From an uncultured bacterium (GTDB lineage Bacteria; SAR324; NAC60-12), in the NCBI GenBank assembly GCA_964010765.1, contig CAXGMD010000018.1:1-42718 (forward strand): a DNA stretch of 42,718 bases, read 5' to 3'. Below, one piece after another: positions 1-42,718 of the stretch. The stretch's first letter is position 1. The number at the start of each line of letters is the position of its first letter. The translations under genes were made by a program, and so were the position numbers. A model generated the notes under the pieces. That model was not told the origin of the DNA. It saw only the letters and a list, made by a program, of their open reading frames with translations, and did no database searches.

Positions 1-1409
1 TAGATTAAATAAACGCCTGTATCCCCCTCCGAAACTAACCAGTCCTTCAGTGAAAACGTGATTTGCTTGTTCGGATCTTGGTTAAGCATTCCATATTTGA
101 TCGCTGCAACTGCCACCTTACGAGTTGTAGATTCGATTTCCTCATCAGACCAACTTTCTCGATGTGACTCAAGGTAGTTGTTTCGCACAAAATCACACAT
201 TTCCTGCTGTAGTTTCGAAAACAGGATGACGTTTCCGGCCCTAGAACTCATCTTGCCTTCGGGCAGTACTACTAAGGCATATGGCAGATGAAAACAACGG
301 CTAGCCTGTTCATATCCCATCTTCTTTAGTGCCGCAAACACCTGCTGAAAATGAAGAGTTTGTTCAGCACCAACTACATAGATCGAACGTTCTATCCCAA
401 ATTCTTCGAACTTCCGCTTGGCAAGTGCTAAATCTTTAGTTGAATAGAGCGTATTGCCATCAGATTTCAGCAGAAGGAAAAAACCCAGTTTTTCATCATT
501 TAAATCAACGCCTATCGCCCCATCTGATCTTTGAAAAAGGCCATCCTCGGCCCCTTGGATAACTAACTGTTTGCCCTCTTCATCAACTTCAGATTCATAA
601 AAGACATGATCGAACTCTGTTCCCAGCCATCTATAGATCTGATCAAAATCCTCCAAAGACCAATTTCTTGTCTCCTCCCAGATCTGAGTTATCTGAGGCT
701 CTTTCTCTTCTAACTTAGCGAGTAAAGAACTAATTTTCTTCTGAGTTTCTTCCTTCTCTGGTCCAGTTTGCCCTTCCAAGGCCAAGGTTGATGCAGTGTA
801 AAGTTCGCCCAGCCATTCCCCCTTACGGACAGATGGAGGAACTGCGTTATTTTTTTCTTGGTAGTACCAGAGGCATTTAGCGATGTGAGTTCCAACATCG
901 CCTATATAGTTTGCAGCAATTACTTGGTAGCCATTGTAGCGGAATAACCGAACCAGACTATCTCCAAGAGCAACATTTCTACAATGGCCGACATGAAAAC
1001 CCTTGTGGGTATTGGGCTGGGAAAACTCGATCATCACTCGAGTTTTCTGCTCTATGGAGTTCTTTGAAAACCAATTCCCTTTATGAACTTCAGGTAACAC
1101 CTGCTTAGCCATTTCGGATGAATTAACTTTCACATTCAGATAGGGTCCAAGCGAGGAAAAACTCTCAAAAAGGTTTGATTCAGTGAAATTTTCTTGAAGA
1201 GCGAGCATTAATTCATTGGCAATTTGCGCTGGGGCTTTTCTGAAAACTTTTGCAAGGGTAAAGCATGGGAAAGCGTAGTCACCCATGTCCTTCTGTGGGG
1301 GAGTCTCAATTAACCCAACCAGTGATTCCAAAGTACATTCATAATCGGGTTGAAGTTTAAGCAGGTTTTGGTGGATACCAACCCCAAGACTTCGTACAAA
1401 AATATTCAT
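1..1409 (-). CDS. argS: Arginine--tRNA ligase (3' end runs off the window)
   Basis: Not in the ORF track. Manual translation from ATG at 1409 (MNIFVRSLGVG...) is open to the window edge and contains GDYAFPCF, IEFSQPNTHKGFHVGH (HIGH motif), LKSDGNTLYSTKDLA, YVVGAEQ and GKMSSRAG (KMSKS-like). Confidence 0.95.
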   Translation of the reverse strand, partial: MNIFVRSLGVGIHQNLLKLQPDYECTLESLVGLIETPPQKDMGDYAFPCFTLAKVFRKAPAQIANELMLALQENFTESNLFESFSSLGPYLNVKVNSSEMAKQVLPEVHKGNWFSKNSIEQKTRVMIEFSQPNTHKGFHVGHCRNVALGDSLVRLFRYNGYQVIAANYIGDVGTHIAKCLWYYQEKNNAVPPSVRKGEWLGELYTASTLALEGQTGPEKEETQKKISSLLAKLEEKEPQITQIWEETRNWSLEDFDQIYRWLGTEFDHVFYESEVDEEGKQLVIQGAEDGLFQRSDGAIGVDLNDEKLGFFLLLKSDGNTLYSTKDLALAKRKFEEFGIERSIYVVGAEQTLHFQQVFAALKKMGYEQASRCFHLPYALVVLPEGKMSSRAGNVILFSKLQQEMCDFVRNNYLESHRESWSDEEIESTTRKVAVAAIKYGMLNQDPNKQITFSLKDWLVSEGDTGVYLI

Positions 1410-1500
1410 GATGGATCGAAGTAGTATTCAGAAAAAAACAAAAATGATCCAAAAAATTGCAGGAAAAAGGCAAGTTTGATCAAGAAATGGAAAGGTAAGA

Positions 1501-1667
1501 AGGGGGGGCGGATTGCACACGTCCAAGAGGCACCCCTCCCCTTTTCCGAGGCAATCCGCTAAAGGTCGCCAACCATAGGGTTGGAGACCAGAGAGCAGGC
1601 CAATGTCCCGAGGAGCACCCCTCTCCTCAACTGGGCGACCCGCCCATAACCGCCCAGTTAGGCGGCT
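1501..1667 (-). ncRNA. Putative structured RNA (four hairpins, twin AGGGGUG loops); either a standalone sRNA or the argS leader
   Basis: GC-rich island in an AT-rich spacer. Hairpins at 1648-1667, 1593-1645, 1564-1589 and 1508-1559. Several G-U pairs form only on the minus strand. The loop is identical at 1616-1622 and 1531-1537. Confidence 0.7.
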
Positions 1668-1766
1668 TAATCAATACTGAAGTAATAAAATTTTTCCAGT
1701 GATACTTGACTTTCGTTGATAATAGCAAGCTAGTTAGCAGTAATTAAATTTGATCTTCTTTTGTCA

Positions 1767-1787
1767 CGCATAAATTGTTTATGTCAA
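1767..1787. promoter_or_regulatory. Palindrome CATAAA-N3-TTTATG overlapping a minus-strand TTGACA
   Basis: Palindrome at 1769-1783; TTGACA on the minus strand at 1787-1782. No convincing -10 at canonical spacing. Confidence 0.3.
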
Positions 1788-1948
1788 TACATTTTTTGAA
1801 GCTTTTCGGTATCCGCAGTGCTTCACATCCATTTTCTTACTTGCACAGAGACCTGCGTTTTTGAGAATTTTCAGTAAATTTATGCGAAATTTAAATTGGA
1901 TTCTTTTGGATAGCCTCAGAAGCTCAGCTACTTAATTGGGAGATTAAA

Positions 1949-2437
1949 ATGACTTTGGATAATTTCGAACCTGAACAACTTCCTGGTTTCCAATTTATTG
2001 ATCATGTGGCAATTGCAGTACTGCAAGGAACCTTGGATGCACAAGTGAATGCCTATCGAAGAATGGGATTTCGTGAATTACATAGAGAGGAGGTTCTAGG
2101 CAATGACCAAGTGAGGGAGGTCCTTCTGCAAATAGGTAAGAGCCAGAACCTGATTCAGTTGCTGGAGCCTCTGAATGATAGTTCACCAGTGCAGAAGATG
2201 ATTGATCGGCAAAATGGCAAAGGTGGCCTAGCCCATGTAGGACTGAGAGTCAAAAGTGCTCAAGAGGCTTATCAATATCTCTCTGAAAACGGATTTCGTT
2301 TGATTGATGCTGGTCCCCGGCCTGGGTCTAGAGGAACAACAATCTTTTTTGTACACCCAAAATCAAGAGATGATCACCCTTTCGGAGTCCTCTACGAAAT
2401 TGTCGAAGATCCGAATGACAAATTAAAAGAAGATTGA
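1949..2437 (+). CDS. mce: Methylmalonyl-CoA epimerase (VOC family)
   Basis: IDHVAIAV, IQLLEP, GGLAHVG, PRPGSRG..IFFVHPKS..GVLYEIVE match MCE metal-binding motifs. GGGAG RBS upstream. Confidence 0.85.
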   Translation: MTLDNFEPEQLPGFQFIDHVAIAVLQGTLDAQVNAYRRMGFRELHREEVLGNDQVREVLLQIGKSQNLIQLLEPLNDSSPVQKMIDRQNGKGGLAHVGLRVKSAQEAYQYLSENGFRLIDAGPRPGSRGTTIFFVHPKSRDDHPFGVLYEIVEDPNDKLKED

Positions 2438-2441
2438 ATTT

Positions 2442-3410
2442 ATGAGAATTCTCGTTGTAGGTGGAGCCGGTTATATTGGTAGTCACGTAACAAAATCTTT
2501 ATTGGAAGCTGGCCACCAGCCATTAGTTGTCGACAACCTGCAAACTGGCAAAGTAGAAAATCTATTGCCTGGAGTACCCTTCGTACATGCTGATTTGAGA
2601 ATTCCAGAAACTCTGCAGGGGATCCTGAATGGATGTGAGGGATTAGTACATCTTGCTGCATTGAAAGCAGCTGGAGACTCAATGAGTCAACCTGAAAAAT
2701 ACGCTCATCACAATATCTCAGGAACAATACAGCTTCTCAATGCAGCTACCGAATCAGGCGTTCGTTATGTTATTTTTTCCTCAACCGCCGCAGTTTATGG
2801 GGATCCTCAATACACTCCGATGGATGAAGAACATCCCACAAAACCCAGTAACTTTTATGGCTACACAAAACTGGCAATTGAAGAACTGTTGGGTTGGTAT
2901 GCTCATTTGAAAGGGATGAGGTTTGCTTCACTTCGCTATTTTAATGCTGCTGGCTACGATCTTGACGGAAAGATCAAGGGATTGGAAAGCGAACCAAATA
3001 ATTTATTGCCTATCGTGATGGAAGCTGTCATCGGCAAAAGACCATTCGTTGAAGTCTTTGGAACTGACTACAACACACCTGATGGCAGTTGTATTAGAGA
3101 TTACATTCACGTTAACGATTTGGCTGATGGGCACGTCAGGGCTCTGGAATATTTGACAAGAGAAACTGATAATCCCATTCTGAATCTTGGAACGTCAAAC
3201 GGGATGAGTGTGCTTGAAATTCTTGAGCACACCAAATACCTTTCTCATTCAAACTTTGATGTTAGGTTTGGTTCCAGAAGACTAGGAGATCCCGCAATCG
3301 TCCTCGCCAAGGCTGATAAGGCGAAATCTCTGCTGGGGTGGGAAGCTAAACGAAGTGACCCCAAAACTTTGATCAACTCAATGCTCAATGTTTACAGGGC
3401 TACTAACTAG
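2442..3410 (+). CDS. galE: UDP-glucose 4-epimerase
   Basis: GGAGYIGSH, FSSTAAVYG, YGYTK (YxxxK), LRYFNAAG, DGSCIRDYIHV. Confidence 0.95.
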   Translation: MRILVVGGAGYIGSHVTKSLLEAGHQPLVVDNLQTGKVENLLPGVPFVHADLRIPETLQGILNGCEGLVHLAALKAAGDSMSQPEKYAHHNISGTIQLLNAATESGVRYVIFSSTAAVYGDPQYTPMDEEHPTKPSNFYGYTKLAIEELLGWYAHLKGMRFASLRYFNAAGYDLDGKIKGLESEPNNLLPIVMEAVIGKRPFVEVFGTDYNTPDGSCIRDYIHVNDLADGHVRALEYLTRETDNPILNLGTSNGMSVLEILEHTKYLSHSNFDVRFGSRRLGDPAIVLAKADKAKSLLGWEAKRSDPKTLINSMLNVYRATN

Positions 3411-3427
3411 ATTTGTTGTAAGAAGAT

Positions 3428-3461
3428 GAAAATTCGAAAATAGTAAGAAATTCGAAATTTC
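3428..3461. promoter_or_regulatory. Operator-like repeats downstream of the S24 repressor
   Basis: GAAAATTCGAAAA and the palindrome GAAATT-CGA-AATTTC (3447-3461), resembling motifs upstream of the same gene. Confidence 0.35.
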
Positions 3462-3483
3462 AGTATTCGTTTTATAGAATATT

Positions 3484-4143
3484 TTAGAAAACTCTGCCAA
3501 ACCAGATAGCTTTACCAAGAATATCGAACGATTCACCACAATCACCAGAAAGAGTGATTGGAGGATAGTTGAGATTATCACTGATGATTTGAATCAAGCC
3601 CTTTGGTTGACGCTGTAGTCGTTTCACCATCAACATGTCATCCAAACGAATCACGTAAATCCCTTCACGAGCAAACACTGTCTGCTGTCGGTCGATCAGC
3701 AATAAGTCATTTTCCTCAAGGGTTGGTTCCATGCTATCTCCCTCCACTGAAACCAATACCATCTGATCCGCGGATCTCCCAAGTTGCTGCCTTAACCAAC
3801 GATCCTGAAAAGGCATTTGCTCCACAATCGTTTGATCCACAGTCCAACTTCCTCCTCCAGCGCTGACTTTGACGTCATACCTTGGAATGTGTACAACCTC
3901 AGTTCCAAAGTCTTTCTTTGTCGCATCCAAGTACATTTTTCCAATTCCTAGTAGTAACCAATCCAGACTGATAGAGTACTTCTCAGAAAGTTGAATTAGG
4001 TAAGGAATGGTTGGTAGAATTCTACCTTTGCAGACATCCGTTGCGAAGGATGGAGCCTTGCCAGTCTCTCTGGAAAACAAACTACGGTTACCGGCTGCCA
4101 CTTCTTCAATGACTTTTTGAAAACGAAATATTAAACCTTCCAT
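3484..4143 (-). CDS. XRE-HTH plus S24 peptidase repressor (phage CI / LexA-like)
   Basis: N-terminal HTH ending SLDWLLLGIGKM; Ala-Gly cleavage site in VSAGGG; catalytic Ser in GDSMEP and Lys in LMVKRL. GGAGGAG RBS. Confidence 0.92.
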   Translation of the reverse strand: MEGLIFRFQKVIEEVAAGNRSLFSRETGKAPSFATDVCKGRILPTIPYLIQLSEKYSISLDWLLLGIGKMYLDATKKDFGTEVVHIPRYDVKVSAGGGSWTVDQTIVEQMPFQDRWLRQQLGRSADQMVLVSVEGDSMEPTLEENDLLLIDRQQTVFAREGIYVIRLDDMLMVKRLQRQPKGLIQIISDNLNYPPITLSGDCGESFDILGKAIWFGRVF

Positions 4144-4203
4144 AACTCCTCCAATTTTGTTGAGAAAGAATCTGCATAATATGGAAAATTCATAAAATGA
4201 AAA

Positions 4204-4227
4204 GAAATTTTACGAAAATTTCGAAAT
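4204..4227. promoter_or_regulatory. Candidate operator in the divergent repressor/alkB promoter
   Basis: Perfect palindrome GAAATTTT-ACG-AAAATTTC (4204-4222) overlapping palindrome ATTTCGAAAT (4218-4227), directly at the alkB start. Confidence 0.5.
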
Positions 4228-4816
4228 GAATTTTGAAATCATTGACATACCAGATGGGGATTTGACCTTTTCAAGAACTTGGCGAGAATCCGAGTCAGTG
4301 GATTGGATGGAGCGCCTGAGAAAAGAAATTGAATGGGAGCAACATCGAATAAAAATTTTTGGACAATGGGTTGATTGTCCAAGATTATCAGCTTGGTATG
4401 GTGATCCAGGGGCTATGTACAGTTATTCAAGTCTAAGTTTGACTCCTAAGGCTTGGACACCCACATTGCTGGAAGTCCGTAATCAGTTAGCTGAAACGAT
4501 TGAGAGACCATTCAATAGCGTTTTGTTGAACTTATATAGGAATGGGAATGATAGCATGGGTTGGCACAGTGATGATGAATGGGAATTGGGCTTAAATCCT
4601 GTGATTGCATCAATCAGTCTTGGAGATTCCCGGATGATGAAATTTCGACATCGCTCTGATCCTGAAGTTTCCAAATTTGCACTTGAGCTCTCAACCGGAT
4701 CACTGCTGATCATGGCGGGAACTACGCAAAAATTTTGGCAACATGAAATTCCCAAGACGAAAAAATCAGTCGGTGAACGGTTGAATTTAACATTTCGGTT
4801 TGTTCAAGGCCGATAA
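4226..4816 (+). CDS. AlkB-family 2OG-Fe(II) dioxygenase (ALKBH2/3-like alkylation repair)
   Basis: PRLSAWYG, FNSVLLNLYRNGNDSMGWHSDDE (HxD), WQHEIPK, RLNLTFR. Confidence 0.92.
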   Translation: MNFEIIDIPDGDLTFSRTWRESESVDWMERLRKEIEWEQHRIKIFGQWVDCPRLSAWYGDPGAMYSYSSLSLTPKAWTPTLLEVRNQLAETIERPFNSVLLNLYRNGNDSMGWHSDDEWELGLNPVIASISLGDSRMMKFRHRSDPEVSKFALELSTGSLLIMAGTTQKFWQHEIPKTKKSVGERLNLTFRFVQGR

Positions 4817-4822
4817 ATCTTT

Positions 4823-5407
4823 TTGATTGGACTGATGCCTGGACTAAGTGATCCGCGACTAATTGAGCCTCAATGCACTGGTCTGCAACCCATTGAGATC
4901 CTCCATCAGAATCAATGGTTCTCTTTGAAGTCAAGAGGAGACTACTTTACGATTGAGCCAAGCTTTGGTGTGGTACTGATTCTTCCGGTTGTTGAGGGTC
5001 ACTCAATTGTGCTGGTTGAAGTGAAGCGGCCCGTTCTGAATGATATGCATTCCATGGAAATTCCAGCCGGCGGTCTTGAGAAAGGTGAATCTCCGCAGGA
5101 AGGAGCCCTGAGAGAATTATATGAGGAGACAGGAATTAAAATTTCTGCAGATCGGCTGAAACAGCAGAGTCCACTGGCTCTTTCACCAAGGGATCCATGC
5201 TTATCTTACATCTATGAAGCAGAAATAAGTATGGATGAATTTTTAGCGAGAGCCCAACACGATGAAGAAATTAGCCAAGTAAGGCTCATTAATTTTGATG
5301 AGGTTCAAAAACTGCTGGTTGGTGGTGACATATATTTGGCTGGGGTGGTGGGACTTTTAAGCCGCTTTTTGTTGAAAAATCGCTCTGCTCTAAACATTTC
5401 GACGTGA
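4823..5407 (+). CDS. Nudix hydrolase (NudF/ADP-ribose pyrophosphatase-like)
   Basis: Full Nudix box in EIPAGGLEKGESPQEGALRELYEETG. Start is TTG 4823 or ATG 4835. Confidence 0.85.
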   Translation: MIGLMPGLSDPRLIEPQCTGLQPIEILHQNQWFSLKSRGDYFTIEPSFGVVLILPVVEGHSIVLVEVKRPVLNDMHSMEIPAGGLEKGESPQEGALRELYEETGIKISADRLKQQSPLALSPRDPCLSYIYEAEISMDEFLARAQHDEEISQVRLINFDEVQKLLVGGDIYLAGVVGLLSRFLLKNRSALNIST

Positions 5408-5515
5408 ATAGTCTTTTGAGAATTTTGTATTTTCATTGCACCAATTCCCTGTTAGGCAAACTTTGAATTTCATCAATACCTTTACATCTTGAGTTCCAAA
5501 TCAAAGGTAATTCTC

Positions 5516-8242
5516 ATGGATAATTTTTCGTTTCTAGGCAACGGAGACATCGGCAATTTCGACCATCTATTTGAACAGTTCCGTCAGGATCCTGAATCCG
5601 TTGACGAAAGTTGGCGTAGGTTTTTTGAAGGTTTTGAGTTTTCAAAAGCAAATTACGACCAAGCAGGCATTGACGTATCAATACCTGAGGCTTTCCAGAA
5701 AGAAGTCAATGTACTCAACCTGATTGGAGCCTATCGTCAAAGAGGACATCTCTTCGCAAAGACAAATCCTATTCGGCCGAGGAGAATGCATGAACAACCA
5801 ATTCAGTTAGAAAACTTCAACCTCAACGAGGGGGATTTCGAAACCGTTTTCCAAGCTGGCACTAGGATTGGCTTAGGACCAACAACTTTGCGAGAAATTA
5901 TTGATTTTCTTGAAGAAACGTATTGTGGGTCAATCGGTGCTGAATACAAGTTTGTTCGCACCCCTCACGTAGTCGACTGGATTCAGTCTCGAGTTGAACA
6001 GAATCGGAATCACACCATCTTTAACAAGGAAGAGAAGCAACAAATCTATGAAAAGTTGATGAGGGCAGTCGATTTTGAAGCTTTTCTTCACACGAAGTTC
6101 GTAGGTCAAAAACGATTCTCGCTTGAAGGCGCAGAGGCGATCATTCCAGCTCTGGAAACACTAGTGGAGGAAGGTGCTGTTCTGGGTGTCAAAGAATTTG
6201 TCATCGGGATGGCCCATCGCGGACGCCTCAATGTGTTAGCAAATATTCTTAACAAGAGTTACGAGAATATTTTTGCTGAATTTGAAGGGAAATCTTTCGG
6301 AGATTCCCAATTTGAAGGAGATGTAAAATACCACATGGGTTATTCGAGCGACCGAATTGCCCATAATGGTGAAAAAGTCCACTTGAGTCTTGCTCCAAAT
6401 CCTTCCCACCTTGAAGCTGTCAATCCTGTTGTTGAGGGAATGGCTAGGGCTAAAATTGAAAAGCGCTACTCTGGAGATGAAAAGAAACTCGTCCCTATTC
6501 TGATTCACGGGGATGCATCCATTGCAGGGCAAGGGATCATTTATGAGGTTCTTCAAATGTCCCAGTTGGAAGGCTACAAGACAGGCGGAACCGTACATGT
6601 TGTACTTAACAATCAGGTAGGCTTTACGACCGACTATATTGAAAGTCGTTCCAGCACCTACTGTACTGATATTGCCAAAACAACTCTCTCACCGGTCTTC
6701 CATGTAAATGGAGATGATATTGAGGCTGTAGTCCATACAATCGAAATGGCATTGGAATTCCGCCAGCAGTTTCATCGGGATGTCTTTGTAGATATTCTTG
6801 CTTATCGCAAACACGGGCATAACGAAGGTGACGAACCACGCTTTACCCAACCTACTCTTTACAAGTTGATTGGTAAGCACCCGAACCCAAAGTTGATTTA
6901 TCGCAATCGGTTAATTGATGAAGGGTCTTTCAGCGGTGAAGAACTAGACGAGATTGATCGCAATTTCAGAGAACAAATGAACTCCTCGCTGGAGCTATCG
7001 CACCAGAGGGAGCAGCTAGAGCCCACCTCTTTCTTCGAAGGAGATTGGCAAGGGCTAAGATTGGCCCAACAGGAAGAACATCAGAAATCACCTGACACTG
7101 GTGTGGATCGTTCAAAACTCCAAGAACTAGCCAACAAGCTCACAACGCTCCCTGAGGATTGGAAGATTTTCCCGAAAATCAGAAATCTCTACAAAGATCG
7201 ATCAAAGATGGTCAACGAAAGAGAGATTCTCGATTGGGGCATGGGTGAACAACTAGCCTATGCTTCTCTACTTGACGAGGGAACTGGAATTAGAATCAGT
7301 GGTCAGGATGTTCGGCGTGGCACATTCTCACATAGACATGCGGTTGTGGTGGAAGAAGACGACACGAAGCATTTTCCACTCATGCACCTCAGTGATTCGC
7401 AAGGATTGCTGAGTATTTATAATTCGCATCTCTCAGAATATGGAGTCCTCGGCTTCGAGTATGGTTATGCCGTGTCATCACCGAAAGATCTGGTGATTTG
7501 GGAAGCTCAATTTGGTGATTTTGCGAATGGCGCTCAAATAATTATTGATCAATTTATTGCCTCTGCAGAAACAAAGTGGCAGCGGATGAATGGTTTGGTT
7601 CTCCAATTACCTCATGGATATGAGGGCCAAGGTCCAGAGCACTCATCAGCAAGAATTGAAAGATTCATGACCTTGTGTGCCGACAACAACATGTACATTC
7701 TGAACTGTACAACTCCGGCTAATCTATTTCATGCTCTTCGAAGACAGACAGCACGTCCATTTCGAAAACCCTTGGTGATTTTCACCCCAAAAAGCCTACT
7801 GCGGCATCCGAAGTGTGTCAGTTCTTTAAATGATTTTGGAATGGGCACCTATTTTAAAGAAGTAATTGATGATCATTATGCTGATCCGGCAAATGTCAAA
7901 AGAGTCCTGTTTTGTAACGGAAAAATTTACTACGACCTGTTAGAGAGGCAGCAACTTGAAGAGCGCAAAGATGTTGCTGTTGTGCGCCTAGAGCAGCTTT
8001 ATCCGATGGCAAAAGAACAGATCATGGAAATACGAAATCGTTATGTACAGGCGCAGGAGTGGTTTTGGGTTCAGGAAGAGCCTGAAAATATGGGTGCAGC
8101 AGGATTCATGATGAGGAAATTTCCTGATCTGGGAAGCCCCTTGAAGTTGGTCTCGCGTAAAGAGAGCAGTAGTCCTTCAACTGGATTTTCTGTGATGCAT
8201 AAAAAGCAACAAGAAGAACTGATTCATCGAGCGTTTGCTTAA
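5516..8242 (+). CDS. sucA: 2-oxoglutarate dehydrogenase E1
   Basis: GQKRFSLEG, GMAHRGRLNVL, GDVKYHMG, HGDAS (ThDP binding), WEAQFGDF, LPHGYEGQGPEHSSAR. ATG 5516 preferred over the track's TTG. Confidence 0.97.
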   Translation: MDNFSFLGNGDIGNFDHLFEQFRQDPESVDESWRRFFEGFEFSKANYDQAGIDVSIPEAFQKEVNVLNLIGAYRQRGHLFAKTNPIRPRRMHEQPIQLENFNLNEGDFETVFQAGTRIGLGPTTLREIIDFLEETYCGSIGAEYKFVRTPHVVDWIQSRVEQNRNHTIFNKEEKQQIYEKLMRAVDFEAFLHTKFVGQKRFSLEGAEAIIPALETLVEEGAVLGVKEFVIGMAHRGRLNVLANILNKSYENIFAEFEGKSFGDSQFEGDVKYHMGYSSDRIAHNGEKVHLSLAPNPSHLEAVNPVVEGMARAKIEKRYSGDEKKLVPILIHGDASIAGQGIIYEVLQMSQLEGYKTGGTVHVVLNNQVGFTTDYIESRSSTYCTDIAKTTLSPVFHVNGDDIEAVVHTIEMALEFRQQFHRDVFVDILAYRKHGHNEGDEPRFTQPTLYKLIGKHPNPKLIYRNRLIDEGSFSGEELDEIDRNFREQMNSSLELSHQREQLEPTSFFEGDWQGLRLAQQEEHQKSPDTGVDRSKLQELANKLTTLPEDWKIFPKIRNLYKDRSKMVNEREILDWGMGEQLAYASLLDEGTGIRISGQDVRRGTFSHRHAVVVEEDDTKHFPLMHLSDSQGLLSIYNSHLSEYGVLGFEYGYAVSSPKDLVIWEAQFGDFANGAQIIIDQFIASAETKWQRMNGLVLQLPHGYEGQGPEHSSARIERFMTLCADNNMYILNCTTPANLFHALRRQTARPFRKPLVIFTPKSLLRHPKCVSSLNDFGMGTYFKEVIDDHYADPANVKRVLFCNGKIYYDLLERQQLEERKDVAVVRLEQLYPMAKEQIMEIRNRYVQAQEWFWVQEEPENMGAAGFMMRKFPDLGSPLKLVSRKESSSPSTGFSVMHKKQQEELIHRAFA

Positions 8243-8279
8243 AATCCCGAAATTATAACTCTAAGCTCAGAGATAAAGT

Positions 8280-9521
8280 ATGTCCGTTGTTGAGATAAAG
8301 ATCCCTAGCCCCGGGGAATCCATCACAGAGGTTACTATTGAAACCTGGCACAAGGAAGATGGAGATTTCGTTCAGGTTGATGAGATTTTATGCGAAATTG
8401 AAACTGACAAAGCAACCTTACCCATGCCCGCAGAGGTTGCGGGGACAGTGCAAATTATCTTGCAAGAGGGGGCTGACGCAAAAGTTGGAGACGTCCTTTG
8501 TAAAATTGACACGGCTGGGGTTCCAAGTGCAGATTCAAGCGGACCAACTACCGAGTCATCAAATGCTGTCCCGGAGAAGATGGAATCACCTAGCGTCGGC
8601 TATGCGGCTGGACATCCGTCGCCTGCAGCGCATAAGTTGATGAACGAAGCAGGAATCTCTGCTGACCAGGTTCAAGGTTCTGGCCCAGGCAATCGAATTA
8701 CAAAGCAGGATGTCGAACTAGCTAAAAATCAGCAGCCACCACTCCCGAAAACTGAGTCCACAGCCGATGTATTCTCCGCTAAATCTAAATCCGATGGAGA
8801 GGCGGTCCCTAAGTCTTCTAGCAGAGAGCAGCGACGTGAAAAAATGTCTCGTCTGCGGACCAAACTTTCTGAACGCCTCGTAGCTGTTAAGAACGAAACC
8901 GCCATGCTGACAACCTTTAATGAGGTTGACATGGGCGCGATCTTCGCAATGCGTAGGGATTACAAGGACAAATTTGAAAAGAAATATGGGCAGCGTCTTG
9001 GTTTTATGGGCTTCTTCACAAAAGCTGTGAGCGAGGCAGTTCAAGATTTTCCCGCTGTGAATGCAATGATTGATGGCAATGAGATTGTTTATAGTGATTT
9101 CGTTGACATTGGCATAGCTGTAAGCGCTCCAAAAGGGTTGGTAGTCCCTGTAGTTCGCAATGCGGAGAGTTTAACTATTCCTCAAATTGAACTGGAGATT
9201 GGCAGACTTGCCAAGCGTGCGAGGGATAATAAGTTGAGCGTTGAAGAAATGACAGGAGGTACTTTCTCGATCACTAACGGTGGCGTCTTCGGGTCAATGC
9301 TTTCAACACCGATCATCAACCCTCCTCAAAGCGCCATTCTGGGGATGCATAATGTGGTGGAACGACCTGTAGCGTTAAACGGACAAGTGGTGATTCGTCC
9401 GGTTATGTATTTAGCTCTCAGTTACGATCATCGAATCATTGATGGGCGTGAATCCGTCAGTTTCCTATTCAAAGTGAAGGAATATCTCGAGAATCCTGAG
9501 AGGATACTTCTGGGAGTGTGA
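8280..9521 (+). CDS. sucB: 2-oxoglutarate dehydrogenase E2, dihydrolipoamide succinyltransferase
   Basis: Lipoyl motif ETDKA, E3-binding SPAA..GRITK-like segment, [22 protein letters not shown]. Confidence 0.97.
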
Positions 9522-9544
9522 AACTTAAGGAAGGATGATTAAGC

Positions 9545-9583
9545 AAAAAGGTAGTCGGTACTTAATAAGGGGGCACCGACTAC
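9545..9583 (-). terminator. Intrinsic terminator between convergent sucB and sapC
   Basis: Stem GTAGTCGGT (9551-9559) with ACCGACTAC (9575-9583); followed by CTTTTT on the minus strand. Confidence 0.7.
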
Positions 9584-9591
9584 TCAAGGTG

Positions 9592-10317
9592 TTAATTTGT
9601 TGCGGGAGGCACCTCCCCATCTCTTCGGAATTGAGCTAACCGATCCGCTTGTGGCAATGAAGCTAGATGGGCATAAATTGCAGGAAGTGCGTTGCTTTTG
9701 CGCAACTTAAGGAAATCGTTGTCGCCAAGCTTGTTAAGATTTTCTTCGTTCACAAGATACAGGCCCCGAATCTGCTGGTTTTGCCCCATGTTTTGGAAGT
9801 TCAGATTCATTGAGGTAAACAGGTTCATGTCTTTCAGTTCCTTGCAAACCTGATGAGTGAACTGCTCCATTTGGTGTAACTCGGTCAGATATTTCCTGAC
9901 ATGTTCCATTGTCTCACTCAACTCTCCTTCTGCTGTGAACAGAGGGTTCCCTTCCTTCGATCCGACCAATTCGCTTTCTTCATCAACACAAATTAAAAAT
10001 TGATTAGGATCCTGAGTAGGTGCAAGGGTAAACGGATACCTACGAATTGCTGCAGGAACATAGGGGACTAACCATTTTCCCTGATCATCAATATAAAGAT
10101 TCTCCCCTTGCTGAAGTCCCAGCAAAGCTACAGGCCGAAATTCCTTTGAACTGGGCTCTTCTAAAAAAATGATTGGATAGTAAGCAGCAGCTCTGAAAAA
10201 TTCTTTGAGAGCAATGGGAGCAATATGAAAATCTTTAGCAAATAGGAAATTGTCTGTTCCCTTGACAAACAGATGGCTGTGATTTTCTTTTGTTACGGGT
10301 ACAACTTTCTTAAACAT
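9592..10317 (-). CDS. SapC family protein
   Basis: EFFRAAAYYPIIF, PVALLGLQQGENLYI, YVPAAIRRYPF, VNEENL, AIYAHLASL. ATG 10317 with AGGAG RBS. Confidence 0.88.
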   Translation of the reverse strand: MFKKVVPVTKENHSHLFVKGTDNFLFAKDFHIAPIALKEFFRAAAYYPIIFLEEPSSKEFRPVALLGLQQGENLYIDDQGKWLVPYVPAAIRRYPFTLAPTQDPNQFLICVDEESELVGSKEGNPLFTAEGELSETMEHVRKYLTELHQMEQFTHQVCKELKDMNLFTSMNLNFQNMGQNQQIRGLYLVNEENLNKLGDNDFLKLRKSNALPAIYAHLASLPQADRLAQFRRDGEVPPATN

Positions 10318-10456
10318 GCGACTCCTGTGCATGGTTGAAACTAGGTCAAAGAGACTTGGCCTTTCAATGGCTAGTCAAATCAAAAGTGCCTAATACTGAA
10401 GTCTTTGAGCGCTACACTCAAGCCCACAATTTAAGATCATTCAGAAATGGTTCAAG

Positions 10457-10957
10457 TTGACTGCTACTGAGCTAATGAATGGAAAAAATGACAAGCCATC
10501 AATTTGGAGACGTTCCAGAGGGTGGATTCGCATTGCGGAGGACCCGACCAGTCTTGCAGAACTTGACAAGAGTTGTTTCAAGAGAGCTTGGCGAAAAGAG
10601 TCATTCAGCAAATTGATAAACCATTCGTGGTTTCGTGCTTGGACGTGGCATGGTGAAGCCAATTCAAAGGCTTTGGCATTTTTGATTATTGAGAATCATT
10701 TTGATTTATTCTCAATTCTCAGAATCGGAGTAGTCCCCGAACAACAGCGGCAAGGAATTGGGAGAGAAATGATGGACTTCTTAATTCAGCTGGCAAGAAA
10801 TGAAAAGATTCCCAAAATTTTACTTGAAGTACATGAGTTCAATCTCTCAGCTCAGCATCTATACTTTGCCTCAGGTTTTCGTCAAATTCATCGAAAAAAA
10901 GGCTATTACCAAGATCCCCCAGGAAATGCTCTGGTACTGAGCAAAGTAGTCTCTTAG
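10457..10957 (+). CDS. rimI: RimI-like GNAT N-acetyltransferase
   Basis: LAELDKSCF..AW, QQRQGIG acetyl-CoA motif, LLEVHEFNLSAQHLY..GF..RKKGYY. Exact start uncertain. Confidence 0.75.
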   Translation: MTATELMNGKNDKPSIWRRSRGWIRIAEDPTSLAELDKSCFKRAWRKESFSKLINHSWFRAWTWHGEANSKALAFLIIENHFDLFSILRIGVVPEQQRQGIGREMMDFLIQLARNEKIPKILLEVHEFNLSAQHLYFASGFRQIHRKKGYYQDPPGNALVLSKVVS

Positions 10958-11186
10958 CTGGCTATAAAAGTGACTGGCAGGGCAACTTTCAAAAGCTAAA
11001 CATTCCTCCTCTAAGTGAAGAATAGCGTTAATGTGTTTGACTAATTAAGGTGAGAATTGAAAATGAATGTTGTTGCTTTGATCTCCACAACCCATTCTTC
11101 AAACAATTCGTAATTCAAAAGTTCTTTCATTTGCGTAAAGTGGGAATGGAAAATTCAGAACCTGACTCAGATCTTTGTAGGCCGGC

Positions 11187-12113
11187 CTAAATTATAGACA
11201 GGAAGATTGTCAGGGTAAACACGCCAAGTATTGTTGAAAGCAGAACAGAGGTTGTCACGAAATCAGGAACGAGATCGTACTCAATTGCGATGATGGCTGC
11301 AAGAATTGCTGTGGGCATAGCTGCTTGCAAAATGCCTATATTCTTCTCTAGTTCGCCCAATGGAAAAAAGAATGCCAAGCCAAACGCCAGCAATGGAGCC
11401 AATAGCAACCTCAGTCCACATGCTATCCAGGTATCTAGGTTCAGCTCTAATTTCTGGACGCTCGATAGTTGCACGCCAAGGGTCACAATCATTGTTGGGA
11501 TCATAGCCTGTCCCAATAAACCTGTAAGCCGATCTACTGAGAGTGGAACTTCCCAACCTGTCGCAGCAAAAATAGCTGCAGGGGGAAGGGCAAGAAGAGC
11601 TGGAGTTTTCAGTACGCTCGTAACTGCCGACAAACTACCTTTGCGAACCCATCCAGCGACCCCAACCCCGATGACAAATGAGGTCACTAAAATTGAAAGA
11701 AAATAGACAGTTGCCGGAACTTTCGATACTTCGCCGAATCGAAAATCCAACAGAGACAGCCCAAAGTTCCCAACATTGCCAAAAATAGATATCAATACAA
11801 AGGCGGCAATCACTTCACGTGATCTTCCCAAGATTTTACCAACAATAACTGCCCCGATGGCTACCATTATATGGGTCAAAACACTATACCCTACCATCGT
11901 CAACGTCGTTGACAGAGGAACCGAAGATTGGCTAATAACATTAAAAACAAAGGCAGGGATTAAAATGAAGTAGGCATAGCGAGTCATTGTTTTTGCCTGC
12001 AATCCCAGCAATGGGCCTGTAAAATAGCCGATGGCTACAAGTGCAAAAACTGGTAGAACAACATTCAAGAAAACTTGGAAAGTACCCAAGAACCAAATCA
12101 TCTCCAGCAACAA
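11187..12113 (-). CDS. AEC (auxin efflux carrier) family transporter
   Basis: About 10 TM segments; VLPVFALVAIGY, FGNVGNFGL, LQAAMPTA. Start uncertain. Confidence 0.85.
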   Translation of the reverse strand: MLLEMIWFLGTFQVFLNVVLPVFALVAIGYFTGPLLGLQAKTMTRYAYFILIPAFVFNVISQSSVPLSTTLTMVGYSVLTHIMVAIGAVIVGKILGRSREVIAAFVLISIFGNVGNFGLSLLDFRFGEVSKVPATVYFLSILVTSFVIGVGVAGWVRKGSLSAVTSVLKTPALLALPPAAIFAATGWEVPLSVDRLTGLLGQAMIPTMIVTLGVQLSSVQKLELNLDTWIACGLRLLLAPLLAFGLAFFFPLGELEKNIGILQAAMPTAILAAIIAIEYDLVPDFVTTSVLLSTILGVFTLTIFLSII

Positions 12114-12291
12114 GATTAATGCGATGAGAGCCCCAAGGACACTTTTAGAAAAATAAAAAGGTGATTTCGACTGGGAATTTTTATCATGATGAGTGAAGAC
12201 TTGAACTGAGACAATTTTTTATGATTTCAATTCTTGAGAGTTTCGCATAATGAAAAATGAGAGGGACTATTTCAATAGTCTGCTTGCTGGA

Positions 12292-13494
12292 TTAAGAGCG
12301 CTTTTGAAGCAGTAAACCCTTCAGATACTCACCTTCTGGAAAAGATAGTAATTGTGGATGATCTTGATCTGCAGAAAGGTTATCAAGAATCGAAAAGTCT
12401 TGCCTGGCATCCTCTGCACTACTTGCCAAAATCTTTTTAAATAATTCAGGACTGATTGCACTTGAGCAACTAAAGGTGGCCAATAATCCTCCTTCATTCA
12501 GAAGTTTCATTGCGAGCAAATTGATGTCTTTATAGGCTCGTGAAGCTTTTTCAACATTCTGCTTTGTAGGGGCAAATTTAGGTGGATCGAGAATAATTAG
12601 GTCAAAATTCCTTGCTTGGTCTCGAAATTTTCTAAGAGATGCAAAGACATCTGCTTCTATCCACTCTGTTTTTTCTTCTGGCAGCCCATTTGTTTTTGTA
12701 TTCAGTTTTGCCATTTGCAACGCTTGTCCAGAGCTATCGATTGAAGTTACAAACCTTGCCCCGCCACGCAATGCATTAAGGCTGAATCCACCCGTATAGC
12801 AAAAACAGTTTAAGACCTCTTGGTTGTGTGAAATTTCTTGAATTTTGGCTCGGTTAGCACGCTGATCTAGGTAAAATCCCGTTTTTTGGCCATTTTCAAC
12901 ATCAATGTAGTACTCAAGCCCATGTTCCTGAATTGAACAATTGGGAGGCAACTCTCCTAGAATTGCGCCACACTGTCTTTCAAGTCCTTCTAATCTACGT
13001 ACCTCTGCATCAGATCTCTCAAAAACACACTCTAACTCTGTCAGGTCAATCAATTGTTGGATCAATATCTCTCTCCAATACTCCATACCGACAGATAAGA
13101 TTTGTAGTACAAGGACCTGATTGTATTGATCGACGATGAGACCTGGCAAGCCATCAGCCTCACCATGAACTAGACGTTTTGCATTGCTAGCCAGATCGCT
13201 GGAACTTCGATCGGATAAAGCCTTCTGCAATCTAGCATGAATAAAATTCTCATCAATTTGATCCTGTTCCTTAAAGCTCCAAAAACGTAATCGAATTTGA
13301 GATTTTGGACTCCACGCAGCAAATCCAAGGAATTTTCCAGATGATGACTCTACCCTGATGGGTTGACCTGGTTGATTTGCATCCACTTCAGATTCCACAG
13401 CACCAGAAAACACCCACGGGTGTCTTCGATGAACAGATTTTTCACGACCTGGTTTTAGACGAATAACTGGAATGGAAGTTGATTTTGGTTTCAT
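12292..13494 (-). CDS. rlmI: 23S rRNA m5C1962 methyltransferase
   Basis: HPWVFSGA (PUA), EADGLPGLIVDQY, GQKTGFYLDQR, VLNCFCYTGGF, DLIILDPPKF, EGEYLKG. ATG 13494 preferred. Confidence 0.92.
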   Translation of the reverse strand: MKPKSTSIPVIRLKPGREKSVHRRHPWVFSGAVESEVDANQPGQPIRVESSSGKFLGFAAWSPKSQIRLRFWSFKEQDQIDENFIHARLQKALSDRSSSDLASNAKRLVHGEADGLPGLIVDQYNQVLVLQILSVGMEYWREILIQQLIDLTELECVFERSDAEVRRLEGLERQCGAILGELPPNCSIQEHGLEYYIDVENGQKTGFYLDQRANRAKIQEISHNQEVLNCFCYTGGFSLNALRGGARFVTSIDSSGQALQMAKLNTKTNGLPEEKTEWIEADVFASLRKFRDQARNFDLIILDPPKFAPTKQNVEKASRAYKDINLLAMKLLNEGGLLATFSCSSAISPELFKKILASSAEDARQDFSILDNLSADQDHPQLLSFPEGEYLKGLLLQKRS

Positions 13495-13669
13495 GAATTT
13501 ATCTGAAAAGTTATTGTCGTTTGCTTTAATCAGGAACAAATCTCCAAAAATTGCACAGACGAACTAAAAAATCCTTGGTCATTGATTGGATTAGTGCGGC
13601 TTAGCGAATCAAAAATCTTTGGTGCTTGAATCACCTGCAATCTTAACGCTTTGATGACGCAAGTTTGGA

Positions 13670-14788
13670 ATGGATCCCCAACGTAAGCGATATTATTGGA
13701 TTGGAGCAATCCTACTAACACTCTGGTTAGCAGTATGGCTCACAGCAACTCTTGTCTGGAACCGGCTTGATGCAGACAGATTGATAATCCGTCAAATCTG
13801 GTCACCAGAAACAGGATGGTCACTCGGTGATGCCCAGCCTTGGCGATTCCTCTATGAATTCGGAACAATTCCAGCCTTCGCACTTACATTTATTTGTTTA
13901 CTTGCTTGGTATCGATCTCTCCAATCCCCAAAATGGATCCGCTTTCGTCGCTACTTTTTGCTCTACAGCTTAACCTCAATTGTAGGGGCAGGCCTAATTG
14001 TTAATGCACTTTTAAAAGAATACACTGGGAGGCCTCGTCCTAGAGAGGTCGTAGAATTTGGGGGTAATTGGGAATATCGGGCTGCTTTGGAACTTGGCAT
14101 ACCAGGTCAGGGCCAGTCCTTTCCATGTGGACATTGCACAATGGGATTCATCTTTGCCTCAGGTGTAATGTTCTGGAACTACTCTCCTCCAGTAGCCATT
14201 GGATCTTTGGCACTGGGATTAGGGTATGGCACGCTGATGAGCACAGCCAGATTCCTCCAAGGTGCTCACTATGTAAGTGATGCTTTTTGGTCTTTGGGGG
14301 TGATGGGTGCGACATTTATCAGTTTTTACTTTTTCGTCCTTCAACCTCCACTATCTGATAGCGTTCTTGTTCGAAAAATTAGCAAACAAACCAAATGGCG
14401 CTTACGAATCGGTATAGCTGCTTGCCTAATTTTGATAACTATCCTCTATTCAACACGACGCCCTTTTTTCAAGGAACATCAAAGAATTGTAAGTTTGTCC
14501 TTGGAAGCTCAGCACATTGAGCTAGTCACGAATGTTCCGGCCGAAAATTGGGACGTTGAATTTACAAATGTTGATCACCTGATCATGGATCTTCAGGCAA
14601 ATGGCTTTGCGTTTCCTGCATCACAACATGATCTTGATGTTGGAACGGAACTGTCTTCTGAAGGAATCATGCAGATCCTCGTGAATAGTAAAACATTTGG
14701 TTACTTTCCTGAGCTGCACGAGGGAGTTACCTTGAAAGTTCCAGTGCGTTTTCAGCACCGTCTATCTCTTACTCCCCTCCCCCCTTGA
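13670..14788 (+). CDS. PAP2-family membrane phosphatase with a C-terminal soluble domain
   Basis: KEYTGRPRP (C1), SFPCGH (C2 variant), RFLQGAHYVSD (C3); multiple TM segments. Confidence 0.85.
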   Translation: MDPQRKRYYWIGAILLTLWLAVWLTATLVWNRLDADRLIIRQIWSPETGWSLGDAQPWRFLYEFGTIPAFALTFICLLAWYRSLQSPKWIRFRRYFLLYSLTSIVGAGLIVNALLKEYTGRPRPREVVEFGGNWEYRAALELGIPGQGQSFPCGHCTMGFIFASGVMFWNYSPPVAIGSLALGLGYGTLMSTARFLQGAHYVSDAFWSLGVMGATFISFYFFVLQPPLSDSVLVRKISKQTKWRLRIGIAACLILITILYSTRRPFFKEHQRIVSLSLEAQHIELVTNVPAENWDVEFTNVDHLIMDLQANGFAFPASQHDLDVGTELSSEGIMQILVNSKTFGYFPELHEGVTLKVPVRFQHRLSLTPLPP

Positions 14789-15669
14789 TGCATCGACTTA
14801 TCCAAATCCTGGTAGTTGATTCGATCCGTGACCTGATTCGCTACAAATCATTCTTTCTGCTGGTGGCTCTTCTGCTAATAGCTGATAGAGTGCTGCGAAG
14901 TTATGTGAAGATTCGGCCGGAAGGCTTTGAATTTCCAAGCTCGAAAGAACTTGGAATTGCCGCTGATTGGCTGTTTCTTCAAGCTCCAAATTTGGTTAGT
15001 GAATGGCTTTTGGACTGGCGAACTCTGCTGGTTGGTGGAGGCCTCTTTGCTGCCAAACAATTGACTTCCATGTGGCCAACGATGGACATGCGTAAAATGC
15101 ATCGTTCAGAAGGAGGAAGGTGGCGCATTTTAAAATCGCTACAAAGCTTGCGTTGGTCACAGTTCGCCTGGGATGCTTGCGCCGTAGGAATGGTAGTTGG
15201 TATTGGAGGGGTTTGGGCTGGAGTTGGCTGGATAATTGGTCGGGAAATTTGGATTCAGAGTAGCTCGACCTTCAGTCTCTTGCTCCCACTAGGAATGGTG
15301 GGAGTGGTTTGGCCCTTAGGGATGGCAGGATTTTCATATTCCTCAAAACTCGCTGTCTTGGGCAATGGCTTTTCAGCCAAATTGAAGCTTTTTTCAGAAA
15401 TTCTGAAGAGTAGACGAGTTTTTTGGTACTCTTGGCTCTTCTATCTCGCTAGAATCTTAATCTCCTTGCTCTTTGTTTTGTTGATTCCAATTGTTTCACT
15501 GCTGACAGTTGAAAACTTCTTTCTTCGAATTTTGATCGCTTCCGTTTCTGCCGCCCCAGCATACTCCTATGTAAAAATGGCTTCATTCAAATTCTTCCTT
15601 GAAGTCTACCGTCCCTACCCTGAAGTGGTCTCAGAATACCAGAGCTACTACTCTCGACACTTTGGGTGA
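14785..15669 (+). CDS. Hypothetical multi-pass membrane protein
   Basis: 294-aa ORF with about 6 hydrophobic segments; start overlaps the PAP2 stop. Confidence 0.75.
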   Translation: MMHRLIQILVVDSIRDLIRYKSFFLLVALLLIADRVLRSYVKIRPEGFEFPSSKELGIAADWLFLQAPNLVSEWLLDWRTLLVGGGLFAAKQLTSMWPTMDMRKMHRSEGGRWRILKSLQSLRWSQFAWDACAVGMVVGIGGVWAGVGWIIGREIWIQSSSTFSLLLPLGMVGVVWPLGMAGFSYSSKLAVLGNGFSAKLKLFSEILKSRRVFWYSWLFYLARILISLLFVLLIPIVSLLTVENFFLRILIASVSAAPAYSYVKMASFKFFLEVYRPYPEVVSEYQSYYSRHFG

Positions 15670-15785
15670 AGTGTCTGGAATTCAAATTATCTATCTACCA
15701 AAAACTTTTTCTTTTGAAGAACTTATTTCCTCTGTTTGTTTGGGCATTTAGATTTTCTGTTAAAAGACCATGATGCCAAAAGCGG

Positions 15786-15815
15786 TTGACTCATTGAATT
15801 CCTAGCAAATATTCT
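15786..15815 (+). promoter_or_regulatory. Possible sigma70 promoter of the polyamine operon
   Basis: TTGACT-N18-TATTCT about 125 nt upstream of the aminotransferase. Confidence 0.35.
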
Positions 15816-15939
15816 TTTTGATTTTCAAATGCAGCCATCTTGCTGTTTTTTTAGAAATCGATAAGTTGACAACGCTCAGAAATTAGCTGCTTTCTAAAGC
15901 CTAAAACTGTGCCCCCACTATTTACCATTAGGATTTTGA

Positions 15940-17304
15940 ATGCTTCACAGTACCTCTGAATGGCAAAGTCTTGATTCCCGCCACTTCCTGCATCCCTTCA
16001 CAGACACTAAGGAACTAGAGCTCAAGGGAACTAGGGTCATAACTAAGGCAGAGGGGGTATATCTTTGGGATTCGGAAGGTAACCAAATCATTGATGGGAT
16101 GGCGGGCTTGTGGTGTGTGAACGTTGGGTACGGCCGAGAAGAACTTGCAAAAGCTGCTTATGAGCAATTGCAGCAGCTTCCTTACTACAACAGCTTCTTT
16201 CAATGTACCCACCCTCCAGCTATTGAACTTTCAGAGAAGCTTGCGGAAATCAGTCCACCTCAGTTCAATCATGTCTTTTTTGTCAACTCCGGATCTGAGG
16301 CCAATGACACTGTCCTGCGGATGGTTCGCAACTATTGGAAACTTTTGGGACAACCTCAGAAGCGCATTCTGATTAGCAGAATCAATGGTTATCATGGAAG
16401 TACAGTCGCTGGAGCGAGCCTAGGTGGTCAAAAATTTATTCATGAAATTGATGATCTCCCTATTCCTGATATTGTCCACATCGAGCAACCATATTGGTAC
16501 CAAAACGGTGGTGATCTCTCTCCATCAGAGTACGGAATCTTCGCTGCTCAGGAACTTGAGAAGAAAATCTACGAACTCGGTATTGAGCGTGTAGCAGCTT
16601 TCATTGGAGAACCCATTCAAGGTGCCGGGGGCGTAGTCGTTCCTCCAGAAACATATTGGCCAGAAATACAAAGGATCTGTGACAAGTACGGAATTCTTCT
16701 GATTGCTGACGAAGTGATCTGTGGATTCGGGAGAACAGGACATTGGTTTGGTTCTGAATATTTTAATTTCAAACCCGACCTGATGCCAATCGCCAAAGGC
16801 CTTTCTTCTGGATATCTTCCGATTGGAGGTGTCATGGTTTCCGACCGAATTACTGATGTCATCATTGGCAAAGGTAAGGAGTTTGCGCACGGATTTACGT
16901 ATTCTGGGCATCCTGCTGCATGCGTCGTAGCTTCAAGAAATCTTGAAATCATCGAGCGAGAGGGTCTAGTAGAAAAAGTCAGAAATGACACGGGGCCCTA
17001 CCTTCGTCAACTTTGGGAGCAGTTCAATGATCACCCCTTGGTTGGAGAAGTCAGGAATGTAGGTTTACTAGGGGCAATCGAGTTGGTTGATGACAAGTCC
17101 TCTAGGCGTTTTTTTGAGGAACGAGGGAAAGTGGGTGGACGCTGCAGGGATCTCTGTATACGAAACGGATTGGTGATGAGGGCCGTGCAAGATACCATGA
17201 TCCTTTCTCCACCCCTCGTTGCCACAAGGGGACACCTGGATGAGATTTACGAAAAAGCATCCAAAACACTAAATCAGTTGGCAGAAGAACTAGGACGCTG
17301 CTGA
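15940..17304 (+). CDS. spuC: Class III aminotransferase, SpuC-like putrescine:pyruvate transaminase
   Basis: HFLHPFT, DGMAGLWCVNVG, SGSEAND, YHGST, EPIQGAGG, DEVICGFGRTG, AKGLSSGY (PLP Lys), HGFTYSGHP. Adjacent to the polyamine ABC transporter. Confidence 0.88.
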   Translation: MLHSTSEWQSLDSRHFLHPFTDTKELELKGTRVITKAEGVYLWDSEGNQIIDGMAGLWCVNVGYGREELAKAAYEQLQQLPYYNSFFQCTHPPAIELSEKLAEISPPQFNHVFFVNSGSEANDTVLRMVRNYWKLLGQPQKRILISRINGYHGSTVAGASLGGQKFIHEIDDLPIPDIVHIEQPYWYQNGGDLSPSEYGIFAAQELEKKIYELGIERVAAFIGEPIQGAGGVVVPPETYWPEIQRICDKYGILLIADEVICGFGRTGHWFGSEYFNFKPDLMPIAKGLSSGYLPIGGVMVSDRITDVIIGKGKEFAHGFTYSGHPAACVVASRNLEIIEREGLVEKVRNDTGPYLRQLWEQFNDHPLVGEVRNVGLLGAIELVDDKSSRRFFEERGKVGGRCRDLCIRNGLVMRAVQDTMILSPPLVATRGHLDEIYEKASKTLNQLAEELGRC

Positions 17305-17421
17305 TTAGTTTTTCCAAAGGACTCACTTTGCAATGTGGAGTGAGGTTTAATTCCATCTGCGCCGCTCTAGAATTTGTTCCCTGATGGCGCATTTTGCCGA
17401 ACCCAAAGCTGGAGCAGTAAC

Positions 17422-18504
17422 ATGAAAATGAATCCAAAAAATCACTCTCGACTTTCTCGCCGTCACTTCTTGCGAGGACTTGGTGCTGTGGCAGCAGGTT
17501 TGACTTTCTTGCCGCGCGAAGGCTGGAGTGCAGAAGAAAAAAAGCTCAACTTTTACAATTGGGATACCTATATCGGCGAAACGACCCTAGATGATTTCCG
17601 TGATGCTAGCGGAATTGAAGTGAGCATGGATCTGTTTGCTGACAACGATGAATTATTTGCCAAGCTCAAAGAAGGCAATCCCGGTTACGACTTGATCGTA
17701 CCAACTAACGACTTTGTTGAGCGGATGATCCGCGCAAATATGCTGATCAAACTTGATCACTCCAAAATTCCTAACTTCAAGAACGTAGACAAAGCCTTTC
17801 GAGACGCAGCATTCGATCCCAAGAGGGCCTACAGCATGCCTTACATGTGGGGTACGATTGGGATTGGGTATCGCAAGTCAAAGGTATCGAAAGTACCAGA
17901 CAGCTGGTCGAATCTCTTTGCATCCAGTGAATATTCAGGAAGGATCGCTGTGCTCAACAGCCCATCTGAGACCATCCCTGTTGCCATGAAGTACCTCGGT
18001 CATTCATTAAACACCGCTGATCCTGCAGTCGTTAAGGCTGTTGAGGATTTGATGATCAAGCAGAAGAAACACATTAAGGTTTTTGCTGAGGATAATGGGC
18101 AAGACTTGCTGCTCTCTGGCGAGGTTGATCTAACGATGGAGTACAATGGCGACATCATTCAAGTGCAAGAGGAAGATGATGACATCGCCTATATCGTTCC
18201 CAAGGAAGGAACGCTCCTCTGGGAAGATTGTCTCTGTATTCCAAAAGGGGCCCCACATCCTGAAAACGCTCACGCATTTATGAACTATCTGCTGGATGGA
18301 GATGCTGGAGCACTAATCGCCGATTATATCCAGTATGCGACACCGAATTCGGTCGCTAAAGCAAAGCTCGGGGATGAATACCGAAATAACCCAGCTATCT
18401 TCCCCACAGACGATGTCTTAGGACGAAGCGAGTCTTCAAAATACCGTGGAGAAGCGATGCAACGCCTTTTCGACGAGGCTTGGACACGCATCTCCGCCGC
18501 TTAA
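17422..18504 (+). CDS. potD: Polyamine ABC transporter substrate-binding protein (PotD/PotF) with Tat signal
   Basis: SRRHFL twin-Arg motif; LNFYNWDTYI, GYDLIVP, PYMWGTIGIGY, PKEG..W.D. ATG 17422 with GGAG RBS. Confidence 0.9.
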   Translation: MKMNPKNHSRLSRRHFLRGLGAVAAGLTFLPREGWSAEEKKLNFYNWDTYIGETTLDDFRDASGIEVSMDLFADNDELFAKLKEGNPGYDLIVPTNDFVERMIRANMLIKLDHSKIPNFKNVDKAFRDAAFDPKRAYSMPYMWGTIGIGYRKSKVSKVPDSWSNLFASSEYSGRIAVLNSPSETIPVAMKYLGHSLNTADPAVVKAVEDLMIKQKKHIKVFAEDNGQDLLLSGEVDLTMEYNGDIIQVQEEDDDIAYIVPKEGTLLWEDCLCIPKGAPHPENAHAFMNYLLDGDAGALIADYIQYATPNSVAKAKLGDEYRNNPAIFPTDDVLGRSESSKYRGEAMQRLFDEAWTRISAA

Positions 18505-18514
18505 ATCTTCCCAA

Positions 18515-18540
18515 AGGCCCAGATAAAGCTGGGCCTACCT
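18515..18540 (+). terminator. Intercistronic hairpin after the SBP gene (mRNA stabiliser or partial terminator)
   Basis: AGGCCCAG-ATAAAG-CTGGGCCT followed by ACCTTT. Confidence 0.6.
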
Positions 18541-18565
18541 TTCAAACTAAATCTTTTACATTTCA

Positions 18566-19483
18566 GTGGATTACTGGCGGAAATCACCCAAGGTTTTCTG
18601 GTCTTTTGGGATACCCCCCACAATCTGGCTTTTTGCATTCTTCCTTGCGCCGCTTTTTCTGGTATGGGGGCTGAGCTTCGGCGAGAAACAAGGCATCGTT
18701 GAGGTGGCCATCACAGGCACGCTCGAAAACTATTCAAGGGCAGTTCAGCCGCTTTACTTACAGATATTTCTCAAATCTTTCTGGTATGCCGGCCTAACGA
18801 CTTTCTTCTGCTTGGTGATTTCTTTTCCAGTTGCCCTGGCAATCACATTTGCCCCAGAGCGATGGAAGCCGATTCTACTACTCCTTGTGATCCTTCCCTT
18901 TTGGACCAATCTGCTGATCCGTACGTACGCATTGATTGCCGTCCTAAGAACCAACGGCTACCTAAATGATTTGTTGGAACTCATTTGGCTATCTGCTGAT
19001 AGTGGCCTCAGGATACTTGGATTGGGAGATTGGGATCTCTTTGGTGAGAGATTCAATCGTTTTGAACTACTTTACAATAACTTCGCAGTTGTCTACGGGC
19101 TAGTCTATGTTCATCTTCCATTCATGGTTTTACCACTTTACGCAGCTCTAGACCGGATGGATAGAAGTTACATTGAGGCAAGCCTTGACTTAGGTGCTGG
19201 GCAATGGCGGACCTTTCGTTCCGTAATTGTGCCACTGGCATTCCCTGGAATCATCTCTGGAGTGATTATTACCTTCATTCCAGCGCTAGGTTCATACCTG
19301 ACACCAGATCTACTAGGGGGTACGGACAGCCAAATGATAGCAAATGTGATCGAGCGACAGTTCAAATCCGCCAACGATTGGCCTTTTGGAGCTGCGCTCT
19401 CCTTCTTGCTAATGTATCTAACATTCTTCGCACTAGCTGTGAGAGCTCTTTTAACACGTCACAATGGAAAAGGGCTGACGTGA
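18566..19483 (+). CDS. potB: Polyamine ABC permease (PotB/PotH)
   Basis: LPFWTNLLIRTYA, LPFMVLPLY, EASLDLGA (EAA loop), DWPFGAALS. Confidence 0.9.
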   Translation: MDYWRKSPKVFWSFGIPPTIWLFAFFLAPLFLVWGLSFGEKQGIVEVAITGTLENYSRAVQPLYLQIFLKSFWYAGLTTFFCLVISFPVALAITFAPERWKPILLLLVILPFWTNLLIRTYALIAVLRTNGYLNDLLELIWLSADSGLRILGLGDWDLFGERFNRFELLYNNFAVVYGLVYVHLPFMVLPLYAALDRMDRSYIEASLDLGAGQWRTFRSVIVPLAFPGIISGVIITFIPALGSYLTPDLLGGTDSQMIANVIERQFKSANDWPFGAALSFLLMYLTFFALAVRALLTRHNGKGLT

Positions 19484-20334
19484 GTGTTCGTTCAAACAAC
19501 CCGATTGGGCCGCTGGATTATACTCGACGCACATGGATGAGGCTGGTTTTACTTGGAACGTTCATTTTTCTGTATGCTCCGACAGTCACACTTGTTGCCT
19601 TTAGCTTCAACGATAGTCGTCGCAACATTGTTTGGCGAGGATTCACTTTCAAGTACTACGAAAAGGCTTGGAACAACTCCTCCTTAGTAGAAGCGTTTGC
19701 CAACTCACTGACAATTGCCTTCCTGAGTACCCTAATCAGCGTGATACTAGGAACGATGACTGCGATTTTGCTTTGGCGCTTCCGCTTTCCGGGAAAAGCG
19801 GGGTATGAAGGAGCCATGTCCTTACCGATTGTCATCCCCGAAATTTGTATGGGCGTCGCCATGCTGGCTTTCTTTTCTCGCATTGGCTGGCCATCCGGTC
19901 TTCCGTGGCCTCTCAATTTAGGCGCCATCACCATTGCTCACATCTCTTTCAGTTTTCCATTTGTGACCGTAGTGGTTCGAGCCCGGTTAGCAAGCTTTAA
20001 TCGTGAATTAGAAGAAGCAGCGAAGGACCTAGGGGCTGGCGAGTGGCAAGCTTTCAAAGACATCCTCATCCCTCATATGCGACCGGGTCTGATTGCTGGA
20101 GCCCTATTGGCATTTACACTCTCACTTGATGATTTTGTCATCACCTTCTTTACCTCTGGTCCAGACACCATTACCTTCCCAATCAAAATCTACTCGATGA
20201 TCCGCTTCTCTGTAACCCCGGAAGTGAATGCTGCCTCGGCGGTCTTGATTGCCATCACCCTCGTAATGACCACCTTTGCATTGTGGTTTCAAAGCCGCAG
20301 TGGGGGTCAGTCGGGAGGTAGAGCTCATGGCTGA
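19480..20334 (+). CDS. potC: Polyamine ABC permease (PotC/PotI)
   Basis: FLYAP..AFSFN, EEAAKDLGA, FTLSLDDF, TPEVNA. GTG 19480 overlaps the potB stop (GTGA). Confidence 0.9.
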   Translation: MSVRSNNPIGPLDYTRRTWMRLVLLGTFIFLYAPTVTLVAFSFNDSRRNIVWRGFTFKYYEKAWNNSSLVEAFANSLTIAFLSTLISVILGTMTAILLWRFRFPGKAGYEGAMSLPIVIPEICMGVAMLAFFSRIGWPSGLPWPLNLGAITIAHISFSFPFVTVVVRARLASFNRELEEAAKDLGAGEWQAFKDILIPHMRPGLIAGALLAFTLSLDDFVITFFTSGPDTITFPIKIYSMIRFSVTPEVNAASAVLIAITLVMTTFALWFQSRSGGQSGGRAHG

Positions 20335-21415
20335 TCGGCCTGTGATCCTTCAGATCAAGCAAGTCGTTAAGAATTTCGGCAACGTCTATGCTGTCAACGG
20401 GGTAAACCTAAATATTCATGAAGGAGAGTTTTTTGCCCTACTAGGACCGTCAGGTTGCGGAAAGACGACACTGCTTCGAATGTTGGCAGGCTTCGAATTT
20501 CCATCTGAGGGAAGTATCAAGATTGATGGGAAAGAGACCAGAGACATTCCCCCGAACCAGCGTCCAGTCAATATGGTATTTCAGTCGTACGCGGTGTTTC
20601 CACACATGACTGTCTTTGACAATGTAGCTTACGGATTGAAAGTAGCTAAAACACCCCGTGAGGAAGTTAAGAAGCGGGTGCAGGACGCCTTGGCCTTAGT
20701 GAAATTGGATGGCTATGACTTACGTAAACCCGATCAGTTGTCAGGCGGACAACGTCAACGTGTTGCATTAGCCCGTGCACTAGTAAAGCGCCCCAGAGTT
20801 CTGCTTCTGGATGAACCCCTATCTGCACTTGACGCAAAGCTGAGAGAAGCAATGCAACTGGAGTTGGTGAAGTTGCAGAAAGCTGTCGGCATCACATTTG
20901 TGATTGTCACTCATGATCAGGATGAAGCTCTTTCGATGGCTGATCGAATTGCTGTAATGGAGAACGGGGTAGTGAGACAGGTCGCACCTCCAGGAGAACT
21001 TTACGAGTCTCCAAACTGCAGGTTCGTTGCAGACTTTATTGGCCGGATGAACTTATTTTCAGGAATTGTTGAGGGTCAAGAAGATGGAAGCAAACTAGTC
21101 GTGAGTACTGAGCTTCTTGGCAAACTGACGATTCCTCACATTGAAAAGCTGAGTGGTAAGCTTCACCTTGCCGTTCGCCCAGAGAAGCTGAGAATCTCAA
21201 GCGAGATTCTTCCTTCAGCTCACTTTTCTTTCCCTGGGGAAGTCGATGCGGTTGTCTATCATGGAAGTGAGAGCCATGTCTACCTGAAGACCGATGCAGG
21301 TCCTCTGTTATGCGCAACACTCACAAACCTCAGCCGAAGTTCCGTCCGTCCAGAAAAAGGTGAGCGACTTTGGATTGGGTGGGCTCCCGAAGATACCCTT
21401 GTTCTCTCAGAGTAA
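20327..21415 (+). CDS. potA: Polyamine ABC ATPase (PotA/PotG)
   Basis: [31 protein letters not shown]-terminal TOBE. ATG 20327. Confidence 0.92.
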   Translation: MADRPVILQIKQVVKNFGNVYAVNGVNLNIHEGEFFALLGPSGCGKTTLLRMLAGFEFPSEGSIKIDGKETRDIPPNQRPVNMVFQSYAVFPHMTVFDNVAYGLKVAKTPREEVKKRVQDALALVKLDGYDLRKPDQLSGGQRQRVALARALVKRPRVLLLDEPLSALDAKLREAMQLELVKLQKAVGITFVIVTHDQDEALSMADRIAVMENGVVRQVAPPGELYESPNCRFVADFIGRMNLFSGIVEGQEDGSKLVVSTELLGKLTIPHIEKLSGKLHLAVRPEKLRISSEILPSAHFSFPGEVDAVVYHGSESHVYLKTDAGPLLCATLTNLSRSSVRPEKGERLWIGWAPEDTLVLSE

Positions 21416-21462
21416 GCCTTAGGCAAGGTAACTCGATTATCAAATCCATTCCGATTGTTAAG

Positions 21463-22293
21463 TTACAATCGACCAATGCGCCAGTCACCAGAGTAAACGT
21501 TCACTGAGTTTTCTCTCAGAAATCCAAGCAAGGTTAGATCAAATTCTTCAGCTAATTCTATTGCTAGAGAACTTGGGGCTCCAATTCCAACTAGGTTTGG
21601 TATTCCCACCAGAAGTGCCTTCTGCACCAACTCGAAGCTGATTCTGCCGCTCACCAACAAAATCGTATCCTTGGCAGGAACGAATTGCTTATCCAGGCTC
21701 CAGCCAACAACTTTATCAAGCGCGTTGTGCCGGCCAACATCCTCTCGCAAACAAATCAAATTCCCATCGTAGTCGAAAAGTCCTGAAGCGTGGACACCTC
21801 CTGTTCTCTGAAACATATTTTGTGAGCTAGAGAGCTGCTCCAAGAAAGTTCCTAAAGATAGATCCTCTGGCCAGGGCGCCCCTCTAGGTTGACTAATTTG
21901 AAGATTTTTGAGGCTTTGAAGAGACTGACGCCCACAGATTCCACAGCTAGATTGTACATCTGTCTTTCGATTTAGACGGCTCCAGTCCACTTGATTTCCT
22001 GCAGATAGTTCTACAACAATTACATTTTCTGAAACTTCCAGCCTAGGGTCTGTCGATCTTTTCACTGACTGAATCGACTCTATCTCCCTGATTATTCCTT
22101 CTGACCAAAGGAATCCAAGCGCCAATTCTTTGTCATTACCTGGGGTACGCATCGTTGTAGCTACCCGTAGGGTAAAACCTTCTACAGACAACCTAATTTC
22201 AAGGGGTTCTTCAACAGCTACGGCGTCATGAAGGGAGTTTCTGGAACCATCCTTTTGCAGGACTTGGACTTTGAAATCACGGATGGACTTCAC
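21463..22293 (-). CDS. fdhD: Formate dehydrogenase accessory sulfurtransferase
   Basis: VEEPLEI, TMRTPG, SSCGICG, TGGVHA, EDVGRHNALDK, SGRISFELVQKA. Confidence 0.95.
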   Translation of the reverse strand: MKSIRDFKVQVLQKDGSRNSLHDAVAVEEPLEIRLSVEGFTLRVATTMRTPGNDKELALGFLWSEGIIREIESIQSVKRSTDPRLEVSENVIVVELSAGNQVDWSRLNRKTDVQSSCGICGRQSLQSLKNLQISQPRGAPWPEDLSLGTFLEQLSSSQNMFQRTGGVHASGLFDYDGNLICLREDVGRHNALDKVVGWSLDKQFVPAKDTILLVSGRISFELVQKALLVGIPNLVGIGAPSSLAIELAEEFDLTLLGFLRENSVNVYSGDWRIGRL

Positions 22294-22345
22294 AGGTTTG
22301 GAGAGAAGAAGTGAATAGAAAATGAGAGATATGGGATTTCTAAAG

Positions 22346-22912
22346 TTACCAGTTCAGTCGAAGACCAACTGCACCTTGTATTTCACCATAGCTAGTCCCT
22401 GGCAGAAACAACTGGGCGACGTCTAAACCAACAAACCATACCAGATTCGTTGGGATCGCCTCCATAGATCCATTCCAACCCATGTGAAAAATGGTCGTTG
22501 AAGCCGGCTCTCCCTTCTCATTCTCCGCTTTTGCAGCCGCATTCCATCTCAAATGCCTGAGTGAAATTTGAGCTCCTTTCCCCACAGGGTCTCGCCATTG
22601 GTCATGAAGGACTAGCTCCAGACCTTGGCCAGATGATAAAAGGAAATGATCCCCAAGTTTGCTGTCAGTACCCAGACTGGCCTGCGGAACAAACAGCACT
22701 AAACTTTGCAGATATCGTTGTGGGCCACCATCCTCACGGTCCATCAGGTAAATTCCCAAACCAGTAGCAATGCTAGTGTAGGAACTGCCACGATTGCCAA
22801 ACGTTTGATAGCTGTAAAGCTCAGGTTGGACTGAGTTCTGTGCGACAACATTTGAGGGGAGCAATCCCAAAAGGATCAGGCCCCAACAAAATCTTAATAA
22901 ATTTAACTTCAT
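22346..22912 (-). CDS. Hypothetical exported protein, possible small outer-membrane beta-barrel
   Basis: Signal peptide (..VVA/QN); amphipathic beta segments; C-terminus GAVGLRLNW ending in an aromatic residue. Confidence 0.65.
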   Translation of the reverse strand: MKLNLLRFCWGLILLGLLPSNVVAQNSVQPELYSYQTFGNRGSSYTSIATGLGIYLMDREDGGPQRYLQSLVLFVPQASLGTDSKLGDHFLLSSGQGLELVLHDQWRDPVGKGAQISLRHLRWNAAAKAENEKGEPASTTIFHMGWNGSMEAIPTNLVWFVGLDVAQLFLPGTSYGEIQGAVGLRLNW

Positions 22913-22922
22913 TGCCAGTTAA

Positions 22923-25418
22923 TCATCTTCCATGAAGTAAGGGGTGGACATTCCAAATCTGGGTTGCATATTCCCTGATCGTACGATCACTTGAAAATTT
23001 GCCAACTTTGGCAGTATTTGCAATCGACATCTGAGTCCAGGTAGGAACATCTTGATAAGTTTTTCCGACTAACTCTTGACAAGCAGTGTAAGAATCAAAA
23101 TCTGCAAGAAGTAAATAATGATCATTATAAATGAGAGAATCAATGAGATCCCGATATCGTTGAGGCTCTTGGGGATTGAAAAAACCAGATCCAATAAGAT
23201 CTAACACATTCTTTACTCGGTGATTTTCATTGTAGATCTGCTGGGGATCATAGCCAGTTGCTCTCAATTGCTGAACATCATTTGCCTTCATACCAAAAGT
23301 AAAAATATTCTCCGATCCAACTTCCTCTCCAATTTCGATTGTTGCACCGTCGTGGGTTCCGAGCAGAATGCAACCGTTCAAAGAAAACTTCATATTACTT
23401 GTGCCTGATGCCTCTGTCCCTGCTGTAGAAATATGTTCTGAGACCTCGCTGGCCGCGATGATTTTTTCCGAGTTGGACACACCATAATTGGTCACAAAGA
23501 GAACTCGAAGCCTGTCCTCAATCTCAGCATCCATATTAACTTTTGCTGCCACGTCATTGATCAAGCGAATAATTTGCTTCGCCATGTAGTAACCAGGTGC
23601 AGCCTTCCCTCCAAACAAAAAGGTTCGCTTGGGAACATTCATTTTTGGGTTGTTTTTCAACTGATGGTACAGATGAACCACATGAAGGATATTGAGCAAC
23701 TGACGCTTATATTCATGAATCCGTTTGACCTGGACATCAAAGAGAGAATCAACTGCCAGTTCAACTCTGTGAGTTGCTACAATCCACTCACAAAGTTGCT
23801 TTTTTTTCAGTTTCTTTACCTCTTGCCATTGATGTTGAAAACTTTCTGTTGAAGCCAAATCCAACAAATTTTCCAGCTTATCCAGATCTGTGATCCAGTC
23901 ACTGCCAATATGATCATTGATTAGCTCTGCTAACTCAGGATTCGCACAACGTAACCAAAGCCTCGGGGTAATTCCATTGGTCTTGTTCTGAAACCTCTCT
24001 GGGAACAAATTGTAAAAGTCTCTAAAGATTGTCTCCTTAAGCAGTTCGGTATGCAGCACCGCTACTCCATTTGTTGTGTGGCTGCCAACAATCGATAGAA
24101 AAGGCATCCGTACTTGCTTTTCCCAACCTTCTTCAATCATGGAGACTCTTGATAGTAAACCAGGGTCTTTGGGATTTTTGTGTCTTACCTGCTGAAGAAA
24201 TCGATCATTGATCTGATAGATCAGTTCCATGTGTCTTGGAAGCAAGTTGTTGAGCAATTCAACAGACCAACGCTCAAGAGCTTCCGGCAATACCGTATGA
24301 TTCGTATAAGCAAAGGTTTGACGGCATATTTGCCAAGCTTCATCCCATTCTAACCCCTCCTCGTCAATCAAGAGTCGCATCAGTTCCGGGATTGCAATTG
24401 AAGGATGCGTATCGTTAAGTTGAATTGCCATATGATCTGGGAAGGCTCCCCAGGACTGATTGCGGTCCTTAAAGCGAACAATCATGTCCTGCAGGGAAGC
24501 TGACACGAAGAAATATTGCTGCTTTAGCCGCAGTTCCTTTCCACTGAATGCTTGGTCATTCGGATACAAAACCTTGGAGATTGTTTCTACTCGCTGTTTG
24601 TCCATCACAGCTTGTAAATAATCTCCCCGATTGAAGCTCGCCAAATCAAAATCTCGAACAGCCCTAGCAGACCAAAGTCTTAGAACATTCACAGTCTCAT
24701 TGGCGTAGCCACTGACTGGCACGTCAAAAGCCACTGCTCTCGCTTGTTCTGCTTCCACCCAACGACGTTTTGATCTTCCCTGTTCATCAGTTTCATCAAT
24801 CACTCTCCCATAAAAACGGACCGGGTAATTGATGTGTGGTCGACGAATTTCCCAAGGATAACCATTTTCCAGCCAACCATCGGGAAATTCGATTTGTTGT
24901 CCATTCTCAAATTTTTGCTGAAAAATCCCATACTCATAGCGAATACCGTAGCCAAAAGCAGGCAACTGCAGGGTTGCCATGGAGTCAAGAAAACAAGCCG
25001 CTAAACGTCCAAGACCTCCATTACCCAAACCTGCATCTCGCTCGCACTCCTCAATCTCTATGAGGCTTACGCCTAGTTGCTCCATTACCTTCTGGCAGAC
25101 ATCATAGATCCCTAGGTTAACAAGATTGTTGCGAAGACTTCGACCAATCAGATATTCAAGGGACAAATAATTGACTTGTTTGGCCTCAGATTTTTCATAT
25201 CGCTGTTGGGTTTCATTAAGTTGCCAGATCAGTCGGTCTCGAACAGTTCGAGCCAAAGCTTCAAACAAATCTGTTTTGGTTGCTCGCTCTGGAATTTCGC
25301 AAATCACGAATTCAAGATTTTTTACAACAGACTCCAGAATAGTATTGGAGTCCATTTTTTGTTGTGATTGTGCGATATAGTCCAAAAGACTTTGATTTTC
25401 AGATGTCAGATTCAACAC
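22923..25418 (-). CDS. glgP: Glycogen/maltodextrin phosphorylase
   Basis: GLGNGGLGRLAACF, QLNDTHP, QVKRIHEYKRQ, EASGTSNMKF (PLP Lys). GTG start with AAGGAG RBS. Confidence 0.97.
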   Translation of the reverse strand: MLNLTSENQSLLDYIAQSQQKMDSNTILESVVKNLEFVICEIPERATKTDLFEALARTVRDRLIWQLNETQQRYEKSEAKQVNYLSLEYLIGRSLRNNLVNLGIYDVCQKVMEQLGVSLIEIEECERDAGLGNGGLGRLAACFLDSMATLQLPAFGYGIRYEYGIFQQKFENGQQIEFPDGWLENGYPWEIRRPHINYPVRFYGRVIDETDEQGRSKRRWVEAEQARAVAFDVPVSGYANETVNVLRLWSARAVRDFDLASFNRGDYLQAVMDKQRVETISKVLYPNDQAFSGKELRLKQQYFFVSASLQDMIVRFKDRNQSWGAFPDHMAIQLNDTHPSIAIPELMRLLIDEEGLEWDEAWQICRQTFAYTNHTVLPEALERWSVELLNNLLPRHMELIYQINDRFLQQVRHKNPKDPGLLSRVSMIEEGWEKQVRMPFLSIVGSHTTNGVAVLHTELLKETIFRDFYNLFPERFQNKTNGITPRLWLRCANPELAELINDHIGSDWITDLDKLENLLDLASTESFQHQWQEVKKLKKKQLCEWIVATHRVELAVDSLFDVQVKRIHEYKRQLLNILHVVHLYHQLKNNPKMNVPKRTFLFGGKAAPGYYMAKQIIRLINDVAAKVNMDAEIEDRLRVLFVTNYGVSNSEKIIAASEVSEHISTAGTEASGTSNMKFSLNGCILLGTHDGATIEIGEEVGSENIFTFGMKANDVQQLRATGYDPQQIYNENHRVKNVLDLIGSGFFNPQEPQRYRDLIDSLIYNDHYLLLADFDSYTACQELVGKTYQDVPTWTQMSIANTAKVGKFSSDRTIREYATQIWNVHPLLHGR

Positions 25419-25607
25419 TCAGCTCCTTCACAGCATTTTTTCATAAAGTTTCGTAGGACCATTGATTCAATTTTTTCAGTAATTTTTTTTTCATTCCTGT
25501 AAAGAGGCAAAAAAATAAAGAGAACTTTTCTGAAAAGCTAAAGATTTTGTTCAAAGAGTCGATAATACCCCTAGAACAAAAATCTTCAGCATTCACAGGA
25601 GAAATTC

Positions 25608-26030
25608 ATGAAGTTAAAAAATCTGATCTTAGCCATCACAACGATAGGTTTTTTGTCATCCGGGTGCAGCACCATTCAAGAAATTGTTGGGGACGGCAAT
25701 ACTTTGATAGCTGGTCCTTGCGCAGATTTGAAAATTGATGAGGCGTTCTTTCTGCATGAGGAAGCAAAAAGCGGTTTTGCCAAGTATCTGAATACACGGG
25801 AAGATCATCTCCTCTTCGATGCCTTTTACACAGCCAGTGATTCAAGATCTGTTGCGCAGTCAGTTAGCCAATGCTGGGATCGCAGAGTTTCTCACTACAA
25901 CGCCATGAAGAATCTTGAGGAATTGAATAATGACCTTGCGCGCATCCTAATCAGAAATATGCCAGATGAGGATCCGGGCCAAATGGTCTCAGTGTACCGT
26001 GATAAATACACTCGTTTGATGCACCGCTAA
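25608..26030 (+). CDS. Hypothetical lipoprotein
   Basis: Lipobox LSSG-C at residue 20; AGGAG RBS; helical mature part. Confidence 0.8.
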   Translation: MKLKNLILAITTIGFLSSGCSTIQEIVGDGNTLIAGPCADLKIDEAFFLHEEAKSGFAKYLNTREDHLLFDAFYTASDSRSVAQSVSQCWDRRVSHYNAMKNLEELNNDLARILIRNMPDEDPGQMVSVYRDKYTRLMHR

Positions 26031-26039
26031 CCGTAACAA

Positions 26040-26825
26040 ATGCCTAGCGCCTCACCCTCCATTTTCTCCGAAATCAGAGTCAATTTTCGGCAGAGTATAA
26101 CTGGCGTAGGACGCGCCACATTGCTTCTGCTGGAAGCCTTATCCGCCCTTTTCTCGCCTCCCTTTCGCTTCAAACTTTTCCTCAAGCAAATGGAATTCAT
26201 CGGCAACAAGTCGCTCTGGATTACCATTCTCACTGGAACGTTCACTGGAATGGTGCTTACCATTCAGTCCTACTTCGCCTTAAAAACCTTTGGTTCTGAA
26301 AGCATTGTGGGGGGAATGGTCGCTGTCAGTATGACCAGAGAGTTGGGGCCGGTTCTAACTGCCTTGATGGTCAATGCAAGAGCCGGCTCAGCGATTGCTG
26401 CTGAACTCGGCACTATGCGGGTCACAGAGCAGATTGATGCGTTGCAATCTCTAGCAGTCAACCCAGTCCAGTATCTTGTAACTCCCAGAATACTAGCAGG
26501 TTTGGTGATGCTGCCAAGTCTGACGATGGTAGCGAATTTTACTGGTATACTAGGTTCATATCTGGTTGGAGTCTTGTTACTCGGAGTAGATTCTGGAATT
26601 TTTCTCTCCAAAATTGAATCCTTTGTAGTACTGCGAGATATCTGGGGTAGCCTCATTAAGGCAGCCATCTTTGGAGTAGTTCTCACTCATGTTGGTTGCT
26701 ACAAGGGTTTCTTCACTGAAAACGGGGCTGAAGGAGTTGGTCGAGCCACAACAGAAGCCGTGAGCTTCTCTGCAGTGTTTATTCTCTTCTCAGACTATAT
26801 CTTCACCTCCTTTTGGCAGCGTTGA
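26040..26825 (+). CDS. mlaE: MlaE-family ABC permease
   Basis: RELGPVLTALMVNARAGSAIAAELGTMRVTEQIDAL, GAEGVGRATT. Confidence 0.95.
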   Translation: MPSASPSIFSEIRVNFRQSITGVGRATLLLLEALSALFSPPFRFKLFLKQMEFIGNKSLWITILTGTFTGMVLTIQSYFALKTFGSESIVGGMVAVSMTRELGPVLTALMVNARAGSAIAAELGTMRVTEQIDALQSLAVNPVQYLVTPRILAGLVMLPSLTMVANFTGILGSYLVGVLLLGVDSGIFLSKIESFVVLRDIWGSLIKAAIFGVVLTHVGCYKGFFTENGAEGVGRATTEAVSFSAVFILFSDYIFTSFWQR

Positions 26826-26985
26826 GCCAACTTCAGTGACGTCCCCATCCTCCGATCCAATGCTTTAAAATCCTAAATCGCATCATTTGGAACTTCTCTA
26901 AACATTCTGATCTGGACGGTTGATTAAAATTCTCTATATTCAAATCATTTGAATCAAGAATACAAATCTCCCAGTTAAATCACTA

Positions 26986-28425
26986 ATGCCAGATCTCCTC
27001 CAAGTTTCGATGCCCCAGGTCTGGGCAGATAATCTACGTTCCGAATTGATGAAGCGACTTGAAAATCGACACACCTCTATCGAGTTGCTCACGCATGGCC
27101 CCGATAGACCACCTGCTCAAAACGCTGCGGTAATCTGGCTTTGGTATGAAGAGGATTTTGGAACGGAAAAGCGACCCGCCAGTGGAATGAAAATTTATTC
27201 CCGATCCCGGGTCATGAGGCTTCCCAAGAAAATGGATTCTGAAGCTGAACTGTGGTTGCAACGTTTAAAACAGCTCGAAAAAGATATACAAACTCAGCGG
27301 AATGACCTGGAGTTTCAGAAATTCTGCTATCGATGCGTAAATTTCTTCAGAAGGAATGAGCAACACTGGCAACAACAGTTAGTCTTACAATCAATCCTCA
27401 AAAGAGTAGAACCATTTGAGGATCTTTACATTGAAGGACTGAGAGGAGCTCTGGATAAGGCAATTTCAGCAGCGACAGGAGTCAGTCTTCTTGAAGATGT
27501 GATGCGAACATTAGTAAATGTGCTGATCATTGATAATCTTGGTTCCAAGTTGCCAAGCAAGTTAGGCGGCCTTGGCTACAACAGCCAGCGTATTAAGACC
27601 ATGACGCTCAACCAACTGCAACATTTGCAGAGGAAAATCGATCCAGATGCTCAACAGATCGATCTTCGAAAAGTCCCAACAAGTCTTTTTCAACATCCTG
27701 ACATGAAAAAGTATGACTTGGTGTTGATTAATCCATGGCGATTTGAAGGAGATAAACTCCCTATTTTGATCTTGGTGCGTACAACAGGAAATCTTAGTAG
27801 AAAAGAGGAAAAATCACTCGCCAAGCAGCCTCAAAATCTTCAACGAATTGAGGAAGCTAAGCAGCACTTGAAAGACCTGCAAGAACAGATTGACCCAATT
27901 CAGGTTGAATTAGACCTCATTGAGGCTGATGACTTTAGCAATGAGAATCAGCAAGAAGTTGAGCATTATCAGCATCTTCTTAAGTCCAAAAAGCAATTAC
28001 TTGAAACAATCCGCCAGATAGAATCATTGATTCAGGAATTGACAAAACCAATTGATCCCAAGAGAAAAACTCATCTCCAACTACTCAATCTGATGAACTG
28101 CTATAGCATTGAGGAAGGCATTGCGGAGAAAGCCACATCCTTGCTGAAACGAGCGTTCACACTAGAAAACAAGCGAAGTCAGGAGGGTATTCAAGAAGAT
28201 ATTAAAAGACTGTCTGTGTTCCTACGACAACATGTCAAGATCGTGGATGCGCTGGAGCATATCCAAAGTGAGATGAATAAGCTTGAGAGCAATCTCCAGA
28301 ATTTAATCACAGAAAAAGATTCAGACGCCACAACTCCATGGCGAAGGCCATTCCTAGAATATCAATTAGACAATTTGGAATATTGCATTCTCAAGGAACA
28401 ACTGACTGAGCTTGCTAAATCCTAA
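26986..28425 (+). CDS. Hypothetical coiled-coil protein with a possible degenerate receiver domain
   Basis: 479-aa Q/E/K/L-rich ORF; VNVLIIDN...GY...YDLVLIN...LPILIL pattern. Confidence 0.7.
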   Translation: MPDLLQVSMPQVWADNLRSELMKRLENRHTSIELLTHGPDRPPAQNAAVIWLWYEEDFGTEKRPASGMKIYSRSRVMRLPKKMDSEAELWLQRLKQLEKDIQTQRNDLEFQKFCYRCVNFFRRNEQHWQQQLVLQSILKRVEPFEDLYIEGLRGALDKAISAATGVSLLEDVMRTLVNVLIIDNLGSKLPSKLGGLGYNSQRIKTMTLNQLQHLQRKIDPDAQQIDLRKVPTSLFQHPDMKKYDLVLINPWRFEGDKLPILILVRTTGNLSRKEEKSLAKQPQNLQRIEEAKQHLKDLQEQIDPIQVELDLIEADDFSNENQQEVEHYQHLLKSKKQLLETIRQIESLIQELTKPIDPKRKTHLQLLNLMNCYSIEEGIAEKATSLLKRAFTLENKRSQEGIQEDIKRLSVFLRQHVKIVDALEHIQSEMNKLESNLQNLITEKDSDATTPWRRPFLEYQLDNLEYCILKEQLTELAKS

Positions 28426-28548
28426 AAATTGATATGTTCTCATTTTAATCTCCTGACATTATCATCAGAAATCATTCACTGAGTCCAAAAATCTCATTCA
28501 ATTTTTTAAGCAATTATCCCCAAAGCCTGATTCAAAATAAGCAAAACG

Positions 28549-29292
28549 TTGCTAAAAAAAATTCAGATTCTGCTCTTATCTCTCTCCTTTAATTTCCACA
28601 TATCATATGCTGAGGAACTACTTGTCGCAGTAGCATCCAACTTTGTCGCCCCAGCAAAAGAATTGAGCCAGGAATTCTCCAAGATCACCACTCATAGTGT
28701 GCGCCTGAGCTTTGGCTCAACCGGAAAATTATACGCTCAAATCATCCATGGAGCTCCTTTTCAAGTATTCCTTGCGGCTGACCAAGAACGTCCACTGAGA
28801 TTAGTTTCAGAAGGTTTTGCAGAGAGGGGTAGCCAATTGACTTATGCCCTTGGGCGGATTGTGCTCTACTGTCCAAGAAAGGGATCTGATCAACAACCAG
28901 TGGAAGTTTTAAAATCGAATGGATTCACCCGACTGGCGATCGCAAATCCGAAGACAGCACCATATGGTCGAGCAGCACTGGAGGTTCTTCAAAAACTAGG
29001 GATCTTCGAAAATCTGCGCACAAGTATTATCCAAGGAGATAACATTGCACAAACCTTCCAGTTTGTTAGCACTGGCAATGCAGAGTTAGGCTTCGTCTCA
29101 AGGTCTCAGGTGATCAATATTGACCCAGATCTGTATTCGGCCATTCCAGCAGATTTACACAGCCCAATCCAACAAGATGCGGTGCTCCTGCAGAAAGGTC
29201 TGGATAACAAAGCTGCCAGAGAATTCTTGGAATTTCTGAAAAGCGATTCTGCAAGAGAAATTATGCAGTCTTATGGTTATGACTTGGAATGA
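28549..29292 (+). CDS. modA: Molybdate ABC transporter substrate-binding protein
   Basis: Signal peptide; VAVASN, GSTGKLYAQI..GAP, AIANPKTAPYG. Confidence 0.93.
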   Translation: MLKKIQILLLSLSFNFHISYAEELLVAVASNFVAPAKELSQEFSKITTHSVRLSFGSTGKLYAQIIHGAPFQVFLAADQERPLRLVSEGFAERGSQLTYALGRIVLYCPRKGSDQQPVEVLKSNGFTRLAIANPKTAPYGRAALEVLQKLGIFENLRTSIIQGDNIAQTFQFVSTGNAELGFVSRSQVINIDPDLYSAIPADLHSPIQQDAVLLQKGLDNKAAREFLEFLKSDSAREIMQSYGYDLE

Positions 29293-29301
29293 GATTTCCC
29301 C

Positions 29302-29991
29302 TTGAATGAGTGGTTTGAGGCTGAGATGTGGGAGGCTACCAAACTCACCCTTAAATTGGCCTTTGTCACCACACTCCTATTACTGATTCTAGGAACTCCA
29401 ATCGCTTGGTGGCTTTCCCGGTCAAAGTCATTTATTAAAGAAATTATTGGAACTCTTGTCGCCCTGCCGCTCGTTCTTCCCCCCACAGTCCTCGGCTTCT
29501 ATCTTCTTCTGCTGCTCAGTCCACAGGGGAATTTTGGTAGCTGGTTATCGGAAGTTTTTGGTTCACCTTTCCCTTTTTCCTTCAAGGGATTGGTCGTTGG
29601 ATCAGTCATCTATTCACTACCTTTTGTCGTCCAGCCTATTCGCAACTCTTTTGAAGCTATTGGAGAACATTCATTGGAAGCAGCGGCTAGTCTTCGGGCT
29701 AGTCCATTCGATGTCTTTTTTTCTATCGCCCTGCCCCTCGCAAGGCCTGGCATACTTACCGGATCAGTCTTGGGCTTTGCTCACACTGTAGGTGAGTTTG
29801 GTGTGATTTTGATGTTAGGTGGAAATATTCCAGGGGAGACGAAGGTACTCTCCGTTGCGATTTATGATTACGTTGAATCTCTTCAGTGGGAAAAGGCCCA
29901 TGTTCTGGCTGGAGGTATGATTGGATTTTCCTTCTGCGTGATCTTGGCAACAACTCTTATCGAACGTCATTGGCGAGAAAAAAGATCATGA
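29302..29991 (+). CDS. modB: Molybdate ABC permease
   Basis: [35 protein letters not shown]. Confidence 0.95.
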
Positions 29992-31094
29992 GTAGATTTG
30001 AAGCCGAGTTCAAAGGAAGACTGGGAAATTTTGAGGTGGATGTCTCCTTCACTCTTCCACAAACGGGAATTACCGCATTATTTGGTCCTTCCGGCTGTGG
30101 CAAAACAACTATCTTACGCTGCATTGCAGGTTTAACTCAGTTAGAGGGCAACCTAGTTGTTGATGGAAAAAGTTGGCAGGATTCTTCTAATTTTTTGCCA
30201 ACACATCGCCGCCCAATTGGCTATGTCTTTCAGGATGCGAATCTTTTTCCTCATCTTTCCGTTCGAAGGAACCTCGAGTATGGGTTGAAGCGAATTCAAA
30301 ACACTCAGAAGACCAAACTATGGGAGGAGATAACGGAAATGTTAGGCTTGGAGGCTTTACTTGACCGTGAACCTAGCAGGCTTTCGGGTGGAGAAAAGCA
30401 ACGTGTTGCCATTGGGCGAGCGTTGCTCTCTGCTCCAGAAATTCTCTTGATGGATGAACCCCTCTCCGCACTGGATCGCTTCAGCAAAATGGAGATTCTG
30501 CCTTATCTACAAAGGCTCCATCTCGATCTAAAAGTCCCCATTGTTTATGTAAGCCACGATTTGCAAGAGATCGAACAACTCGCAGATTGGATGATTCTGC
30601 TTGAGAAAGGTCATGTCATTGCCCAAGGCAGTATTTCGGGACTACTGGCTAATCCACAACTACCATTGGCCAGGTTACCTGAAGCAGCCGTGATTCTTGA
30701 GGGATCTATGCAAGATTTTGATTCAAAGTATTGTCTTTCAAAAATAGCTGTTAATGGTGGATCTCTAACTCTCTCCCAGAATTTAGGAGTGGTTGGAAGC
30801 CGTCATCGTTTAAGAATTTTGGCAAGAGAAGTGGGGATCGCCAAATCATGGCAAGATGGAGATGCTAGCTTCTTGAATGTTCTATCAGCCATCATCGTAG
30901 ACATTCAACCTTTCGGGGAGCAACAAGCAACTGTATTTCTTCGGCTTGGGAAACAAGCCAATGGGGATGCTTTGTTGGCTAGAATCACAAGAAAATCCTG
31001 TGATGTACTTCAGTTGAAAAAAGGGGACGAGGTTAAAGCTTTGATCAAAAGCGTAGGATTGATGGGTGTTCCAACTGTGGATCAGGCAGGATAG
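29988..31094 (+). CDS. modC: Molybdate ABC ATPase
   Basis: [21 protein letters not shown]-terminal TOBE/Mop (LLARIT..S..L.L..G). ATG 29988 overlaps the modB stop (ATGA). Confidence 0.93.
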
Positions 31095-32140
31095 GTTCTG
31101 CTATGTTGGGGTTTTAGCTGCACTGTGTCTCCCAAGAGCCAACTCTCTCTGGATGGAACACTGACTCGAAGAACCAAGCCATTTTCATGGTAGACATGCA
31201 AAATTTTGTGATCACCACGAAAGGAAATCTCCTGAATCCATCCTGCATGGAAAGTAGTTTCGGGGACTCTATTGATTTTGATATCTTCTAGTCGAGACAT
31301 CCATAATCTATCACGAATTTTTGGCAGTTGAGGGATATTTTCCATCCCAATCGCTGATCCAACAAGCTCTAAGGGTACCAGGTTCGCTTCACCCACGAAG
31401 GAAGCAACCCACGCGGTCGCTGGTTCATGGTAAACCTCTTCCGAGCTTCCGTTCTGAACAACTTTTCCTTGCGAGAGCAGAATCATCCGATCCGCAAATG
31501 TGTAAGCCTCCGTTTGATCATGTGTGACTAGAATTGCACTCACCTTGGCCTCACGAAGAATATCTCGAATATCCTGCCGAATCTGCACTCTTAGTCGATA
31601 ATCCAGACTGTTGAATGGTTCATCCAACAACAACAGTCTTGGAGCCGGCGCCAGAGCCCTAGCAATTGCAATCCGTTGTTGTTCTCCACCTGATAGTTCG
31701 TGGGGCATTTTCTTTTCAGAGCCAGATAATTCCACAAGTTTCAGCATTTCCTCCACACGTGAACGTTTTTCGTTCTTCGAACCATTGAGGCCGTAAGCCA
31801 CATTTTTGAACACATTCAGGTGAGGAAAGAGGGCAATATCTTGGAAGACCATGCCTACACGCCTTAACTCAGGGGCTACTATGTGGTGAACACTACTCAT
31901 TTCTTCTCCACCAATAAAAATCTCCCCAGCTTGCGGCTCATCCAAGCCTGCAATCAAGTTCAGGAGGGTGGATTTCCCACAGCCAGAGGGCCCAAGAATC
32001 GAAAGCAACTCATGAGGTCTTAGATTCAGACTCACTCCATCCACTGGCTTAATCTGACCGTAGTGCCTAACGAGATCTTTACATTCGAGCAGAAAATCAG
32101 ATGTAACTGGCACTACTTTGCGGCTTCGAAAAAATGACAT
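31082..32140 (-). CDS. ABC ATPase, FbpC/Fe3+-type
   Basis: GPSGCGKS, VGMVFQDIALFPHL, PHELSGGEQQR, LLLDEPF. No cognate permease adjacent. Confidence 0.85.
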   Translation of the reverse strand: MSFFRSRKVVPVTSDFLLECKDLVRHYGQIKPVDGVSLNLRPHELLSILGPSGCGKSTLLNLIAGLDEPQAGEIFIGGEEMSSVHHIVAPELRRVGMVFQDIALFPHLNVFKNVAYGLNGSKNEKRSRVEEMLKLVELSGSEKKMPHELSGGEQQRIAIARALAPAPRLLLLDEPFNSLDYRLRVQIRQDIRDILREAKVSAILVTHDQTEAYTFADRMILLSQGKVVQNGSSEEVYHEPATAWVASFVGEANLVPLELVGSAIGMENIPQLPKIRDRLWMSRLEDIKINRVPETTFHAGWIQEISFRGDHKILHVYHENGLVLRVSVPSRESWLLGDTVQLKPQHSRTYPA

Positions 32141-32163
32141 TTTTGAGGAAGAGTGTAGGGGGC

Positions 32164-33846
32164 TTAGGTCGCAGTTGTTGAATGGGATCGCTTACGCATC
32201 TCACGCGCCAATTTTAATGCCTGATTTGTGATCTCTGATCCATCAAGGAGTCTAGCGATTTCCATGATCGCCTGTTGCTTGTCCAGATCTTCAATGACAG
32301 TATAGGTTTGATCATTTTCTGTAGATTTAGTCACTGCATAATGGTGTTCAGCGAATGCTGCAATTTGCGGAAGATGAGTAATACAAAGCGTCTGTTGACG
32401 TTTTCCTAAATTTGCCAACTTCCTTCCAACTGTCTCTGCAACGCTACCACTTATGCCCGTGTCGACTTCATCAAAGATCAGAGTTTCCACGGTGTCTGTG
32501 GTTAGGATGGTCTGAATTGCCAACATCACTCTGGATAACTCACCCCCAGATGCAATCTTTACGAGGGGACGCAGCGGCTGGCCGGCATTGACAGAGAGCA
32601 TGAATTCAACTCGATCAGCACCATTTGAGCTAAATGAATCATCATACTTTTTTTCAAAAAAGGTTTCGAATTTTGCCCTATTCATTCCAAGATCTTTCAA
32701 TTCCCTACTGATCGCTTCATCAAGTTCCTTAGCTGCCTTTTTTCTTTCTGAAGAAAGATTGGTGGAATGTTCTTGAAGGGTTTTGACTAATTCGTAAATT
32801 TCCTGCTCTAGAGCCGATGCATCTTCTTCCAGATTTTGGAGACCTTGTAGCTCCGTTTGATGTCGTTCACACAGTTCAATCAGTTGTGTAGTGTTGGTTA
32901 CCCGATACTTGCGCTGCATTGATTGAAGTAGGCTTAGGCGATCATTGACCCAAGACAGGCGTTCAGGGTTGTCTTCAATTCGGTCCTGTCTGTGTCTTAA
33001 TGACTGGCTCAATTCATCCAGCTGAAGAAGTGACTGATCAAGATTCTCTAAAAGTGCCGTGCAACCAGGGTCCATTCTTTCAGCATCTTGCAACTGCCTT
33101 TTCAAACTACTCAGTACCTCTACGATAGATCCATCCTCTTCATAAAGAATGGTCTGCATTCCTCCATAGAGGTTGAGAAGTTGTTCTGCATGAGCAAGCA
33201 TTTTGGACTCTGTCTCAAGGTCATCCATCTCTTGCGGTTCCAGGTTGAGACTGGAAAGCTCTTGAAACTGCGCCTCCAGAAGCATCTGTCGATCCGTACG
33301 GTTTGCTAACCTTTCCTGCCACTCTTCCTGCTCACGTCGCTTCTTAGTCCATTTTTTATGAACTTCACGGAGTGCATCTCTTGTTGGGAATAGATTGCCG
33401 AAGGCATCCAAAAAATCTAAATGACGAGAGGAATCAAGAAGTGCTTGGTTATCGTGTTGGCCGTGGATATGAACAAGTCCTCGACCAACTTCTGCCAAGA
33501 AACCCTGAGTGACAGAAATGTCGTTGAGAAAGCGTTTCTGGCGGTTATTAGTGTTGAGCACTCGGCGGATCAATAGTTCATTTTCATGAGGTATATCCGA
33601 TTCACTAAGCAATAGCTTCAATTCAGTTTGTTTTGAAATATCAAAGGCTCCCTCCACAAGTGCTTGTGAGGAACCTGGTCGAATCAAACCAAAATCAGCA
33701 CGATCCCCCAAAAGTAATTGAAGACCATCAATCATGATCGATTTTCCTGCACCGGTTTCTCCCGTCATGATGGAAAAACCATCAAAAAAATCGATTTCTA
33801 GATTCTCAATTGTCGCTAAATTCTGAATCCGCAAATGCAGCAGCAT
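32164..33846 (-). CDS. recN: DNA repair protein RecN
   Basis: TGETGAGKS, IHGQHD, coiled coil, ASGGELSR, IFDEVDTGISG, CITHLPQIA. Confidence 0.97.
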   Translation of the reverse strand: MLLHLRIQNLATIENLEIDFFDGFSIMTGETGAGKSIMIDGLQLLLGDRADFGLIRPGSSQALVEGAFDISKQTELKLLLSESDIPHENELLIRRVLNTNNRQKRFLNDISVTQGFLAEVGRGLVHIHGQHDNQALLDSSRHLDFLDAFGNLFPTRDALREVHKKWTKKRREQEEWQERLANRTDRQMLLEAQFQELSSLNLEPQEMDDLETESKMLAHAEQLLNLYGGMQTILYEEDGSIVEVLSSLKRQLQDAERMDPGCTALLENLDQSLLQLDELSQSLRHRQDRIEDNPERLSWVNDRLSLLQSMQRKYRVTNTTQLIELCERHQTELQGLQNLEEDASALEQEIYELVKTLQEHSTNLSSERKKAAKELDEAISRELKDLGMNRAKFETFFEKKYDDSFSSNGADRVEFMLSVNAGQPLRPLVKIASGGELSRVMLAIQTILTTDTVETLIFDEVDTGISGSVAETVGRKLANLGKRQQTLCITHLPQIAAFAEHHYAVTKSTENDQTYTVIEDLDKQQAIMEIARLLDGSEITNQALKLAREMRKRSHSTTAT

Positions 33847-33863
33847 AATTGCTCATTCTTGAT

Positions 33864-34958
33864 TCAGTAGAGGTCGTCTAGGGAAGAGATCACGTTATCA
33901 GCGATTAAACGGAAGGCTTCTGCAGCAGGGCTATCAGATGGGGCTTGGTTCATGAGAGGCTTACCCAGATCACCTCCTTCCCGAACGGCTAGTTCCAAAG
34001 GAATGGCACCAAGAAAAGGTACTTCGTATTTGCGGCAAGCTTCTTCAGCGCCATGTTGGCTGAAGATCGCGGTTTTTTCACCACAATGAGGACAAGCAAA
34101 GTAGCTCATATTTTCAACAATGCCCACGATGGGAATATCGACCTTGGAAAACATTGTGATTGCTTTATAAGCATCCACTAAGGCCATGTCTTGTGGAGTC
34201 GAAACAACAACTGCACCGGCCAACTCACAGAACTGTGAGATGCTGAGTTGAACATCCCCAGTTCCTGGAGGCATGTCGATAATCATTATATCACCACCTG
34301 GCCAGGCTGTATCTCGCAAGAGTTGTTCTACTGCCTGATGAACCATCGGCCCTCTCCAGACCATTGCAGCCTCATCATCAATCAGATTACCAATCGACAT
34401 CGCATGTAAACCCATCACCTCCAGCGGCATTAGGTTTTCTTCCCGTAGTTCAGGTTTCACTCCCCGTAGACCCGTCATAATTGGGAAACTTGGACCATAA
34501 ATATCTGCGTCAAAAAAACTTACACTAAATCCTTTTTGCTGAAGGGCTAGTGCTAAATTTAGAGATACTGTCGATTTTCCAACCCCACCCTTGCCACTGG
34601 CAACGGCTAACACCGCATCATAATTTTGAAGATAAGCGGTTCTTTGAGGTTGTCGAGCCTGTCTGCTCTTCTCTGATTCGGGTATCGAAGCCTTATTTTC
34701 TTCTGGTTCATCATCAATGGGAGCCTTTTCCAAGACTTCAACCGCCACGCGCGAAATACTTGGTAAGTTCCGGATATTCTCCTCAATCTGCGTTGGGAGT
34801 ATTTGACGCAACCTCGACTCTAAAGGCAGAACAATCGTGAATTTGGCGAAGTCATTGTTGACCACACAGCTATGCACAATCTCTGTTTCAGGAAGAGGCC
34901 TTCCGTCAACTTCGATTTCAGCCAGAACAGACGTAAATTGTTGTTCCAATGATTCCAT
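33864..34958 (-). CDS. mrp: Mrp/ApbC Fe-S cluster carrier ATPase
   Basis: SGKGGVGKST, DADIYGPS, WRGPM, DMPPGTGD, VENMS..CPHC. Confidence 0.95.
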   Translation of the reverse strand: MESLEQQFTSVLAEIEVDGRPLPETEIVHSCVVNNDFAKFTIVLPLESRLRQILPTQIEENIRNLPSISRVAVEVLEKAPIDDEPEENKASIPESEKSRQARQPQRTAYLQNYDAVLAVASGKGGVGKSTVSLNLALALQQKGFSVSFFDADIYGPSFPIMTGLRGVKPELREENLMPLEVMGLHAMSIGNLIDDEAAMVWRGPMVHQAVEQLLRDTAWPGGDIMIIDMPPGTGDVQLSISQFCELAGAVVVSTPQDMALVDAYKAITMFSKVDIPIVGIVENMSYFACPHCGEKTAIFSQHGAEEACRKYEVPFLGAIPLELAVREGGDLGKPLMNQAPSDSPAAEAFRLIADNVISSLDDLY

Positions 34959-34969
34959 GATTGCTTCCT

Positions 34970-35689
34970 TCAGGGAGCAGAGGTTTTGTAAGCGACATGA
35001 ATTGTCGAGGCACCAAATACAAAATCGTAGTAGTCAGCCTGTTGGAAGCCGACTTCAAGTAGTTTCCGCTTCAGGGTTTCTTGATCGGGATACTTCAAAG
35101 AAGACTGAGGAAGATAGGTGAACATTTCCTGATCAGGCATTAGCCATTCACCAATCTTTGGGACAACTGTGAAGAAGTAGAAACGGTTCAAAACATCTAT
35201 CAATGGCAACCGTACTTTTCCCACATCCAGACTAACCAAGACCCCCCCTGGTTGCAAGATGCGCCTTATCTCCAAGAGTCCCTTCGTGAGATCATCAAGG
35301 TTACGCAGTCCATAACCAATCGTCACCGCAGCAAACCATTCATCTGGGAAAGGAAGGCGAAGGGCATCCCCTTGGATCCATTGGACTGAGTCAACTTTTG
35401 CCCGATCTGCAGCGATTTCCAACATGGATCCAGCAAAATCGACCCCTGTGACTACTGCATCAGGATGCTGCTTGGTGACAGCCCTAGCAATGTCTCCAGT
35501 TCCACAACAGAGATCCAGGCAACGTTCTCCTTCCCGAAGACCCGTCTGACGAGCAACAAAACGCTTCCAATAACGGTGCATTCCAAAGGTAATGAGGTCA
35601 TTAAACCGGTCATACTTCAACGCAATTTCATTGAATTTGCTGCTAACGTATTCGGCTTTCTTGTCAGTCGATGGGAGTTGGTAGTTCAA
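34970..35689 (-). CDS. ubiE: UbiE/MenG quinone C-methyltransferase
   Basis: FNEIA.KYD.FND..TFG.H..W, LDLCCGTGD, GDALRLPF, YGLRN, YLPQS. Confidence 0.9.
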   Translation of the reverse strand: MNYQLPSTDKKAEYVSSKFNEIALKYDRFNDLITFGMHRYWKRFVARQTGLREGERCLDLCCGTGDIARAVTKQHPDAVVTGVDFAGSMLEIAADRAKVDSVQWIQGDALRLPFPDEWFAAVTIGYGLRNLDDLTKGLLEIRRILQPGGVLVSLDVGKVRLPLIDVLNRFYFFTVVPKIGEWLMPDQEMFTYLPQSSLKYPDQETLKRKLLEVGFQQADYYDFVFGASTIHVAYKTSAP

Positions 35690-37041
35690 TGGCTTATTGA
35701 GGGAGGATACAGAACAAGTTGTCTAGAAAGCAGTTCAAGAGCAGAGATCGCAAAACGAATTTGGTGTTCCTGTTTGGTGAAGAATGGATTTTCCTGAACT
35801 ACCTCATGAATCGTCTCATATGGCTGCTCTGTCAATTCTGATTTTTTTACAAGCACCAGGTGGCAGACCCCATTCTTGTTGCTACGCAAGGTTCCATCAG
35901 GAGGACCTGCCATCCCGTTTTCAGCGAGCACCATGTTTGCTTCAGTATTTCCCATTGCAGCCAAAGCCATCTCCTTTGTCAATTCCTCTGACAGGCTTGA
36001 TTCGTGTTGCCCCAAAAATCTCCCAATCAATTGCTCCTTGGTAGAATTGGCATAAGCGACCTGAGAGCCAAGAACGAATTTGGACGAGCCAGGTAGCCCA
36101 ATCAAGGACCCTGCTATCCGTCCGCCAGCGCTTGTTTCCAGAAAATAGATCTTCGGAGGATTTTTTCTCTCAAATAGCTGACGAGAGACCTTTAGACTGA
36201 TTTCTAGGAGATCTCTCTCTAGTTCCTGAATCCTGACTTCCCACTCACTAACTTCAGCAATTTTCTTTGAGACGCTACCCCCAAGATGCTCCTCAAGATG
36301 CTCAATTGCCTTGTCAGGCAGATAAGCGGGCAGTTGCTGTCTGAAGCATACAGCTCGACGAATTATCGTTGAGGAAAGATTTAGATAGCTTTTAAGTGCC
36401 ATGGGCAGAAGATCAGGATCTAGAATTTTCTGTTTCAGAGACAGACCCTCAGCAAAAGTATCCACAATTCGCTCCCCCGGCCTAGGTACTACCAACAGTT
36501 CCGCCAAGTTTGACATCTCTTGCAAATCTGCTTCTGAAAATATTTGGGGATCCCGCATTCTGTTGATCAAGTCACTACCGACCAACACCTGAATCCGCTG
36601 ACTTTTGTACTCGCTATCAGACCAGAGAGCTGTCCCAATATTTTTGACATTATCCAAAAGTCTAACCTGGTGATCCCTCTTAAATTCACTGCTTGAAACG
36701 AATAACTCGACTTGGCGAAGACGAAGAATTTCTCCAACATGATCAGAAATGACGATGAGTCGATTTCCATAACTTTGAAGTAGACTTTCAAGCAAGTCTT
36801 GCATCAGTTGGAGACGGATATCCTTGGGGAGGGTTACTGATCTTTTGAAAGGATCAGGATGATGACCATTAGAGAGGAGGTAAACGACCTTCGATAATTC
36901 AGGTCGTTGCCTTAAGGCCAACTCAGCCAATACGAGGTGGTGATAGCCTGCCGGATTTCCAGTGATGGGAACAAATAGGGTATTTCGGAAATCAGCATTC
37001 TCCGGGCAGGGAGATTCAATAATTCTGGGATTCACTTGCAA
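35686..37041 (-). CDS. Fusion of a NadD-like nucleotidyltransferase and a CinA-C/PncC NMN deamidase
   Basis: N-terminal half: TGNPAGYHHL, HPDPFK, LVGSDL, LLVVPRPG, LSSTIIR. C-terminal half: LETSAGG.IA, LPGSS, VAYANSTK, ENGMAGP. Confidence 0.8.
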   Translation of the reverse strand: MQVNPRIIESPCPENADFRNTLFVPITGNPAGYHHLVLAELALRQRPELSKVVYLLSNGHHPDPFKRSVTLPKDIRLQLMQDLLESLLQSYGNRLIVISDHVGEILRLRQVELFVSSSEFKRDHQVRLLDNVKNIGTALWSDSEYKSQRIQVLVGSDLINRMRDPQIFSEADLQEMSNLAELLVVPRPGERIVDTFAEGLSLKQKILDPDLLPMALKSYLNLSSTIIRRAVCFRQQLPAYLPDKAIEHLEEHLGGSVSKKIAEVSEWEVRIQELERDLLEISLKVSRQLFERKNPPKIYFLETSAGGRIAGSLIGLPGSSKFVLGSQVAYANSTKEQLIGRFLGQHESSLSEELTKEMALAAMGNTEANMVLAENGMAGPPDGTLRSNKNGVCHLVLVKKSELTEQPYETIHEVVQENPFFTKQEHQIRFAISALELLSRQLVLYPPSISH

Positions 37042-37045
37042 AAAG

Positions 37046-38599
37046 TTAGGCTGCTGATTCAGCCTGAACTTGATTCTGTAGCATCAGCAAATTAAGCATT
37101 TTCAGTGTAGCATTAACCGCTGCCATCACTTGATCGCCATCCACACCAATCGTTTGGAGTCGACGTTCACCCATCTTCCAGGTAATCACGGCCTCGGTCA
37201 AAGCATCAGTTTTTCCACTTCTGGGAATCCGGATTTCATAGTCCACCAAGTCAGGACAAATAATTTGACGGCGTTTGAGGATCTTCTTGACGGCATTCAT
37301 AAAAGCATCGTATCCACCAATACCTGAACCTGCTTCCGTGTATTCCTTCTCGTCCCAACTCAAGCAGACGGAAGCTGTGGACTTAAGATTTAAACCACTC
37401 TGGATGCTGCAACCCTCCAAACGCAAGCGTTGATTGACGTTGTCATCCAAGACATCCGTAACAATGAAGGGCAAATCTGCTGGAGTCAGATTTTTCTTTG
37501 AGTCCCCCAACTGGACGATTCTTTCGAGTACTTTTCTCAGATTTTCCTCAGAAAGCTGTAGACCCAGAATCTCCAGATTTTTGACGAGAGACGCTTTGCC
37601 ACTCATTTTTCCGAGTGCATAACTTCGAATTCTTCCAAAACGCTCTGGCTGAATTGGATTGTGATATAGTCCTCCTTTTCTGTCCCCATCGGCGTGAATT
37701 CCACTTGTTTGGGTGAAAACATCGGTGCCCACTACAGGGGAATTCGTTGCCAATCTCTTACCTGAGAAGGTCTCGATCATCTCGCTAACTGGTACCAGGC
37801 TCGTTTCGTCAATGCTGAGGTGAACTCCCAACTTATCACGAAGAACTACTGAAATTTCAGCAAGGGAGACATTGCCTGCTCTTTCACCGAGGCAGTTCAT
37901 TGTGCAGTGCAGGTTACGAATTCCAGCTTTGACTGCGTATAGACAGTTGGCGGTGGCCAAACCATAGTCGTTATGAGGATGAAAATCGATATTCGCCCAT
38001 GGGAATCTCGAAGTCATATCTTTCAAGCTATCAAAGACTTCATCTGGAGATAGTACTCCGAGGGTGTCTGGGAGCATAATGTGCTTGATATCCAATCCTT
38101 CCAAGTGCCCCATTAGGTTATAGACATACTCTGGCTTATCTCGATAACCATTTGACCAATCCTCGAGATATATATTGACCTGCAAGCCTCTACTTTGGGC
38201 GTATTCGACCGTTAGGCGTATGTCCGCAGCGTGTTCTTCAAGTGTTTTCCGAAGCTGATTCTTGCAGTGATTTTCACTTCCCTTGGTTAGCAGATTCAGT
38301 ACTCTGGCACCTGAGTCGAAAATCCAGTCGACGCTTCTCTTGTGATCACAAAAACCGAGCACCTCTACTCGGTCCAGAAACCCTTGGCCACTTGCCCAAT
38401 CTGCTATGTTTTGAACAGCTTCTTGTTCTCCCTGGGAGATTCTCGCTGAAGCAATTTCGAGCCTATCAACCCCAACTCTCTGAAGCAGAGCCTTCGCAAT
38501 ATTCATCTTCTCAGAGGGTGTAAACGAGACTCCTTGAGTCTGCTCCCCATCACGAAGAGTTGTGTCCATTAAAGAAATATGTTCACCAGCGAGATCCAT
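37046..38599 (-). CDS. cimA: Citramalate synthase (Leptospira-type; DRE-TIM/LeuA family)
   Basis: DTTLRDGEQ, EIASAR.S.GE, VLNLLTKGS, YLEDWSNG, LPDTLG, HPHNDY, GERAGN, plus a C-terminal regulatory domain. Confidence 0.85.
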   Translation of the reverse strand: MDLAGEHISLMDTTLRDGEQTQGVSFTPSEKMNIAKALLQRVGVDRLEIASARISQGEQEAVQNIADWASGQGFLDRVEVLGFCDHKRSVDWIFDSGARVLNLLTKGSENHCKNQLRKTLEEHAADIRLTVEYAQSRGLQVNIYLEDWSNGYRDKPEYVYNLMGHLEGLDIKHIMLPDTLGVLSPDEVFDSLKDMTSRFPWANIDFHPHNDYGLATANCLYAVKAGIRNLHCTMNCLGERAGNVSLAEISVVLRDKLGVHLSIDETSLVPVSEMIETFSGKRLATNSPVVGTDVFTQTSGIHADGDRKGGLYHNPIQPERFGRIRSYALGKMSGKASLVKNLEILGLQLSEENLRKVLERIVQLGDSKKNLTPADLPFIVTDVLDDNVNQRLRLEGCSIQSGLNLKSTASVCLSWDEKEYTEAGSGIGGYDAFMNAVKKILKRRQIICPDLVDYEIRIPRSGKTDALTEAVITWKMGERRLQTIGVDGDQVMAAVNATLKMLNLLMLQNQVQAESAA

Positions 38600-38682
38600 T
38601 GCTTGATCCTTCTAAGAAATTCTTAAAAATCAGACTTTACCACGCTCTTACTATGTGTGGCAACCGCTCTTTAAATTTTTAC

Positions 38683-39516
38683 TCAATCTTCCTCTTCTTG
38701 CTTGAGGGTCTGAAATTCCAAGCCCTTGAATTCCCAATGAGCAGAGGGTTCCTGTACCAAGGCAAGTACGACCTCAAAGATCTGGACCTCATCATCTTGA
38801 TTTACTCTGAAACGAACTCTGGAATCTTCTGCATCTTCCCTGAAATCAAGATGTAATTCTGGCTCTTCCAGTTCAAGTCCTGCAGCCTTCAATTCTAGGT
38901 ATCTTGAATCTTCCTTGACTACCTCATAGGCCACTTGAAAAGCTGAGGTCTTGCGCATGTTTGGTTGCTGCAGACCCAAGGCAATGACGAAGAAACCAAA
39001 GAACAACAGGTTTGAAAGCAGCAGGCGGCGCATGGGGCGCATCGCATCTGGATTATCAATGACTACCGTTCCTGCTAAACGATCTCCCAAGCGCCTTCCG
39101 TAAGGATCTCGAAAGATTTCCCAAGCTTCCCAAGGCAGGATGAATAAGCTCAAATTACGTTTGAATAGTCGGTCTTTCGGCACTCTTTCATTAAGATTTT
39201 CAATCTTACGCAAGCACATGCCCAGCATGCGTTTCCCAGGGCTGCCGTTCTGTGAAAGATCTCTAAAAACTAAAAAGAGCATAGCCCCACCATAGAACCA
39301 AGTGAGGTCTAACCAGCTACGAGCCTGCTGCTTAAGGTCCCAGTGTTCCTGCCGAAAAAGGCTGTCCAGTGTGTTGAGAATAAGGATGATCAGGACAAGA
39401 TCTATCAGGAGACCAAAGAGCCGCTTCCCTTGGGAAGATGCCCGTAGGCGGTAAGGAGCGTCGGAATGAGCCGCAGAAGGGTTTTCCGAATCAACGGTGG
39501 AAGATTCCTCCGTCAT
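38683..39516 (-). CDS. RDD family membrane protein with a C-terminal extracytoplasmic domain
   Basis: [30 protein letters not shown]; further TM segment plus soluble tail. Confidence 0.8.
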
Positions 39517-40580
39517 GGCAAGCGAGATTCTACTTTTTTGAGGCGGTCAAAGAGTTCTTCGAGTCGGTGAATCAATGCCTGAGTTTTGCGCCACTGAGAA
39601 ACTGGTCTGGACGGCATTCCTCCCACTACCTCCTTATCGGCAATATTGCTGGTAATCACCGACCGCGCAACTGCTGTCACATGATTACCAACCCGTACAT
39701 TATCTCTGATTCCAGTTTGCCCACCCATGATCAGATGATGCCCTATAGTCGCACTCCCGCCTATGGCTGATTGGGCAGAGATCAGAGCATGCTCCCCAAT
39801 CACAACATTGTGAGCAATCTGAACCTGATTATCAATTTTGCTTCCTGCCTTGATGACAGTGTCGGTAAATCGGGCTCGATCCACCGTAGTATTTGCTCCA
39901 ATTTCAACATCATCTTCAATCACCACTCGGCCTACTTGTGGAATTTTCTGATTGATACCCTCTCTCTGAAAATAACCGTGTCCATCTGCCCCAATCACTG
40001 ATCCACTTTGGAGGATCACCCGATCACCAATGATGCAGTCTTCCTGAACCACAGCTTTTGGAAAAATTTCACAATTCTCCCCAATCACAGCATCTGTCAT
40101 CAAAACGCAGCCAGCATGTATAATGCTGCCTGATCCGATTCGAACCCCATCATAGAGCACCACTTGCGGGCCTACCCAAACATTTTTTCCAAGTTGAACA
40201 TTTTCGCCCAAGGTCGCTGTGGGATGCACTTGGCCTTCTGGATGTTGCGTTGGATGCAACAAAGCTGTTGCATTAACATGTGCTGCCAGCGGATCGTGGG
40301 CAAACAGAAAATTTCGACCCTCAGCGTTTGTGCCTGCTGGAACGATCACCGCAATTTCATCTCCACTGATTTCTTCTTCATGATGTTGTTTTCGATGAAT
40401 TCCTCTCGGAGTAGGGACACTGCTCAATCCGCTAGCAGAAGCCAAATAAGCTACCCCACCAGGTCTCAGTTGATCCAGCCCACAGGCATGAGTTAATTTC
40501 AGGGAGTGTTCACCGCTAAAGGGTAAATCTAGCTGACGAGCCAGTTCTTCAAGCGTGAATGTTTTCCGAATGCGTTTCAT
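39513..40580 (-). CDS. lpxD: UDP-3-O-acylglucosamine N-acyltransferase
   Basis: Hexapeptide repeats; [36 protein letters not shown]. Confidence 0.95.
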
Positions 40581-41806
40581 TAACCAAAAAGAGCAAAGCG
40601 ATGAGCAAGGGGTCGAACACTGGCGGACTGCCCAGATCGTAAAGGTTGGGAATCTTCTGGCATGTGAATCAGTGAGTTAGCCTGTGCTATTGAGGCGATA
40701 CTGAAGGAACCTTGTTGAGGTACAGGACGAACCCAATCAATACCATCTTGGTGGTACCAGTGGGCTCTTAAAAGTTGTAGTCTCTCTGAGGTTTCATCAA
40801 AATCCTCAGTGATTTTTGCGGATCGCATCGGCACTTCCAGTTGTTGATGACCAAGACACTTGCGCAGGTAGGGCCTGACCAATTCTTCAAAAAGAACGAA
40901 CGTGGAAGCTGGATTACCAGGCAAACCGAAAACCTTGGTATCTTCAAGTTGTCCAAAGAAAAGGGGCTTGCCAGGTTTGATTTTGACCCGCCAGAAAATT
41001 TCTTCGACTCCTAACTCTTTTAGAGCAGGCTTGACAAAATCTGAGTCCCCAACCGAGACCCCACCTGATATCAACAAGGCATCCGCCTTCAGCGCCTCAT
41101 CAAGAACTTTGATTGTACCTTCCAAGTCATCAACCACCCGATGCAGTCTAGTTACCTCACAAGCCTCTGTTTGGAGAAGAGCTTCAAGCAAAAAACTGTT
41201 TGCCTCACGAATTTGACCAGGTCCAGGTTTGATGGTTGGATCAACCAGTTCTGTTCCCGTAGACAAAATGTTTATCTTAAGACTTCTGTGCAAAGGGACT
41301 TCAACCAGACCTTGGGCTGCCAGCAGGGCGAGATGTGTTGGGGCAATCGTTGTTCCAACTCGAAACAGAGGGTCTCCAATGGACATGTCTCGCCCTCTGC
41401 GACGAAGGTTATTCCCTCTTTTTGTGGGATGCGAGAAATAAACTTGGTCCTCTTTTCTCACAACTTGTTCGCGCATTACGACAGCTTCTGTACCTTGAGG
41501 TAAGGGCGCTCCCGTGGCAACTTGAACGCATTCTCCTTCCTGAAGAGAGATCGTGTCTAATCGACCAGCGAAAATGTATTCCTGGCATCTTAAAACTACT
41601 GGATTTTCTTCAGTAGCTTTAGCAATTTCCTTCAATTTTACTGCGTAGCCATCCACTGCTGAATTATCGAAAGGAGGCTGATCTTCTAGGGCGACAAGAT
41701 CTTCAGCTAGGGCTCTTCCGACTGCGTTTCTAAAATCAACTTTTTCTAATTCTTGGGCTCGAGCATGCGCAAGAATAGTGACTTTGGCTTCTTCGTAAGT
41801 TAGCAT
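40580..41806 (-). CDS. moeA: Molybdopterin molybdenumtransferase
   Basis: [45 protein letters not shown]. Confidence 0.96.
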
Positions 41807-41878
41807 AATTTAGTTAATTTGTTGGACAACCAAACGAAGTCCAAAGCACTATCCATTCCAAGAAAAATAGGTTCAAAC

Positions 41879-42016
41879 ATGGTGGCTTTTCTGAAGAATT
41901 ACGTAGATGTCCTGAAGAATATGCACGAACATCATCGGCTCTACTTCTTCATTCATGCGTTCATGTTGATCTCAGCCTTTTTGATGTTTCTAATCGTCAT
42001 CTTCAGCATGATTTGA
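41879..42016 (+). CDS. Small single-TM membrane protein (45 aa)
   Basis: Fills the gap between moeA and the PAP2 gene; hydrophobic C-terminal helix. ATG 41879. Confidence 0.55.
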   Translation: MVAFLKNYVDVLKNMHEHHRLYFFIHAFMLISAFLMFLIVIFSMI

Positions 42017-42043
42017 AAAACCCTTCCCTTTCAATCTTTCTGA

Positions 42044-42063
42044 ATGAATTTATATAAATTCAT
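42044..42063. repeat. Perfect 20-bp palindrome between convergent genes
   Basis: ATGAATTTAT/ATAAATTCAT. Confidence 0.6.
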
Positions 42064-42085
42064 AAGAATCACTGCGAGCTTCCCA

Positions 42086-42718
42086 TCAATGGTGCATCCA
42101 GTCAAAGAGACCTGAATATAGTCGTTGAATCCTCAGGAAACCCCAAGTCATCAGCACAGCTCCGACTGGAGCCAACCCAAGCAAATAGGGAACAGATTGC
42201 AGTTGGACAGAGCGTAACCCCCAAAACCAGCAGATCAATCCTAGAATCACTAGAAAGCCCCACCCACAAAGTTTTAACTCCCAGAGACGTGGCATCTCAG
42301 GTAACTTCTTGTTCCTTCGGAAATAGGCCCTCTGTTGGGGAACCTTCAAAAAATCGAAATAGAGCCAATAAGCTATCAAGGCCACAGGTCCAAAAATTCC
42401 GAGACTATCACTGATCCAATGATGAGCCGTCATGGAGCGGGCTACTGCCATGCCTATCGCAAGCAGAACACAGCCAACTGCCCACAAGATTGCTAATTGT
42501 GGCTTACGGTACTTGTAGTCCGTCAACCAAATTAAAGAGAGGAGCATCGGCACAAGGACCACCGCGGTATGCCCACTCGGGAAACTTCCTCTATAAATTC
42601 CTTCCGCAATATAATGTGGTCCAAATTCATACCATTCACTAAACGGCCATTGCTTGTCCCAGACAAGATGTGGGCGAGCCCTACCAATGATCCATTTGAG
42701 GCAGTGAACAAAACCCAA
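42086..42718 (-). CDS. PAP2-family phosphatase (5' end outside the window)
   Basis: KWIIGRARP, SFPSGH, RSMTAHHWISD. Confidence 0.85.
   Translation of the reverse strand: MGFVHCLKWIIGRARPHLVWDKQWPFSEWYEFGPHYIAEGIYRGSFPSGHTAVVLVPMLLSLIWLTDYKYRKPQLAILWAVGCVLLAIGMAVARSMTAHHWISDSLGIFGPVALIAYWLYFDFLKVPQQRAYFRRNKKLPEMPRLWELKLCGWGFLVILGLICWFWGLRSVQLQSVPYLLGLAPVGAVLMTWGFLRIQRLYSGLFDWMHH

Follow-up and report, generated by a model that had tools for sequence, protein, structure and literature searches.

Upstream of the arginyl-tRNA synthetase gene (argS) of an uncultured SAR324 bacterium lies a structured element that is a new RNA family, narrow in its range and of hypothetical function. It folds into four local hairpins on the argS strand, two of which are paralogous modules with one invariant loop, and it evolves more slowly than the sequence on either side of it. 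The reading tentatively preferred here is that it acts in cis, as a leader of argS whose loops bind a factor; this is considered possible rather than probable, and it is weighed below against three others.

Locus and anatomy

The window, by which is meant the whole 42,718-nucleotide stretch that was analysed, belongs to the genome referred to here as G000; G001, G003 and the like denote other genomes compared with it. The element is a GC-rich island running from 1667 to 1508 on the minus strand, within a 539-nt divergent spacer that has argS on one side and a glyoxalase-family gene on the other (Table 1), and in which no tRNA or tmRNA was found. Its borders are sharp, the GC content being 0.61-0.62 in 1501-1650 compared with 0.28-0.35 in the flanks. 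Such an island in an AT-rich spacer, with four hairpins (A to D) and two AGGGGUG loops, had been proposed in the first-pass annotation, and all of these features are present at the proposed coordinates with the sequence in agreement. Two of the quantities given there need adjusting. The seven G-U pairs were counted again in G000 (four in the basal stem of B, two in A and one in the inner stem of D), but a U-G pair in the 2-bp mini-helix of D brings the number to eight; and the distance from the end of the element to the argS ATG, which had been put at about 90 nt, is 98 nt when measured from D to the ATG at 1409. The 3' part of argS is truncated by the start of the window; its ATG occupies 1407-1409, and the predicted start (MNIFV...) is common to relatives. 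As to the tRNA complement of G000, ARAGORN reports 32 tRNAs, including tRNA-Pyl(cta), tRNA-SeC(tca) and a tRNA-Arg with the anticodon GCG, not ACG.

Table 1. Features of the argS upstream region in the window
Feature	Position	Strand	Description
argS (arginyl-tRNA synthetase)	3..1409	-	Pfam tRNA-synt_1d 7.5e-51, Arg_tRNA_synt_N 1.1e-13
Spacer	1410..1507	-	98 nt from element to argS ATG; unstructured, 76% pyrimidine, C >> G, no SD
Long module D	1508..1559	-	Best conserved; 9-bp basal stem, UC/GG mini-helix, GGAA bulge
Module D tip	1531..1537 (loop)	-	Loop AGGGGUG; 6-bp inner stem AAGGGG/CCUCUU
Hairpin C	1564..1589	-	11-bp stem, one U.C mismatch in G000, 4-nt loop
Long module B	1593..1645	-	10-bp basal stem (4 G-U), CCC/GGG mini-helix, AGUU bulge
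Module B tip	1616..1622 (loop)	-	Loop AGGGGUG; 6-bp inner stem GAGGAG/CUCCUC
Hairpin A	1648..1667	-	8-bp stem (AGCCGCCU/GGGCGGUU), 4-nt loop
Glyoxalase-family gene	1949..2437	+	

Fold and strand

Copies of the element in eight metagenome contigs and in five genomes of the genus to which the window belongs together provided ten distinct sequences (alignment A3). RNAalifold applied to these ten recovered the same four local hairpins unaided, and standard pairs account for 96.5% of the 550 pair cells, compared with 37-53% when the partners are slid by 1-3 columns. Collection of the corresponding intergenic regions of relatives and a covariation test of the stems had been suggested at the outset, and the outcome is positive: eight pairs are altered in both partners, compared with 2.2 +/- 1.2 after shuffling and with none of 500 shuffles reaching eight, in an alignment of low diversity that comprises effectively two lineages (G001 versus the rest) together with strain-level variants, and in which most of the double changes stem from the divergent G001 alone and so represent few independent events. 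Hairpin A is paired in nine of the ten aligned sequences, its closing U-G pair becoming U-A in two of them, and in its place G001 has a different hairpin that is misaligned in A3. In hairpin C, 4 of the 11 pairs are altered on both sides across the alignment.

Taken singly the sequence is unconvincing, and it is the comparative data that settle the four-hairpin fold as real. With one sequence only, the z-scores are weak on both strands (minus, -2.84; plus, -3.25), and the minimum-free-energy structure is another, long-range fold which cross-pairs the paralogous modules and lies 10-16 kcal/mol lower. The local hairpins are favoured over it because of covariation such as that at the fifth pair of the B basal stem, where a G-to-A change in three sequences turns G-U into A-U and, read from the sequence, would yield A.C in the long-range fold. 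The named helices contain 73 G-U cells but only 3 A-C cells, and for the four-hairpin fold, which amounts to -73 kcal/mol in G000, the minus-strand RNA is the more stable by 19-26 kcal/mol in all ten sequences; the RNA strand is therefore that of argS. Covariation, the ratio of G-U to A-C cells and the RNAalifold result thus bear out the earlier proposal of an RNA-level structure on the minus strand.

Paralogous modules and the invariant loop

Modules B and D are paralogues of about 52 nt, and the general layout is one in which short hairpins (A and C) alternate with long modules. In G001 the layout is long-short-long-short-long, with three of the long modules and two short hairpins. Each module is made up of a basal stem, a 2-3-bp CC/GG mini-helix, a 4-nt bulge (NGAA or AGUU), a 6-bp inner stem that is G-rich on one side and C/U-rich on the other, and the loop. 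A covariance model made from D-type modules (R1; 61 positions, 17 pairs) detects every B module too, at 20-57 bits; within the window D scores 88.8 bits and B 28.9 bits, and the G001 counterpart of B scores 56.7 bits. The internal duplication that had been suspected is thus upheld by R1 and by the third module of G001. When 21 modules (19 of them distinct) are aligned to R1, 99% of cells pair and both partners vary in 9 of the 17 pairs (4.3 +/- 1.2 after shuffling), seven of these nine belonging to the basal stem, in an alignment which, being fitted to R1, leans towards the modelled structure. Near-unchanged throughout are most of the inner stem, the CC/GG mini-helix and the loop itself, which reads AGGGGUG in 21 of 21 modules. 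A scaffold that drifts around a fixed tip indicates sequence-specific recognition of that tip, in the manner of a site for a protein or a ligand. A G-quadruplex at the RNA level was rejected on inspection, since the G-tracts are not kept between the B modules of the two lineages.

Conservation, copy number and range

Among 12 close variants the mean pairwise identity is 0.935 in the element (35 of 162 columns vary), compared with 0.873 in the 280 nt upstream, 0.865 in the spacer and, within argS, 0.847 at codon position 3 and 0.942 at position 1. The element evolves at about half the rate of its flanks and, judged from these identities, is under purifying selection.

BLAST, pattern and module-model searches all give a single copy in G000, and there is one locus in each of the four other genomes that carry the element, so that it is not a REP or MITE sequence, as many dispersed copies would have implied. 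A pattern search and a model search (the latter with stricter filters) of 88 genomes of the phylum placed it only in the window's genus, where 5 of 9 genomes have it, G000 included. In G002 the contig ends at the equivalent of window position 1680, at the edge of the element, and the 5' part of argS is unassembled; G004 and G006 (67-68% complete) have neither flank in their assemblies. The contig of G002 that bears the glyoxalase side (C571) ends within about 13 nt of the element edge, a position which suggests that short-read assembly fails at or near the element. Hairpins of at least 5 bp with an AGGGGUG loop number three in the G000 genome, two of them in the element, and seven control loops give 1-11 hairpins each, so that elsewhere in the genome such hairpins are not above chance.

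Searches further afield yielded no additional member. A scan of contigs for two loop words with a 60-90-nt gap returned at least 122 stretches, and the pattern is thus unspecific; R1, run on 80 of these at least 122 loci, found no real module, the best score being 24.3 bits at a Streptomyces locus picked by the pattern itself. Three single pattern matches in viral contigs were without the module fold. A match of 29.5 bits in G087 was attributed to chance, lying as it does inside a coding sequence that resembles serine hydroxymethyltransferase (a name read from the translation), and the one-mismatch pattern matches in G003 and G008 were set aside since both fall within coding regions. A dispersed, partly tandem family of G-rich repeats was seen in G033, a member of the same order, on contigs C5, C8, C9 and C14, with units such as GGGAGGGGTGCTGTT flanked by GC hairpins. 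These repeats and the argS element have the core word GGGAGGGGTGC in common; they were judged unrelated, as they reach only 12-15 bits with R1 and the fold is absent.

Genomic context

In all 13 copies (five genomes and eight metagenome contigs) the distance from the element to the argS ATG downstream of it is 84-100 nt, and the two are on the same strand. The order of element and argS is kept even in G001, though the N-terminus of its ArgRS is only 42% identical. There the neighbours upstream are different, namely a pair of small ORFs in the same orientation, and the first module begins 14 nt past the stop codon of a co-directional ORF. These small ORFs have weak PHROG matches (phrog_25389, E 0.0086; phrog_876, a transcriptional repressor, E 0.0006). 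In the congener G003 the N-terminus of ArgRS is 93% identical and argS is intact, but the element is absent: homology to G000 ends about 55 nt before the argS ATG, and the element was not found anywhere in the assembly, which is 88% complete. An intact argS without the element means that the latter is dispensable and separable from the gene. Directly upstream of argS in G003 (contig C169, 370-480) are AT-rich imperfect repeats of the tatactatag type, and the AT-rich stretch, which replaces both the element and the glyoxalase side, has two small minus-strand ORFs. Neither has a PHROG match, and a phage-like nature for the insert is consequently unsupported.

In G000 no transposase or integrase adjoins the element. 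In 11 other genera of the family about 100 nt separate argS from an infA- or mreB-like gene (identities read from the translated upstream sequence), and the element is absent; the genus that bears it has moved argS to a new neighbourhood. On the far side of the element, a block of about 50 nt at 1745-1795 is near-invariant in all 12 close variants and holds a perfect TTGACA together with the palindrome CATAAA-CAA-TTTATG. The block may serve the glyoxalase/epimerase side as a promoter or operator, and a contig from RNA library X9 starts inside it, at 1750.

The spacer and transcription

The pyrimidine fraction of the G000 spacer exceeds that of all 1973 upstream regions of the genome, and its excess of C over G lies at the 98th percentile. 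In nine variants of the G000 type the spacer is 73-76% pyrimidine, at or above the 99.9th percentile, with a C-G excess at the 97th-99th percentile; that of G001, unrelated in sequence, has a pyrimidine content of 67% (99.2nd percentile) and the highest C-G excess. Where a genus lacks the element, the pyrimidine fraction of its argS leader is 0.48-0.66, some leaders being fairly rich (0.61-0.66), so that pyrimidine richness of the argS leader is stronger where the element is present, though it is not exclusive to such genomes. The spacer has a fold z-score of -1.42 in G000 (range -1.42 to +1.45), and there is no terminator-like site between the element and argS. The predicted duplex of the G-rich strand with the spacer is of ordinary energy, being equalled by 2-16% of background regions. 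Rho is encoded in the genome. Initiation at a start codon without an SD is not unusual here, an SD core being found in about 27% of 1995 long ORFs as against 7% in the background. Pairing of GGGGUG with the anti-SD CACCUC, as an SD mimic or a standby site, is speculation, and the anti-SD in question is assumed, the G000 assembly having no 16S gene or 3' end. A leader peptide was rejected, the only ORFs on either strand being of 21-38 codons with no run of Arg.

Scanning for promoter consensus sequences gave no match on the minus strand. Weak consensus readings made by hand are TTGGAT-N18-AATACT for argS and TTGCTA-N18-TATCAC for the element, neither of which the scan reports. In G000 a 6-bp inverted repeat, UGGAUC/GAUCCA (1402-1440, minus strand), brackets some 40 nt immediately upstream of the argS ATG; it is kept in G003 and weakened in G007. 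RNA-library contigs cover part of the stretch in 17 rows, many of which come from one habitat and year and may represent one campaign. Such contigs show neither strand nor ends, and with DNA carry-over possible they are to be read accordingly: X1 (900-1828) and X5 (900-2420) bridge the element and argS; X7 consists of separate pieces, 1326-1476, which reaches 67 nt upstream of the ATG, and 1546-1700, which covers most of the element; and the argS contig of X9 stops at 1418, the interval 1419-1749 without a contig being no finding.

Relation to known RNA families

Rfam gives no match across the whole window at the gathering score, and at E <= 10 only noise for 1350-1950 and for the G001 locus, in keeping with the first reading of this DNA, which had recognised no T-box, SRP, 6S, tmRNA or CsrB-type signature. 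The genome's own 6S RNA (C53:19517-19696, 62.9 bits) and SRP RNA (C34:7653-7747, 49.5 bits) genes are located elsewhere. Excerpts from the full-text literature contain no report of such an element for SAR324 small RNAs or argS leaders.

T-box leaders (Rfam RF00230) control argS in Firmicutes, and the present element resembles them in being a multi-hairpin RNA upstream of argS on the same strand. It differs in having no RF00230 match, even at E <= 10, and no terminator or antiterminator nearby. Pairing of the G-rich loop with tRNA-Arg was rejected, as none of six words of 5-6 nt complementary to the loop and stem occurs in the four tRNA-Arg genes. The G000 genome likewise shows no enrichment of the motif complementary to the loop, and the suggestion that the loops pair with C-rich targets is without support on either count.

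The thrS operator of Escherichia coli is the autoregulatory leader of threonyl-tRNA synthetase; its hairpins mimic the anticodon arm of tRNA-Thr and abut the ribosome binding site. Here too there is a structured element, putatively a leader, before an aminoacyl-tRNA synthetase gene, at a unique genomic site, with two similar hairpin domains, both of which are recognised by one protein in the case of thrS. The argS element, however, ends 98 nt from a start codon that lacks an SD, and AGGGGUG is unlike any of the tRNA-Arg anticodon loops of this genome (CUUCUAA, CUUCGGA, UUGCGGU and UUCCUAA), lacking both a U at loop position 2 and an Arg anticodon, when judged by the identity rules for tRNA-Arg.

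The TwoAYGGAY motif and the CsrB/RsmZ sponges are multi-hairpin RNAs with one repeated loop. As in these, tandem hairpins show the same short purine-rich loop, and modules arise by duplication and vary in number among species. In contrast, the argS element has GGGG in its loop, not GGA or AYGGAY, it has only 2-3 modules and no Rfam match, and it is tied to one gene, whereas CsrB-type RNAs are free-standing with a terminator. A sponge for CsrA was rejected on the loop sequence and on distribution, CsrA (PF02599) being found in 44 of 45 genomes of the family and the element in one genus. The ANTAR target consists of two adjacent hairpins with 6-nt loops that have A at position 1 and G at position 4. 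AGGGGUG has A1 and G4 but is 7 nt long, and the hairpins are about 85 nt apart; a search for ANTAR proteins (PF03861) gave no match in G000, nor did the control match any genome.

Rho-dependent termination is a feature of the leaders of mgtA in Salmonella and ribB in E. coli and of the CsrA-pgaA leader. The likeness lies in the arrangement: a structured sensor, then an unstructured tract rich in C and poor in G that leads up to the start codon, with no intrinsic terminator; it is one of composition alone, and differs from those systems in that neither Rho action nor a ligand has been seen for the argS element. When the element is considered as a riboswitch, the stems covary and the core is invariant, at low sequence diversity, and an expression platform is absent: there is no terminator, the spacer is unstructured and there is no SD to sequester.

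Possible roles of the element

If the element is a cis-acting leader, it would be part of a long 5' leader of argS, transcribed on the argS strand. The invariant loops would then be bound by a single factor acting in trans, most simply a protein (ArgRS, for instance), and their occupancy would alter events on the pyrimidine-rich spacer, either by way of Rho loading on a rut-like tract, leading to premature termination, or by way of S1-type, SD-independent ribosome entry. Either output step is suggested by the composition of the spacer only. The leader is ranked first because the element keeps its position, no terminator intervenes and the spacer has an unusual composition that is conserved; a unique AGGGGUG site beside one gene fits a gene-specific operator, and the RNA-library contigs that bridge the element and argS lend weak backing, of no known strand and possibly from DNA. 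Against this, argS of G003 shows that the element is not needed for expression of the gene, neither a terminator nor an SD to sequester provides a recognisable expression platform, pairing of the spacer with the G-rich strand is unremarkable, some leaders of other genera, which lack the element, are also fairly pyrimidine-rich and no promoter has been placed. As for the identity of the factor, ArgRS is the simplest guess, with no support from the loop sequence, in which nothing resembles tRNA-Arg. The choice offered by the first-pass annotation, between a small RNA and an argS leader, leans towards the leader on position and on the pyrimidine-rich spacer, with G003 showing that the element is dispensable.

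A free-standing small RNA, some 170-200 nt long and made from a promoter of its own, whose two or three identical G-rich loops titrate an RNA-binding protein or pair in trans, is a doubtful though by no means negligible alternative, on which the position beside argS would be inherited synteny only. The discrete island with sharp borders is what would be expected of it, repeated modules with one invariant loop recall multi-site decoy RNAs, and an RNA-library piece covers most of the element; the neighbourhood, moreover, has broken once upstream (G001) and once downstream (G003), so that linkage to argS is not absolute. However, there is no intrinsic terminator after the element and no promoter was found, elsewhere in the genome neither AGGGGUG hairpins above chance nor an enrichment of complementary sites points to a regulon, and the GGGG of the loops and the mismatch between a near-universal CsrA and an element of one genus do not fit a CsrA decoy. 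In G001, where the element follows so closely on a stop codon, it looks intercistronic.

The invariant loop and the strand-specific G-U signal are poorly accommodated by either of the two remaining explanations. A purely structural role, in which the hairpins guard the argS message from nucleases or direct its processing with no sensing involved, whether from its 5' end or, in G001, from between cistrons, is unlikely. The great stability of the fold, the leader or intercistronic position and the dispensability in G003 are all compatible with it, but a stabiliser needs stems and not sequence, and the invariance of loop and inner stem while the basal stems drift points to sequence-specific recognition. 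It is very improbable indeed that the element is what remains of a mobile or repetitive sequence, or a site acting at the DNA level, with no RNA function of its own. The restriction to one genus, the rearranged neighbourhoods of G001 and G003 and the core word shared with the dispersed repeats of G033 might be so explained; yet every carrier genome has a single copy, no transposase or integrase adjoins it in G000, the G033 repeats score poorly on the module model and lack the fold, the element evolves more slowly than its flanks, and the preponderance of G-U over A-C cells reflects selection on one RNA strand and not on duplex DNA.

Implications

To our knowledge, little is known of the control of synthetase genes outside the Firmicutes and a few E. 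coli paradigms, and nothing for uncultured marine lineages. It is decidedly unlikely, though conceivable, that the element represents a riboregulator of a new class, distinct from the T-box and serving an aminoacyl-tRNA synthetase gene, in which tandem G-loop hairpins would sense ArgRS or the status of arginine or tRNA-Arg and gate Rho loading or SD-independent entry, with the number of modules tuning cooperativity. The weight of the finding is limited by its occurrence in one genus only, by its dispensability in a close relative and by a role that is hypothetical. What the element does constitute is a cleanly defined RNA family without an Rfam entry, with an invariant loop, a clear history of duplication and an odd, pyrimidine-rich putative leader lacking an SD, and it provides a concrete object for biochemistry, in the factor that would bind the loops and in the action of Rho or S1 on the spacer.
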